40,813 bases of DNA, taken from IMG/VR virus record IMGVR_UViG_2563366797_000003; one strand, written 5' to 3'. The notes below the pieces were generated by a model, which did no database searches, had not been told where the DNA came from, and was given only the letters and a program-made list of their open reading frames with translations. How positions within the stretch are numbered: position 1 is the stretch's first letter; each line of letters begins with the position of its first letter. This DNA is from a virus. Its lineage: Duplodnaviria > Heunggongvirae > Uroviricota > Caudoviricetes. The position numbers were made by a program, and so were the translations under genes. Below, in pieces: positions 1 through 40,813 of this stretch.

Positions 1-1194
1 ATGATCACCGACACAAAGCTCAGGAAGGCGCTCGGCAAGAAAAGAGATGATATCGAGATTATTTCTGATTCGCACGGGCTCAACGCCAGAATCAGCCAGG
101 CCGGAAAAATATCATTTTTCTATCGGTATCGCTGGGCCGGTAAAGCGGTAAAACTCAATGTTGGTGATTATCCTGCAATGAGTATCACCCAGGCAAGAGA
201 GCGTCGCCAACAATTCAGAAACTGGTTAACTGAGGGACTGGATCCGCGAGAGCAGGTGAAGCTGGATAAGCAGACCCGACAGGAAGCGATGTCCGTTGCC
301 GAAGCGTTCAATTACTGGATTGAAAGGCACTGTATCGCTAACGGGCTAGTTAAAGTCGATTACTATCGCCAGGTGTTTGAGAAACATATCGCCGAACCGA
401 TGAAGAATGTCAAAGTCGATAACACAGCGAAAATGCACTGGATCAACGTCTTCGATTCTATAGAAAGCAGGGTGATGGCTCATTACATGCTTTCGCTGTG
501 CAAACGGGCGTTTAGGTTCTGCGTTAACAGAAGTGTGATCGCCTCAAACCCACTCGAGGGATTACTGCCATCTGATGTCGGGCAAAAGCCTAAAAAGAGA
601 ACTCGCAGGATGGACGATGACGATCTGCGCAAAATCTATCAGTGGTTGAAAAGCCATATGTCGATAGAGTCCGTTTTCCTGGTGAAATTTATTATGCTTA
701 CCGGATGCCGTACGGCTGAGATTCGACTTAGTGAGAGATCATGGTTTCGATTGGATGATAATGAGTGGGTCGTGCCTGCGGGCAGTTATAAAACTCGGGT
801 ACATATTAGAAGGGGACTCTCAGACGCCGCCGTTAACCTGGTCAGAAATCACCTCAAGAAAATAAACACCAATCACCTGGTGACTTCACAACGTAAAATT
901 GATGGCGGGATCAAAGATTCGCCCGTTCATTCACCTGTGGCATCCAATTACGCCCGTTCTATTTGGAATGGAACAGGTATGGCAGAGTGGTCGCTTCATG
1001 ATATGAGGCGGACGATAGCCACAAATCTCTCTGAGTTAGGTTGCCCGCCGCACGTAATTGAAAAGCTGCTCGGGCATCAGATGGTGGGGGTTATGGCGCA
1101 TTACAACCTTCATGACTATATCGATGATCAGAAACACTGGCTCCGCGTTTGGCAGAGCCATCTTGAAGAGATCATCGGAGAGCCCTTCAGTTAA
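1..1194 (+). CDS. int: Tyrosine-type site-specific integrase (P4-like family)
   Basis: 397-aa ORF; N-terminal arm-binding-like region ([23 protein letters not shown]), C-terminal catalytic region with HxxR-like and conserved Tyr (MRRTIATNL...LLGHQ...MAHYN). Sits at the genome edge next to an excisionase-like gene. Confidence 0.9.
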
Positions 1195-1433
1195 TTTATC
1201 TTCTTTTTATCCTCCCACTCTTTGATTGACTCAGAGCGCCAGCGGTTAGGGTTGCCGGGCCAGTCAGGGGGTGGGAACGGGCATACGAAGCCCCGAGGCA
1301 TTGTGTCTGCACTTTGCCATGACCAAAGGGTTTTGCGTGAAATTTTGTAGCGACTGGTCAGGTCTGACGTTACCAAAATATCATCCATAGCTCTCTCCAG
1401 TTGCCCGTTCGGGCCATTCAAAATCTTTTTCAA
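1191..1433 (-). CDS. xis: AlpA/Xis-like excisionase or small DNA-binding regulator
   Basis: 80-aa ORF overlapping the int stop by 4 nt; sequence [10 protein letters not shown]...[10 protein letters not shown] resembles AlpA-family HTH excisionases. Position next to int. Confidence 0.55.
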
Positions 1434-1672
1434 CCAACCTGCCCGGGCAGGGAGCGGAGACGGCGCATGCCGGTCATCGCTGTGGCCACGTAGCTCGCCT
1501 TTCGGTTCACCACCTCCACCCAGACTTTCACGCCTTCAACCTTCACCGTATAAGTCTCTTTCATCTTGCTTCGCCCATAGTCGCCATATGTTTGCAAGTG
1601 AGCTGCCAGCGCGATGTCGCATGCTTGGCGAGCTAAAGGTGATTGCTTACTTCCTCGATTGATCAGTCGCAT
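1430..1672 (-). CDS. Hypothetical small early protein
   Basis: 80-aa ORF with a strong AAGGAG Shine-Dalgarno 7 nt upstream of the ATG; lies between the annealing-protein gene and xis in the leftward operon. No recognisable family. Confidence 0.45.
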   Translation of the reverse strand: MRLINRGSKQSPLARQACDIALAAHLQTYGDYGRSKMKETYTVKVEGVKVWVEVVNRKASYVATAMTGMRRLRSLPGQVG

Positions 1673-1710
1673 ATAATCTCCTTGAGGGAGGGTTACCCCT
1701 CCCGGTCTCG

Positions 1711-2829
1711 TCAGGCCACGTATTCCGGTTTCATATCCGCCAGGGTGATGCTGAATTGATCGTGCAGTTCATCGCCTAAGTGACGCTTTGAAGATGCAAG
1801 CATGCGCTCGGCTTCAGCGAACCGTTCGGCTGCATGCGGCTCGTCGGGCTGGGGCAGGGATTTAATAGCCTCCTCAACCTTGTTGCGTGCATCCACTAGG
1901 TAATAACGCTTTACGGCTTTGTTTTTCAGCTCGGTGAATAGTGCGGATCCCAGCGTAGCTTTCGCCGTTTCAATGTCGGCACGCAGCGATTTGGCGCTAT
2001 CCACGTCCTGAGCAGATTCGATGCGTTCGCGGAAATCATCGGCAAGAGAGTCGACATTTACCGACGATTCCTGTGCGCTTTGCGTGGTTGTGACGGTGTC
2101 ACCTGAGATATCAGCCAGGCTAACGCGTTGCGGCGTTGGGTTGATCTCTTTTTCTGTGCGCTGTTCAATCTCATCAGGGGTGTACACACCAAGAACAACT
2201 GCAGGGCAATATAGGCGCGCCCAGTATTTGAGTGCCAGATAAGCGATCTGCTGTTTCGGGTTTGATACCCAAAGTGGAGAATTACGTGTGATTACGCTGG
2301 AGAGGAAAACAGGCTCTCCCCAGGTGATATCACTTTCACCGCGAATAACGGCACCTACCCGTACCGACAGTCCTTGTTCATCAGCACTTTCCCAACCGCG
2401 TACCATTTCTTTCTTGTCGTACGTCCCGCCACCTTTCGCAGGCTTTTTAACGGTTATCTCGCGGCTGCTGGCACATTTCGACCAGTCGCCCTCGTACTCA
2501 TAGTGAAAGCGGCCAACGATGGCGTTTGAGCTGGAGATCACCGCATTAACCAGTTGCGCTTCGTATCCCAGGACACCGTTAACCAGGTGCGTCTTTTGCG
2601 CCACGGCGTAAGGGTTCATACCCCACTGCATCGCCTGCATGATGATGGCCATGCAGTCTGCCGGATTGCCGCGGAGGTGCTCAGGCACCGTTACGGCTGC
2701 CTGTGCCATCAACCCGGCGACAGACTGAAGCTGGGTTAAAGCCTGCACGTTGAAAATGGCATTGCTGGCTGAGATCGTGTTTGGAGTCTGCTGTTCAGCG
2801 GTTACGATATTCGTGTTTTCCATCATCAT
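1711..2829 (-). CDS. Single-strand annealing protein, RecT/Redβ (Bet-like) family, with a ~150-aa C-terminal extension
   Basis: 372-aa ORF immediately downstream of the RecE-like gene on the same strand. Core region (QWGMNPYAVAQKTHLV...GYEAQLVNAVI...KQQIAYLALKYWARLYCPAVVLGVYTPDE) parallels lambda Bet blocks (QYGLNPWTKEIYAF...KRMLRHKAMIQCARLAFGFAGIYDKDE). Confidence 0.7.
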   Translation of the reverse strand: MMMENTNIVTAEQQTPNTISASNAIFNVQALTQLQSVAGLMAQAAVTVPEHLRGNPADCMAIIMQAMQWGMNPYAVAQKTHLVNGVLGYEAQLVNAVISSSNAIVGRFHYEYEGDWSKCASSREITVKKPAKGGGTYDKKEMVRGWESADEQGLSVRVGAVIRGESDITWGEPVFLSSVITRNSPLWVSNPKQQIAYLALKYWARLYCPAVVLGVYTPDEIEQRTEKEINPTPQRVSLADISGDTVTTTQSAQESSVNVDSLADDFRERIESAQDVDSAKSLRADIETAKATLGSALFTELKNKAVKRYYLVDARNKVEEAIKSLPQPDEPHAAERFAEAERMLASSKRHLGDELHDQFSITLADMKPEYVA

Positions 2830-2834
2830 TCCCC

Positions 2835-5800
2835 TTATGCCTGAGTACGCAGCGCTTCAAGGCGGCGCAGGTCGAAGTCGTTCAGTTCGTCGGTGTAGTC
2901 AGCAGTGATTGGCGCTGGCCATTCACCTGTGTCGAATCCGGTTGCGATATTGCGCATCGCTTTGCGGTACTCGAGCATACCCAGCTCCAGTAGTTCAGCG
3001 GATGCCTCGATGATGGCGATCCAGTGGTAGTTCTCGTCTTTGTTGACGAAAATCCAGAAGAACTGATCCAGCGCTGCGGTTTCGCAGTACATAGCCGCGC
3101 TCAGGTGATAATCACGTTCAATAATTTCCCGGTGTAGCCTGGCGCGCAGGCTTTCCTGCTTAACATTCCACATGCTGATGGTTTTCAGGTCTGCACCTAT
3201 ACGCACGCCATCCAGGTCGATCTCAAGGTCAGGGCGCACACGAACTTCCAAGCCCGTCTCCTCGTCAAAACCAAAGTAGCTCACCTCAACGGCTCGGCTA
3301 GGGTGGGTCAGCAGCATGCCGGCGGTCGGGTGTGCCAGAAGCGCTTTTTGAATATTCAGCGCGGTGCTCAGCTGCTGGCGGGTGACCAGCACTTTTCCTT
3401 CCGGGTTATCGCGCCAGGCATCCAGCAGTTCGTCGGCAAATACGGCATCTGGTTTGACTGCCTTCACGGCCTGGATCATGTCTGCTTTGGTACCGGACAC
3501 TTTCAGTGGTGCCGGTTTCTGTGCTTCCTGAGCCACAAGGTCAGGGTTGATGATTGCCAACTGCTCCAGCAGCGCGTCACGGCTGCCGCTGGTTTTAACC
3601 GGCGGCGGCAGGGTGGCGTTGTACTCTTTAATGCATGCCTTCATTGCCGTCGCCGTCTGCTTCTGGTCACCATCAATACGCTGGAAGTCAGCTGGCAGCG
3701 CCATATAGTTCTGTGCCGTTTCTTCCAGGTTAGCGCCAAGCGGAACCTGCGGCGGCAGGGTGGCGTTGTACTCTTCCAGTAACACCTTGATGTCGTCGGC
3801 AGACAGCAGCGCCGGCAGGCTGGCATTGTGCTCATCGATAAAGGCGCGCAGGGTCGCGGCCGTTGTGAATGCGCCTTCAGGGATCACCGGTTCAACGCTG
3901 AATTCTGCGTCCAGTAGTTCAGGCTGCAACGCCAGCGCATGCACCAAGTTGCCCATGTCCAGCACCGCTGAGCGCTCTTTGACGATGGTTTTCTCTACGT
4001 GGCGCGCATTGAAGTACATCAGCGAAACGCGCGCATCTTTCACCTGGGTTGAGCTGATGCCGTTGGCGGCGTGGTAAACCTCGTTTGGCAGCCCTTCATA
4101 GCGGCCTGGCTCGAAATAAGCGGGATAAACAACAGCTGGTTCGTCAGATTGCGCTTCTGGCTCGGTTTGTGCTGCAACTGGTTCGGTTTGGCTTACAGAA
4201 TCGCTATTTTTGGCGACAGAATCCGTATTCTGGTCTACATCGTCCTTCTGGCTGGTATCTGACTCTTCACCAGACTCCAGACTGCTTTCGCCTGGCTGTA
4301 CTTCATCACCAGCTTGTTTTTCATCACTGACAGTTTCTTGAACCTGCACATTGCTGGTGGTCTCCGTAGCCTTTTTCGTGCCATGAGTTGCTGAGTTCTG
4401 CAGCAAAGCCGTAACGTCGAATATTCCGTTGCCGACATTTTTAACCAGTTCTTGTTCGACTTTCTGCGGTTGTGCTGCCGCTTCCTCTGCGCGGCGGCGT
4501 GCTCCTTCTTCACGCACGCGTTGCAGGTTCTCTTCGTGAGTGCAGAAGGATTTGCGCGGAGACTCCTTACCTTCAGGTTGGGGAATTTCCTGTGCTGCGG
4601 GTTCAGCCTCATGCAACGGCAATAACTCGACCGCGGAATTGAACGCGGCTGTCATGGTCTGGTTAACAAATTCCAGGTGAGCGACAGGAGTTAAATGAAT
4701 ATTTTCCGGTGCGATACGTACCAGGTTAAAAATAGCCGTGCGGTTAACACCCAGAACGCCTGGCTGATTGCGCAGGATGTTGCTCCATGATTTCCATGGT
4801 TCTTCTTTTTTGGTCACGATTTCTTTAGCGCGACGAAGAATGCTGCCCGGGATCTCGAAGTGGTTGAAGTCCATAGGCAGAAGGGCACACGCAATCTCTA
4901 AATCGAGAGTGTCCAGTGTGTGGTGTGCGTCAGGTCCACGGTCAGTGACGTAACCGCCGTCGGCATTAGTGCCGGAATCAGTACGCTGCACACTACTGAT
5001 GCGATTACCGGCGGCCCATTCGCGAACGAGGATACCGCGGTCGATGTGATCTGTAGCGAACCACAATTTCAAAAACTGGATTAAGGTTGCGAGTTCAGGG
5101 ATTTTTCCATCGACAGGGAAGACTTTCTTAACGGCATTCACGACTTTATGAATATCGTGCTCAATGGCTTTTTTGAATGCTTCCACATTCTCAGCTGCCA
5201 GCAGCAGGTTCTGGACGTACGCGTCATCGGTGTCCATCTCAAGGCGGACAATCTCATTTTTCTGCCCTGCGTCGATGTGATAGAGATATTCACCATCACC
5301 GATGAACTGAGCCAGTACGCGCTGGCGGAATGGCAGGGTGGCAACAACGATCAGGTTCGGTTGCTGTGTCTGCTGGGATTGCTCTTCGGTATCGACTTCA
5401 CCATCAACGACGCCACCTTCTGCCCGGCCGTTCTCGTCGGTCTGGATACCGTCCTCAACAGTGAGATCTTGACCCGTTGTAACGTCAGCAGCGTTGCTGG
5501 TTTCAGTTTTGAGCAACTGCAACTTACCACTGCGCCAGTCTTCTACCAGTTGATTGCGGTCACCGGCATCGGTGTTCACCCAGTCAGACATGAATGCAGC
5601 GATCAATCTTGGCTCGTGCTCTTCGTCTGGTGTGAAAATGTCCTTAACCGCCCGAATCATTTTCCACTCAGCATTCAGGCTGAGTTTGGCGGTCGCGGGC
5701 ACATCGTTCCTTGCCACAAGCAGGCTATGGAGATATGTATTGCCTTCATCCAGTGACATTTCGCTGGCAGCCAACTGCTGCTCTTTAGTGACGTGGGTTT

Positions 5801-6224
5801 GGTATTTATCGTTCATCAGATGGACGGCAAAGCGGACCGCTGGAGTACGGTTTTCAACCGGGACAATTTCGGACGCAGTCGCATCTTCAACGATTACGGT
5901 CGGAGTAGGTGTGTAGGGGGCGTCAACGGAACCAGTAGACACACCAGCGGCTTTTGGCAGCCAGGTGCGCCCATCGTCCTGAAGCTCGTAGCGATCACAC
6001 CAGGTAAAATCAACTTCACCTTCTTTCGGCAGGCCGTCGACAACTGGGAAATCAGTGCGAATCGGTTTGGCGTAGTCCTTACCCCGACCTGTTTCGATAC
6101 CTGCATCTTCCAGCGCAACATCCAGCATCAGATTGGCGCGAGCCTCGGTTTTAGCAGTGAACCAGACCACTGCATCTTGCTTTCCGGATTTCTGAGTGGC
6201 TTTAACCACATTAAAGAATTCCAT
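2835..6224 (-). CDS. recE: RecE-like 5'-3' exonuclease (exonuclease VIII family), unusually large at 1129 aa
   Basis: Long ORF directly upstream of the annealing-protein gene. C-terminal region has RecE/YqaJ-type nuclease-like blocks (PAYFEPGRYEGLPNEVYHAANGISSTQ...; ...ERDYHLSAAMYCETAALDQFFWIFVNKDENYHWIAIIEA). N-terminal two thirds are acidic and low-complexity. Confidence 0.65.
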   Translation of the reverse strand: MEFFNVVKATQKSGKQDAVVWFTAKTEARANLMLDVALEDAGIETGRGKDYAKPIRTDFPVVDGLPKEGEVDFTWCDRYELQDDGRTWLPKAAGVSTGSVDAPYTPTPTVIVEDATASEIVPVENRTPAVRFAVHLMNDKYQTHVTKEQQLAASEMSLDEGNTYLHSLLVARNDVPATAKLSLNAEWKMIRAVKDIFTPDEEHEPRLIAAFMSDWVNTDAGDRNQLVEDWRSGKLQLLKTETSNAADVTTGQDLTVEDGIQTDENGRAEGGVVDGEVDTEEQSQQTQQPNLIVVATLPFRQRVLAQFIGDGEYLYHIDAGQKNEIVRLEMDTDDAYVQNLLLAAENVEAFKKAIEHDIHKVVNAVKKVFPVDGKIPELATLIQFLKLWFATDHIDRGILVREWAAGNRISSVQRTDSGTNADGGYVTDRGPDAHHTLDTLDLEIACALLPMDFNHFEIPGSILRRAKEIVTKKEEPWKSWSNILRNQPGVLGVNRTAIFNLVRIAPENIHLTPVAHLEFVNQTMTAAFNSAVELLPLHEAEPAAQEIPQPEGKESPRKSFCTHEENLQRVREEGARRRAEEAAAQPQKVEQELVKNVGNGIFDVTALLQNSATHGTKKATETTSNVQVQETVSDEKQAGDEVQPGESSLESGEESDTSQKDDVDQNTDSVAKNSDSVSQTEPVAAQTEPEAQSDEPAVVYPAYFEPGRYEGLPNEVYHAANGISSTQVKDARVSLMYFNARHVEKTIVKERSAVLDMGNLVHALALQPELLDAEFSVEPVIPEGAFTTAATLRAFIDEHNASLPALLSADDIKVLLEEYNATLPPQVPLGANLEETAQNYMALPADFQRIDGDQKQTATAMKACIKEYNATLPPPVKTSGSRDALLEQLAIINPDLVAQEAQKPAPLKVSGTKADMIQAVKAVKPDAVFADELLDAWRDNPEGKVLVTRQQLSTALNIQKALLAHPTAGMLLTHPSRAVEVSYFGFDEETGLEVRVRPDLEIDLDGVRIGADLKTISMWNVKQESLRARLHREIIERDYHLSAAMYCETAALDQFFWIFVNKDENYHWIAIIEASAELLELGMLEYRKAMRNIATGFDTGEWPAPITADYTDELNDFDLRRLEALRTQA
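3603..3835. repeat. Three direct copies of a ~25-bp coding repeat inside the RecE-like gene
   Basis: cggcggcagggtggcgttgtactctt at 3603-3629 and 3747-3777, with a diverged copy gccggcaggctggcattgtgctcat at 3811-3835. On the coding strand these give EYNATLPP, EYNATLPP and EHNASLPA. Confidence 0.7.
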
Positions 6225-6363
6225 GTGAGATCCTCATTTTTGGGTGTTAGAATCCCCGGACCATTGATAGCGCCCATTGGGTTAACTTTGGTTTTAATGT
6301 TGTTTCCGGTGTAACTTTGGTCGGTACCACCGGACGTAGATCCCGCCTTGCGCGGGGTTTTCG

Positions 6364-6525
6364 TTATGCTTCGTGGGCCATCTGGTCGAACGAAGCGCAA
6401 CGTACTGAACAGTAATCACGTTGCTCGCGTTTCAACTGCGTGCCGTGGATAAAGAGCAGTTCGTTTTTAACTTCCTTCCCTTGCTTGATCGGCTTGCGGC
6501 AGTACGCGCATTTTTTCTCCTGCAT
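6364..6525 (-). CDS. Small Cys4 zinc-ribbon-like protein (53 aa); position analogous to Rac-prophage ydaE
   Basis: Not in the supplied track because it is under 60 aa. ATG at 6525 preceded by GGAG; translation MQEKKCAYCRKPIKQGKEVKNELLFIHGTQLKREQRDYCSVRCASFDQMAHEA has CxxC...CxxxC. Lies just upstream of the RecE-like gene on the same strand. Confidence 0.45.
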   Translation of the reverse strand: MQEKKCAYCRKPIKQGKEVKNELLFIHGTQLKREQRDYCSVRCASFDQMAHEA

Positions 6526-6536
6526 AACTCACTCCG

Positions 6537-6743
6537 TTAATGGCTAAGGCCATGTCCTAAACCGTTTAGATAAACCTCAACCAGCAAATCTTTGGTGTAG
6601 GTACGTTCGATGCCACGGTGAAGATACAGGCGACCGCGTGCGTTAGCAGATGCGGTCCAGGTTGAGTCTTTGTGTTTTACAAGCATCCCCGGCTGAACTG
6701 CGCCGCGGTTTACTGTCTGTGTACCGTAGTGCTGATGAACCAT
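6537..6743 (-). CDS. Hypothetical early-left protein (68 aa from the internal ATG)
   Basis: The track ORF 6537..6845 begins with GTG and has no RBS; an internal ATG at 6743 has GGAG 8 nt upstream. Position is analogous to kil-type genes of lambdoid left operons, but no sequence match can be asserted. Confidence 0.3.
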   Translation of the reverse strand: MVHQHYGTQTVNRGAVQPGMLVKHKDSTWTASANARGRLYLHRGIERTYTKDLLVEVYLNGLGHGLSH

Positions 6744-7195
6744 GATGTACTCCAGTTTTTCTGAGTGAACTTCGCTGGTGTTGCTGCGGCGCTGATCTTC
6801 ACGGTTGAGCGCTTTAACTCTGCAATTCACCACCGCGAAGCTCACTTCTGTGCTTTGCCCTTGTCGCCAAGCTGGCGGAACGTTTCAAACCTACTGCGCG
6901 TTTAAGTATTGTTTTGAATACCAAAACCGAGTCAAATCAGCTTTAGTATTGCCACTCTCAAGTGGTTATCTGTCTTTGAGTTTGTGGATGATGATCTGCA
7001 TCATCACAGTCCATACCAGATTGGTTATTGCAACCGCTATAGCTGCTGTAGAAACCAAAGTCGCTAACGAGTAGTTGTCTGCCATAAATCAATCCATCCT
7101 TTACATCCTGAGGACGTTTCACCCTTATCGCCTTATCGCCGGCCAGCGGAGTTTTGGGCCATCTGCGCATTTGTGTGCGTTGTTTGGATGAGGTG

Positions 7196-7261
7196 ATAAT
7201 AGCTAAAGCGATTATTTGAATCAATCGCCTAAACGATAATATATTTAGATAAAGCGATAAT
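7196..7261 (-). promoter_or_regulatory. Leftward early promoter (pL-like) with OL operator sites
   Basis: On the minus strand: -35 TTGATT (plus 7219-7224), 17-bp spacer, -10 TATTAT (plus 7196-7201). Overlapping 14-bp dyads ATAGCTAAAGCGAT (7199-7212) and ATCGCCTAAACGAT (7224-7237), plus a weaker half-site at 7245-7258. Same ATCGC-N4-GCGAT motif as at OR. Confidence 0.5.
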
Positions 7262-7352
7262 TTTATGATTTATAAGATTATTTATTTGTTCGAGAAATGT
7301 GTGAGGAAATGACATTAGCGAAGTGATTGGGGGAAATTTAATCTGGTGAGGC

Positions 7353-7376
7353 AATAAAAAACCCGGCAAGCCGGGT
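7353..7376 (-). terminator. Intrinsic terminator downstream of cI
   Basis: Hairpin acccggcaagccgggt (7361-7376) immediately 3' of the cI stop, followed on the minus strand by a T-run (plus-strand aaaaaa at 7355-7360). Confidence 0.6.
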
Positions 7377-8069
7377 TTATGCGAAGCGCTTGTAGTCTAT
7401 TGATTGTCTCAGTAGCACTTTAGCCATTACGTAGAACTGATCTTCGTCTTCTGACTCAATATACCATTTCTCGTAGATAGGGTTGTCTGAGATAACAGCA
7501 AGCCGATCTCTTTGCATCTGAAGCCTTTTGACGTGCAGAGTTTTTCCGAACACAAATACGTAAACACCATCACCATCAAAATGAGTCACGCCAGTATCAA
7601 CAAAAATTTGATCTCCTGGTGAGATGGTTCCATCCATGCTGTCGCCGTTCACGGTAATAACTTTTACATTAGCTGCGGGGCGATTTCCGAAAAGTGCGCG
7701 AGCCTGTTCAGTTGTGTATTCGATTGCTCTTATGGTTTCGATAAAATCGCTGGTAACTAGCGAGCCAGGACCGGCGCTGGCCTTAACGTCAAGCACATCC
7801 ACGCGGTATATCTCATTCAAAACTGGTTTAATTTGGTATGGCGTGTTTACTTCGCGAATGCCAGATTCAAACATTTCACCTTGTCCTGTTGAAAGCCATT
7901 CAGGACGCACACCAAGAACAGATGCGATCTCTACTGTTTTTCGTGAGCCTTTCGCACCTTTAAGCAATTTATTTACGCTGGACTGAGCCATACCAACATC
8001 TTTCGCCAGCTTAGCCTGCGTATATCCAGCGACGTCCATTGCGTGCCCTAAGCGTTCTGAAAATCCCAT
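7377..8069 (-). CDS. cI: CI-type phage repressor (N-terminal HTH plus C-terminal S24 LexA-like peptidase domain)
   Basis: 230 aa; HTH region (YTQAKLAKDVGMAQSSVNKLLKG) and S24 autocleavage-type C-terminus (VNGDSMDGTISPGDQIFVD...KTLHVKRL). Divergent from a cro-like gene with an operator cluster between them. Confidence 0.9.
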   Translation of the reverse strand: MGFSERLGHAMDVAGYTQAKLAKDVGMAQSSVNKLLKGAKGSRKTVEIASVLGVRPEWLSTGQGEMFESGIREVNTPYQIKPVLNEIYRVDVLDVKASAGPGSLVTSDFIETIRAIEYTTEQARALFGNRPAANVKVITVNGDSMDGTISPGDQIFVDTGVTHFDGDGVYVFVFGKTLHVKRLQMQRDRLAVISDNPIYEKWYIESEDEDQFYVMAKVLLRQSIDYKRFA

Positions 8070-8082
8070 AAAAGCCTCTGTT

Positions 8083-8170
8083 TAAGTCCCCTTTAAATGG
8101 TATCGCTAAGGCGATTGCTTGGCAAAAAATCGCATAGGCGATTGACAATCGCTAAAGTGATATCCATAAT
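8083..8170. promoter_or_regulatory. OR region: three 14-bp operator dyads with divergent PRM-like and PR-like promoters
   Basis: Dyads ATCGCTAAGGCGAT (8102-8115), ATCGCATAGGCGAT (8129-8142), ATCGCTAAAGTGAT (8148-8161). Rightward promoter: -35 TTGACA 8143-8148, 16-bp spacer, -10 CATAAT 8165-8170. Leftward candidate: -35 revcomp of 8119-8124, -10 revcomp of 8091-8096. Confidence 0.6.
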
Positions 8171-8197
8171 CGTTTTAAACTAATAGCTGAGGTGATT

Positions 8198-8431
8198 ATG
8201 AAGAACCCCGCAGTAGAAAAAGCGATTGCCCTTGTCGGTAGTCAGAAAGAGTTAGCTAAACGCTGTGGAAAGGCCCAATCAACGATTTGTGATTGGTTGA
8301 ATGGGAAGAAGCGTATTTCTCCTGTTCATGTCCCAGACCTTGTTAATGCCGTTAACGGAGAAATTCAGGCATACGAATTTCGACCTGATCTTCCATCCAT
8401 TTTTCCACATCCAAATAACCATGCCATTTAG
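8198..8431 (+). CDS. cro: Cro-like HTH regulator (Cro/YdaS type)
   Basis: Small ORF divergent from cI, immediately downstream of the PR-like promoter. ATG at 8198 with GAGGTGA upstream (the track's start at 8192 is a GTG). HTH-like segment SQKELAKRCGKAQSTICDWLNGKK. Confidence 0.7.
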   Translation: MKNPAVEKAIALVGSQKELAKRCGKAQSTICDWLNGKKRISPVHVPDLVNAVNGEIQAYEFRPDLPSIFPHPNNHAI

Positions 8432-8472
8432 TCAAACCAGTGGCGTAACTCACTTTATGAGGGTTATCACCC

Positions 8473-8793
8473 ATGGAGAACGCAATCGCACGAAAGTTAG
8501 ACCCGCCAATTATCAATCCGGTTGAGATCGAAAGTGTCCTGCTCAACCGGCTTGCATCAGTGGGTCAGAAGTCTTACGCCGAGTATATGGGCATAAGCGA
8601 GTCGACAGCCAGCAGGCGCAAAGCAGAGGGGCATTTTAGCACCATGGCGAAAGAGCTGGCCTTCTTGGGTATTCAGGCTGCGCCACCGGAAGCGGTGCTG
8701 GTGTCACGTGAATATCTGGCCTCAGTCGAAACGCTCGCTGATATCGGACTGAAAGCCGAAAGGGCAAGGCCAGGGCCGCTGGGGTGGGATTGA
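8473..8793 (+). CDS. cII: CII-like transcriptional activator
   Basis: 106 aa; IESVLLNRLASVGQKSYAEYMGISESTASRRK parallels lambda CII IESALLNKIAMLGTEKTAEAVGVDKSQISRWK. Position between cro and O. Confidence 0.7.
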   Translation: MENAIARKLDPPIINPVEIESVLLNRLASVGQKSYAEYMGISESTASRRKAEGHFSTMAKELAFLGIQAAPPEAVLVSREYLASVETLADIGLKAERARPGPLGWD

Positions 8794-8794
8794 A

Positions 8795-8880
8795 GATGGC
8801 AGAAACCAGAAAAGGCGAAAGCCGCAGTGCACGAACACAAGCGGCTTTCTACGCGAATTAACTGAACAAATTCACAGGAG
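8795..8880 (-). ncRNA. Candidate oop-like antisense RNA overlapping the cII 3' end / cII-O junction
   Basis: Hairpin aaagccgc-(15 nt loop)-gcggcttt at 8818-8848, followed on the minus strand by a T-rich tract (revcomp of 8800-8817). Position matches lambda oop. No promoter confidently identified. Confidence 0.25.
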
Positions 8881-8885
8881 TAATT

Positions 8886-9812
8886 ATGGCAAATACTGCT
8901 GAAGTAATCAATTTCCCTATCAAAACCGAGCAAACAGGAGGTCCTATGGCCGACCTGTCCAACGGGTACACCCGGATCGCCAACGAGATTCAGAAGCTCA
9001 AACCACGCCTGCGCATGTCGGGGCGTGAATGGCAATGCCTGGAGGCGGTTATCTGGTTGACCTACGGATGGAACAAAAAACAGGACCGGGTTACTAATAC
9101 CGTCATCGCAGGGCTAACAGGCCTGGCTGATACGCATGTATCAGACGCGATCAGTTCTCTGGCTGAACGTGGAATTATTTTCAGTCACAAGCAGGGCGTG
9201 ATGAAAATTGTCGGTATAAATACTGACCTGAATGCCTGGATTTTGGACAAACCGAAAACGGGAAAACTCTTCCCGAAATCGGGAAAATCCTTCCCGAAAA
9301 CGGGAAAAACCTTCCCGGAAACAGTAGCCACCCAAGACTATAACAATAACAATATTAAAAGATCATCGTCAGAGAATTCTGGCGAATCCTCAGACGACCG
9401 GCTGAACAAGTTTTTATCAGCTCACCCTGAAGCGGTTATTTACACCCCCAACTTCACCAAGTGGGGAACAGTTGCTGACCAGCAATGCGCCGAGTGGATC
9501 CTCACTCTGCTCGAAAAAGTTAAACCCTTCCCGAAAAAACCCGTCATGGCCGCCTGGGCGAATGACGTGCGCCTGATGCGCGAGCTGGATGGCCGGAGCC
9601 ATCGTGAAATCTGCGAGCTTTTCCAGTGGGCCAGCAAGGACGCCTTCTGGCACGCCAATATCCTCTCGCCTGCAAAGCTCCGTGCTAAGTGGGACACGCT
9701 CTCACTTCAGCGCGACGCTGCCGCCCGTCGCACCACAACCGGCGGCGTCCCGGGCATCGACTTCAACAACACAGACTGGATCAACGAGGTGTTCGATGGA
9801 AAGACTATCTGA
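8886..9812 (+). CDS. O: Replication initiator, lambda O-like
   Basis: 308 aa; N-terminus resembles lambda O (LTYGWNKKQDRVTNTVIAGLTGL vs lambda KTYGWNKPMDRITDSQLSEITKL). Iteron repeats lie within the coding sequence and the gene is followed by a P-like gene. Confidence 0.8.
   Translation: MANTAEVINFPIKTEQTGGPMADLSNGYTRIANEIQKLKPRLRMSGREWQCLEAVIWLTYGWNKKQDRVTNTVIAGLTGLADTHVSDAISSLAERGIIFSHKQGVMKIVGINTDLNAWILDKPKTGKLFPKSGKSFPKTGKTFPETVATQDYNNNNIKRSSSENSGESSDDRLNKFLSAHPEAVIYTPNFTKWGTVADQQCAEWILTLLEKVKPFPKKPVMAAWANDVRLMRELDGRSHREICELFQWASKDAFWHANILSPAKLRAKWDTLSLQRDAAARRTTTGGVPGIDFNNTDWINEVFDGKTI
9250..9365. repeat. Replication-origin iterons inside the O gene, followed by an AT-rich tract
   Basis: Three and a half tandem ~20-bp repeats of cttcccgaaaacgggaaaa-type (each internally palindromic: tcccg-aaa-cggga) at 9250-9323, encoding KTGKLFPKSGKSFPKTGKTFPE. 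AT-rich segment actataacaataacaatattaaaagatcat at 9336-9365. Confidence 0.75.
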
Positions 9813-10485
9813 GCAGCTGGCGAACTGTGACCGCGAGAGTTTCCGCCGCATCGCCCATGGCATGCCTGAGGCTCCGGCAGAGTGCCCGGGTGTCGAGCAG
9901 ACGGCGGAGATTTTCAACGGTCTGTTCAGTGCTCTGCGTGCCGCGTTCCCGGCGGCAATGGCCGTTTTCCGTGAGCAGAGCGAGTTCAACGAGCTGCGCC
10001 GCCAGTGGCTGATGGCGTTTCAGGAGAACGGGATCACCACCATGGCCCAGGTCGCCGCCGGCATGCGTGTCGCTCGCCGCCAGGAGAAGCCGTTCCTGCC
10101 GTCTCCGGGCCAGTTCGTCGCCTGGTGCAAGGAGGAGCGCTGCCTGCTGGGGATCACCGTTGACGACGTGATGACTGAGTACTGGAAGTGGCGCCGCCTG
10201 GTGTTCCGTTTCCCGACCAGTGAGCAATACCCCTGGCCAGCGCCGGTGCTTTACCACATCTGCACCGAGCTGCGCCGCCAGAGTACCGATCGGCAGATGA
10301 CCGAAAACGAGATGCGCCAGGCCGCCGGAAAGGTCCTGGCCGGATGGGAAGAGCGCGTCGCCGCGGGTAAGCCCGTACCGCCAATCCGTCGCGCCATCGC
10401 CGCGCCGGCTAAAGCCAGCGGCCCCACACCAGCAGAGATGCTGATGGCCGAATACAAAAAACGCAAAGCAGCTGGTCTGATTTAA
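9796..10485 (+). CDS. P: Replication protein P-like (DnaB helicase loader)
   Basis: Strong resemblance to lambda P: FRRIAHGMPE...ENGITTMAQVAAGMRVARRQEKPFLPSPGQFVAWCKEE vs lambda MRRIANNMPE...ENGITTMEQVNAGMRVARRQNRPFLPSPGQFVAWCREE. Start at the ATG at 9796; the track's 9589 start is an out-of-context extension overlapping O. Confidence 0.85.
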   Translation: MERLSEQLANCDRESFRRIAHGMPEAPAECPGVEQTAEIFNGLFSALRAAFPAAMAVFREQSEFNELRRQWLMAFQENGITTMAQVAAGMRVARRQEKPFLPSPGQFVAWCKEERCLLGITVDDVMTEYWKWRRLVFRFPTSEQYPWPAPVLYHICTELRRQSTDRQMTENEMRQAAGKVLAGWEERVAAGKPVPPIRRAIAAPAKASGPTPAEMLMAEYKKRKAAGLI

Positions 10486-10496
10486 CAGGAGAACAC

Positions 10497-11222
10497 ATGG
10501 AAACCGTCATTCAAGCACTGGAAAAAATGGGCCGGGCGACATACCGCGAAGTGGCAGCCCGTCTGGATATCGAACCTGTGGAAGCACTGAACATGCTGCG
10601 CGAACAGCGCGAGCAGGGCATGTGTGATTTCTCCGACGGCGGCTGGTTTGTTGGCAGGCTGAAGGACCAGAAGAACACCCCTGCACCAGCTCCGGCTGTC
10701 GCCGCTAAAGCGCCATTGCGCGGCGAAGAGCCGAAGGAGATCAGCGTAGAGGGGATCACCCGCCTGCTGGCGCAACGCGGTGCCATGGATACTGTGGGCA
10801 TCGCCAGGGAATTTGGGCGTAACGCTCGCGGCATCACCGCATGGATGGGTTCACTGGCCCGCCAGGGCGTCGTGGTGAAGAACGGGCAGGGCAGGGGAGT
10901 AACCTGGTCATTGCCGGCACCCGCAGCACCAGCAGCAGGACCAGCACCAGCAGCAGAGGCAGTCAGCGTAGAGCATGAACTGACGAAGGCCGGCCCGGAG
11001 AAAGATATCGCGCAGATTGTCAGCGAAATCCCCGCGTTCACTGAAGGGTGCGCCGCCAGCATGTCCATTCCGGCGGCCCGGATGATCTCCCGCGAAATTC
11101 GTCGCACCAAAAACAGGCTGGCGCAGCTGACGAAACTGCAGGGCGCCGTGCGCACTTTTGCCCGTCATAAAAATCTCGTGCAACAGCTGGTGAACCAGGA
11201 GGCAACCAGTGAGCGAGATTAA
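10497..11222 (+). CDS. Hypothetical phage protein with two winged-helix-like segments joined by Pro/Ala-rich linkers
   Basis: 241 aa with an AGGAG RBS; linkers PAPAPAVAAKAP and PAPAAPAAGPAPAA. Family not confidently assigned (possibly DUF1627-like). Confidence 0.5.
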   Translation: METVIQALEKMGRATYREVAARLDIEPVEALNMLREQREQGMCDFSDGGWFVGRLKDQKNTPAPAPAVAAKAPLRGEEPKEISVEGITRLLAQRGAMDTVGIAREFGRNARGITAWMGSLARQGVVVKNGQGRGVTWSLPAPAAPAAGPAPAAEAVSVEHELTKAGPEKDIAQIVSEIPAFTEGCAASMSIPAARMISREIRRTKNRLAQLTKLQGAVRTFARHKNLVQQLVNQEATSERD

Positions 11223-11661
11223 CTATCAGGCTCTGCGACTGGCGGCAGAAAATGCAACACCAGGCGAATGGTGTGCTGATGACTACCATGGAGTAATTGC
11301 CGATGCCGGACTGAACGCCAATTACTACATAGCATCATGCTCAGGACCAGATAATCGCGCCAATAAACGATTCATAGCCGCCGCCAATCCTGCCACCGTC
11401 TTGGCGCTGCTGGATGAGCTGGAGAAGATGCAGGCGCAATCGTCCAAATGGTGCGAAGCCTTCCATAAAGCCGTTTCCGTTGGCGCTCGGTATGAGGAGC
11501 GGATTGCTGAACTGGAAGCACGGGAAATATCGCTCCCAGAACGTAGAAGCATGCTTCATCGAACAGATTTTCACGAGGATTACCAAACGGTAATGGCATA
11601 CAAAGTTTCTGAAGTCATCGCTGCAATCCGCGCCGCTGGCATTCGCATCAAAGGAGAGTGA
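11209..11661 (+). CDS. Hypothetical phage protein, possibly Ea22/ead-like
   Basis: 150 aa; GTG start with a CCAGGAGG RBS; motif NPATVLALLDELEKMQ. Weak recollection-based assignment. Confidence 0.4.
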   Translation: MSEINYQALRLAAENATPGEWCADDYHGVIADAGLNANYYIASCSGPDNRANKRFIAAANPATVLALLDELEKMQAQSSKWCEAFHKAVSVGARYEERIAELEAREISLPERRSMLHRTDFHEDYQTVMAYKVSEVIAAIRAAGIRIKGE

Positions 11662-11662
11662 G

Positions 11663-11854
11663 ATGAACGGACAGATATCAATTGTTCGACCAGGAGCATG
11701 TGACGATCGCGAAATACGAATGATTATTCGTCTGGCGATGGGGAAAACAATAACAGCTCTCATTACTCCAGAAAATCTCGCATTAGCATTAACAGGAAAG
11801 TCAGACCTGCCAGTAGAGCTAAAGCTGCGAAATATTGAGATTAAAGTGAAATAG
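11663..11854 (+). CDS. Hypothetical small protein
   Basis: 63-aa ORF with a GGAGAG RBS, tightly packed in the early-right operon. Confidence 0.4.
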   Translation: MNGQISIVRPGACDDREIRMIIRLAMGKTITALITPENLALALTGKSDLPVELKLRNIEIKVK

Positions 11855-11856
11855 TT

Positions 11857-12525
11857 ATGAATACTCTTACCAAAGAATGGTTACAGAACACGATTACCAG
11901 CATTGAGTCAGCACGGGATGAAATACCGTTCGGACTCGATGAAGATCAAAACGACATGCTTACCGCATTAAAAATTGCACTGGCATCACTGGCAGCAGTA
12001 TCGGATGAACGAGCAGCCTATGAATTATTTATGGAGAAGCGTTTCGGGGAATCTGTAGATCGCCGTAGGGCAAAAAATGGCGATAGAGAATACATGGCAT
12101 GGGATATGGCGCTTGGCTGGATTATCTGGTGTCACCGCGCCGCCATGCTTCAGGCCGAACCTGTAAGTAATAGTGATGAGTTACCGCTGGACTATCTGCA
12201 AGGACACAAAGACGGCCTGGAGTGGGCTGCACAATTGGCAGAAGCCAATCATCCGCAAACAGGTGACTGGTTGTACGACGACCAAATCGATCTTGCCAGG
12301 GCGATTCGCAAAGGTCCGGATATGCCTACTGTTCAGGGTGGCAACTCTCCGGTGATTCCAGATGGTTGGGTGATGGTGCCGGTTGAGCCTACGATAGCCA
12401 TTCTAGACGAATTCGATTCGATTATTGATTACGGCGCTGAGGATTCTAAGGATGCGTGGAGTCGTCTTCTGGCAGCCGCTTGGATTAAATCGCTGCCAGC
12501 AGCGCCGCGGCAGGAGGTGAAGTGA
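11857..12525 (+). CDS. Hypothetical phage protein
   Basis: 222-aa ORF in operon context; no recognisable motif. Confidence 0.5.
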   Translation: MNTLTKEWLQNTITSIESARDEIPFGLDEDQNDMLTALKIALASLAAVSDERAAYELFMEKRFGESVDRRRAKNGDREYMAWDMALGWIIWCHRAAMLQAEPVSNSDELPLDYLQGHKDGLEWAAQLAEANHPQTGDWLYDDQIDLARAIRKGPDMPTVQGGNSPVIPDGWVMVPVEPTIAILDEFDSIIDYGAEDSKDAWSRLLAAAWIKSLPAAPRQEVK

Positions 12526-12809
12526 TGGGCGCTTTCGCGAAATATACGATTATTGACTGGATTGTCTTCTTTCAGGTGGTGCTCATCTGGTTTTTTATGG
12601 CTTACAAGGCAGGGCAATGGATTTTCGGCATAGCACTTCGCAAAGGCTGGCGGTGGTTGAATCGTAAGGATGAGAAGTCGCTGGCTTTGGATTCCTTTTA
12701 CGATGCGTTTCGCCTTGGGGATATCCAGCCAGGGGAAGCTATTGTGATCACCACTGAAAGCGGTATGACTATTCGAATCCACAAGCCAAAAGGGGCGGAT
12801 AATGGCTAA
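12525..12809 (+). CDS. Hypothetical small membrane protein
   Basis: ATG at 12525 overlaps the upstream stop (ATGA) with an AGGAGGTGA RBS; N-terminal hydrophobic segment IIDWIVFFQVVLIWFFMAY. Confidence 0.45.
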   Translation: MGAFAKYTIIDWIVFFQVVLIWFFMAYKAGQWIFGIALRKGWRWLNRKDEKSLALDSFYDAFRLGDIQPGEAIVITTESGMTIRIHKPKGADNG

Positions 12810-13140
12810 GACCGCAGCAGAACGCAAAGCTGCCCAGCGCGCCCGGCAAGCCGCTGCTGGTGGGCGTAAATTTGAGCTCATACTTGATACGCAGGAAATG
12901 GATATGCTGGAGCGCAATTGTGCATCACGCCGTCCGGGGCGAGCGCCGTATGAAATGAGCGAGTACATCGCGTTACTGATCCGTCAGGATGATGCCCGAG
13001 TTCGTGGTCGCATTAAGTCAATCAGTGCGAACCGCTGCGGTAAATGCGGTGATGTGCCGCCAGTTAAGTCGTGTCCATGCGCCGGTGATTCGCAATGCTG
13101 GGTTACGCGTGGCTGGCATGATGTGAAGTTAGTCGTGTGA
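12802..13140 (+). CDS. Hypothetical Cys-rich small protein
   Basis: 112 aa; C-terminal CGKCGDVPPVKSCPCAGDSQCW cluster; last gene before an intrinsic terminator. Confidence 0.45.
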   Translation: MAKTAAERKAAQRARQAAAGGRKFELILDTQEMDMLERNCASRRPGRAPYEMSEYIALLIRQDDARVRGRIKSISANRCGKCGDVPPVKSCPCAGDSQCWVTRGWHDVKLVV

Positions 13141-13167
13141 CATGTCACAATATAATCAATAACATAC

Positions 13168-13191
13168 AAGCCTCTTCGGAGGCTTTTTTTG
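13168..13191 (+). terminator. Intrinsic terminator (tR2-like position)
   Basis: Hairpin aagcctc-ttcg-gaggctt followed by a run of seven T, immediately after the 12802..13140 gene. Confidence 0.65.
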
Positions 13192-13202
13192 TCGGCGTTA
13201 AA

Positions 13203-13231
13203 TTGCTTTTGCCTGTATGCCAAGCCATAAT
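13203..13231 (+). promoter_or_regulatory. Candidate sigma70 promoter upstream of the nin-like/rusA/Q block
   Basis: -35 TTGCTT (13203-13208), 17-bp spacer, -10 CATAAT (13226-13231). Sequence match only. Confidence 0.3.
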
Positions 13232-13281
13232 ATCCCTGTCAGCCTGAGAAACTGACGACCATCTGCGCCAAGAAGAACATC

Positions 13282-13878
13282 ATGGCGCACTTACAACTAA
13301 TAAAGCAATCTTCAGGAATTCTGATCCCGGCCACGCCGGAGACCAGCGAATTACTGCAATCAAAAATTAAGCTCGGTGCCGTGCTGGAGGCCGACTTTAA
13401 ACAGGTACGCAATCCTGCGTTTCACCGCCGCTTTTTCGCTCTGCTGAATCTTGGTTTTGAATACTGGGAACCAACTGGCGGCGCTATCTCCTCCAATGAA
13501 CGCAAGCTGGTTACCGGCTATGCTAAATTCCTGGCTTCCTATGGTGGTAACGAAGGCGCACTGCTGGATGCGGCTGAGCAATACCTTGACCGCATTGCCG
13601 ATAAGCGTACTGGTAGCATCTGCGCCTGTAAGTCATTCGATGCATATCGTGCATGGGTCACTATTGAGTCCGGCCATTACGACGCCATTCAGCTGCCTGA
13701 CGGCACCCTCCGCAAACATCCCCGCAGTATCTCATTCGCAAATATGGATGAAACTGAGTTCCAGCAGCTGTACAAAGCCGCGCTCGATGTTCTGTGGCGA
13801 TGGATACTCTCCCGATCATTTCGCAGTTGTGAAGAGGCAGAAAACGCCGCCGCCCAGCTGATGAGCTTTGCGGGGTGA
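13282..13878 (+). CDS. Conserved phage protein of the lambdoid nin region (DUF1367-like)
   Basis: 198-aa ORF; assignment by remembered similarity to nin-region proteins commonly annotated DUF1367. Confidence 0.5.
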   Translation: MAHLQLIKQSSGILIPATPETSELLQSKIKLGAVLEADFKQVRNPAFHRRFFALLNLGFEYWEPTGGAISSNERKLVTGYAKFLASYGGNEGALLDAAEQYLDRIADKRTGSICACKSFDAYRAWVTIESGHYDAIQLPDGTLRKHPRSISFANMDETEFQQLYKAALDVLWRWILSRSFRSCEEAENAAAQLMSFAG

Positions 13879-14084
13879 TGGCGATGAAATTTTCCTGGTT
13901 CCACCATCACGAATGCACCACCGAACAGGCCGACGAGCTGGTGGAGAAATACCGGGCGCGCGGTGTAAAGACAGAGCGCAGCCTGAATCGCGACAACATC
14001 ACCTGGACCGTCAGCGCGCAATTGCCGGAAGGCGATAACGCGCCTCGCCCGAGCCGGGTATGGCAAAGCAAGGCGTGGGGGTGA
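13878..14084 (+). CDS. Hypothetical small protein
   Basis: ATG at 13878 overlaps the upstream stop (TGATG); 68 aa. Confidence 0.4.
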   Translation: MAMKFSWFHHHECTTEQADELVEKYRARGVKTERSLNRDNITWTVSAQLPEGDNAPRPSRVWQSKAWG

Positions 14085-14086
14085 GC

Positions 14087-14377
14087 ATGGCAAATTTACG
14101 CAAAGAGGCTCGTGGTCGTGATTGTCAGGTTCGAATTCCCGGCGTCTGCAACGGTAACCCGGAAACGTCTGTACTGGCGCACATTCGCCTGGCCGGGTTA
14201 TGTGGCACCGGAATCAAACCGCCTGATCTGATTGCCACCATTGCATGCTCTGCCTGTCACGACGAGATCGACCGCCGTACACATTTTGTCGATGCTGAGT
14301 ATGCTAAAGAATGCGCGCTGGAAGGTATGGCGAGAACGCAGGTTATCTGGCTGAAAGAGGGGGTAATCAAGGCGTGA
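14087..14377 (+). CDS. Cys-rich nin-region protein (DUF1364-like)
   Basis: ATG at 14087 just after the upstream stop; Cys pattern [11 protein letters not shown]...CSACHDE. Family by recollection. Confidence 0.5.
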
Positions 14378-14736
14378 ATACTTACAACATCACATTGCCC
14401 TGGCCGCCGAGCAATAACCGCTACTACCGCCATAATCGCGGGCGCACGCACATCAGCGCAGAAGGGCAGGCATACCGCGATAACGTCGCCCGAATCATTA
14501 AAAACGCAATGCTGGATATCGGTCTGGCTATGCCTGTGAAAATCCGCATTGAGTGCCACATGCCGGATCGCCGTCGCCGTGACCTGGATAATCTGCAAAA
14601 GGCCGCTTTTGACGCACTCACCAAAGCAGGTTTCTGGCTGGACGATGCTCAGGTCGTTGATTATCGCGTTGTGAAGATGCCCGTTACCAAAGGTGGAAAG
14701 CTGGAACTGACAATCACCGGGCTGGAGGCCGTATGA
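14374..14736 (+). CDS. rusA: Holliday-junction resolvase RusA
   Basis: GTG start overlapping the upstream stop (GTGA); [48 protein letters not shown]... is essentially the E. coli / lambdoid RusA sequence. Confidence 0.9.
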
Positions 14737-14869
14737 CATTTGAATCCTGTTTTTCCGATCACCTCCGCGTTCGCTGGCAGCGGCTTCGCTTATACCACTT
14801 TCCCGGCTCTGTGCTAACGGACTACCGGATACTGAAGAATTACGTGAAAACTTATGCTGGAGAAGCGCT

Positions 14870-15652
14870 ATGAACCTTGAAAACACAGTGAAATACCACT
14901 TCGCTAAATCCACACTGATTAGCGATTCTCCGCGCGCTACCGCCTCCGATTCACTGACCGGTACCGACATAATGGCTGCCATGGGCATGACGCAGGAACG
15001 CGCCGCAATGGGTTACAGCGCCTTCCTCGGCAAGATGGGCATAAGCAATAACGACCGGGATCGGGCGATCGGTCTGCTGGCTGAGTACGCGATGACAAAA
15101 TGCGACAAGGTTGCCGCACTGCGTAAGCTCGGTGCCGCGGTTAAACCTCAGGTGATGCACCAGTTGGCCACCTTCGCTTTTGAGGACTATTCCCGCAGCG
15201 CTGCCAGCGTGAAGCAGTGCGATTGTTGTGACGGTCAGGGCTTCATTGAGGCTGACGTGTTTACCAATAAATTCCGTAAGCCAGAAGGGAAAATGACCGT
15301 GTCCGGGATGGTGAAGGTCAAAGAATCCATCAAAGTGCTATGCAAAAAGTGTAATGGCTCTGGTGTGGTTAGTGCTTCTTGCAGTGATTGCCATGGGCGC
15401 GGCAAGGCAGTGAACCAGGCTCTTACTGAGAAACAGGGCGTTCCTGTTCTGGCTGACTGTAAGCGCTGCGGAGGGCGTGGGTATGAACGACTTCCGTCGA
15501 CTGAAGCCTATGCTGCTGTATGCCAGATTACTGACGCCATTAGCCTGGACACCTGGAAAAAGTCTGTTAAGCCATTCTACGACCTGCTGATCACGAAATT
15601 TGATATCGAAGAGTCCTGGGCCGAAAAACAGCTTAAGCAGATAACGCGGTAA
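14870..15652 (+). CDS. Q-like late-gene antiterminator (phage 21/82 type)
   Basis: 260 aa; N-terminal SDSPRATASDSLTGTDIMAAMGM block and multiple CxxC zinc motifs; located directly upstream of the lysis cassette. Confidence 0.7.
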   Translation: MNLENTVKYHFAKSTLISDSPRATASDSLTGTDIMAAMGMTQERAAMGYSAFLGKMGISNNDRDRAIGLLAEYAMTKCDKVAALRKLGAAVKPQVMHQLATFAFEDYSRSAASVKQCDCCDGQGFIEADVFTNKFRKPEGKMTVSGMVKVKESIKVLCKKCNGSGVVSASCSDCHGRGKAVNQALTEKQGVPVLADCKRCGGRGYERLPSTEAYAAVCQITDAISLDTWKKSVKPFYDLLITKFDIEESWAEKQLKQITR

Positions 15653-15751
15653 CGCCTATAGCGATAGCCTATGATTTTGTCTTGGGCTATTTACTTTTCC
15701 CGAATCTGTGTTAATTTTGTCCCAACGATGGGTTAATGCCTTCGTTTCAAG

Positions 15752-15779
15752 CCCTGCGGATAACACCGTGGGGTTTTTG
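15752..15779 (+). terminator. Candidate tR'-like intrinsic terminator downstream of Q
   Basis: 8-bp stem (ccctgcgg / ccgtgggg, including two G-U pairs) with a 6-nt loop, followed by TTTTT at 15774-15778. Confidence 0.4.
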
Positions 15780-15855
15780 CGTTTCTGGAGACAGCAATAC
15801 CAAGGTTCGAGACATTCAGGTAAAATTGATGCATTACAGGATGTGAGGTTGGGGA

Positions 15856-16425
15856 ATGAATAATCTACCCGATGATTACTTTTTGGATGCGGACGACGAA
15901 CTCGTTGCTTTTCTGGAGAAGCAGGGCGAGGATTGTATACGCGAAATTCACCAGTCCAACGCACTAAACAAAGAAAATGGCCAGAAGTTATTGAGTATAC
16001 TCATTGCTGGCGTGGGCTCGTCATTTTTGTTATTAACGCAACGTACAGGTTTTGATTACCTCACCGCTGGAATGTCTGTTTTTTTAGTCTACTGGGCAAT
16101 GTGTGCGGCTTATCTTGTTCGCTGCGTCCTCGTTGTAAGGTCACGAGCTCTCGTGTCATCGACACCCTATGCGCTTTACCATGATGGCTATAAAGGGTTT
16201 ACTGAAGATGATTACACTGGTTTTGAGTCGAAAGGATTTTCAGGAAAGCGTTCAACATTGAACGTCTTGCGGCGCTACCGGCTTGCGGATTTAACCAGAA
16301 TGGCTGAAATGAGTAAAAAAGAGAATGCCAGAATAGGCCGAGAACTAGAAAGGGTAAGGATCGCTACAATCCTCACCCCTGTTTGTGCACTTGTAATCTC
16401 AGTACTTACTTACCTTTTTTTCTGA
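15856..16425 (+). CDS. Hypothetical multi-pass membrane protein; cargo (moron) gene between Q and the holin
   Basis: 189 aa with a GAGGTTGGGGA RBS; three hydrophobic segments (LLSILIAGVGSSFLLL, MSVFLVYWAMCAAYLVRCVLVV, ATILTPVCALVISVLTYLFF); flanked by terminator-like hairpins. Confidence 0.55.
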   Translation: MNNLPDDYFLDADDELVAFLEKQGEDCIREIHQSNALNKENGQKLLSILIAGVGSSFLLLTQRTGFDYLTAGMSVFLVYWAMCAAYLVRCVLVVRSRALVSSTPYALYHDGYKGFTEDDYTGFESKGFSGKRSTLNVLRRYRLADLTRMAEMSKKENARIGRELERVRIATILTPVCALVISVLTYLFF

Positions 16426-16555
16426 TGTTTTCAGCAGAATCGGCAACAAAGGTATAACCTGTCCTCAGATTTCTTTCGGCTGGCTGTGGAGCCGGTTTAG
16501 GCTGTGGTGCGGGTTGAGGCTTATTTTCTCCAGATGGTTTGTTTGATTCACTCAT
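16406..16555 (-). CDS. Candidate 49-aa Pro/Gln/Lys-rich small ORF, convergent with the membrane-protein gene
   Basis: Not in the track (under 60 aa). ATG at 16555 with GGAG 8 nt upstream; MSESNKPSGENKPQPAPQPKPAPQPAERNLRTGYTFVADSAENIRKKGK. Overlaps the 3' end of 15856..16425 by 20 nt. May be non-coding. Confidence 0.25.
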   Translation of the reverse strand: MSESNKPSGENKPQPAPQPKPAPQPAERNLRTGYTFVADSAENIRKKGK

Positions 16556-16646
16556 ATAATTCTCCATGTTTGATAGGGTTATTTTTGGCGATTTAACGAT
16601 ATCAAATACAGTGATTTGCTGCTAGAGCATGCACTTATCTATAACT

Positions 16647-16678
16647 CGCCCCGGCACCCGCTGGGGCTTTTTTATTTC
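16647..16678 (+). terminator. Intrinsic terminator upstream of the holin
   Basis: GC-rich hairpin gcccc-(loop)-ggggc at 16648-16668, followed by TTTTTTATTT. Confidence 0.6.
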
Positions 16679-16789
16679 CGGCTCACGGTAATCATCCGCT
16701 ACGTGCTTTGTTGATAAATCCAACCCGTGAAGCCTGAGCCTATTTCCCCTCATACCTGAGAGGACTCACAGCAATTAAGAGGGGGCTAA

Positions 16790-17176
16790 ATGTCCGATCC
16801 AATTTCCGGTACTGGGCTGGCTGGTGGTGCCCTGACGGGTGCCAGTGTTTATGGACTGCTGACCGGAACTGATTACGGCGTTGTATTTGGCGCATTTGCA
16901 GGGGCTGTATTCTACATAGCAACAGCAGCGGATCTGAGCGCATCGCGCCGACTGGCATATTTTATCGTGTCGTATATTGCCGGGATCCTTTGCTCTGGGT
17001 TGGTTGGCTCCAAGCTGGCAAGCTTGACCGGATACAGTGATAAACCTCTGGATGCCATTGGTGCCGTAATCGTATCTGCTTTAGCCGTTAAGATCCTGAC
17101 GTTCCTGAATAATCAGGATATCGGGTCGCTGGTGGCGCTCATAACGCGCCGGGGAGGTTCAGGTGGAGCTAAATGA
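16790..17176 (+). CDS. Holin-like membrane protein
   Basis: 128 aa with an AGAGGGGG RBS; Gly/Ala-rich transmembrane segments; first gene of the lysis cassette. Confidence 0.6.
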   Translation: MSDPISGTGLAGGALTGASVYGLLTGTDYGVVFGAFAGAVFYIATAADLSASRRLAYFIVSYIAGILCSGLVGSKLASLTGYSDKPLDAIGAVIVSALAVKILTFLNNQDIGSLVALITRRGGSGGAK

Positions 17177-17444
17177 CCCGACAGCAACTATAAACGCGCT
17201 GTTATGTGCTTGTGTTGTTATTACTCTGATGTTTTATCGTCGTGGTGATTCGCGGCATCGTCCTTGGGTTTCACGTTTAGCCTGGCTGATTACTGTTACA
17301 TACAGTGCTGTTCCGTTGGCCTATCTCTGTGGGATTTATCCCCATTCCTCATGGCCCATTATCGTGGCGAATACTATTTTTCTTTCCGTGCTGGTGGCCG
17401 TCAGAGGCAACGTTGCACGCCTGGTTGATCATCTGAGGCACTAA
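17163..17444 (+). CDS. Second holin / antiholin-like small membrane protein
   Basis: 93 aa; GTG start with a GGAGG RBS; two to three hydrophobic helices; sits between the holin and the endolysin. Confidence 0.5.
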   Translation: MELNDPTATINALLCACVVITLMFYRRGDSRHRPWVSRLAWLITVTYSAVPLAYLCGIYPHSSWPIIVANTIFLSVLVAVRGNVARLVDHLRH

Positions 17445-18058
17445 TGAACCAACAATTATTTCAAAAGGCGGCTGGTATCAGCGCCGGACTGGCTGTGCGC
17501 TGGTTTCAACCAGTAGATGCAGCGATGAAAGAATTCGGCATTACAGCACCCGCGGATCAGGCCATGTTCATCGCTCAGGTAGGTCATGAGTCTGGTGGCT
17601 TTAGCGCTGTAGTTGAAAATTTGAACTACACACCATCTGCGCTGGTGGCGACGTTCGGAAAGAGGATCACACAGCAGCAGGCTGATGCCCTTGGCAGAAC
17701 ATCCGGACATGCAGCTCGTCAGGATGCTATTGCCAATCTGGTGTATAGCAACCGCCTGGGTAACAAAGCGCCCGGCGACGGCTGGAAATATCGCGGCAGA
17801 GGGTTAATTCAAATCACTGGCCTCGACAATTATCGCACCTGCGGGGCTGCTCTGAAGTTAGATTTGGTGACTTCACCTGAACAACTGGAACAGGAACTAC
17901 AGGCTGCGCGCTCAGCTGCATGGTTCTACACCTCTAAAGGCTGCATGATCTACGGTGCCGATATTAATCGTGTTACTCGCATCATTAACGGCGGTCTGAA
18001 CGGTATTGAGGATCGTAAGGTCCGATACAACAAGGCGCGGGCGGCGCTGCTGGTATGA
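17444..18058 (+). CDS. Endolysin, glycoside hydrolase family 19 (chitinase-like lysozyme)
   Basis: 204 aa; GH19-type motifs (FIAQVGHESGGF, YRGRGLIQITGLDNY); start overlaps the upstream stop. Confidence 0.8.
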   Translation: MNQQLFQKAAGISAGLAVRWFQPVDAAMKEFGITAPADQAMFIAQVGHESGGFSAVVENLNYTPSALVATFGKRITQQQADALGRTSGHAARQDAIANLVYSNRLGNKAPGDGWKYRGRGLIQITGLDNYRTCGAALKLDLVTSPEQLEQELQAARSAAWFYTSKGCMIYGADINRVTRIINGGLNGIEDRKVRYNKARAALLV

Positions 18059-18447
18059 AGATGAGTTATTGGGCGCTTATTTTAACGTTTATTGCTTGTA
18101 TTGCTGGTGGTCTTGTCTGGTCAGCGAATCATTACCATGGAAAGTTTCTGGAGGAACAGCGGCGCGCTGACGATGCAGAACAGCGCGCTGATTCCTTTGA
18201 GACCATCACCGCGAATGTCCTGCGCACCGTAGCAATAACGAACATCATTCTGGAGACAAATCAATATGCCAGGCAGCAGATCGCACTGGAGTCACAGAGA
18301 ACCGAGAACGATATCAAGGCTGCTGTTGCGGATGATGATTGTGCTGTTCGTTTTGTGCCTTCTGGCGCAGTTAAGCGGCTGCACGACTACGCGAACGGTC
18401 TACGTTCCAGTTCCGGTGGTTCCGTTACCAGCCAACCTGACGGCTGA
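18055..18447 (+). CDS. Rz-like inner-membrane spanin
   Basis: 130 aa; N-terminal TM (YWALILTFIACIAGGLVW) followed by a coiled-coil-like region; overlaps the endolysin stop (ATGA). Confidence 0.65.
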   Translation: MKMSYWALILTFIACIAGGLVWSANHYHGKFLEEQRRADDAEQRADSFETITANVLRTVAITNIILETNQYARQQIALESQRTENDIKAAVADDDCAVRFVPSGAVKRLHDYANGLRSSSGGSVTSQPDG

Positions 18448-18610
18448 AACACCCCAGCCAGATTTACCCGATCCGTTTACGTGGGGAGCAAGCCTTAACC
18501 TGAATGTTGCGTTGTTGTCAGCGTTAGCACAGTGCAACAGGGATAAGGCTGATATCAGGACTTTCGAGAACAACAGGGCAGGACAAACAGATGGCACGAT
18601 TAAACGTTGA
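18332..18610 (+). CDS. Rz1-like outer-membrane lipoprotein spanin
   Basis: +1-frame ORF overlapping the 3' part of Rz; signal peptide plus lipobox MMIVLFVLCLLAQLSGC; Pro-rich mature region. Confidence 0.55.
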   Translation: MMIVLFVLCLLAQLSGCTTTRTVYVPVPVVPLPANLTAETPQPDLPDPFTWGASLNLNVALLSALAQCNRDKADIRTFENNRAGQTDGTIKR

Positions 18611-18776
18611 AGTTATCCCACCAGACAGCGAGGTGCTGAACGGGATTTTTGCAGAGATTGAGCGCAAATATGCGCGTCAGCCGCTGACGCCAAAAGTAAT
18701 TGATGAAATGCAACGCGAAGCGACGCGCCTTGTACGGCGAATGATAACCACAAAGGTTACGTTCGTCCGGGACTGA
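18591..18776 (+). CDS. Hypothetical small protein
   Basis: 61-aa ORF between the spanins and the HExxH protein; weak RBS. Confidence 0.3.
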   Translation: MARLNVEVIPPDSEVLNGIFAEIERKYARQPLTPKVIDEMQREATRLVRRMITTKVTFVRD

Positions 18777-18830
18777 CATTACAGAAGCCCTTCACTGAGG
18801 GGCTTCGATAATGGAGCACTGGGATTATTC

Positions 18831-19451
18831 ATGAACAGACCACACCCACCAGCGCATTTTACGATGCCACCTGACCCGAAGCCTTACATCAGCATAATGC
18901 CCGCCATTGACGTTGGCGAGTGGCTGAATCAGCACATCCTGAGCGATGAGGGTGACCTCTACAACCCTGACCACCAGCATTTGCTTGAAGCGGATCTGTG
19001 CTTTCTCTGGGCGTCGAACACTTTCGAGAAGAAAGGGCGGTCCGTGCTGGGGCAGGCGGAAGAAGTGGCAATGCGGGCTGGAGGCTGGCAGAAAGCGCGG
19101 ATGGAGCAGCAGATGTATGAATGGTTCGGCAGGGTGCCGCAGTTCATCATCACGCTGGCCGCCGATTACTGCTCGCAATGTTCCGATCTGGAATTCTGCG
19201 CGCTGATAGAGCACGAGCTTTATCACATCTGCCAAGCGACAGATGAATTTGGTGCGCCGAAGTTCACGCAGGAAGGGCAGCCAAAGCTGAAGCTGCGCGG
19301 CCATGACGTGGAAGAGTTTGTGGGCGTGGTTCGCCGTTACGGTGCGAGCCGGGACGTGCAGGAAATGATTGATGCGGCGAATCAGCCAGCGGAGGTTGCT
19401 CATCTCGATATTGCCAGAGCGTGCGGGACGTGCATGCTGCGACTGGCTTAA
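18831..19451 (+). CDS. Putative zinc metallopeptidase-like phage protein (HExxH motif)
   Basis: 206 aa containing HELYH with nearby Cys/His/Asp residues (CSQCSDLEFCALIEHELYHICQATDEFG); located between the lysis cassette and the terminase genes. Confidence 0.5.
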   Translation: MNRPHPPAHFTMPPDPKPYISIMPAIDVGEWLNQHILSDEGDLYNPDHQHLLEADLCFLWASNTFEKKGRSVLGQAEEVAMRAGGWQKARMEQQMYEWFGRVPQFIITLAADYCSQCSDLEFCALIEHELYHICQATDEFGAPKFTQEGQPKLKLRGHDVEEFVGVVRRYGASRDVQEMIDAANQPAEVAHLDIARACGTCMLRLA

Positions 19452-19482
19452 ATACTGGACTGTATAAGACGAATGGTGATTT

Positions 19483-19956
19483 ATGGCTGCATTAAAACCT
19501 GATGTGAAAGCCTTCATCATTCAGTCGCTTGCGTGCTATGACACGCCATCGCAGGTGGTCGAGGCTGTCCAAAAAGAATTCGGGATCAGGATCACCCGCC
19601 AGCAGGCTGAATCTCACGACCCCACGAAGGCCAGCGGTAAGACGCTCGCCAAAAAGTGGATCGAGATGTTCCACGCGACGCGCGAACGGTTCCTGACCGA
19701 AACCAGCGACATTCCGATAGCGAACAAATCCTATCGCCTCCGCGTGCTTGACCGCATGGCAACCAAAACCGAGGGGATGAAAAACTTCTCCCTGACGGCG
19801 CAGCTTATCGAACAGGCCGCGAAAGAGGTTGGCGACGCTTACACCAATAAGCTGAAGGTTGAGAGCACTGGCAAGGATGGCGGCCCGATCAAGACCGAGA
19901 CGACCAACCTCACCGCAGATCAGGCCGCAGAGATTTACCGCAAGATGATGGGCTGA
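19483..19956 (+). CDS. Putative terminase small subunit
   Basis: 157-aa ORF immediately upstream of the large terminase; basic, helix-rich N-terminus. Assigned by position and remembered DUF2280-like similarity. Confidence 0.5.
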
Positions 19957-19958
19957 TC

Positions 19959-21581
19959 ATGCCTCTCCCGTTTGAATTCGATTTCAGAAACCCTGATTAC
20001 CAGATGGTTTTTGAATGGCGGATGGAGCGCTTACAGCGCATTCGCCAGAACCCTGAAATGCTGCCAGCGCTAAAGCAGTTTTACCGCACCAACCCGGCAC
20101 AGTTCATCATCGACTGGGGTATGACGACTGACCCGCGTAACATCGATTATGGCCTGCCGGTCACCATCCCTTTTCTGCTGTTCCCGAAACAGGAAGAATG
20201 GATTCACTGGATCATGGAGCGGCGCGAACGGCTGGAGAACGGCATCACCGAAAAGAGCCGCGAAATGGGGCTCAGTTGGACCGCGATCGGGCTGGCCTGC
20301 TCGCTTTGTCTCTTCAACAAAGAAATGGTCATCGGTTTCGGCTCCCGTAAAGAGGAATACGTCGACAGCACCGGTGACCCGAAGGCGCTGTTCTGGAAGG
20401 CGCGAAAGTTCGTGGAAACACTGCCCATCGAGTTTCGTGGTTCGTGGGACGAGAAGAAGCATGCGCCGTATATGCGCGTTGAGTTTCCAGATACTGGCGC
20501 GGTTATCAAAGGCGAGGCTGGCGACAATATCGGACGTGGTGACCGTACCACGCTCTACCTGGTGGATGAATCTGCATTCCTCCTGCGTCCTCTGTTGATT
20601 GATGCGGCGCTGTCGCAAACCACCCGTTGCCGTATTGACCTGAGCTCGGTTAATGGCATGGCGAACCCGTTCGCGCAGAAGCGCCACGGCGGAAAAATAC
20701 CAGTATTCACGTTCCACTGGCGAGATGACCCGCGCAAGGATGAAGAGTGGTATCGCAGGGAGTGCGAGAAAATCGACAATCCGGTGGTGGTGGCGCAGGA
20801 ACTTGACCTGAACTACAGCGCATCTGCGGAAGGCGTCCTGATCCCGTCCGACTGGGTACAGGCTGCCGTCGACGCGCATATCAAACTTGGTATTCAGCCA
20901 ACGGGCAAGCGACTGGGCGCGATGGACGTCGCCGACGAAGGCCGGGACAAAAATGCCTTTTCGACCCGTCACGGCTTCCTTCTGGAGAACGTGCGTGAAT
21001 GGTCCGGCGTTGGCAGCGACATTTACCAGTCTGTTGAGAAGGTCTTCGGCTTTTGCGAACAGGACAACCTCGAAGAGTTTCGCTTCGACGAGGACGGCCT
21101 GGGTGCTGGCGTTCGCGGCGATGCGCGCGCCATCAACGAACTGCGTTACGCAGCGCGCCGACCGTCAATACTCGCCACACCGTTTCGTGGTAGCGGCGCG
21201 GTATTTGATCCGGACGATGAAGCGGTGCGCGGGGACAACGGACAGGCCGCACGCCTGAACAAGGACTTCTTCGCCAACGCCAAGGCCCAGAGCTGGTGGT
21301 GGCTACGCAAGCTTTTCCAGAACACCTATCGCGCCGTGGTTGAGGGCATGGCCTACAACCCGGACGAAATCATCTCAATCAGCAGCGCCATGGCGAGCAA
21401 AGACAAACTCATCATTGAGCTGTCGCAGCCGACCTACTCCATTAATGGCGTGGGGAAAATCGTTGTTGATAAACAGCCTGATGGCACCAAGTCGCCGAAC
21501 CTCGCCGACTCGGTGATGATCAGCTACGCGCCAATGAATTCAGCCCTGAACATCTGGGAGCTGCTAGGGAGACAGGCCTGA
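19959..21581 (+). CDS. Terminase large subunit
   Basis: 540-aa ORF with ATPase-like N-terminal and nuclease-like C-terminal halves; followed by the portal gene with a TGATG overlap. Confidence 0.75.
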
Positions 21582-23050
21582 TGGCACGAAACAAGCAATC
21601 CTCTCAGCGAACGGCACAGGCCACCGCTGACGGCTACGAGAACTTCGTCGCCCGCGTTGGGATGCAGACGCCTAACCAGCATTCAGCATCGACCTACCGG
21701 GCGAACTTCACCAGCCGCAACCGCATGCTGGTGGAATGGTCATATCGCGGTTCGTGGGTTATCGGTGAAGCGGTCGACGCTATCCCGGACGATATGACCC
21801 GAAAGGGCATTCGCATCACTTCGGAGATTGACGCCAAAGACCGTGGCACCCTCGAAGCGCAACTGGATGAGTTGCAGATCTGGGATGCGCTGAACGACGT
21901 GCTGAAATGGTCGCGCCTCTACGGCGGCGCGGTCGGCTTCATCATGATCGAGGGGCAAGCACCAATGACCCCGCTGCGACTCGAAACCATTGGCGAGGGC
22001 AAGTTTAAGGGCATTCTCCCGCTCGACCGCTGGATGATTAACCCGGTGCTGACACGCCGCATTAAAGAGATGGGGCCGGACCTCGGCAAGCCTGAGTTTT
22101 ACGACGTGGTGACCACCGCAACGGGCATTCCGGCCTGGCGCATCCATCACAGCCGCCTGATCCGCTTTGATGGCGTCACGCTGCCATTCCAGCAGAAGAT
22201 GACCGAAAACGAATGGGGAATGTCGGTTGTAGAGCGTATCTGGGATCGGCTTACTGCGTTCGATAGCGCTACTGTCGGCGCGGCGCAGCTGGTCTATAAA
22301 GCGCATCTGCGTACCTATAGCGTGGAGAAGTTGCGCGAGCTTATCGCGCTTGGAGGCCCGGCGTTCGAAGCGTTGCTGAAGAACATCGACCTGATCCGCC
22401 AGTTCCAGAGCAATGAAGGTATGACGCTCATGGACTCGCGGGATAAGTTCGAAACCCACCAGTACAGCTTTAGTGGTCTGGATGACATTCTTTCGCAGTT
22501 TGCTGAGCAGATCAGCGGTGCCGTTGGTATCCCGCTGGTACGCCTGTTCGGTCAATCCCCGAAAGGCTTCTCTACTGGTGATGCAGACCTCGCCAACTAT
22601 TACGACCGGGTGAGCTCATTGCAGGAGCGCCGCTTACGGCTGCCGATGCGCCGGATACTGGACATTATGCACCGCTCGGAACTCGGAAAGCCGCTGCCGG
22701 ACGATTTCACGTTTGAGTTTAACCCGCTATGGCAAATGTCAGACGTTGACCGATCAACGGTGGCCGTAAACACCACCAACGCGATCAGTACCGCGCTGGG
22801 CGACGGATTGATGACGCGTAAGGCGGCGATGACCGACCTGCGCGAAAACTCTGACGTCACCGGCATCGGGGCATCCATTACCGACGAGGATATCGAGAAT
22901 GCCGAAGACGAAGCGCCGCCAGGCATCGGCGAACTTGGCGACAAACCGCCAGAGCCGCCAGGCGGAGATCCGATATCGAACGAGCCTACGGCAGATAGCG
23001 CGGGCGGTCGGGGATATCGTAAATGGTCGCTACGATGGTTCAAACGATAG
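21581..23050 (+). CDS. Portal protein
   Basis: 489 aa, directly after the large terminase; acidic C-terminus. Family by recollection (DUF1073-type portal). Confidence 0.65.
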   Translation: MARNKQSSQRTAQATADGYENFVARVGMQTPNQHSASTYRANFTSRNRMLVEWSYRGSWVIGEAVDAIPDDMTRKGIRITSEIDAKDRGTLEAQLDELQIWDALNDVLKWSRLYGGAVGFIMIEGQAPMTPLRLETIGEGKFKGILPLDRWMINPVLTRRIKEMGPDLGKPEFYDVVTTATGIPAWRIHHSRLIRFDGVTLPFQQKMTENEWGMSVVERIWDRLTAFDSATVGAAQLVYKAHLRTYSVEKLRELIALGGPAFEALLKNIDLIRQFQSNEGMTLMDSRDKFETHQYSFSGLDDILSQFAEQISGAVGIPLVRLFGQSPKGFSTGDADLANYYDRVSSLQERRLRLPMRRILDIMHRSELGKPLPDDFTFEFNPLWQMSDVDRSTVAVNTTNAISTALGDGLMTRKAAMTDLRENSDVTGIGASITDEDIENAEDEAPPGIGELGDKPPEPPGGDPISNEPTADSAGGRGYRKWSLRWFKR

Positions 23051-23672
23051 CGTCACCGAAATAATGGATGCGCTGGAGCGCTACAGCGAAATCATCACCC
23101 CCTGGGCGACTAAGGTTGCTGAGAGCTTCACCGCCGACATTGCGCGCCAGAATGAAAAGCAGTGGCGTCAGCACAGTCGGAACATCAGCGCAGAACTACG
23201 CAACATGGTCGACCGCGCCCCGGTAGGCCAGGTGATGAAATCCATCGTCGCCGAGCAAATTAAGTACATCAAATCTCTGCCTCTTGAGGCCGCCGATCGG
23301 GTGTATGACATTCAGAACAAGGCCATCGAGGCTGTAGTAACTGGTGGCCGCGCTGAGCCATTCGCGAAAGAGATAGCTGCTTCCGGTGACGTGTCACGCT
23401 CACGAGCGAACCTTATCTCCCGGACTGAGCTTGGGCGCGCAACCGGTGCATTGGATCAGGCGCGTGCGCTGTCAATCGGCTCGAATGGTTATATCTGGCG
23501 TACAGCCGAAGATGGCGACGTCCGGCATTCTCATCGAGAGATGGAAGGGAAGTTTGTCGAATGGGGCCGACCTCCAACGCTTGACGGCATGACCGGTCAC
23601 GCTGGCGAGCTCCCGAACTGCCGCTGTTACAAAGAAATCGTCTTCCCCAACCCTCATTCTTATCTCGCCTGA
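22899..23672 (+). CDS. Head morphogenesis protein (Mu F / SPP1 gp7 family)
   Basis: 257 aa with the conserved C-terminal signature (DVRHSHREMEGKFVEWG...HAGELPNCRCYKEI). The first ATG is at 22899, overlapping the portal 3' end by 152 nt; the next in-frame Met is at 23064. Confidence 0.7.
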   Translation: MPKTKRRQASANLATNRQSRQAEIRYRTSLRQIARAVGDIVNGRYDGSNDSVTEIMDALERYSEIITPWATKVAESFTADIARQNEKQWRQHSRNISAELRNMVDRAPVGQVMKSIVAEQIKYIKSLPLEAADRVYDIQNKAIEAVVTGGRAEPFAKEIAASGDVSRSRANLISRTELGRATGALDQARALSIGSNGYIWRTAEDGDVRHSHREMEGKFVEWGRPPTLDGMTGHAGELPNCRCYKEIVFPNPHSYLA

Positions 23673-23686
23673 ATCGCAGGTAAACC

Positions 23687-24919
23687 ATGAAATATTTTTT
23701 CAATACCCGGCTGGGGGAAACCCGTTATCAGCTGGCTGACGGCTCGCTGCTGTGCAAAGACGTGCCGATAGGTCGAACGGGTAAGCAGCTTTACGGCGCT
23801 GCCGATCTGCCAAACCTCAAACCCGACAAGCTCGGCGAGATAGTCGTAACGCGCTCTCCTGATCAGGTATTCCATCCGGCCACGCTCGCCTCATTCGAAG
23901 GGATGAGCATCACGATCCTGCATCCTGAAGATGAAAACGGGAATGTGCGGCTGGTCAACCCCGAGAACTGGAAAGAGCTTGCGGTCGGGCATCTTCAGAA
24001 CGTTCGGCGCGGGACTGGTGATCAGTCTGATTTGATGCTGGCTGACCTTATCGTCAAAGACGAAAGCGCCATTCAGCTGATCGAAGATGGTCTGCGCGAA
24101 GTGTCGTGCGGCTATGACGCTGAGTACGAGCAGACCGAACCCGGAAAAGCCGAGCAGGTCGATATTACCGGAAACCATGTGGCTCTTGTCCCTAAAGGCA
24201 GAGCCGGAAATCGTTGTGCAATTGGAGACAGAGACACAATGGCAAATCAAAAGAAAAGCTGGTGGACCCGCATGCGCACGGCCATCAAAACGGGTGATGC
24301 TGACACCATGAACGAACTGCTGGACTCTGCGCCAGCGGCGGTAACGGGCGATGAAGGGGATCTGCCGAGCGGCGTTAACCTCAACATTAATCTTTCACCG
24401 CAACAACCATTGCCGGACAAAAAGCCGGAAATGGGCGGAGAGCCAACCGGCGACGGCGAGGACGATATCAAAACCTTGCTCAAAGCCCTGCTGGCTAAGC
24501 TGGAAGGTACTGCAACGGGCGATAACGACGATAAGCCTGACGGCAAAGATAACAAAGACCCTACCGGCGAGGGTGAGGACGACGAAGAGGAAACCACGAT
24601 TACCGGTGACGCTGCTTATCGTGCCGAAGTTATCGTTCCGGGTATCGATCTGAGCCGTAAGGTGAAACCGACCGCGTTCAAACGTGATGTGCTGTCCGCC
24701 GCTGACAAAACACTGGTTCGCCAGGTTGTCGGTGATGCAGATATCCGCAAATTGCCCAAGCAATCGGTCGATATGGCGTTTAACGCCGTGTCTGAGATTG
24801 CCAAAGGGCGAAACACCCGCAGCACCACGGGCGATGCACAACGTCCAAATATGGGCATGACCAGCATCGCTTCCCTGAACAAACAAAACGCCGACTTCTG
24901 GTCTAACCGCAAAGGATAA
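23687..24919 (+). CDS. Putative head scaffolding/maturation protein (DUF2213-like N-terminus, acidic low-complexity middle)
   Basis: 410 aa; acidic tract GDGEDDIKTLLKALLAKLEGTATGDNDDKPDGKDNKDPTGEGEDDEEE; lies between the morphogenesis and capsid genes. Confidence 0.5.
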   Translation: MKYFFNTRLGETRYQLADGSLLCKDVPIGRTGKQLYGAADLPNLKPDKLGEIVVTRSPDQVFHPATLASFEGMSITILHPEDENGNVRLVNPENWKELAVGHLQNVRRGTGDQSDLMLADLIVKDESAIQLIEDGLREVSCGYDAEYEQTEPGKAEQVDITGNHVALVPKGRAGNRCAIGDRDTMANQKKSWWTRMRTAIKTGDADTMNELLDSAPAAVTGDEGDLPSGVNLNINLSPQQPLPDKKPEMGGEPTGDGEDDIKTLLKALLAKLEGTATGDNDDKPDGKDNKDPTGEGEDDEEETTITGDAAYRAEVIVPGIDLSRKVKPTAFKRDVLSAADKTLVRQVVGDADIRKLPKQSVDMAFNAVSEIAKGRNTRSTTGDAQRPNMGMTSIASLNKQNADFWSNRKG

Positions 24920-24923
24920 TCCA

Positions 24924-25427
24924 ATGACTGCATATTTGTACCGGATGCCTGTTGGCATTGCCGGGGCTATCTCTCGCCCGCAGGATTTAACCGTCGAGCC
25001 GGTGATCCTTAAATCCGCTAACGCCTTCGCTGCCTATGGTCTGGCTGGCAAATACGACGCTGACGGCTTTTTTGTGCCGCTGGCGGACGGTGACACCTCC
25101 GACAAAGTGAAGGGGATCTACGTTCGTCCGTATCCGACCACATCACAGCCGGACATGGTTCGCCAGGTGGGGACAGATAAGAACTTCCCGGGCGATGCAA
25201 TGAAGCGCGGTTACATGACCGTTAACCTTGGTTCTGACTTTGATGCCAGCACCATCAAAAAAGGTGACCCGGTATACGTTGTTGTCTCCACTGATGAATC
25301 TATTAAAGTGCCGCTGGGTGGTTTCTGCTCTTCAAGCGTGGAAGGGAAAACTGTCGTACTCGCGAATGCTGAATTTACTGGTGCCGGTGACGCTAACGGT
25401 AATGCAGAAATCTCCTGGAAGATTTAA
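24924..25427 (+). CDS. Putative head structural/decoration protein
   Basis: 167-aa ORF immediately upstream of the major capsid gene; no decisive motif. Confidence 0.4.
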   Translation: MTAYLYRMPVGIAGAISRPQDLTVEPVILKSANAFAAYGLAGKYDADGFFVPLADGDTSDKVKGIYVRPYPTTSQPDMVRQVGTDKNFPGDAMKRGYMTVNLGSDFDASTIKKGDPVYVVVSTDESIKVPLGGFCSSSVEGKTVVLANAEFTGAGDANGNAEISWKI

Positions 25428-25438
25428 GGAACAGACAA

Positions 25439-26380
25439 ATGATTACTTTTGATCAGGCAACCGTAGATAGCTCCGGTGCCTTTCTCATCGGGGAGCTGGA
25501 GCGACTCGACCAGACGCTGAACCTGCCTCTGGTGGGGTACACCTGGACCCGAGATATTCAACTGCGTGAAGACGTGTCTATCGCAGATGACATTTCCAGC
25601 TGGACGAATACCAGCTTCGCCGCTGCGGGTACTGGTGCAAATCCGAATGGTAAAAACTGGGTAGGCAAAGACTCCACCGCTATTGCTGGCGTGAACGTGG
25701 ATATCAGCAAAGACGGCAATCCACTGAACCTCTGGGGTATGGAACTGGGCTGGACCGTTGTAGAGCTGGCAGCTGCTCAGCAGGTAGGCCGCCCGATTGA
25801 TACCCAGAAGTACGACGGGATGCAGCTCAAATGGCAGATGGACAACGACGAGCAGGTTTACATCGGTGATGACGCACTCGGCCTGAAAGGTCTGGCAAAC
25901 CTCGTCGGTGTGACGCTGAACAACGCGCCGAAGACCTGGGCGAACTCAACCAACGACGAGATCCTCGATAGCGTGAACAGCATTCTGTCTAATGCCTGGG
26001 CAGCATCCGGTTATTCCATCGTGCCTTCTGATCTGCGCATTCCGCCAGAGCAGTATTCACTGCTGGCGAGCCGTAAGGTTTCCGAAGCGGGTAACCAGTC
26101 ACTGCTGACCTATCTGGCTGTGAACACTATCGCTTTCCACCAGAACGGCGTTCCGCTTGAAATCAAAGCGGTCAAATGGCTGAAAGGGCGTGGGGTTGGC
26201 GGTAAAGACCGTATGATCGCCTACACCAACGACAAGAAATACGTGCGCTATCCGCTGGTGCCGTTGCAGAGCGTTCCTGTCCAGTATCGCGGTCTGTATC
26301 AGATTGCGACCTACTACGGCAAGCTCGGTGCGGTTGAGCCAGTGTACAAAGAAACCCTGTCCTACGTGGACGGTATCTGA
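25439..26380 (+). CDS. Major capsid protein (putative)
   Basis: 313 aa; position in the head module, size and beta-rich composition. Family by recollection. Confidence 0.6.
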   Translation: MITFDQATVDSSGAFLIGELERLDQTLNLPLVGYTWTRDIQLREDVSIADDISSWTNTSFAAAGTGANPNGKNWVGKDSTAIAGVNVDISKDGNPLNLWGMELGWTVVELAAAQQVGRPIDTQKYDGMQLKWQMDNDEQVYIGDDALGLKGLANLVGVTLNNAPKTWANSTNDEILDSVNSILSNAWAASGYSIVPSDLRIPPEQYSLLASRKVSEAGNQSLLTYLAVNTIAFHQNGVPLEIKAVKWLKGRGVGGKDRMIAYTNDKKYVRYPLVPLQSVPVQYRGLYQIATYYGKLGAVEPVYKETLSYVDGI

Positions 26381-26421
26381 TAACCAGAACGGCCCCGAAA
26401 GGGGCCAGAAGGGAACTGAAA

Positions 26422-26811
26422 ATGGCGAAAGAAAAGCTGGTTACCATCCATGTTCACACCCCGTTTACGCTGACGCTCGGCGATCAGTCAAAAAGGGAGT
26501 TTGGCCGGGGACGGCATAACGTACCGGAAGAGGTCGCGTCGCACTGGTTCACCCAGGCGCACTCCGAGCTTTCCGAAAGCGTGATTAGCGACACCGATGA
26601 TCTGCAACCCATTATCGACAGCCTGCAAGCTCAGATTGCCGACAAAGATAAGCAGATTATCGATAAAGATCAGTTGATTGCCGATCTGCGAGAAGCGCTG
26701 CTCAAGCTGCAAGAGCAGAACGACAGCCTGCAAGCGCAGATTGCTGCCGCCCAGACTGGCGGTAATGGGGCGAAAGATGCCAAAGAATCAAAGCCTGCCA
26801 ACAGTAAGTGA
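26422..26811 (+). CDS. Hypothetical head-module protein with a coiled-coil C-terminus
   Basis: 129 aa; heptad-like segment [44 protein letters not shown]. Confidence 0.45.
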
Positions 26812-27184
26812 TTTTCGGCGCGACTTTCCACAGTTTGCTGACCCTGCCAAATATCCCGAAGCACAAATCCAGTTTCGTCTGAATCTGGCTGATGTGCTGC
26901 TGAGCGAAAACGTCACCGGCAAAGAGTTGTTTCCGTACTTTGTCGAGTTGTTCGTGGCTCACTACATGACGCTCTGGGCGGCAGATAGCCGGGCAATGCT
27001 CGTCGGCGGCCCGGGTGGCTCAACCAATGGTGTTCAGTCCTCCAAGTCCGTTGACAAGGTAAGCGTCAGCTATGACACCAGCGCGACGCTAAACCCTGAC
27101 GCAGGCTTCTGGAATAACACCCGATATGGCGCTGAATTTTATCAGCTGATCACGATGTTCGGTGCGGGCGGTCGCCAGCTATGA
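26777..27184 (+). CDS. Putative head-tail connector/completion protein
   Basis: The track ORF 26678..27184 has its first ATG at 26777 ([13 protein letters not shown]...); overlaps the upstream gene by 35 nt. Position-based call. Confidence 0.4.
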
Positions 27185-36748: not shown

Positions 36749-37101
36749 TGCGATACCGTCGCGAAGATACTGAAGGCGATTACACTTTCGGCCAGGGTGA
36801 CGATACTTTCCTTATCGACAGTCCGGAATGTGTCGCCCAGGCCGTAAAAACCCGTTTCGAGCTGTGGCGCGGTCAGTGGTTTCTCGATCTGACGGAAGGC
36901 ACGCCGTATGTTCAGTCAGTGCTTGGGAAGCAGCGATCAGATGTCTACATCCTGGCTATACGCGAACGCATACAGGATACACCGGGCGTTCTGTCGATTC
37001 TTTCCTTCGATACCAATTATGACGGCACCAGCCGTCGCGTCACCTTCACTTCCTCCATTGACACAATCTACGGCCAGACGACTGTAACAAGCGAGGCATA
37101 A
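36748..37101 (+). CDS. Putative baseplate wedge protein (gpW/gp25-like)
   Basis: 117-aa ORF with overlapping start, between the spike and the baseplate J-like gene. Confidence 0.45.
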   Translation: MRYRREDTEGDYTFGQGDDTFLIDSPECVAQAVKTRFELWRGQWFLDLTEGTPYVQSVLGKQRSDVYILAIRERIQDTPGVLSILSFDTNYDGTSRRVTFTSSIDTIYGQTTVTSEA

Positions 37102-38301
37102 ATGGCTTTGAACCTCGACACGCTGGGGCTATCGGCAACGGTAACCGCCCAGGGGATTAGTGCGCCTGATTACCAGACAATCCTTGATACACTGACCAGC
37201 TATTTCAGGCAGATTTACGGTAGTGATGCCTACCTCGAACCAGACAGCAAAGATGGGCAAATGGTCGCGCTGGTGGCTCTTGCGGTGCATGACGCTAACA
37301 ATACCGCTATCGAGATCTACAACTCTTTTTCACCGACGACAGCGCAGGCCGCAGCGCTTAGCAACAATGTGAAAATTAACGGGATCACGCGAAAAGTAGC
37401 GACAAACTCTACTGCTGACCTTCTGTTAACCGGTACGGCAGGCACGACTATCACGAATGGCTCCGCACGGGATAAAAACGGCATTATCTGGAATTTTCCA
37501 GCGAGTGTGGCGATCGGCGTTGATGGTACTGTGCTGGTGACGGCCACATGTGCGAATAGCGGTTCGGTTGCGGCGCTGGCCGGGACTATTACCACTATCA
37601 ACACCCCGACCCGAGGTTGGGTGTCGGTAACCAATCCAGTTGCGGCTACTGTCGGTTCACCAGCCGAAACCGACGCAGAGCTGCGCATTCGGCAGGGGCA
37701 AAGCGTCGCGCTACCATCGATCACACCGTTTGAAGGTGTCGACGGTGCTATCGCTAATGTTGCTGGCGTGACACGTCACAAACTATATGAGAACGACACT
37801 GGGGCAACCGACAGCAACGGGCTGCCGCCACACTCTATTTCCGCCATCGTCGATGGAGGGGATGTTACCGAGATAGCCCAAACAATCCGGGGGAATAAAG
37901 GGCAGGGAACCGCAACTTACGGTAAAACTTCTGTCACGGTGCCGGATACTTACGGTAATCCACACGTCATCAGTTTTTCGCGCTCTACCGATGTGCCAAT
38001 TTTCGTAGCCATTACCCTGAAAGTTTTTACCGGCTATACCTCTCAAATCGGCGAGCAGATTAAACAGGCTGTTGCCGATTATATAAATGGCCTAACAATT
38101 GGCGACGACGTTCTGCTGAGCCGTATTTATTCCCCGGCAAACCTCGGCGTTGTGAGCGGCGGGAATGCCCGCTATTACGATATTACCGACCTGCTGATCG
38201 GTAAGTCGTCTGGCAGCGTATCGGCATCAAACATTGATATTGCCTATGATGCTTCTGCGTCCTGTAGCACCGCGAATATCAGTATCACGGTGACCTCATG
38301 A
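37102..38301 (+). CDS. Baseplate J-like protein
   Basis: 399 aa; position and size typical of baseplate J (Mu gp47 / P2 gpJ) family members. Confidence 0.6.
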   Translation: MALNLDTLGLSATVTAQGISAPDYQTILDTLTSYFRQIYGSDAYLEPDSKDGQMVALVALAVHDANNTAIEIYNSFSPTTAQAAALSNNVKINGITRKVATNSTADLLLTGTAGTTITNGSARDKNGIIWNFPASVAIGVDGTVLVTATCANSGSVAALAGTITTINTPTRGWVSVTNPVAATVGSPAETDAELRIRQGQSVALPSITPFEGVDGAIANVAGVTRHKLYENDTGATDSNGLPPHSISAIVDGGDVTEIAQTIRGNKGQGTATYGKTSVTVPDTYGNPHVISFSRSTDVPIFVAITLKVFTGYTSQIGEQIKQAVADYINGLTIGDDVLLSRIYSPANLGVVSGGNARYYDITDLLIGKSSGSVSASNIDIAYDASASCSTANISITVTS

Positions 38302-38978
38302 GCAAATACACCGAACTGATCACTAACTACCACGCTACCAAGCCACTCTTTTTTGACCATATAGATCTGAGCACCCGCCCGCTGATTGATGTGTCCAGCA
38401 CTATGTCAGGGCTTATAACAGCCTTCGATATTGATACTGCTGTCGGTGTACAGCTCGACATCCTCGGTCTGTGGATCGGACGCAGTCGCATAGTCAGCCA
38501 GCCAATTAGCGGAGTTTATTTCAGCTGGGACACTGACGGGCTTGGATATGACCAGGGCATCTGGCAGGGGCCATATGATCCTGATTCTGGCTATACGACG
38601 CTAAGCGATGAGACGTACCGCATCATTCTGAAAGCGAAAATCGCTATCAACAACTGGGACGGCCGGAACGATTCTCTGCCTCCCATCCTTGACGCTGCGA
38701 CTGCAGGTTCAGGCCTGAAGATGCAGATCGTCGACAACCAGGACATGACGATATCGGTCTGGGTATTCCCCGAGACTGATATTTCTGATGTGTCACTCGA
38801 ACTGATAGCTGCTATCAAACAGGGCTATCTCACCGTTAAAGCTGCTGGCGTATGGGCCGGTGATGTTGAAACGCCTTCGGTAGAAGCACCATCCGAGGGC
38901 TCTAAATTCTTTGGGTTTGATATGGATAACGAATACATCGGTGGGTTCGATGTTGGGGCATGGGGGACAATACTCTAA
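38298..38978 (+). CDS. Putative baseplate/tail protein (gpI / Mu gp48-like)
   Basis: 226-aa ORF overlapping its neighbours at both ends, between the baseplate J and tail fibre genes. Confidence 0.5.
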   Translation: MSKYTELITNYHATKPLFFDHIDLSTRPLIDVSSTMSGLITAFDIDTAVGVQLDILGLWIGRSRIVSQPISGVYFSWDTDGLGYDQGIWQGPYDPDSGYTTLSDETYRIILKAKIAINNWDGRNDSLPPILDAATAGSGLKMQIVDNQDMTISVWVFPETDISDVSLELIAAIKQGYLTVKAAGVWAGDVETPSVEAPSEGSKFFGFDMDNEYIGGFDVGAWGTIL

Positions 38979-39772
38979 TGGCAATAAATAACTTTAAACC
39001 TTTCGCGACAGCAGCAAATGCTAACGTGACGGCCCAGGCTGACTGGGAAACACTTCCGGCTCTACTCTCTGGTTTCATGGCAGGAAAGGCATCCAGTGCG
39101 CAGGTAAACAAAGCTATTCGACAGGCCAGCTTTATTGCGGCAGCACTGGCACAGTACACGGCCAACAAAAGTGGGCTGGACGTTCTTGATGATGGTGACC
39201 TGAACGGGTTTATCTCCAAAATGGGGACCGCTTTTGGGAAAGATTTCCAGGCGCTTGACGCCACGCTGACGGCATTGGCTGGGCTCGCAACTGGTGCAAA
39301 TAAACTCCCGTATTTCACTGGAACTGATACAGCAGCTCAGACTGATTTAACTTCTGTTGGCCGTGACATTATTGGGAAAAATACTATTGCTGACATTCTC
39401 ACATACCTTGGTTTGGGAGAAGCGGCAACGAGGAACGTCGGAACGGATACCGGGCAAGTACCTGATATATCAGCATGGAAAAGCGGCCCGGGATGGAGAA
39501 AAGCGCCAGACGGGACACTGGAGCAGTGGGGAACAGCAATTGGGGACGCATCAGGCAGGAAGACTGTAATTTTTCCAGTCGCATTCTCATCACGGCCTGA
39601 TTCCGTAGTATTTTGCAATCTACAGAATGATGTTCCCGCATCCGTTCAGAATGTCGTTATTAACAACAACAATTTTGACTATGCCGGATTTGAGTGCCGA
39701 AACCTTGCCTACAGCGGCACGGCTATTGTTGGCAGTGCCAGCTCATTTATGTGGGTAGCCAGAGGGAAATAA
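38978..39772 (+). CDS. Tail fibre protein (short)
   Basis: ATG at 38978 overlaps the upstream stop (TAATG); 264 aa; followed directly by a tail-fibre assembly gene and an invertase. Confidence 0.6.
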   Translation: MAINNFKPFATAANANVTAQADWETLPALLSGFMAGKASSAQVNKAIRQASFIAAALAQYTANKSGLDVLDDGDLNGFISKMGTAFGKDFQALDATLTALAGLATGANKLPYFTGTDTAAQTDLTSVGRDIIGKNTIADILTYLGLGEAATRNVGTDTGQVPDISAWKSGPGWRKAPDGTLEQWGTAIGDASGRKTVIFPVAFSSRPDSVVFCNLQNDVPASVQNVVINNNNFDYAGFECRNLAYSGTAIVGSASSFMWVARGK

Positions 39773-39774
39773 GA

Positions 39775-40185
39775 ATGTACTTATACAGCAAATTAAAAAA
39801 TTTATTTTTCCTGAAAGATAATGAAGATTCATACAGGGCAGCAGGTGTGTTACCTGATGACTGCATTGATGTTGACGACGATTTGTTTAATGAGTTCAGT
39901 CAGCCTAAGGCTGGAAAGGTGCGCGTTGTTGGTGCAGATGGTTTGCCAAAATGGGGTGATGCGCCGTCGTTAACGGATGATGAAGTTTTCGCGGCTAACA
40001 TCGAAAAAAAAGCCGCGTTAATTGCTGAGGCGGGACAAGTTATCGCCCCACTGAGTGATGCACTAGCGGGTGGATATATTGATGATGCAGACAAGCCAAA
40101 ACTCACCGACTGGCAGAAATATCGCTACGCGCTGACAAAGGTCGATCCAGCTAATCCAGTATGGCCTGAAAAGCCAGCTGAGTAG
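39775..40185 (+). CDS. Tail fibre assembly protein (Tfa)
   Basis: ATG at 39775, 2 nt after the fibre stop; 136 aa; C-terminal region typical of Tfa proteins (LTDWQKYRYALTKVDPANPVWPEKP). Confidence 0.7.
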   Translation: MYLYSKLKNLFFLKDNEDSYRAAGVLPDDCIDVDDDLFNEFSQPKAGKVRVVGADGLPKWGDAPSLTDDEVFAANIEKKAALIAEAGQVIAPLSDALAGGYIDDADKPKLTDWQKYRYALTKVDPANPVWPEKPAE

Positions 40186-40217
40186 GAAAGGAACCTTTTT
40201 TATAACCATCAAAAATC
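40186..40217. other. Candidate invertase crossover site (hix/gix-like)
   Basis: Segment ggaaaggaaccttttttataaccatcaaaaatc contains AACC-TT-TTTTATAA resembling the GGTTTTTGATAA half-site of hix/gix, and ATCAAAAA matching the TTATCAAAAACC half-site core. Imperfect; no partner site confidently found. Confidence 0.25.
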
Positions 40218-40264
40218 TGGTGATGCTTCGCCGTTTCTCCTGTTTTCATAACAGGAGAAATCCC

Positions 40265-40813
40265 ATGATTTACGGTTATGCCCGAGTATCAACAAACCAC
40301 CAGGACACTGAATTGCAACTAACGGCGCTCAAGTCAGCGGGTTGTGAGAAAATTTTTGAAGAGCATGCCAGCGGGAGGAAATCGAATCGGCCGGTTCTAA
40401 AACGGCTGATCGCCACTATGCAGCCGGGGGATGAACTGGTGGTCTGGAAGCTGGACAGGATAGGCCGCAACGTTCTGCATGCGCTGTTGATGTTCCAGCA
40501 GTTACAGGAAAAGGGTATCAACTTCCGCAGTATTACCGATGGCGTGGATCTCAAAACAGCCAGCGGCCGCTATAACTTTCGTAACATCCTTTCCGCAGCA
40601 CAATATGAATCTGATCTTAATAGCGAACGTACCTTAGCAGGGCTGGCCGTAGCCAGGGCAAAAGGGCGAGTTGGTGGTCGCAGGCCTAAGTTCACGGATG
40701 AGCAATGGCGGGAAATGGGGGAGCGGATGGCAACCGGTGAATCACGACAAAGCGTATCAAAAACGTATGGAGTAGGGCTCTCAACTCTGTATAAAAAGTT
40801 TCCAGCTAGCTGA
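40265..40813 (+). CDS. Serine-recombinase DNA invertase (Hin/Gin/Cin/Pin family)
   Basis: ATG at 40265 with an AGGAG RBS; MIYGYARVSTNHQDTELQ...NRPVLKRLIATMQPGDELVVWKLDRIGRN...RTLAGLAVARAKGRVGGRRPKFTDEQW...GVGLSTLYKKFPAS closely parallels Hin (catalytic Ser in YARVST, C-terminal HTH). The track's 40220 start is an upstream extension. Confidence 0.85.
   Translation: MIYGYARVSTNHQDTELQLTALKSAGCEKIFEEHASGRKSNRPVLKRLIATMQPGDELVVWKLDRIGRNVLHALLMFQQLQEKGINFRSITDGVDLKTASGRYNFRNILSAAQYESDLNSERTLAGLAVARAKGRVGGRRPKFTDEQWREMGERMATGESRQSVSKTYGVGLSTLYKKFPAS

What the first reader, a model, noticed from the sequence alone, without database searches (positions are those of the whole stretch)
6225..7376. Unresolved coding content immediately downstream of the leftward early promoter
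This 1.1-kb stretch between cI and the RecE-like gene contains a promoter-operator cluster but no convincing long ORF. Candidates are a 53-aa Cys4 zinc-ribbon ORF (6364-6525, -), a 68-aa ORF with a good RBS (6537-6743, -), a 70-aa basic ORF starting at 7170 (-) without an RBS, and on the opposite strand a 28-codon hydrophobic peptide (MMICIITVHTRLVIATAIAAVETKVANE, ATG at 6988) that would be antisense to the pL transcript. In lambdoid phages this position holds N, kil, cIII or sieB-type small genes. A small hydrophobic peptide antisense to an early transcript would resemble a type I toxin arrangement, but that is speculative.
Basis: inference. Interest (0 to 1): 0.45.

Follow-up and report, generated by a model that had tools for sequence, protein, structure and literature searches.

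The report
Early leftward operon start, lambdoid prophage
The "unresolved" 1.1 kb is the start of a lambdoid prophage's early leftward operon: two known small genes (a cell-division inhibitor and a zinc-ribbon protein), an overlooked conserved 39-residue membrane-peptide gene, and an antisense small RNA already known from Salmonella prophages. The opposite-strand "toxin" peptide is only the mirror image of the 39-residue gene.

Summary

- **Known genes.** The 53-aa Cys4 ORF is a YdaE-family protein. The 68-aa ORF is a KilR-type cell-division inhibitor. Gene order is as in Rac: kil-ydaE-recE-recT.
- **Not genes.** The 70-aa basic ORF is not conserved. The + strand 28-codon hydrophobic ORF is an automatic by-product of a real minus-strand gene (81% of random back-translations of that gene recreate it).
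- **The real gene.** It is a 39-aa single-helix membrane peptide at 7085..6966 (-), about 100 nt downstream of predicted pL. Its homologs are always the first cistron after an early promoter, across several immunity types. Substitutions are mostly synonymous. It is unannotated in RefSeq, present in 2 of 5426 complete E. coli genomes, and belongs to no described family. Its function is unknown.
- **Overlooked sRNA.** An IsrB-like antisense sRNA lies between ydaE and recE (6259-6362, +). It is syntenic with Salmonella Gifsy IsrB.
- **Negatives.** No nut/boxA site, N, cIII, KilS or type I antitoxin was found.

Verdict: mostly ordinary, with one new orphan small protein. Interest is modest.

The parts
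7359..7378 (-). Intrinsic terminator ending the cI (pRM) transcript, just upstream of OL/pL
   Evidence: 8-bp stem (5 GC pairs), 4-nt loop, followed by a T-run on the minus strand. It lies directly after the cI stop at 7377.
7197..7263 (.). OL: three copies of the repressor operator (7199-7214, 7222-7238, 7246-7261)
   Evidence: the same 16-19 bp palindromic motif recurs at OR (8102-8117, 8129-8144, 8148-8163, 8183-8198).
7196..7224 (-). Predicted pL promoter (TTGATT-17-TATTAT); predicted start near 7189
   Evidence: consensus scan. It overlaps OL1 and OL2. The mosaic breakpoints of OW1E2 (7196) and EC2001 (7166) fall here. The promoter is predicted, not shown.
7086..7189 (-). 5' leader of the pL transcript. 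It holds leader-motif copy A (about 7172-7131, ...TCCGCTGGCCGGCGATAAGG...) and a Shine-Dalgarno-like AAGGATGGA
   Evidence: The same leader precedes kil directly in L028/L030 and precedes the 41-aa homolog in L007. Folding is not exceptional (z +0.9).
6966..7085 (-). Unannotated 39-aa gene (MADNYSLATLVSTAAIAVAITNLVWTVMMQIIIHKLKDR): a single-helix membrane peptide and the first cistron of the pL operon
   Evidence: - Homologs at 97, 85 and 79% identity.
- Always on the kil strand and first after an early promoter, in different immunity contexts.
- 12-13 synonymous versus 3-5 non-synonymous codon changes.
- A Shine-Dalgarno-like purine-rich stretch upstream of the start in every variant although the upstream sequence differs (read by eye).
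- AF2 predicts one helix, residues 3-38, pLDDT 88.
6988..7074 (+).
   Evidence: - Nested in the 39-aa gene with coinciding third codon positions.
- Recreated in 81% of random back-translations of the 39-aa protein.
- No + strand promoter in 6254-7215.
- The weak GAG upstream of its ATG is lost in L008.
- Substitution rate 0.185 versus 0.108 per residue for the sense frame.
6958..7170 (-). 70-aa basic ORF: chance ORF, not conserved
   Evidence: The ATG is absent and there is an in-frame stop in L007; L008 has no ATG. Identity in this frame is 62% and 51%, against 91% and 85% in the 39-aa frame over the same bases. No family hit.
6859..6903 (-). Leader-motif copy B (AAACGCGCAG...TCCGCCAGCTTGGCGACAAGG), which bounds the 39-aa cassette on the kil side
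   Evidence: In Z142-1 a single copy follows pL directly, and the roughly 300-bp cassette (about 6889-7186) is absent.
6764..6846 (-). Long-range stem in the kil leader (5' arm 6846-6828, 3' arm 6780-6764), ending about 15 nt before the kil Shine-Dalgarno
   Evidence: The Rac kilR leader has an equivalent ~22-bp closing stem (z -4.6). By eye, two C-G pairs here correspond to T-A pairs in Rac. No formal covariation test was run.
6537..6743 (-). kil: KilR-family inhibitor of cell division (68 aa)
   Evidence: - phrog_294 at E 3e-35.
- NF008465 at E 4e-17, 62 bits, below its 92-bit cut-off.
- 34% identity to Rac KilR, E 6e-13.
- PF27398 KilR on the 68-aa and 98-aa products called at this position in L009-L018.
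- The start at 6743 is supported by a 1-nt indel upstream in mEp237.
6364..6525 (-). ydaE-family Cys4 zinc-ribbon protein (53 aa)
   Evidence: NF041288 at 99.4 bits against a cut-off of 35. phrog_1520 at E 3e-29. 50% identity to K-12 YdaE.
6225..6362 (+). IsrB-like antisense sRNA gene: promoter GTGAGA-17-TAGAAT with TG extension (6225-6253), RNA about 6259-6362 ending in an intrinsic terminator
   Evidence: - RF01386 at 32 bits (gathering score 35), E 0.0013, full-length match.
- Homologs at the same place in Kluyvera and Pseudocitrobacter score 35.6 and 34.9 bits.
- The extended -10 (TGTTAGAAT), central hairpin and terminator are invariant across genera.
- Same '<- -> <-' position next to sbcA/recE as Salmonella IsrB-1/2 (PMC2330248).

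Best explanation
The interval is the promoter-proximal part of the early leftward (pL) operon of a lambdoid, Rac/Gifsy-like E. coli prophage. An identical copy sits in strain HH107, next to kch.

What the sequence and comparisons show:
- The cI transcript ends at a terminator. Three operators overlap a sigma-70-type pL.
- The pL transcript would read, in order: a short conserved leader, a 39-aa single-helix membrane peptide, a structured roughly 220-nt spacer, kil, ydaE, recE and recT.
- The 39-aa gene is a real, protein-level-conserved but unannotated orphan. It sits on a roughly 300-bp cassette bracketed by diverged copies of the leader motif. A related prophage lacks the cassette.
- Between ydaE and recE, on the opposite strand, lies a homolog of the Salmonella Gifsy sRNA IsrB. 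Its own extended -10 promoter overlaps the recE start, and it ends in an intrinsic terminator.

What is inferred:
- When the S24-type repressor is inactivated, pL fires and the membrane peptide is the first product made.
- By the positive-inside rule it inserts N-out/C-in. It presents one invariant face of small and polar residues (S12, A15, A19, N22, T26, Q30), with which it most likely binds a host inner-membrane protein or itself.
- My best guess is an early host-takeover role at the envelope, working alongside Kil. That guess alone is about 35% likely.
- Kil then blocks FtsZ (and MreB, as shown for Rac KilR).
- The IsrB-like RNA is complementary to about 100 nt of the pL mRNA just upstream of the recE ribosome-binding site. 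It probably modulates recET expression or processing in cis, and perhaps other targets in trans.
For: - **Operators, promoter and terminator:**
- **Kil and YdaE family membership and Rac-like gene order:**
- **The 39-aa gene has homologs.** P0001, P0002 and P0003 are 97, 85 and 79% identical.
- **Its context is constant.** It is always co-oriented with kil and first after an early promoter. This holds with four different repressor types and with either a KilR-type or a lambda-Kil-type gene downstream.
- **Its substitutions look like coding.** 13-14 of 18-22 nucleotide differences fall at third positions. There are 12-13 synonymous versus 3-6 non-synonymous codons.
- **Start region and neighbours.** N-terminal length differences are in frame, and a Shine-Dalgarno-like stretch is present in each variant. 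In L008 the next gene starts 4 nt after the stop.
- **Structure.** AF2 predicts a single helix, pLDDT 88. Kyte-Doolittle maximum over 19 residues is 2.04.
- **Mirror ORF.** It is explained by simulation.
- **Cassette indel:**
- **IsrB:**, plus the published synteny (PMC2330248).
- **KilR function and Rho/NusG control:** PMC12482147 and PMC5793797.
Against: - There is no expression data for any element here. pL, its start site and the IsrB promoter are consensus predictions.
- The sense and antisense frames of the small gene share third codon positions. dN/dS alone cannot separate them, and only four distinct haplotypes exist.
- The IsrB match in this window is 3 bits below Rfam's gathering score, and no covariation is available because the helices are invariant. 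That conservation could also serve the ydaE-recE junction on the other strand.
- The function of the 39-aa peptide rests only on position, topology and residue conservation.
- The kil association may simply reflect that both genes are promoter-proximal.
- The 3' half of the small ORF shows few synonymous changes, which hints at an extra nucleotide-level constraint that I cannot explain.
Confidence: 0.78

Rival explanations
1. The + strand 28-aa hydrophobic peptide (6988-7074) is the real product. It would be a type I-toxin-like gene antisense to the pL transcript.
For: The ORF, its ATG and its stop are retained in all four haplotypes. It is as hydrophobic over 19 residues as the sense peptide.
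Against: - Its retention is expected. 100% of random back-translations of the sense protein keep this frame open for at least 28 codons, and 81% give an ATG ORF of at least 25 codons.
- No + strand promoter-like site lies between 6254 and 7215.
- A + strand terminator-like hairpin sits just upstream of it, at 6951-6966.
- The only Shine-Dalgarno-like triplet is lost in L008.
- It has a higher and less conservative substitution rate than the sense frame.
- Synonymous changes in the sense frame continue outside its limits.
- Gene callers choose the sense ORF.
- No Pfam, NCBIfam or PHROG toxin family is hit. The Pfam scan was run on the 89-aa TTG ORF 6805-7074 that contains it.
Confidence: 0.04
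2. The 39-aa peptide is a self-sufficient membrane-damaging toxin of the TisB/DinQ/holin-like kind. It would be repressed by the prophage repressor rather than by an antisense RNA, and would kill or arrest the host on induction.
For: It is a small single TM helix with a conserved polar stripe (N22, T26, Q30) suited to oligomerisation. It is repressor-controlled and therefore indirectly SOS-inducible. It sits next to another host-killing gene.
Against: It matches no known toxin family. No antitoxin RNA is evident. A lethal first cistron would be costly whenever pL leaks, yet the gene has no obvious additional control. No phenotype data exist.
Confidence: 0.2
3. The 39-aa peptide is a functional replacement for lambda CIII. 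It would be a small membrane-associated modulator of FtsH that stabilises CII.
For: It occupies the slot just upstream of kil, where cIII sits in lambda (my own knowledge of the lambda map). All four immunity contexts that carry it also carry a cII gene. No CIII-like protein was found in the window or in neighbouring pL genes. The two related prophages that lack the cassette show a YdaS/YdaT-type right arm with no cII in view.
Against: It has no sequence similarity to CIII, and it is a transmembrane rather than an amphipathic helix. EC2001 has the same immunity region and cII but a different pL operon without this gene. The correlation rests on very few independent lineages.
Confidence: 0.12
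4. The 39-codon ORF is not a functional protein. The conservation would reflect an RNA or DNA element of the pL leader, or a leader peptide whose translation merely protects the transcript from Rho.
For: - The 3' half of the ORF shows few synonymous changes.
- kil in Rac is controlled by Rho/NusG (PMC5793797, PMC12482147).
- The region sits in a long leader with hairpins.
Against: - The third-position-dominated substitution pattern, with conservative replacements.
- In-frame N-terminal indels, and a Shine-Dalgarno-like stretch retained despite diverged upstream sequence.
- Conservation of the ORF alone in L008, where both flanks differ.
- The leader does not fold better than shuffles.
Confidence: 0.08
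5. The 70-aa basic ORF starting at 7170 is an N-like antiterminator.
For: It has a basic N-terminus and sits in the promoter-proximal position typical of N.
Against: - No Shine-Dalgarno sequence, and the start lies only about 19 nt after the predicted transcription start.
- The ATG is missing and the frame is interrupted in L007. Identity in this frame is 51-62%.
- No boxA within the leader or on the pR side.
- The leader motif is not repeated downstream of pR.
- No family hit.
Confidence: 0.01

Closest known systems
Rac prophage kilR-ydaE-(racC)-recE-recT early operon of E. coli K-12
   Same: Same gene order and strand logic: repressor, then early promoter, then kil, ydaE, recE and recT. Kil is 34% identical and YdaE 50% identical. 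A long closing stem lies just upstream of the kil Shine-Dalgarno in both.
   Different: - No racC here.
- No homolog of the KilS sRNA or its terminator.
- No sieB/ydaF/ydaG between promoter and kil. A 39-aa membrane-peptide cassette sits there instead.
- The repressor is a cI/S24 type with a cII-O-P right arm, not RacR/YdaS/YdaT.
IsrB-1/IsrB-2 sRNAs of Salmonella Gifsy-2/Gifsy-1 (Rfam RF01386)
   Same: It is encoded antisense ('<- -> <-') beside the recE/sbcA start. It is about 90-105 nt long and ends in an intrinsic terminator (PMC2330248). The covariance-model match is full-length.
   Different: This copy scores 32 bits, just under the 35-bit gathering score. Expression, Hfq or ProQ binding and 5' ends are untested in E. 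coli. The spacer between the first and second hairpins differs.
Small single-pass membrane proteins of bacteria and prophages (for example MgtS, MgtR, AcrZ, and YdfD next to dicB in Qin)
   Same: It is a roughly 40-aa single TM helix with an invariant small/polar face. It is encoded beside a prophage division inhibitor, as ydfD is beside dicB.
   Different: It has no sequence relationship to any of them. YdfB, of similar size in Qin, is hydrophilic and unrelated. No target is known. The family is an orphan: one real cluster among 1.84 billion representatives.
Type I toxin-antitoxin loci (hok/sok, tisB/istR, ldr/rdl, ralR/ralA)
   Same: A small hydrophobic peptide, and an antisense sRNA elsewhere in the same operon.
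   Different: The peptide has no promoter of its own and no overlapping antisense RNA gene. The antisense sRNA (IsrB-like) lies 600 nt away, opposite the ydaE-recE junction. No toxin family is matched.
Lambda pL leader (nutL, N, cIII)
   Same: An operator-overlapped pL, a structured leader, and small early genes before the recombination genes.
   Different: No boxA/boxB, no N-like protein and no CIII-like protein. A Q-type antiterminator is the only one annotated.

Membership tests
KilR / phage Kil (FtsZ inhibitor) family | Sequence match to family profiles | tested here: met
   phrog_294 at E 2.8e-35, full length. PF27398 KilR is on record for the 68-aa and 98-aa products called at this position in L009-L018. 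34% identity to Rac KilR, E 6e-13. NF008465 gives only 62 bits against a cut-off of 92, so it is not an equivalog of Rac KilR.
KilR / phage Kil (FtsZ inhibitor) family | Position in the early leftward operon, upstream of ydaE-recE-recT | tested here: met
KilR / phage Kil (FtsZ inhibitor) family | Inhibits FtsZ ring formation and causes filamentation | not testable with these tools
   This needs expression and microscopy. It has been shown for Rac KilR only (PMC12482147).
YdaE family (NF041288 / PF27493) | Profile match above the curated cut-off, with four Cys | tested here: met
   99.4 bits against a cut-off of 35. Cys at C6, C9, C39 and C43. 50% identity to K-12 YdaE.
IsrB sRNA (Rfam RF01386) | Covariance-model score at or above the gathering score (35 bits) | tested here: not met
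   32.0 bits, E 0.0013, full-length 1-87. Syntenic homologs in other genera score 35.6, 34.9 and 33.1 bits.
IsrB sRNA (Rfam RF01386) | Location antisense between recE/sbcA and the upstream small gene; about 90 nt; intrinsic terminator | tested here: met
   and Table 1 of PMC2330248.
IsrB sRNA (Rfam RF01386) | Expressed as a discrete RNA that binds Hfq or ProQ | not testable with these tools
   This needs Northern blotting or CLIP.
Type I toxin-antitoxin system | Small hydrophobic toxin ORF | tested here: met
   A 39-aa TM helix on the minus strand.
Type I toxin-antitoxin system | Overlapping or adjacent antisense sRNA gene with its own promoter and terminator | tested here: not met
   No + strand promoter-like site between 6254 and 7215. 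The only + strand hairpins there are weak.
Type I toxin-antitoxin system | Toxin belongs to a described toxin family | tested here: not met
   No hit in Pfam, NCBIfam or PADLOC; only phrog_32414 at E 0.033.
Lambda N / nut antitermination | boxA (CGCTCTTWA) and a boxB hairpin in the pL and pR leaders, plus an Arg-rich N protein | tested here: not met
   No boxA in 6744-7189 or 8431-8900, and the matches found in the whole window are no more than chance. The 70-aa ORF is not conserved. The leader motif is absent from the pR side.
Lambda CIII | Sequence or profile similarity to CIII | tested here: not met
   No Pfam hit for the 39-aa protein. tblastn with a CIII sequence recalled from memory found nothing better than E 2.3.
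KilS sRNA of Rac (kilR 5' UTR) | Sequence homolog with a terminator upstream of kil | tested here: not met
   The best local alignment is 14 nt. There is no T-run terminator in 6744-6965 on the minus strand.

The most novel reading that the evidence does not exclude
The 39-aa peptide founds a new class of immediate-early phage membrane effectors that acts together with Kil. It precedes either of two unrelated Kil families. In Klebsiella and Entomohabitans prophages, unrelated ~36-aa hydrophobic ORFs overlap the kil start. One reading is that it tethers or directs the soluble division/elongation inhibitor to membrane-bound divisome or elongasome components. The alternative reading is that it replaces CIII as an FtsH modulator in cII-bearing, cIII-less lambdoid phages.
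Probability: 0.15. Interest if true: 0.55.

Novelty: new member of a known kind. Interest (0 to 1): 0.33.

Why it matters
- **Annotation.** It closes a gap in a common class of E. coli prophages. Kil and YdaE are placed. A conserved small membrane protein that annotation pipelines skip is identified as the very first product of the early operon.
- **The Salmonella sRNA IsrB.** It is shown to belong to a recE-linked module shared across enterobacterial genera.
- **The small protein as an experimental target.** It is cheap to test, and its role might bear on host takeover or on the lysis-lysogeny decision.
- **A caution for ORF reading.** A transmembrane coding segment almost always creates a hydrophobic open frame on the opposite strand.

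Tried and rejected
- **nut/boxA.** The consensus search gave 11 hits against 14.8 expected, none in the leaders. The leader motif has no partner downstream of pR. Rejected.
- **Rfam.** At gathering thresholds the whole window gave nothing. The other low-scoring hits (rsmX, CRISPR-DR22, snoRNAs) are the cI terminator or chance.
- **KilS.** No sequence homolog of the Rac kilR 5'-UTR sRNA.
- **YdfB.** I guessed that the 42-aa/72-aa pair in L008 equals YdfB/YdfC of Qin. Both K-12 proteins are hydrophilic and unrelated. Rejected.
- **CIII.** No Pfam hit in neighbouring pL genes and no tblastn hit.
- **Defence systems.** PADLOC gave nothing meaningful.
- **More homologs of the 39-aa protein.**
  - The phage tblastn, the plasmid and phage DNA searches, and the genome contigs and metagenome scans found none.
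  - An exhaustive HMM search found one real cluster plus repeats-protein noise.
  - A first protein search failed because the query was under 40 aa.
- **Extended 102-aa Kil from GTG 6845.** Rejected because a 1-nt indel in mEp237 breaks that frame.
- **Internal minus-strand promoter-like site at 6935..6908.** It is not conserved in L007, so I did not pursue it.
- **Flanking direct repeat of the cassette.** In this window alone it is not statistically significant (score 17 against shuffles of 13.6 ± 2.3). It is credible only because the same motif recurs in other loci.
Full report
**Context.** The window is a complete lambdoid prophage. It is identical over the stretches compared, 6200-7400, to a prophage integrated next to kch in E. 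coli HH107. Around the finding the layout is as follows.
- recT and recE (recE 2835-6224) lie on the minus strand.
- cI, an S24 repressor, lies at 7377-8069 (-).
- cro, cII, O and P lie on the plus strand.
- A Q-type antiterminator is annotated far downstream. No N is annotated.

RefSeq annotates only two genes inside the finding and leaves 633 bp between cI and kil empty.

**Checking the observation.**
- The operator cluster is real. A 16-19 bp palindromic motif occurs three times at 7199-7261, and again three to four times between cI and cro.
- A sigma-70-like promoter (TTGATT-17-TATTAT, 7224..7196, minus strand) overlaps two operators.
- The cI transcript ends at a clean terminator at 7378..7359.
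- Mosaic breakpoints fall exactly at this promoter. They separate prophages that share either the immunity region (EC2001, homology from 7166 rightwards) or the operon (OW1E2, homology up to 7196).

**The two ORFs that are known genes.**
- *6364-6525 (-).* This is a YdaE-family protein. NF041288 scores 99 bits against a cut-off of 35, phrog_1520 gives E 3e-29, and it is 50% identical to K-12 YdaE.
- *6537-6743 (-).* This is a Kil/KilR-type division inhibitor.
  - phrog_294 gives E 3e-35, and it is 34% identical to Rac KilR at E 6e-13.
  - The products called at this position in L009-L018 carry PF27398.
  - It scores below the NCBIfam equivalog cut-off, so it is a family member and not an ortholog of Rac KilR.
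  - The ATG at 6743 is the start. The upstream GTG extension is put out of frame by a 1-nt indel in phage mEp237.

Gene order matches Rac: kilR-ydaE-(racC)-recE-recT. Rac KilR inhibits FtsZ and MreB and is silenced by Rho/NusG (PMC12482147, PMC5793797).

**The stretch between pL and kil.** Comparison with related prophages shows two things.
- About 160 nt upstream of kil (6744-6902) travels with kil at 92-99% identity.
- About 300 bp (roughly 6889-7186) is a cassette. It is present in only 2 of 5426 complete E. coli genomes, HH107 and OW1E2, and is unannotated in both. It is absent from Z142-1, where pL abuts the kil leader. In strain 1094 a different 630-bp insert lies at this site.

**Evidence that the 39-aa ORF is a gene.**
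- A search of 5.8 billion proteins found three relatives at 97, 85 and 79% identity. The exact sequence is on record on 27 contigs, and a Kluyvera copy is deposited as a hypothetical protein.
- In every context the gene is on the kil strand and is the first ORF after an operator-bearing early promoter. This holds with four different repressor types. In L008 it precedes a lambda-Kil-family gene rather than a KilR-family one.
- Between haplotypes, 13-14 of 18-22 nucleotide differences are at third codon positions. There are 12-13 synonymous against 3-6 non-synonymous codon changes, and the replacements are conservative (V/I, A/G, D/E).
- N-terminal length differences are in frame. Each variant keeps a Shine-Dalgarno-like stretch although the upstream sequence differs.
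- AlphaFold2 gives a single helix, residues 3-38, at pLDDT 88.
- The termini (acidic N, basic C) predict an N-out/C-in orientation by the positive-inside rule.
- The invariant residues S12, A15, A19, N22, T26 and Q30 fall on one helical face. That is the usual signature of a helix-helix contact surface.
- An exhaustive HMM search of 1.84 billion representatives found only this one cluster. No Pfam, NCBIfam, PADLOC or convincing PHROG family matches.

**The + strand hydrophobic ORF.**
- It lies wholly inside the 39-aa gene, in the antisense frame whose third positions coincide with those of the sense frame. It therefore stays open in all four haplotypes.
- That retention is uninformative. Random back-translations of the sense protein keep this antisense frame stop-free for at least 28 codons every time, and produce an ATG-initiated ORF of at least 25 codons in 81% of trials.
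- Against it as a gene:
  - No + strand promoter-like site lies anywhere between 6254 and 7215.
  - A + strand hairpin sits just upstream of it.
  - Its only Shine-Dalgarno-like triplet is lost in L008.
  - It has more, and less conservative, substitutions per residue (0.185 against 0.108).
  - Synonymous sense-frame changes continue beyond its boundaries.

The type I toxin reading is therefore not supported. I cannot formally exclude it from four haplotypes alone.

**The 70-aa basic ORF.**
- It loses its ATG and gains a stop in L007.
- It is only 51-62% identical in that frame, where the true frame is 85-91% identical.
- It has no family hit.
- No boxA occurs in either early leader, and the conserved leader motif has no partner on the pR side.

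There is no evidence for an N/nut system.

**The antisense element that does exist.** The 139-bp ydaE-recE spacer matches Rfam isrB full-length on the + strand (6266-6362; 32 bits against a gathering score of 35; E 0.0013).
- It has an extended -10 promoter (TGTTAGAAT, 6245-6253) that is invariant in eight prophages, with the predicted -35 (GTGAGA, 6225-6230) next to the recE start codon.
- It has an invariant central hairpin and an intrinsic terminator.
- Copies at the same position in Kluyvera, Pseudocitrobacter and Citrobacter prophages score 35.6, 34.9, 33.1 and 31.1 bits.
- Salmonella IsrB-1 and IsrB-2 were mapped between sbcA (recE) and the neighbouring small gene of Gifsy-2 and Gifsy-1, in the same '<- -> <-' orientation. 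They are 88/94 nt with a terminator, and are induced by starvation (PMC2330248). A ProQ association is also reported (PMC5391140).
- I therefore regard it as an IsrB homolog, noting that the score is marginal.
- Its RNA would be complementary to about 100 nt of the pL transcript just upstream of the recE ribosome-binding site. A cis effect on recET is an inference.

**Other structure in the leader.**
- The kil leader folds into a long closing stem (6846-6828 with 6780-6764) that ends about 15 nt before the kil Shine-Dalgarno.
- The Rac kilR leader has an equivalent ~22-bp stem (z -4.6). By eye, two C-G pairs here correspond to T-A pairs in Rac. No formal covariation test was run.
- Rac's KilS sRNA, which lies upstream of that stem (PMC8175672), has no homolog here.
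- A leader motif (...TCCGCYRGCYKGGCGAYAAGG...) directly follows early promoters in this phage group. It precedes whichever gene comes first: kil in L028/L030, the 41-aa gene in L007, and a different small hydrophobic ORF in L035.
- In the window this motif occurs on both sides of the 39-aa cassette. That would explain the presence/absence polymorphism by recombination.

**Mechanism and its limits.**
- *Shown by sequence and comparison:* the gene content, the order, the conservation pattern and the operator/promoter layout.
- *Inferred:*
  - pL fires on repressor loss.
  - The membrane peptide is made first and acts through its conserved helix face on a host membrane partner.
  - Kil then blocks division.
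  - The IsrB-like RNA modulates recET.
- *Function of the peptide:* I put about 35% on an envelope or division-linked takeover role alongside Kil, 20% on a self-sufficient membrane toxin, and 12% on a CIII-like FtsH modulator. For the last, all four contexts that carry the gene have cII and no cIII was found. The remainder is something else.

**Verdict.**
- The finding is largely resolved into known parts: Kil, YdaE, OL/pL and IsrB.
- It also contains one real, unannotated, orphan small membrane protein.
- Novelty is modest, and so is interest.

Noticed in passing
window 6225-6362 (+): An IsrB-like antisense sRNA gene lies between ydaE and recE. Its extended -10 promoter lies just upstream of the recE start and ribosome-binding site, with the -35 next to the start codon. 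It is syntenic with Salmonella Gifsy IsrB-1/2, and homologs in Kluyvera and Pseudocitrobacter reach the Rfam gathering score.
   Followed up: yes
window 6764-6846 (-); L023 6722-6905 (-): A long closing stem lies just upstream of the kil Shine-Dalgarno. It appears conserved between this prophage and Rac, with apparent compensatory C-G to T-A changes. It could be an RNase III site or a translational control element. Rac's KilS sRNA itself is absent here.
   Followed up: partly
window 7131-7172 and 6859-6903 (-); L007, L028, L030, L035: A conserved promoter-proximal leader motif (...TCCGCYRGCYKGGCGAYAAGG) precedes whichever gene is first in the early leftward operon of this phage group. In the window it flanks the 39-aa cassette on both sides. 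Its function is unknown, and there is no copy on the pR side.
   Followed up: partly
L041 1398-1508, L042, L033, L035 1359-1508: In Klebsiella and Entomohabitans prophages an unrelated ~36-49-aa hydrophobic ORF (for example MSRNGIRSLVIVLAICPVAWSATIIKILHVTGVFNG) ends overlapping the kil start codon. This suggests a recurrent pairing of a small membrane peptide with kil.
   Followed up: partly
window 6966-7030 (-): The 3' half of the 39-aa ORF (GTGATGATGCAGATCATCATCCAC...) shows almost no synonymous variation among haplotypes, while the 5' half is saturated with it. Codon preference, recent recombination or an extra nucleotide-level constraint could explain this; it remains unexplained.
   Followed up: no
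L003 3132-3629 (E. coli OW1E2); L005 2604-3236 (E. coli 1094): The same operon accepts other cargo. In OW1E2 an HNH endonuclease gene is inserted between ydaE and recE, replacing the IsrB terminator with a different hairpin. In strain 1094 a 630-bp insert with two hypothetical ORFs sits in the kil leader.
   Followed up: no
L009 4028-4748 (and L010-L018): In the prophages that carry the 97%-identical copy of the small gene, a 159-aa gene and a 45-aa opposite-strand ORF sit between cI and OL/pL. That is the position of rexAB in lambda. Neither has a Pfam hit.
   Followed up: no
window about 22401-23924 (+): RefSeq marks the portal gene of this prophage in HH107 as incomplete (missing its N-terminus). 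It overlaps the prohead protease/capsid fusion gene. The prophage may be defective, or the call may be an annotation artefact.
   Followed up: no
window 7216-7245 (+): A promoter-like site (TTGAAT-18-TATATT) inside OL points towards the 3' end of cI. It is probably a chance match in AT-rich palindromic operators.
   Followed up: no

Follow-up and report, generated by a model that had tools for sequence, protein, structure and literature searches.

Lambdoid morons are promoter-gene-terminator units, and stx, nmpC or tRNA genes are known from the Q-S junction. Some membrane exclusion proteins, such as HK97 gp15 and P22 SieA, come from morons. A different precedent is offered by the type I toxin-antitoxin loci bsrG/SR4 and txpA/RatA in Bacillus prophage regions, which are convergent and overlap at their 3' ends; the toxins have fewer than 60 aa, and a non-coding RNA serves as antitoxin. 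In the Tha/Ith system of Staphylococcus aureus prophages, Tha is a soluble HEPN nuclease that is activated by tail proteins (PMC11087260). The SpoIISA/SpoIISB(C) system of Bacillus is a co-directional operon, and its membrane toxin has three transmembrane (TM) segments that are all N-terminal (PMC3057836, PMC4926146).

Our analysis concerns the gap between the Q-type late antiterminator gene and the first holin gene in a 40,813-nt stretch of Caudoviricetes DNA from an E. coli-type prophage (IMG/VR record IMGVR_UViG_2563366797_000003), the whole of which we call the window. This gap holds a gene for a 189-aa membrane protein (m189), a convergent gene for a 49-aa protein (s49), two intrinsic terminators and two promoter-like motifs (Table 1). 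An earlier note on this DNA had described the two ORFs and the terminators as lying between Q and the holin; all of these elements are present with the same coordinates, and the interpretation given there is partly supported. The ORF pair, the terminators and the two promoter-like motifs keep fixed positions in dozens of diverged loci, which is more than chance. Rfam and tRNA scans of the region gave no match.

Table 1. Features of the Q-to-holin region, in window coordinates
Feature	Position	Strand	Basis and remarks
Q-type late antiterminator gene, 260 aa, DnaJ-type zinc finger	14870-15652	+	Pfam Antiterm PF03589, E 2.2e-45; PHROG 127; left neighbour, outside the cassette
Putative late promoter PR': -35 TTTACT; -10 TAATTT; start/sigma70 pause-type element AACGAT	15690-15695; 15712-15717; 15724-15729	+	Homology to P22
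tR', Q-dependent terminator of the ~60-nt late leader	15749-15785	+	Terminator scan; HK225 terminator annotation; conserved whatever the cargo
Exchangeable two-gene cassette, 874 bp	15792-16665		W619 comparison; other cargo between the same flanks; GC
Candidate -10 of m189, TAAAAT	15821-15826	+	Predicted start near 15833; positional conservation
m189, 189-aa inner-membrane protein gene	15856-16425	+	ORF, homologues, AF2 model; PHROG 11870 'unknown function', E 5.6e-84
s49, 49-aa basic Pro/Gln/Lys-rich protein gene	16406-16555	-	Convergent with m189, 20-nt 3' overlap; PHROG 14506
Conserved 30-nt block upstream of s49, with candidate extended -10 TGATATCGT at 16604 to 16596	16577-16606	-	Predicted start near 16589
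Second intrinsic terminator, right edge of the variable segment	16648-16678	+	Scan, fold, cargo comparison
Conserved right flank, recombination anchor	16666-16745	+	Near-identical in W619, KL53, HK225, mEp237
First holin gene, Phage_holin_8	16790-17176	+	Pfam E 1.4e-34; right neighbour, outside the cassette

Compared with lambdoid morons, the two genes occupy the same slot and share an atypical GC content, a terminator of their own, presence/absence polymorphism and an inner-membrane product, but they form a two-gene convergent unit with no homology to SieA, SieB or annotated moron products. Tail-to-tail genes with predicted complementary 3' transcript ends, a prophage location and a membrane-targeted partner recall type I toxin-antitoxin systems; however, m189 has 189 aa with large cytoplasmic parts, and its antisense partner s49 is protein-coding. 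A three-TM protein with a cytoplasmic domain and a ~50-aa hydrophilic, probably disordered partner resembles SpoIISA/SpoIISB, whereas m189 and s49 are convergent, the third TM segment of m189 lies near its C-terminal end, and m189 has no Pfam match to the SpoIISA toxin family.

The arrangement of Tha/Ith is closest in outline, with an accessory gene and a small overlapping opposite-strand gene that has its own constitutive-type promoter, a likeness that here extends to the architecture only, the promoter of s49 being putative. In both systems, only one of the two genes would be expected to be transcribed at a time, depending on the lysogeny-lysis switch. In contrast to Tha, m189 is a three-TM protein with no HEPN or other domain detected by Pfam and no sequence relation. 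Moreover, m189, the larger gene, points the same way as the late operon and not the cI operon, and the predicted polarity of the switch is opposite.

The left part of the gap has the layout of a lambdoid late leader. Downstream of Q lie a promoter with a pause element and a terminator within ~60 nt, all contained in 15690-15785 and not in the cargo. The promoter elements are arranged as TTTACT-N16-TAATTT-N6-AACGAT, and the annotated P22 P-late/qut counterpart, in an alignment that includes t-late, reads TTGACT-N17-TAAATT-N6-AACGAT; this P22-like layout suggests that the element functions as PR'. The PR' region is invariant in HK225, mEp237, KL53 and W619. The terminator hairpin (15749-15776) forms on the + strand only and is followed by a T run, and the leader (15724-15790) folds at -23.9 kcal/mol. 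The cargo had been described as flanked by terminators on both sides, and the second terminator does stand at its right edge, but the first is tR' of the late leader. We reject it as a part of the cargo because it is identical in phages with other cargo and has the P22-like layout.

The limits of the cargo emerge from comparison with W619, another E. coli, which is 100% identical to the window up to 15791 and again from ~16666. Between these identical flanks, W619 encodes two proteins that are only 49% and 36% identical to m189 and s49, respectively. In KL53, HK225 and mEp237, the same flanks enclose unrelated cargo or none. The idea that the Q-to-holin gap is a moron site, variable among related prophages, is borne out by this flank comparison: in other E. 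coli genomes and phages, the same flanks surround this cassette, a diverged form of it, unrelated genes or no gene at all. The holins beyond the right flank differ in W619, KL53, HK225 and mEp237, although the flank itself is near-identical.

The cassette has a GC content of 44.4%, versus 52.9% for the window, and only 2.6% of equal-sized segments have a value as low. The hairpin of its terminator (16648-16667) forms on the + strand only, at -17.5 kcal/mol (z = -4.5), and none of 200 shuffles was as stable. Every cargo type compared in the slot ends with its own hairpin and the shared T run, and the second terminator may shield the lysis genes from cargo transcription or from leaky late transcription. 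Taken together, the segment shows presence, absence or replacement between conserved flanks, an atypical base composition and its own terminator; as for promoters of its own, both genes have position-conserved -10 elements, and no full sigma70 consensus appears in the scan. The cassette is a self-contained, horizontally exchanged two-gene moron in the lambdoid late leader, between tR' and the second terminator.

m189 is a real conserved gene, with 115 homologues that are nearly all exactly 189 aa long and a family of 102 clusters at 50% identity in a library of 1.8 billion proteins. The AF2 model (pLDDT 82.6) has three long helices, and the sequence has hydrophobic segments at residues ~44-62, 68-95 and 166-188, in agreement with the three-helix membrane protein originally proposed. 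From the N-terminus, the protein consists of an acidic helix (net charge -8), a TM1-TM2 hairpin, a basic cytoplasmic helical region and the third TM segment. An invariant GxGSSF motif is found in the hairpin and an RRYRL motif in the basic helical region. The TM helices hold invariant Gly, Ser, Pro and polar residues, and the acidic N-terminus is conserved.

The position, ribosome-binding site and overlap noted for the convergent 49-aa ORF stand, but the view of the cargo as a single gene does not, since this ORF is a constant and conserved partner. Its Shine-Dalgarno sequence, GGAG, lies 7 nt upstream of the ATG, such a sequence is found in 31 of 32 representatives, and the RefSeq annotation of the ORF is identical. 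s49 is present at essentially all of 101 intact m189 loci, in 52 distinct sequences. Single-nucleotide codon differences in s49 fall at positions 1, 2 and 3 in 61, 67 and 314 cases, with 297 synonymous versus 145 non-synonymous changes. The only locus seen with s49 but no intact m189 is L012, where m189 is frameshifted. s49 homologues form 64 stand-alone clusters, and a convergent, 3'-overlapping, Pro-rich ORF of 41-53 aa is found even beside relatives of m189 with no more than 20-30% identity, which come from Acinetobacter-like, Burkholderia and Herbaspirillum prophages.

We consider s49 to be coding because it is under purifying selection, its Shine-Dalgarno sequence and candidate promoter are conserved, and it persists at 20% partner identity; a chance ORF is rejected by the codon statistics and deep conservation. 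We therefore regard s49 as a genuine gene that constantly accompanies m189. Its product is probably disordered, with a net charge of +4, a fast-evolving linker and a short conserved C-terminal motif of the F-x3-R-x2-VGDSA type.

Promoter motifs were counted in 32 representatives with <90% identity. An exact TAAAAT lies at -41 to -34 from the m189 ATG in 19 of these, and one more has it at -27 (20 in all); its frequency in background windows is 1.9%. The variants upstream of m189 retain TAnnnT. No -35 is evident for this candidate -10, and a consensus scan found no complete sigma70 promoter. TGnTAnnnT occurs near -49 of s49 in 28/32 representatives versus 3.5% in the background. In alleles whose proteins are ~50% identical, the surrounding block is the same but for one T/C difference; across E. 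coli alleles, it is the best-conserved DNA of the cassette. This conservation points to candidate promoter elements of m189 and s49. Expression had been expected to depend on Q read-through or on a promoter of the gene's own; with conserved -10-type elements at both genes, sole dependence on Q is not required.

The whole s49 gene lies inside the 3' region of m189, upstream of the terminator, and an m189 transcript that reaches the cassette terminator would be complementary to the whole s49 mRNA. Late transcription antiterminated by Q would be sense for m189 and antisense for s49. Because the transcripts are complementary and late transcription runs antisense to s49, we infer that the two genes counteract each other through their transcripts, in step with the phage life cycle. 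s49 would be dominant in the quiescent prophage, and m189 would become dominant after late transcription starts.

The distribution of the pair is that of an accessory module. Among 238 E. coli genomes with the same flanks, this cassette allele occurs in only 6, and any allele occurs in ~4% of complete E. coli genomes, at odds with the conserved core lysis or late-regulation gene that the earlier note had allowed for. The E. coli strain LR-33 matches positions 15600-16800 at 100% identity. The pair is restricted to prophages (with 5 isolated-phage records and 2 'plasmid' records), and no chromosomal non-phage context was seen among the loci examined. It occurs in prophages of gamma- and beta-proteobacteria, and these prophages are lambdoid, P2-like or of other myovirus types. 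Carriers include E. coli, Klebsiella, Salmonella, Yersinia, Proteus and Burkholderia.

A Q gene lies upstream at a median of 225 nt in 73/96 non-redundant loci, and m189 is therefore the first late gene. The Q genes upstream of the pair belong to at least three Pfam families (five distinct Q seed sequences), and the holins downstream are of at least six types. At locus L023, it stands at the end of the cI operon, where s49 is co-oriented with that operon and m189 is antisense. It is also found within tail clusters of two kinds; in a P2-like prophage, it lies immediately downstream of the portal gene and has a SLATT gene and a ThsB-type TIR gene as neighbours. This post-portal locus has the gpA-gpQ position, which is a defence hotspot in P2-like prophages (PMC9122126); the association of the pair with defence genes comes from this one distant locus type. 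m189 is co-oriented with late operons in four of the five contexts: Q-holin, P2 terminase-portal and the two kinds of tail cluster. Among the functions listed in the earlier note (exclusion, abortive infection, lysis timing), the context of the pair in distant relatives favours phage conflict over lysis.

The earlier note recognised no family for the 189-aa protein, and our searches agree. Pfam and NCBIfam scans gave no match for m189 or s49, and PADLOC-DB 2.0 gave none for either at E up to 1, nor for a distant homologue. The family profile aligned by hhalign to P22 SieA and SieB with probabilities of 0.4% and 0.3%, with no Pfam SieB match, and to a SLATT protein with 3%. The SLATT, PycTM and 8xMP proteins are likewise small, helical and membrane-embedded, with a cytoplasmic helix at the N-terminus and then a TM hairpin; however, m189 is not a member, and the few distant relatives that match do so weakly and far below threshold. 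Pfam scans of 28 and then of 10 distant family members led us to reject SLATT, PycTM, YLATT or 8xMP membership (best 11-13 bits versus a cutoff of 30). A profile search of PDB sequences returned nothing below E 0.2, and fold searches gave only generic long-helix (BAR-like) matches. Literature searches by accession, PHROG id and pair description found no paper on the family. On this evidence, the pair appears to belong to no described family.

We hypothesize, tentatively, that m189/s49 is a life-cycle-coupled, antisense-wired membrane effector with its antagonist, possibly serving phage exclusion or abortive infection. On this view, m189 would be an inner-membrane effector for conflict between phages, potentially harmful, that excludes other phages or aborts infection at the membrane; the s49 protein together with the antisense transcript would be its antidote or regulator. 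s49 would probably bind the acidic cytoplasmic N-terminal helix of m189, and the charges of the two are complementary. The intramembrane residues and acidic N-terminus of m189 look effector-like, and the charge, linker and motif of s49 look antidote-like. The moron character of the cassette, the constant pairing, the conserved -10-type elements of both genes and the contexts away from lysis genes also speak for this reading. An important caveat is that induction would raise the putative toxin and silence the antidote, because m189 is co-oriented with late operons. Raised m189 at induction would be the opposite of the Tha/Ith logic and counts against this preferred reading. A depolarising effector would also put the phage at risk, since it might set off the holin prematurely. 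Further points against it are that no known defence, toxin, Sie or holin family matched, that the scan showed no complete sigma70 promoter, and that the link to defence genes comes from a single distant locus type.

A lytic-cycle accessory role, in which m189 acts only after induction in lysis timing or late superinfection exclusion and s49 and the antisense RNA silence it in the lysogen, is unlikely but accounts for several of these observations. The co-orientation with late operons in four independent contexts, the first-late-gene position behind Q and the co-orientation of s49 with the cI operon in L023 all fit s49 being on in lysogeny and m189 on in lysis. Yet most related phages lyse without the pair, and two holins, an endolysin and spanins (Pfam) are already in the window. 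m189 has no holin or antiholin homology in Pfam or PHROG, and the pair is also found far from lysis genes. A conserved -10 and a downstream terminator would be needless for a pure read-through late gene, and the cI-adjacent and P2-hotspot positions are typical for lysogen-expressed genes.

It is improbable that the polarity is reversed, with s49 as a lysogen-expressed effector (the analogue of Tha) that lytic m189 sequesters or neutralises (the analogue of Ith). A largely disordered, fast-evolving peptide of 41-53 aa would make an unlikely lone effector, m189 is the longer and more constrained protein with conserved intramembrane residues, and no s49-only locus was seen except the one in which m189 is frameshifted. 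What speaks for the reversal is the position of s49 in L023, since the end of the cI operon is a site of lysogen-expressed exclusion genes and m189 is antisense there. The s49 promoter block is also the most conserved element, late transcription would turn s49 off and m189 on, and the complementary charges suit this arrangement too.

We assign a similarly low likelihood to a lysogenic-conversion factor unrelated to phages, for envelope stress tolerance or host association like the bor, lom or nmpC-type morons. Such a factor would be in keeping with a membrane protein that occupies a classic moron slot, has the architecture of a moron and shows no defence-family homology (PADLOC), but the pair is restricted to prophages and spread over very different hosts, its alleles are highly diverged between identical flanks, and tight antisense pairing would be unusual in a simple fitness factor. 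Finally, the location between Q and the holin could suggest a core role of m189 in lysis or late regulation, or that s49 is a chance antisense ORF, and both are refuted, the former by the rarity of the pair among flank-sharing E. coli genomes and its contexts away from lysis genes, the latter by the codon analyses, the conserved translation and promoter signals and retention beside highly diverged partners.

A broader version of our preferred reading is doubtful, namely that m189/s49 represents a new, widespread prophage conflict family in which a three-TM effector is neutralised by a disordered, proline-rich, antisense-encoded protein, with convergent transcription tied to the lysogeny-lysis switch, as a Gram-negative membrane counterpart of Tha/Ith. 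If the pair is a conflict module, the prophage defences of the carriers listed above and others would gain an uncharacterised system that acts at the membrane. Antisense pairing that ties an accessory function to the life cycle would then have a second case, independent of the first, in the lambdoid and P2-like prophages of Gram-negative bacteria. The cassette boundaries and the conserved candidate promoter blocks are ready-made test constructs even if no function is assigned.

The Q-tR'/terminator-holin slot is a recombination-delimited cargo site with exact anchors and can be mined for new accessory genes. The anchors between which the cargo varies are GCGTTTCTGGA and TTTCCGGCTCACGG. Genes of the s49 type are often missed by gene callers, for example at loci L014 and L015.

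The window is a Rac/lambda-like prophage, with integrase, RecET, repressor region, replication, nin region, Q, lysis and terminase in that order. The gap between Q and the first holin gene holds every element that the earlier note had listed there, namely a 189-aa membrane-protein ORF (m189), a convergent 49-aa ORF (s49) and two plus-strand intrinsic terminators. RefSeq calls both genes 'hypothetical protein' at a 100% identical E. coli locus.

Features of the Q-to-holin gap and the neighboring lysis genes
Feature	Coordinates	Strand	Details
Q antiterminator	14870-15652		Pfam Antiterm, E 2e-45
Putative PR', pause element and tR'	15690-15785		
First hairpin	15749-15776	+	followed by T run
m189 ORF	15856-16425	+	189 aa
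s49 ORF	16406-16555	-	49 aa; GGAG ahead of start; 20-nt overlap with m189
Second hairpin	16648-16667	+	-17.5 kcal/mol
First of two holin genes	start 16790		Phage_holin_8, E 1e-34
Rz-like ORF	18055-18447		130 aa
Rz1/LysC-like ORF	18266-18610		114 aa as longest ORF; extends 163 nt beyond Rz stop

The proposal that this gap is a moron site is borne out by comparison with other genomes. The window is 100% identical to E. coli W619 up to 15791 (…GCGTTTCTGGA), and identity resumes from about 16666 (TTTCCGGCTCACGG…) for ~80 nt; between these anchors W619 carries the same two genes, with protein identities of only 49% and 36%. The same anchors bracket a reverse-oriented 136-aa gene in HK225, a 213-aa gene in mEp237 and ~290 nt without a gene in KL53. 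The allele seen here occurs in 6 of the 238 E. coli genomes having the flanks, and its GC content is 44.4% versus 52.9% for the window, a value equally low in only 2.6% of equal-sized windows. The cassette thereby delimited (15792-16665) has textbook moron architecture in a recombination-delimited slot. The 'empty' KL53 slot (locus L004, 1620-1910) is unique non-coding sequence with its own terminator hairpin, and may be remnant cargo or a small RNA gene. In some prophages tRNA genes share the slot with the cassette (loci L089, 5814-5965, and L060, 394-479), tRNA-Met and tRNA-Leu downstream and tRNA-Ser upstream, much as tRNA genes lie upstream of stx in Stx phages.

The description of the cargo as terminator-flanked holds for the second terminator, at the right edge of the slot; the first appears to belong to the late switch, which is kept whatever cargo follows. 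The block from ~15685 to 15791 is invariant in HK225, mEp237, KL53 and W619 irrespective of downstream content, and reads TTTACT-N16-TAATTT-N6-AACGAT, with the first hairpin ~20 nt further on. The annotated late region of P22 has the same layout (TTGACT-N17-TAAATT-N6-AACGAT), in which RNA starts at the first A of AACGAT, accompanied by a qut site and by t-late ~30 nt downstream, and the equivalent of the first hairpin is annotated as a terminator in HK225. Because of these matches in layout, we infer by homology to P22 that the segment functions as the late promoter PR', a promoter-proximal pause element and the Q-dependent terminator tR', with a late leader of ~60 nt. The Q protein itself is of the Antiterm type (PF03589) with a DnaJ-type CXXCXGXG zinc finger; despite this, the pause element at the start site of its promoter region is AACGAT, of the lambda/P22 type (14870-15729 for gene and promoter region together). 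In 200 shuffles, the folding of the second hairpin was never equalled. Whatever its type, cargo in the slot ends with a hairpin of its own and then the T run that all share, which makes the second terminator a constant functional feature. Folding of both gap hairpins indicated that neither qualifies as a minus-strand terminator.

In essentially all of 101 intact loci drawn from genomes and IMG/VR, a convergent ORF overlaps the 3' end of m189 by 20-35 nt, the few exceptions being sequence gaps or ORF-picking artefacts. The small ORF has 52 distinct sequences among these loci and follows the pattern M-S/T-x-x-x-K-P…, a variable Pro/Gln/Lys linker, F/Y-x3-R-x2-V-G-D-S-A and a Lys-rich tail. Between pairs at ≥80% nucleotide identity, single-nucleotide codon differences number 61, 67 and 314 at positions 1, 2 and 3, with 297 synonymous and 145 non-synonymous (sums over pairs, not independent events), and a Shine-Dalgarno sequence precedes the ORF in 31 of 32 representatives. 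A profile search returned 64 clusters, all stand-alone 41-93-aa 'hypothetical' proteins, with no fusions to other proteins among them. Relatives of m189 at 20-32% identity keep a convergent, abutting or overlapping ORF of 41-53 aa, Pro-rich in all but locus L028; examples come from loci L023 (MSNKKEKSPPPPPPPPPQKSG…) and L114 (MSNQKPSQPKPQPTPSKP…VFVGDSVD…), Herbaspirillum (MSDKPKIPQPEPVYRTPSRDG…) and Burkholderia (…NNKQPVPRPQPEPIYKGP…). Because the partner persists at such distances, the pairing must be ancient, and it is what defines the unit. The third-position bias and the deep conservation of the pairing lead us to reject a chance ORF; s49 is a genuine gene and the constant partner of m189.

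In a 5.8-billion-protein set, m189 has 115 homologues, nearly all exactly 189 aa and all from Enterobacterales; essentially all are named 'hypothetical', apart from one 'membrane protein' and one evident mis-annotation. An exhaustive profile search gave 102 clusters at 50% identity, mostly of 160-200 aa, and a second added members from Burkholderia, Herbaspirillum, Cupriavidus and relatives. The AF2 model (pLDDT 82.6) consists of three long helices (14-62, 68-92 and 134-188) and some short ones. By hydropathy and charge, an acidic N-terminus (43 residues, net -8; family mean 11 acidic versus 3.5 basic) precedes a TM hairpin, a 70-residue basic region and a third TM, a pattern that makes an N-in, C-out orientation with the bulk cytoplasmic probable. 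Invariant residues include G52, G54, S55, S56 and F57 (TM1), W80 (TM2), P175 (TM3), and R140 and R142 of an RRYRL motif. The membrane gene is truncated or frameshifted in three of eight species-representative genomes (L010, Yersinia pekkanenii; L011, Symbiopectobacterium; L012, Leclercia), and in L012 the small gene is intact despite this damage. Such breakage is compatible with, but no proof of, selection against the membrane protein.

Of 96 non-redundant loci, 73 have a recognisable Q gene ≤3 kb upstream (median gap 225 nt); these Q genes represent five seed types, of which three are distinct Pfam families, and at least six holin types, or endolysins, lie downstream. The pair is nevertheless not tied to lysis. 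It follows tail genes and a Rha antirepressor in a Citrobacter-type subgroup, sits within a baseplate and tail cluster in Burkholderia, and occupies the 3' end of a cI/S24 operon in the distant member L023, with the small gene co-oriented with cI. In Herbaspirillum it comes immediately after the portal gene in a P2-like prophage. This site is at the gpQ side of the gpA-gpQ hotspot, which in P2-like phages houses old, tin and many other defence systems (PMC9122126), and the pair there adjoins a SLATT gene and two TIR genes, one of them ThsB-type (PADLOC E 1e-43). Only five m189-encoding records are from isolated phages and two are 'plasmid'; m189 is a prophage accessory gene. Within this Herbaspirillum locus (L122, 6302-7651 and 9710-10501), the SLATT and ThsB-type TIR genes suggest a Thoeris-like pair at a P2-type hotspot. 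The L023 operon contains, downstream of its cI-type repressor and immediately before the small Pro-rich gene, a second S24-peptidase-like gene (709-1308), whose 199-aa product may be a second LexA/CI-like autocleaving regulator.

Both genes are preceded by conserved motifs, compared here in 32 representatives that share less than 90% identity. Relative to the m189 ATG, 19 of them have an exact TAAAAT at -41 to -34 and a twentieth has it at -27 (background, 1.9% of 60-nt windows), and variant alleles retain TAnnnT, such as TAAGAT or TAGTAT. An extended -10, TGnTAnnnT, lies near -49 of s49 in 28 of 32, versus 3.5% background (TGATATCGT in the window). It falls within a 30-nt block in which alleles at 50% protein identity are nearly the same, with one T/C difference. 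No other part of the cassette cross-hybridises, and this block does so in ~215 of 5426 complete E. coli genomes; in the one such genome checked, a diverged allele is flanked by a Q-like gene and a lambda-type holin. A generic promoter scan detected no complete sigma70 consensus, and we infer activity for both elements as conserved -10-type motifs without evident -35 boxes. Most alleles (L005-L009, L045, L056, L080, L090-L095 and others) also have an inverted repeat, CCAGA-N6-7-TCTGG, with one symmetric variant (CCAGT…ACTGG), in the stretch that separates the s49 promoter from the cassette terminator; it lies 20-45 nt upstream of the extended -10. The window allele (16610-16640) lacks this repeat, which might serve as an operator or form an RNA hairpin within the 3' UTR of m189.

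Transcripts of m189 that reach the cassette terminator hold the full complement of the s49 mRNA, and Q-modified transcription from PR' necessarily crosses m189 in sense and s49 with its promoter in antisense. We propose that the two genes would antagonize one another by collision of RNA polymerases and/or by forming duplex RNA, and that their balance would track the phage life cycle. Of five contexts, four have the membrane gene pointing the same way as late operons, and the remaining one has the small gene running in the direction of cI. Either arrangement predicts that the small gene would be on during lysogeny and that the membrane gene would rise in lysis. Tha/Ith of S. aureus prophages is a documented precedent for such an antisense, life-cycle-coupled design. 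At the protein level, the membrane protein is constrained and has an acidic helix in the cytoplasm, and its partner is a basic, probably disordered peptide that evolves fast and keeps one short conserved motif, features resembling SpoIISA/SpoIISB-type pairs of membrane toxin and small antitoxin.

On this wiring, precedent and resemblance, we tentatively favor a conflict module. Its membrane effector would be m189, acting by exclusion or abortive infection, and s49 would serve as antidote to m189 or as its regulator. The chief weakness of this reading is polarity, as induction would raise the presumed toxin. The same polarity keeps two alternatives alive: a lytic-cycle accessory role for the pair, which we consider doubtful, and a reversal of the two roles, which seems improbable. 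A conversion factor unrelated to phages is similarly improbable, and a core lysis role is rejected by the distribution of the pair and by its presence in tail clusters, a cI operon and a P2-like portal site. The slot and the moron principle are already known and the late leader is ordinary; what appears to be new is an obligate, deeply conserved, antisense-overlapping small-protein partner with conserved putative promoter elements on both sides. No description of the pair was found in searchable curated families, defence catalogues or literature. As a family the cargo is uncharacterised; we regard it as a pair of prophage accessory genes whose wiring runs through antisense overlap, and the cassette is a well-delimited, testable candidate system of putative function.

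Beyond the slot, the Phage_holin_8 gene (128 aa) overlaps a 3-TM Phage_holin_3_7 gene (93 aa) by 14 nt (16790-17444), upstream of a GH19 endolysin and spanins. These consecutive genes may represent a holin/antiholin or a two-holin arrangement; relatives that share this Q and slot have a single, different 92-aa holin. The spanin genes (18055-18610) are overlapped, not embedded.

What the first reader, a model, noticed from the sequence alone, without database searches (positions are those of the whole stretch)
18591..19451. HExxH metallopeptidase-like protein between the lysis cassette and the terminase
The region between Rz/Rz1 and the terminase is another lambdoid cargo hotspot (bor in lambda). 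It holds a 61-aa ORF and a 206-aa protein with an HELYH motif flanked by Cys/Asp residues that could bind zinc. Phage HExxH proteins include ImmA/IrrE-type repressor-cleaving proteases and SprT-like proteins; a role in induction control, anti-defence or host-protein processing is possible but cannot be assigned from sequence.
Basis: partly seen in the sequence, partly recalled or inferred. Interest (0 to 1): 0.45.

Follow-up and report, generated by a model that had tools for sequence, protein, structure and literature searches.

The report
Zinc-protease-like partner of phage small terminase
The 206-aa HExxH protein is a real member of an uncharacterised phage family of zinc-protease-like proteins, and instead of being optional cargo it is almost always fixed directly in front of the gene that recognises phage DNA for packaging, which suggests it helps start packaging.

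Summary

The protein is not ImmA/IrrE, and the prophage CI carries its own S24 self-cleavage domain. It is not a SprT family member, not a transposase (the PHROG label) and not cargo.

In 237 of 245 loci from phages and bacterial genomes the gene sits directly upstream of a DUF2280 small terminase. In 5 of the 8 exceptions it sits upstream of another small terminase. The upstream neighbours and the large-terminase type vary. Its sequence co-varies with the terminase DNA-binding N-domain. The junction holds a co-varying three-site DNA motif that looks like a pac site. orf61 does not co-occur with it and is the actual cargo-slot gene.

Best reading: a conserved zinc hydrolase accessory of the packaging-recognition module. 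Its substrate is unknown.

The parts
18831..19451 (+). 206-aa PF18894 'putative phage metallopeptidase' with a minimal zincin fold. Conserved features: catalytic HELYH (aa 128-132, nt 19212..19226), H158-D-V-E161, H48/H50, the C-terminal C198-G-T-C201, and an N-terminal RPxPP motif.
19483..19956 (+). DUF2280 small terminase (157 aa). It has an N-terminal HTH DNA-binding domain (aa about 1-105) that co-varies with the metallopeptidase, and a C-terminal tail (aa about 118-157) that co-varies with the large terminase.
19453..19470 (+). Two phased direct copies of a short motif in the 31-nt spacer between the metallopeptidase and TerS: TACTGGAC at 19453..19460 and TATAAGAC at 19463..19470, offset 10 nt. 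They are degenerate in this window and much cleaner in relatives.
   Evidence: Spacer length is 30-33 nt in 96 of 137 loci. Repeat statistics and the 10-11 nt phasing. Concerted change of both copies: 0/5000 permutations reach the observed value.
19567..19574 (-). Third, inverted copy of the same motif (GTCCAAAA on the + strand, which is TTTTGGAC on the - strand), lying in TerS codons 29-31 (V-Q-K).
   Evidence: An inverted copy at +113..+116 in 8 of 18 loci with units of 6 nt or more. Covariation with the spacer copies: 0/5000 and 0/2000 permutations.
19959..21581 (+). Large terminase (540 aa, no Pfam hit). It is the interchangeable partner of the module.
   Evidence: Position and PHROG/record annotations. 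The window-type TerL is found in only 9 of the first 84 loci. Other loci carry Terminase_6 (36/63) or Terminase_3 (10/63).
18591..18776 (+). orf61, a small variable ORF (phrog_12811, unknown function). It occupies the true variable slot and is not linked to the metallopeptidase.
   Evidence: phrog_12811 E 2e-35, no Pfam hit. Present in 5 of 84 loci. One hit in the phage collection, in the post-lysis region of phage EKP1. Identity to phage Omnitron starts at 18777, just after its stop codon.
18777..18813 (+). Stable hairpin between orf61 and the metallopeptidase gene, with outer arms CATTA/TAATG and a 10-bp GC-rich inner stem. It has no T-run and marks the mosaic junction.
   Evidence: RNA MFE -21.9 kcal/mol, z -3.7. 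The outer arms are kept while the inner stem changes compensatorily in L006, L011, L018 and L060.

Best explanation
The 206-aa protein is a catalytically competent minimal zincin, a Zn-dependent hydrolase and most likely a peptidase, of family PF18894. It is a conserved part of the packaging-recognition module, not a moron. It is inherited as one unit with the DNA-binding N-terminal domain of a DUF2280-type small terminase. The unit includes a short spacer that carries phased recognition repeats, with a third inverted copy inside the terminase gene. This unit recombines with different large terminases at a junction inside the small terminase.

Shown here: family membership, an invariant HExxH plus H/E ligand candidates, a zincin fold, near-obligate synteny, covariation with the TerS N-domain, and the three-site motif.

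Inferred: the protein works at or with the small-terminase/DNA complex at packaging initiation. One option is a DNA-associated protease that acts on or regulates TerS or a DNA-bound host protein, by analogy with the DNA-activated minigluzincin-like proteases Wss1 and Spartan. The conserved C-terminal CGxC and H48/H50 would form a second metal site or an autoinhibitory switch. The substrate is not known.
For: Membership and active site:
- PF18894 at E 2e-43. All 32 diverse members hit PF18894.
- H128, E129 and H132 are 99-100% conserved. H158 is 99%, E161 96%, H48/H50 98/95%, C198/C201 99/89%.

Fold:
- PMC4559962 places Wss1 and Spartan with the minigluzincins and reports activation by DNA.

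Synteny:
- DUF2280 follows on the same strand in 160/165 viral loci, within 50 bp in 135, and in 77/80 genome loci.
- In 5 of the 8 exceptions (L090, L092, L099, L169, L176) the next gene is a different TerS-like gene; a TerL follows it in the four loci that extend far enough.
- Genus counts for the two genes in phage records match: Acinetobacter 62/62, Pseudomonas 44/44, Vibrio 8/8, Burkholderia 7/7.
- Phages with the same TerL type but a Terminase_2-type TerS N-domain lack the gene.

Variable surroundings:
- TerL partners are Terminase_6 (36/63), Terminase_3 (10/63) or have no Pfam hit.
- Upstream neighbours belong to 14 Pfam families, each seen once.

Covariation:
- Spearman correlation of the metallopeptidase with the TerS N-domain is 0.54, with the TerS C-tail 0.22 and with TerL 0.11.
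- In 97 pairs with metallopeptidase identity ≥70% but unrelated TerL, the TerS N-domain is 70% identical and the C-tail 36%.

DNA association:
- Many distant members carry an N-terminal HTH extension, and P0250 reaches the HTH_Tnp_1 threshold (24.5 vs 24.1 bits).
- The junction holds a three-site co-varying motif.

Conservation:
- The protein is 45-73% identical between phages of Enterobacteria, Pseudomonas and Acinetobacter.
Against: All the functional evidence is comparative. There is no experiment and no paper on the family: PF18894 appears in one paper and DUF2280 in one, both only as annotations.

181 Salinibacter phage records have a DUF2280 TerS (33% identity) and no metallopeptidase hit in the phage-collection tblastn. 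In the one locus inspected, the upstream gene is a membrane protein. So the protein is not universally needed by this terminase type.

A few members are not next to a terminase: L107, L240, and Bordetella PHB04, where it lies 2.1 kb upstream.

The three-site motif is degenerate in this window, and it could belong to TerS alone, with no role for the metallopeptidase.
Confidence: 0.55

Rival explanations
1. It is a late-expressed host-directed or anti-defence protease, that is, accessory 'cargo' in function. It cleaves a conserved host protein or a defence sensor and is kept next to the small terminase only because that position is a safe, co-transcribed place in the late operon.
For: It is expressed from the late region downstream of Q and the lysis genes. 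Very high conservation across hosts would fit a conserved host target. DUF2280 phages of Salinibacter do without it. Prophage-encoded zincins that act on host proteins are known, such as Lit of e14 (my own knowledge).
Against: Accessory genes in this region are shuffled freely, with 14 upstream families each seen once. This gene keeps its exact position and a 30-33 nt spacer in about 99% of 245 loci, across phyla and across three or more TerL types. Its sequence tracks the TerS N-domain. It has no PADLOC hit. It is absent from phages that share the TerL but have another TerS N-domain.
Confidence: 0.2
2. It is an ImmA/IrrE-type anti-repressor protease that cleaves the prophage repressor and controls induction.
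For: It shares the HExxH motif and a phage origin. Some distant members carry an HTH.
Confidence: 0.02
3. It is a SprT/Spartan/Wss1-like protease for DNA-protein crosslinks. It clears covalently or tightly bound proteins from concatemeric DNA so that the packaging motor is not blocked. In this reading it is functionally tied to packaging but not specific to TerS.
Against: It fails the SprT-like Pfam threshold. A general DNA-clearing enzyme would not be expected to co-vary with the TerS N-domain or to be missing from phages with other TerS types that use the same TerL.
Confidence: 0.13
4. It is a transposase or another DNA-rearranging enzyme, as labelled in PHROGs (phrog_513) and in several GenBank records.
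For: phrog_513 is annotated 'transposase'. Several phage records use the same label. Some family members have an N-terminal HTH that reaches the HTH_Tnp_1 threshold.
Against: No transposase catalytic domain appears in any Pfam scan. The conserved core is a zincin with HExxH. The HTH is absent from the window protein. The gene has a fixed position and shows no repeats or target duplications that would suggest mobility.
Confidence: 0.01
5. It is a non-proteolytic zinc hydrolase, for example a nuclease like the zincin-related YbeY, that helps cut DNA at the packaging site. This would be functionally analogous to the HNH endonucleases that assist some terminases.
Against: The catalytic Glu of HExxH is invariant, which is typical of peptidases. 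YbeY uses an H-x-x-x-H-x-x-x-x-x-H motif without it (my own knowledge). The top structural neighbours are all peptidases. Terminase large subunits already carry the nuclease (Terminase_6C and Terminase_3C RNaseH-like domains).
Confidence: 0.07

Closest known systems
Pfam PF18894 'Putative phage metallopeptidase' (= phrog_513; RefSeq name 'putative metallopeptidase')
   Same: Full-length, high-scoring member (148 bits against a 23.7-bit cut-off). Proteins 98% identical are already in public databases.
   Different: The family has no experimentally known function. The linkage to the small terminase and the junction motif found here are not mentioned in the only paper in the searchable library that cites the family.
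Minigluzincins (projannalysin, proabylysin, selecase) and the M48/M56 catalytic cores (BepA, HtpX, BlaR1)
   Different: No sequence-level relationship. The protein has about 85 extra N-terminal residues, including the H48-x-H50 motif, and a C-terminal CGxC tail. It occurs in phages next to a terminase, not as an archaeal soluble or membrane protease.
Spartan / Wss1 / SprT-like DNA-dependent metalloproteases
   Different: It fails the SprT-like Pfam model, with sub-threshold hits in only 2 of 32 members. DNA dependence and crosslink repair are untested.
HNH endonuclease accessory of HK97-type terminases (gp74; my own knowledge, Kala et al. 2014)
   Same: A small metal-dependent enzyme gene conserved immediately upstream of the terminase genes. 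In Acinetobacter and Burkholderia phages an HNH gene sits directly upstream of this metallopeptidase.
   Different: It has a different fold and chemistry (zincin HExxH, not a ββα-Me nuclease). Its linkage is to the small-terminase N-domain and not to the large terminase. No functional data exist.
pac sites of pac-type phages that lie in or next to the small-terminase gene (P22 gene 3, SPP1 pacL/pacR; my own knowledge)
   Same: Short recognition repeats, helically phased, just upstream of and inside the 5' part of the small-terminase gene, co-evolving with the DNA-binding domain.
   Different: Binding and cleavage have not been shown here. The motif is degenerate in this window. An mRNA long-range pairing is not excluded.
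ImmA/IrrE (Peptidase_M78) anti-repressor proteases
   Same: They are phage-associated HExxH zinc proteases.
   Different: There is no sequence match and no structural match among the listed hits. The gene lies in the late operon, has no partner Xre repressor, and the CI here is a self-cleaving S24 type.

Membership tests
PF18894 PhageMetallopep | Score above the Pfam gathering threshold over the whole domain | tested here: met
   148 bits against a 23.7-bit cut-off, E 2.2e-43, profile positions 2-134 of 134. phrog_513 E 1.3e-96.
PF18894 PhageMetallopep | Conserved HExxH motif | tested here: met
   H128 and E129 are 100% conserved and H132 is 99% in 131 representatives.
Zincin metallopeptidase (general) | Zincin fold with HExxH on the active-site helix | tested here: met
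Zincin metallopeptidase (general) | A third zinc ligand and bound zinc | tested here: inconclusive
   H158 (99%) and E161 (96%) are conserved 26-29 residues after the motif. Model coordinates cannot be inspected and this region has pLDDT below 50.
Zincin metallopeptidase (general) | Peptide-bond hydrolysis | not testable with these tools
   Needs a biochemical assay.
ImmA/IrrE (Peptidase_M78, PF06114) | Match to the M78 profile | tested here: not met
   No hit at E ≤ 1 in the window protein or in 32 diverse members.
ImmA/IrrE (Peptidase_M78, PF06114) | Adjacent cognate HTH repressor, in an immunity-region context | tested here: not met
   The neighbours are spanins, orf61 and the terminase. 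CI lies 11 kb away and carries its own S24 domain.
SprT-like / Spartan / WLM | Match to the SprT-like (PF10263) or WLM profile | tested here: not met
   No hit for the window protein. Two of 32 members give sub-threshold hits at E 0.019.
SprT-like / Spartan / WLM | Structural similarity of the protease core | tested here: met
SprT-like / Spartan / WLM | DNA-stimulated proteolysis | not testable with these tools
   Only indirect evidence: HTH fusions in distant members.
Transposase (PHROG and GenBank label) | A transposase catalytic domain (DDE, HUH or serine/tyrosine recombinase) | tested here: not met
   Pfam finds only PF18894. A subset of long forms has an HTH_Tnp_1-like N-terminal extension, which the window protein lacks.
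Moron / cargo gene of the Rz-to-terminase slot | Patchy presence, variable position, own promoter or terminator | tested here: not met
   It has a fixed position upstream of TerS in about 99% of 245 loci. No promoter or terminator consensus separates it from TerS. By contrast orf61 meets this definition.
Terminase / packaging-initiation module (accessory component) | Conserved synteny and co-inheritance with terminase genes | tested here: met
   The linkage is to the TerS N-domain.
Terminase / packaging-initiation module (accessory component) | Requirement for DNA packaging, or physical interaction with terminase | not testable with these tools
   Needs genetics or biochemistry. Co-folding of two chains is not possible with the tools given.
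Known anti-phage defence proteins (PADLOC) | Match to a defence-system model | tested here: not met
   No hits for the metallopeptidase, orf61 or TerS.

The most novel reading that the evidence does not exclude
The PF18894 zincin is a previously unrecognised third, catalytic component of a widespread pac-type packaging-initiation system. In this reading it is a DNA-associated protease that acts on the DUF2280 small-terminase nucleoprotein complex assembled on the three-site motif at the gene junction, for example to license, limit or recycle initiation. The zincin, the sites and the TerS N-domain together would form a portable 'packaging-specificity cassette' that plugs into unrelated large terminases.
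Probability: 0.3. Interest if true: 0.75.

Novelty: new member of a known kind. Interest (0 to 1): 0.5.

Why it matters
Small terminases decide which DNA a phage packages, so they govern transduction and the hijacking of helper phages by satellites. How they start and limit packaging is still poorly understood.

If a conserved zinc protease is a working part of that step in hundreds of temperate phages of Acinetobacter, Pseudomonas, Klebsiella, Burkholderia, Vibrio, rhizobia and other hosts, it would add an enzymatic control layer that has not been described for terminases. It would also assign a function to two large families of unknown function (PF18894 and DUF2280).

The co-varying three-site motif gives a concrete, testable candidate for the pac site of this phage group.

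If the rival reading is right and the protein is a host-directed protease, the result still corrects two misleading annotations ('transposase' and 'cargo') and shows where the real variable slot lies.

Tried and rejected
- **Sequence search against solved structures.** Searches with the single protein and with a 32-sequence profile found nothing.
- **NCBIfam and PADLOC.** No hits.
- **AFDB50 fold search.** The library was not available. The BFVD search returned only distant, unannotated PF18894 members.
- **A pac site inside the coding sequence.** A synonymous-site conservation scan over codon alignments (71 metallopeptidase and 55 TerS sequences) found no window of suppressed synonymous change. 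The maximum was z 1.8, at codons 121-136 of the metallopeptidase.
- **Extra copies of the spacer repeat elsewhere in the loci.** None were consistent, apart from the inverted copy at +113..+116.
- **A hairpin sequestering the TerS Shine-Dalgarno sequence and start codon.** Single-sequence folds of the enteric subgroup predict it, but RNAalifold finds no consensus structure across 27 diverse loci. I do not claim it as a family feature.
- **The N-terminal HTH extensions as DUF2280-like.** The DUF2280 HMM gives no significant hit.
- **The Salinibacter phage gene upstream of DUF2280 as a diverged metallopeptidase.** It is a membrane protein, with hhalign probability 0.2%.
- **Context of the distant Bordetella-type clade.** Only the phage itself was found.
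- **A 32-sequence diverse alignment for the genome scan.** It was too divergent to run.
- **The long antisense ORF 18825..19520 (231 aa).** It overlaps the whole gene on the minus strand and I treated it as a by-product of the coding strand's composition. I did not test this.

Full report
**1. The observation**

The window is a lambdoid prophage. It encodes an integrase (1..1194), RecT and ExoVIII, a CI repressor with a Peptidase_S24 domain (7377..8069, minus strand), replication protein O, antiterminator Q (14870..15652), a holin (16790..17176), an endolysin (17444..18058), Rz (18055..18447) and the embedded Rz1/LysC (18266..18610).

Next come the two ORFs of the finding, exactly as described: 18591..18776 (61 aa) and 18831..19451 (206 aa, HELYH at residues 128-132). 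They are followed by a DUF2280 protein (19483..19956), the large terminase (19959..21581) and the portal (21581..23050).

**2. What the 206-aa protein is**

It is a full-length member of Pfam PF18894, "Putative phage metallopeptidase" (148 bits against a 23.7-bit cut-off, E 2.2e-43), and of phrog_513 (E 1.3e-96).
- It has no NCBIfam model, no PADLOC model and no sequence relative in the PDB, even with a profile.
- An exhaustive HMMER search finds 890 clusters at 50% identity.
- Across 131 full-length representatives, H128 and E129 are invariant and H132 is 99% conserved. H158 (99%), D159 (92%), E161 (96%), H48 (98%), H50 (95%), C198 (99%) and C201 (89%) are also conserved.

At the sequence level, 32 diverse members all hit PF18894. 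Only two give sub-threshold SprT-like hits (E 0.019) and none hits Peptidase_M78.

I conclude that this is a minimal zincin with an intact catalytic motif. Its fold resembles the minigluzincin/Spartan group, but it is not a member of the SprT or ImmA/IrrE families. The "transposase" label in PHROGs and GenBank has no catalytic-domain support. It probably comes from an N-terminal HTH extension in a subset of distant members, of which P0250 reaches the HTH_Tnp_1 threshold.

**3. It is not cargo: it is tied to the small terminase**

Annotated phages of Klebsiella, Acinetobacter, Pseudomonas and Rhizobium all show the order metallopeptidase, DUF2280, large terminase, portal. The upstream neighbour differs each time: spanin, HNH endonuclease, holin.

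These were four annotated phage loci and the window itself, plus 160 IMG/VR contigs from two scans that together sampled 76 clusters at 90% identity.
- 160 have a DUF2280 gene downstream on the same strand, and in 135 the gap is under 50 bp.
- In three of the five exceptions (L090, L092, L099) the next gene is a different small-terminase-like gene, and a large terminase follows in the two loci that extend far enough.

An independent set of 80 bacterial-genome loci covers Alpha-, Beta- and Gammaproteobacteria, Acidobacteriota, Armatimonadota, Gemmatimonadota and Chloroflexota.
- 77 of the 80 have DUF2280 downstream.
- Two more exceptions are followed by the alternative small terminase plus a large terminase.

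In the phage record collection the genus counts for the two proteins are almost identical: Acinetobacter 62/62, Pseudomonas 44/44, Vibrio 8/8, Burkholderia 7/7.

The surroundings vary instead.
- The large terminase downstream is Terminase_6 type in 36 of 63 dereplicated loci, Terminase_3 type in 10, and without a Pfam hit (as in this window) in the rest.
- The upstream gene belongs to 14 different Pfam families, each seen once.
- E. coli phage 606R2 has the same large-terminase type and the same small-terminase C-terminal tail as the window. Its small-terminase N-domain is Terminase_2 type, and it has no metallopeptidase.

**4. Which part of the terminase it tracks**

I compared pairwise identities over 64 dereplicated loci.
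- Metallopeptidase identity correlates with the DUF2280 N-terminal domain (Spearman 0.54).
- It correlates much less with the C-terminal tail (0.22) or with the large terminase (0.11).
- The C-tail correlates with the large terminase (0.32).
- In 97 pairs whose metallopeptidases are ≥70% identical but whose large terminases are unrelated, the TerS N-domain is 70% identical and the C-tail only 36%.
- When the large terminases are ≥50% identical, the C-tail is 83% identical.

So a recombination joint lies inside the small terminase. The metallopeptidase and the DNA-recognition domain travel together, and the tail and the large terminase travel together.

The evidence that DUF2280 is the small terminase is as follows:
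- its position in the gene order;
- the tail shared with a Terminase_2-type small terminase;
- a predicted layout of HTH, long helices, β-strands and a C-terminal helix;

**5. A DNA motif at the junction**

The spacer between the two genes has a nearly fixed length, 30-33 nt in 96 of 137 loci. It contains two direct copies of a short motif.
- Of 28 exact repeats of 5 nt or more, 25 are offset by 10 or 11 nt.
- There are 21 different repeat units, and both copies change together.

A third, inverted copy lies at +113..+116, in small-terminase codons 29-31. All three sites co-vary. No permutation out of 5000 reaches the observed value for any of the three site pairs in a fixed-register test. With register optimisation, own-locus matches are 10.41 of 14 against 8.28±0.18, and 0 of 2000 permutations reach that.

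The inverted site changes the encoded residue 30 in step with the spacer: V-Q-K with TTTTGGAC, V-L-K with TTCAGGAC, V-H-K with TTATGGAC, V-Q-A with GCCTGGAC.

The helical phasing and the lack of G·U enrichment among mismatches (20%) favour protein recognition of DNA. A pac-type site or a small-terminase operator would fit. Thermodynamic folding does predict pairing of a spacer copy with the inverted site in about 11 of 17 loci, though not in the window, so an mRNA stem is not excluded.

In the window the copies are TACTGGAC (19453..19460), TATAAGAC (19463..19470) and GTCCAAAA (19567..19574). They are degenerate. A synonymous-site scan found no further signal inside either gene.

**6. orf61 and the real variable slot**

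orf61 (phrog_12811, no Pfam hit) occurs in only 5 of the first 84 related loci, all near-identical relatives of the window. It occurs in one record of the phage collection, in a post-lysis cluster of small ORFs.

Nucleotide identity to the closest phage, Citrobacter phage Omnitron, begins at 18777, immediately after the orf61 stop codon. A stable hairpin (18777..18813, z -3.7) marks that joint. In relatives its outer arms are kept and its inner stem changes compensatorily. Other loci have ordinary terminators at the same place.

It ends upstream of the metallopeptidase.

**7. Mechanism**

Shown:
- a conserved zincin with an intact active-site motif;
- near-obligate, position-fixed linkage to the DNA-recognition domain of the small terminase;
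- a co-evolving DNA motif at the joint;
- HTH fusions in some members.

Inferred:
- The protein acts at packaging initiation, most likely as a DNA-associated protease working with or on the small-terminase complex.
- The conserved H48/H50 and C198/C201 form a second metal site or an autoinhibitory switch.

The weak points are as follows:
- There are no experimental data.
- 181 Salinibacter phage records have DUF2280 and no metallopeptidase hit. I inspected one locus, where the upstream gene is a membrane protein.
- A few members are not next to a terminase.
- The fold scores are modest.

I put 0.55 on "accessory of the packaging-recognition module". The specific idea of a protease acting on the TerS complex gets about 0.3, a host-directed or anti-defence late protease 0.2, and ImmA/IrrE or transposase 0.02 or less.

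**8. Novelty**

The protein is an ordinary member of a catalogued but uncharacterised family, so I rate it a new member of a known kind. The papers the literature searches turned up mention PF18894 and DUF2280 only as annotations, one paper each. The terminase linkage, the recombination joint inside the small terminase and the three-site motif are, as far as I could search, undescribed. Each can be tested directly.

Noticed in passing
window 19453..19470 and 19567..19574 (related loci, e.g. L025:1208-1400, L023:6607-6800): A three-site motif at the junction of the metallopeptidase and small-terminase genes. Two direct copies lie 10-11 nt apart in a spacer of nearly fixed length. An inverted copy lies in small-terminase codons 29-31. 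All three co-vary between loci, and no permutation in the tests reaches the observed match (0/5000 and 0/2000). It is a candidate pac site or operator. The copies are degenerate in the window itself.
   Followed up: yes
window 18777..18813: A stable hairpin between orf61 and the metallopeptidase gene (MFE -21.9 kcal/mol, z -3.7) with no T-run. In relatives the outer arms CCATTAC...GATAATGG are kept and the inner stem changes compensatorily. It coincides with the point where identity to phage Omnitron begins.
   Followed up: partly
window 19483..19956 (small terminase), boundary near codons 105-118: A recombination joint lies inside the small terminase. The N-terminal DUF2280 domain and the C-terminal tail have different histories. 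The tail (aa 119-157) is 64% identical to that of a Terminase_2-type small terminase in E. coli phage 606R2, which has the same large-terminase type.
   Followed up: yes
window 18591..18776: orf61 (phrog_12811) has a 68%-identical homologue in Elizabethkingia phage EKP1, a Bacteroidota host, in a similar post-lysis cluster of small ORFs. That host jump is odd for so small a gene. Its function is unknown.
   Followed up: partly
L085 (Salinibacter phage 4_20) 3932..4980, and 181 Salinibacter phage records: These phage records have a DUF2280 small terminase (33% identity) and no PF18894 hit in the phage-collection search. In the one locus inspected, the gene upstream of DUF2280 encodes a multi-pass membrane protein. 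They are a natural 'minus' control for the module.
   Followed up: partly
P0250, P0251, P0258, P0268, P0308, P0345 and about 25 other cluster representatives: Distant PF18894 members carry an N-terminal extension of 50-115 aa with a recurrent HTH motif (Y-[ST]-x-E-x-K-x-x-A-L...G-D-x-x-x-A-A-K-x-x-x-V-P...W). It joins the core exactly at the conserved RPxPP motif.
   Followed up: partly
window 18825..19520, minus strand: A 231-aa antisense ORF overlaps the whole metallopeptidase gene. I treated it as a by-product of the coding strand's composition and did not test it.
   Followed up: no
window 15856..16425: A 189-aa ORF with no Pfam hit lies between antiterminator Q and the terminator-like hairpin at 16648..16667, upstream of the holin. 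It may be a moron at the start of the late region.
   Followed up: no
window 19471..19530 and the enteric-subgroup loci: In single-sequence folds, the small-terminase Shine-Dalgarno sequence and start codon (GAAUGGUGAUUUAUGG) pair with codons 10-14 (CCUUCAUCAUUC). This could limit small-terminase translation. RNAalifold found no consensus structure across 27 diverse loci, so if real it is specific to the subgroup.
   Followed up: partly
L002 (Acinetobacter phage AM106) 3553..4020; Burkholderia phages vB_PL1 and vB_E192a: An HNH or very-short-patch-type endonuclease gene sits immediately upstream of the metallopeptidase, and overlaps it, in Acinetobacter and Burkholderia phages. This gives the order HNH, zincin, small terminase, large terminase.
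   Followed up: no

What the first reader, a model, noticed from the sequence alone, without database searches (positions are those of the whole stretch)
38978..40813. Hin-family invertase follows tail fibre and Tfa genes, but no alternative inverted fibre cassette is visible
In Mu (G segment), P1 (C segment) and the e14/Rac/Qin Pin systems the invertase switches between two fibre C-termini and two tfa genes arranged head to head. Here the fibre and tfa genes are both on the + strand and only about 80 bp separate tfa from the invertase. A hix/gix-like half-site match exists at 40186-40217, but I could not find a convincing partner site inside the fibre gene. Either the invertible segment lies beyond the window, the system has lost one cassette (a fixed-phase remnant), or the invertase acts on an unconventional target.
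Basis: partly seen in the sequence, partly recalled or inferred. Interest (0 to 1): 0.5.

Follow-up and report, generated by a model that had tools for sequence, protein, structure and literature searches.

The report
One-cassette invertible tail-fibre switch (ON/OFF)
The prophage carries an intact Gin/Pin-type invertase next to a 786-bp segment that holds one fibre tip and its chaperone between two crossover sites, so flipping it should turn the fibre off rather than swap host range, and two E. coli isolates carry a near-identical segment in opposite orientations.

Summary
The gene layout is real: fibre (38978-39772), tfa (39775-40185) and an intact 182-aa invertase (40265-40813), all on the + strand, with no second cassette. 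A near-perfect 26-bp crossover site, TTCTCACATACC TT GGTTTGGGAGAA, lies at 39396-39421 inside the fibre gene, at the constant/variable junction. It is the only match in the window and none is expected by chance.

Its outer half and core equal the invertase-proximal site of two-cassette relatives. Its inner half is the tfa 3' end and includes the stop codon.

Nothing phage-borne lies beyond the window, because host yciI/tonB follow.

The same 786-bp segment (98-99% identical) sits in several other prophage backbones, with breakpoints at the two cores. In one P2-like prophage, two isolates have flanks 100% identical over 3.6 kb and 3.0 kb, with the segment inverted between them. A second inverted case exists in another backbone.

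So this is most likely a one-cassette, still-invertible derivative of the Pin/Gin switch, now ON. OFF would give a truncated fibre. Inversion in this particular prophage is inferred, not shown. It is a new variant of a known kind.

The parts
38978..39772 (+). Tail-fibre gene (264 aa). The constant part Sc runs to about 39407 and the variable receptor-binding tip Sv runs from about 39410 to 39772.
   Evidence: ORF. Pfam Gp53-like_C on residues 175-263. Homology to E. coli relatives' fibres stops at about 39414-39446.
39396..39421 (+). Left crossover site (siteL), TTCTCACATACC TT GGTTTGGGAGAA, with core TT at 39408-39409.
   Evidence: 19 of 20 consensus positions match, against 14 of 20 for the next best site in the window. 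It is the only match at up to 3 mismatches, with 0 expected by chance. The same site sits at the Sc/Sv junction of two-cassette relatives.
39408..40193 (.). Predicted invertible segment, 786 bp including both cores. It carries the fibre tip and tfa only, and is in the ON orientation in the window.
   Evidence: The segment is 98.4% identical to L134 3620-4419, where it is inverted relative to its backbone. The same segment is inverted between L130 and L143, whose flanks are identical. The OFF product was modelled.
39775..40185 (+). Tail-fibre assembly chaperone (tfa, 136 aa).
   Evidence: Pfam Caudo_TAP, E=6.5e-21. The identical protein is recorded on 34 contigs, and the places read span several prophage backbones.
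40180..40205 (+). Right crossover site (siteR, hybrid), GAGTAGGAAAGG AA CCTTTTTTATAA, with core AA at 40192-40193. The inner half (40180-40191) is the tfa 3' end and includes the stop codon TAG at 40183-40185. The outer half (40194-40205) is the canonical invertase-proximal half.
   Evidence: Two-cassette relatives have TTCTCCCAAACC AA CCTTTTTTATAA at the same offset of -85 from the invertase ATG. The 99.8% homology to HK225 starts at 40192. The same inner half takes part in natural inversion.
40233..40261 (+). Hairpin with a 12-bp stem that covers the invertase Shine-Dalgarno sequence (AGGAGAAA).
   Evidence: RNA fold of 40206-40275 gives -23.1 kcal/mol, z = -4.2. The equivalent repeat is annotated IR3 upstream of pinL in phi80. 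Any regulatory role is inferred.
40265..40813 (+). Serine DNA invertase of the Gin/Hin/Pin family (182 aa, PinL type), apparently intact.
   Evidence: Pfam Resolvase (E=3.6e-39) and HTH_7. Gapless alignment to Gin residues 1-181 (PDB 3UJ3, E=1.4e-56), with Ser9 and the DRxGR motif present. The protein is 100% identical to the invertase of many two-cassette loci.

Best explanation
This is a one-cassette derivative of the Gin/Pin-type tail-fibre inversion switch. The invertase (40265-40813) should pair the canonical site in the fibre gene (39396-39421, core TT) with a hybrid site just upstream of its own gene (40180-40205, core AA) and flip the 786-bp segment that carries the fibre tip and tfa. 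In the window the segment is ON: the fibre is intact at 264 aa and tfa is co-transcribed with it. After inversion the constant fibre part would be fused to 42 antisense-tfa codons, giving a 186-aa fibre without a receptor-binding domain, and the tip and tfa would point away from the late operon. The result is a fibre ON/OFF toggle, not a swap between two host ranges. What is shown: both sites are present, the invertase looks intact, and a near-identical segment with the same inner half-sites occurs in both orientations in nature, with exchange at the two core dinucleotides. What is inferred: that this prophage's own PinL-type invertase flips this copy, at what rate, and that the architecture arose when the second cassette was lost by recombination between the normal right site and a quasi-site at the tfa end. 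OFF looks like a dead end for the phage, and invertases next to such cassettes are often inactivated. I therefore read it as a tolerated, decaying switch rather than a designed one.
For: siteL is unique in the window and not expected by chance. siteR's core and outer half are identical to the working right site of two-cassette relatives that carry the same invertase protein. One such two-cassette segment occurs in both orientations (L046 vs L050). The invertase has a full-length, gapless alignment to Gin with Ser9 present. L143 and L130 are the same P2-like prophage: their flanks are 100.000% identical over 3635 and 3027 bp, while the 789-bp segment is 99.87% identical but inverted, with boundaries at the two cores. 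That segment is 98-99% identical to window 39394-40193, including GAGTAGGAAAGG. L134 is a second inverted case in a different P2-like backbone whose flanks are only 65-79% identical. The two sites share no long inverted repeat, so mis-assembly is an unlikely cause (sequences). Host genes follow the invertase. There are at least 8 one-cassette loci with different tips, and all place the tfa stop in ..TAGG AA C...
Against: No inverted copy was found in the window's own backbone, where only two contigs carry its exact fibre. The inner half of siteR matches the consensus at only 4 of 10 positions. ON greatly outnumbers OFF: 23 to 1 among the contigs read for this tfa, and 8 to 0 among one-cassette loci collected through the invertase, so flipping is rare or selected against. 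The proven isomer pair sits next to a dead invertase (S9P) with a different outer half-site (CGTTTAAGAAAA), so it shows action in trans by an unknown Pin-type enzyme, not by this PinL-type enzyme. The proximal Fis site of the gin/pinE enhancer is not conserved in this invertase gene.
Confidence: 0.65

Rival explanations
1. Fixed-phase remnant. The second cassette and the inner half of the right site were lost, the hybrid site is no longer a substrate for this PinL-type invertase, the fibre is locked ON, and the invertase is a leftover.
For: The inner half of siteR matches the consensus at 4 of 10 positions. All 8 one-cassette loci collected through the invertase are ON. Invertases beside one-cassette segments are often broken: L011 has a frameshift, L135-137 have a frameshift, the P2-like lineage has S9P, and L112 has an internal stop. 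phi80 and HK225 carry the same invertase next to mere remnants of a site.
Against: A near-identical segment with the same hybrid inner half does invert in nature. The window keeps a near-perfect siteL, complementary cores and an intact invertase whose protein is identical to that of two-cassette loci.
Confidence: 0.2
2. The invertase is kept mainly for work in trans. It would flip invertible segments of other prophages in the same cell, as PinQ and PinR of Qin and Rac flip the e14 P segment, and its neighbour cassette would be incidental.
For: PinQ, which sits next to a single stf-tfa pair, inverts the e14 P segment in trans and thereby blocks phage T2 (PMC12529663). EC958 Phi4 has a truncated invertase yet still inverts (PMC4134206). 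The L130/L143 isomers both carry a dead S9P invertase, so a trans-acting enzyme must exist. Invertase genes of one-cassette loci show dN/dS of 0.06-0.2.
Against: This does not exclude action in cis. It was not tested whether the source genome holds another invertible segment. The low dN/dS could also reflect repeated replacement by alleles from two-cassette loci.
Confidence: 0.1
3. Assembly or annotation artefact. The single cassette or the inverted copies would reflect mis-assembly of a normal two-cassette segment.
For: Invertible fibre regions are known to confuse assemblies (PMC4134206).
Against: The same one-cassette layout recurs in independent assemblies and in complete genomes. The two sites share only a few bases of inverted repeat, too little to misorient a contig.
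Confidence: 0.03

Closest known systems
e14 P segment with PinE (E. coli K-12)
   Same: A crossover site lies at the fibre constant/variable junction, and a second lies about 80 bp upstream of the invertase ATG (e14: TTCTCCCAAACC AA CGTTTATGAAAA). The tfa gene lies inside the segment and the invertase is co-directional and downstream.
   Different: e14 has two tips and two tfa genes tail to tail in a segment reported as 1797 bp (PMC12529663). Here there is one tip and one tfa in 786 bp, and the inner half of the right site is the tfa end rather than the start of an alternative tip.
Mu G segment with Gin, and P1 C segment with Cin
   Same: The invertase aligns to Gin residues 1-181 without gaps. 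The logic is the same: a constant fibre part is joined to an invertible tip.
   Different: The switch is one-cassette ON/OFF rather than an A/B host-range switch. The proximal Fis site of the gin enhancer is not conserved. The helix-E region differs strongly from Gin.
phi80 pinL and the HK225 invertase
   Same: The invertases are 94.8-99.8% identical at the DNA level, with the same upstream hairpin (IR3) and the same yciI attachment module.
   Different: Those lambdoid phages keep only a right-site remnant next to a fibre pseudogene fragment, and no partner site was found in the 10-kb stretches scanned. The window has both sites around a live cassette.
Rac PinR and Qin PinQ (E. coli K-12)
   Same: A single stf-tfa pair lies next to a pin gene with no alternative cassette. 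PinQ is active and works in trans (PMC12529663).
   Different: There the pin gene is convergent with tfa. In the paper read, PinQ inverted the e14 segment rather than the DNA next to it. The proteins are more distant, with the Qin pinQ region about 35% identical by tblastn.
Cin quasi-sites
   Same: A crossover site with little sequence similarity apart from the core is still used at low frequency. This is my proposed origin of the tfa-embedded half-site.
   Different: This rests on my own knowledge and on the reference list of PMC4134206 (Iida & Hiestand-Nauer 1986 and 1987). I did not read those papers and did not test the origin.

Membership tests
Hin/Gin/Cin/Pin serine DNA invertases | N-terminal resolvase catalytic domain with the nucleophilic serine (Ser9/10) and the conserved Arg and Asp residues | tested here: met
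   Pfam Resolvase on residues 2-135, E=3.6e-39. The motifs YARVST and KLDRIGR align to Gin.
Hin/Gin/Cin/Pin serine DNA invertases | C-terminal helix-turn-helix DNA-binding domain in a protein of about 180-195 aa | tested here: met
   HTH_7 on residues 138-181. The protein is 182 aa and aligns without gaps to Gin 1-181.
Hin/Gin/Cin/Pin serine DNA invertases | Fis-bound recombinational enhancer in the 5' part of the invertase gene, with two Fis sites 48 bp apart | tested here: inconclusive
   A crude consensus scan recovers the pair at gene positions 23 and 71 in gin and pinE. Here position 23 is similar, but position 71 lacks the flanking G and C. Fis sites are degenerate, so this is not decisive.
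Gin/Pin-type invertible fibre segment | Two 26-bp crossover sites in inverted orientation with matching 2-bp cores, one at the fibre constant/variable junction and one just upstream of the invertase | tested here: met
   siteL at 39396-39421 matches 19 of 20 consensus positions and has core TT. siteR at 40180-40205 has core AA, an outer half identical to relatives' right site and an inner half matching 4 of 10.
Gin/Pin-type invertible fibre segment | Two alternative fibre tips, each with its own tfa, arranged head to head | tested here: not met
   Only one tip and one tfa lie between the sites, and there is no fibre or tfa ORF on the minus strand. About 1.85-2.0 kb separate the sites in two-cassette relatives, against 786 bp here.
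Gin/Pin-type invertible fibre segment | The segment is observed in both orientations | tested here: inconclusive
   This is met for a 98-99% identical segment in two P2-like prophages (L130 vs L143, and L134). It was not observed, and cannot be tested with these tools, in the window's own backbone.
Orphan invertase / fixed-phase remnant (phi80 pinL type) | Only one crossover-site remnant is left, with no partner at a live fibre gene | tested here: not met
   The window has a near-perfect partner site inside an intact fibre gene.

The most novel reading that the evidence does not exclude
One-cassette segments (tip + tfa, with the tfa stop codon built into the right crossover site) may be portable host-range cassettes. 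Hin-family invertases, often acting in trans, would both flip them ON/OFF and swap them between unrelated co-resident prophages by exchange at the core dinucleotides. The conserved ..TAGG AA C.. junction would then be maintained because it still works as a half-site. The evidence does not exclude this. The same 786-bp segment (98-99% identical) sits in P2-like, Mu-like and e14-like backbones as well as in the window's, with four different left outer half-sites and three different right outer half-sites. On the right, the flanks diverge two bases after the core, so the shared sequence there is only a few bases, too little for homologous recombination.
Probability: 0.3. Interest if true: 0.75.

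Novelty: new variant of a known kind. Interest (0 to 1): 0.55.

Why it matters
Invertase-driven fibre switches are textbook devices that alternate between two host ranges. This case indicates that a stripped-down version with a single cassette can still flip, giving a fibre-less OFF state, and that its right site has an inner half made of the chaperone gene's end. That is relevant to three things. First, annotation: an invertase next to one fibre gene should not be assumed inert, and apparently truncated fibre genes may be OFF-phase copies. Second, site recognition by Hin-family enzymes: one consensus-like half plus the core seems to be enough in vivo. Third, fibre tips appear to move between unrelated prophages as discrete units bounded by the crossover cores. 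It also adds a natural case of inversion beside a catalytically dead invertase, which points to action in trans.

Tried and rejected
1. Generic inverted-repeat search of 38900-40813. It gave only chance-level pairs, because the two sites are too dissimilar to appear as a repeat.
2. Search for the variable cassette in complete E. coli genomes and in GenBank phages. It was absent there apart from weak similarity to the tfa 3' end.
3. Search for the second cassette beyond the window. This is rejected, because host genes follow.
4. Other targets for the invertase in the window. No other site matches at up to 3 mismatches, and the next best sites score 14 of 20.
5. OFF-junction scans:
   - TCTCRMAWACCTTCCTAT in viral contigs gave 4 unrelated chance hits.
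   - ACCTTCCTTTCCTACTCAGCTGG gave 0 hits in viral and 0 in metagenome contigs. The ON junction is also absent from those collections, so these nulls say nothing.
   - An OFF-junction query found no spanning match in 5426 complete E. coli genomes.
6. Fis-enhancer scan. It was inconclusive.
8. I first read the locus as a dead remnant, because the break falls exactly at the core. I dropped that reading once the inverted copies turned up.
Full report
**What is at the coordinates**

The end of the window encodes these genes on the + strand:
- baseplate J (37102-38301)
- a DUF2612 wedge protein (38298-38978)
- a 264-aa tail fibre (38978-39772, Gp53-like_C domain)
- a 136-aa tail-fibre assembly protein (39775-40185, Caudo_TAP)
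- after 79 bp, a 182-aa serine recombinase (40265-40813, Resolvase + HTH_7)

The recombinase aligns without gaps to Gin residues 1-181 (PDB 3UJ3, E=1.4e-56). It keeps the catalytic Ser9 and the DRxGR motif, so it is neither truncated nor obviously inactive. No fibre or tfa ORF lies on the opposite strand.

A scan with the half-site consensus TTCTCNNAAACC gives one outstanding hit in the whole window: TTCTCACATACC TT GGTTTGGGAGAA at 39396-39421. It scores 19 of 20, and the next best site scores 14 of 20. With the full 26-bp consensus it is the only match at up to 3 mismatches, and no match occurred in 100 shuffles. It lies inside the fibre gene, where homology to the constant fibre part of E. 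coli relatives ends. This is the classical constant/variable junction.

**The site next to the invertase**

Two-cassette relatives carry TTCTCCCAAACC AA CCTTTTTTATAA 85 bp upstream of the invertase ATG. At the same offset the window has GAGTAGGAAAGG AA CCTTTTTTATAA (40180-40205). The core and the outer half are unchanged. The inner half is replaced by the last bases of tfa, including its stop codon TAG (40183-40185). The 99.8% homology to phage HK225 starts at 40192, which is the core. The cores of the two sites, TT and AA, are complementary, as an inversion requires.

**Nothing lies beyond the window**

The exact fibre protein is found in E. coli assembly GCA_000351865.1. There the invertase stop is followed by 118 bp and then by yciI, tonB and yciA. 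The window starts with the integrase gene. phi80 and HK225 have the order invertase, attP (in yciI), int. The invertase is therefore the last gene of the prophage.

**How common the layout is**

I collected about 100 loci through close relatives of the invertase.
- Most are conventional, with the left site about 1.9 kb upstream of the right one and a tfa on either strand.
- One such segment occurs in both orientations (L046 vs L050, 1869 bp).
- A minority have a single cassette: window, L004, L007, L010, L011, L068, L074 and L078. L110 and L111 were found separately.
- These loci span yciI-type, e14-like (dusA) and P2-like prophages, and both PinL-like and PinE-like invertases.
- In all of them the tfa stop sits in ..TAGG AA C.., so the chaperone gene ends two bases before the core.
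- In the less biased viral-contig sample, three one-cassette loci (L068, L074, L078) turned up among the roughly 80 loci fetched.
- The window differs from the others by five extra bases (GAAAG), which put AAA next to the core, as in the consensus half-site.

**The decisive evidence**

The window's exact Tfa protein is recorded on 34 contigs. The 24 contigs read show it in:
- P2-like prophages (L128-L130, L133)
- a prophage at yciI with a Mu-like baseplate (L132)
- e14-like prophages at dusA (L135-L137)
- the window's own prophage

The shared DNA is 98-99% identical in the contexts where it can be measured separately from the flanks. It ends at the two cores. The left outer halves are TTCTCACATACC, TTCTCGCATACC, CTCTCACAAACC and CTCTCGAAAACC. 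The right outer halves are CCTTTTTTATAA, CGTTTAAGAAAA and CCTTTCAAATAT.

In L134 the segment is inverted relative to its P2-like backbone. The left junction reads TTCTCGCATACC TT CCTTTCCTACTC, followed by antisense tfa. The right junction reads TTCTCCCAAACC AA CGTTTAAGAAAA, followed by the invertase. Its flanks are only 65-79% identical to the other P2-like loci.

The short ORF that exists only in the OFF state led to L143. L143 and L130 come from two different E. coli assemblies. Their flanks are 100.000% identical over 3635 bp and 3027 bp. The 789-bp segment between them is 99.87% identical but inverted, with the breakpoints at the two cores. The two sites share almost no inverted repeat, so an assembler could not have flipped the segment.

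This shows that a one-cassette segment with the tfa-embedded right site inverts in vivo.

**Who does the flipping**

In the P2-like lineage of L128-L130, L133 and L143, the adjacent invertase has Ser9 replaced by Pro, plus R102S, and both isomers carry these changes. The inversion must therefore have been made by another invertase in the cell. Action in trans is documented: PinQ of Qin inverts the e14 P segment (PMC12529663), and EC958 Phi4 inverts despite a truncated invertase (PMC4134206). The dead gene could still supply the enhancer in cis. That point is inference.

**Consequence for the window**

Inverting 39408-40193 in silico gives a 186-aa fibre: 144 constant residues followed by PFLLSWLFRPYWISWIDLCQRVAIFLPVGEFWLVCIINISTR. 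It also turns the right site into the canonical TTCTCCCAAACC AA CCTTTTTTATAA. The tip and tfa would then face away from the late operon. The switch is therefore ON/OFF.

I consider it likely (about 0.65) that this copy can flip. It has:
- a near-perfect left site
- the natural right outer half for its own invertase
- the same inner halves as the proven isomers
- an intact invertase whose protein is identical to that of two-cassette loci

This is not shown for this backbone or for this invertase type.

**Is the OFF state useful?**

Probably not for the phage.
- ON outnumbers OFF by 23 to 1 among the contigs read for this tfa.
- ON outnumbers OFF by 8 to 0 among one-cassette loci collected through the invertase.
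- Invertases beside one-cassette segments are often inactivated: L011 has a frameshift, L135-L137 have a frameshift, the P2-like lineage has S9P, and L112 has an internal stop.
- Against this, intact invertases of one-cassette loci differ with dN/dS of 0.06-0.2, and the ..TAGG AA C.. junction is kept across many tfa alleles.

These observations fit a decaying switch whose parts are repeatedly refreshed by exchange with two-cassette loci. They do not exclude a selected role.

**Origin**

The break at the core, with three different right flanks, cannot come from homologous recombination, because only a few bases are shared there. It points to site-specific exchange. L004 and L010 share a cassette (H82, the L010 locus, matched the L004 query at 92.6%), but their right flanks switch type at the core. 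I propose that the second cassette was lost by recombination between the normal right site and a quasi-site at the tfa end, of the kind reported for Cin. That reference is from memory and from the reference list seen. The proposal is untested.

**Comparison with known systems and verdict**

The locus works like the e14, Mu and P1 fibre switches and meets their defining features for the invertase and for the site pair. It fails the two-cassette criterion. It is not an orphan like phi80 pinL, because it has a partner site. Rac and Qin also have one stf-tfa pair beside a pin gene, but there the pin gene is convergent.

In the papers I could search I found no description of a one-cassette ON/OFF fibre inversion or of a crossover half-site overlapping a tfa stop codon. 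The search was limited.

I class the finding as a new variant of a known kind, of moderate interest.

Noticed in passing
L128-L130, L133, L143 (invertase at L130 4487-5053): The PinE-like invertase of this P2-like prophage lineage has the catalytic Ser9 replaced by Pro, plus R102S. Two isolates with identical flanks nevertheless differ by inversion of the adjacent segment, which implies an invertase acting in trans.
   Followed up: partly
window 40233-40261: A hairpin with a 12-bp stem covers the invertase Shine-Dalgarno sequence (the 70-nt stretch 40206-40275 folds at -23.1 kcal/mol, z = -4.2). It corresponds to the repeat annotated IR3 in phi80 and is conserved in relatives. It may give translational control of the invertase.
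   Followed up: partly
window 40265-40400: The distal Fis-like site of the gin/pinE enhancer (gene position 23) is recognisable. The proximal one (position 71) has lost its flanking G and C in PinL-type genes. The helix-E region, where as I recall Fis-independent Gin and Hin mutants map, is strongly diverged from Gin.
   Followed up: partly
window 40186-40190: The window-type cassette has five extra bases (GAAAG) between the tfa stop and the core compared with other one-cassette loci (..ATAGG AA..). They create AAA at the positions where the consensus half-site has AAA.
   Followed up: partly
window 1-1194 and 40186-40813; L001, L002: The integrase, yciI attachment site and invertase module is shared with the lambdoid siphoviruses phi80 and HK225 (invertase DNA 94.8-99.8% identical), whereas the tail module here is of the myovirus type. 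This is a clear mosaic junction.
   Followed up: partly
window 35127-35785: Two small genes interrupt the baseplate cluster. One is a 114-aa protein with a signal-peptide-like N-terminus (+ strand, 35127-35471). The other is a DUF4236 protein on the opposite strand (35495-35785). They look like a moron insertion.
   Followed up: no
L011 and L110 (both from E. coli 873.10, NZ_CP061754.1): Two different prophages in one genome, one next to torT and one P2-like, are both one-cassette loci. They share the left site plus about 370 bp of fibre tip at 96% identity and the same tfa end (CCAATATAGG AA). This is consistent with exchange between co-resident prophages.
   Followed up: partly
L112 3010-4047: In a P2-like prophage, an acyltransferase gene on the opposite strand sits between tfa and an invertase that has an internal stop.
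   Followed up: no
L007, L010, L011: RefSeq marks the fibre genes of these one-cassette loci as partial (missing C-terminus), although complete ORFs of 346, 302 and 391 aa are present. The annotation is probably misled by the foreign tip.
   Followed up: partly
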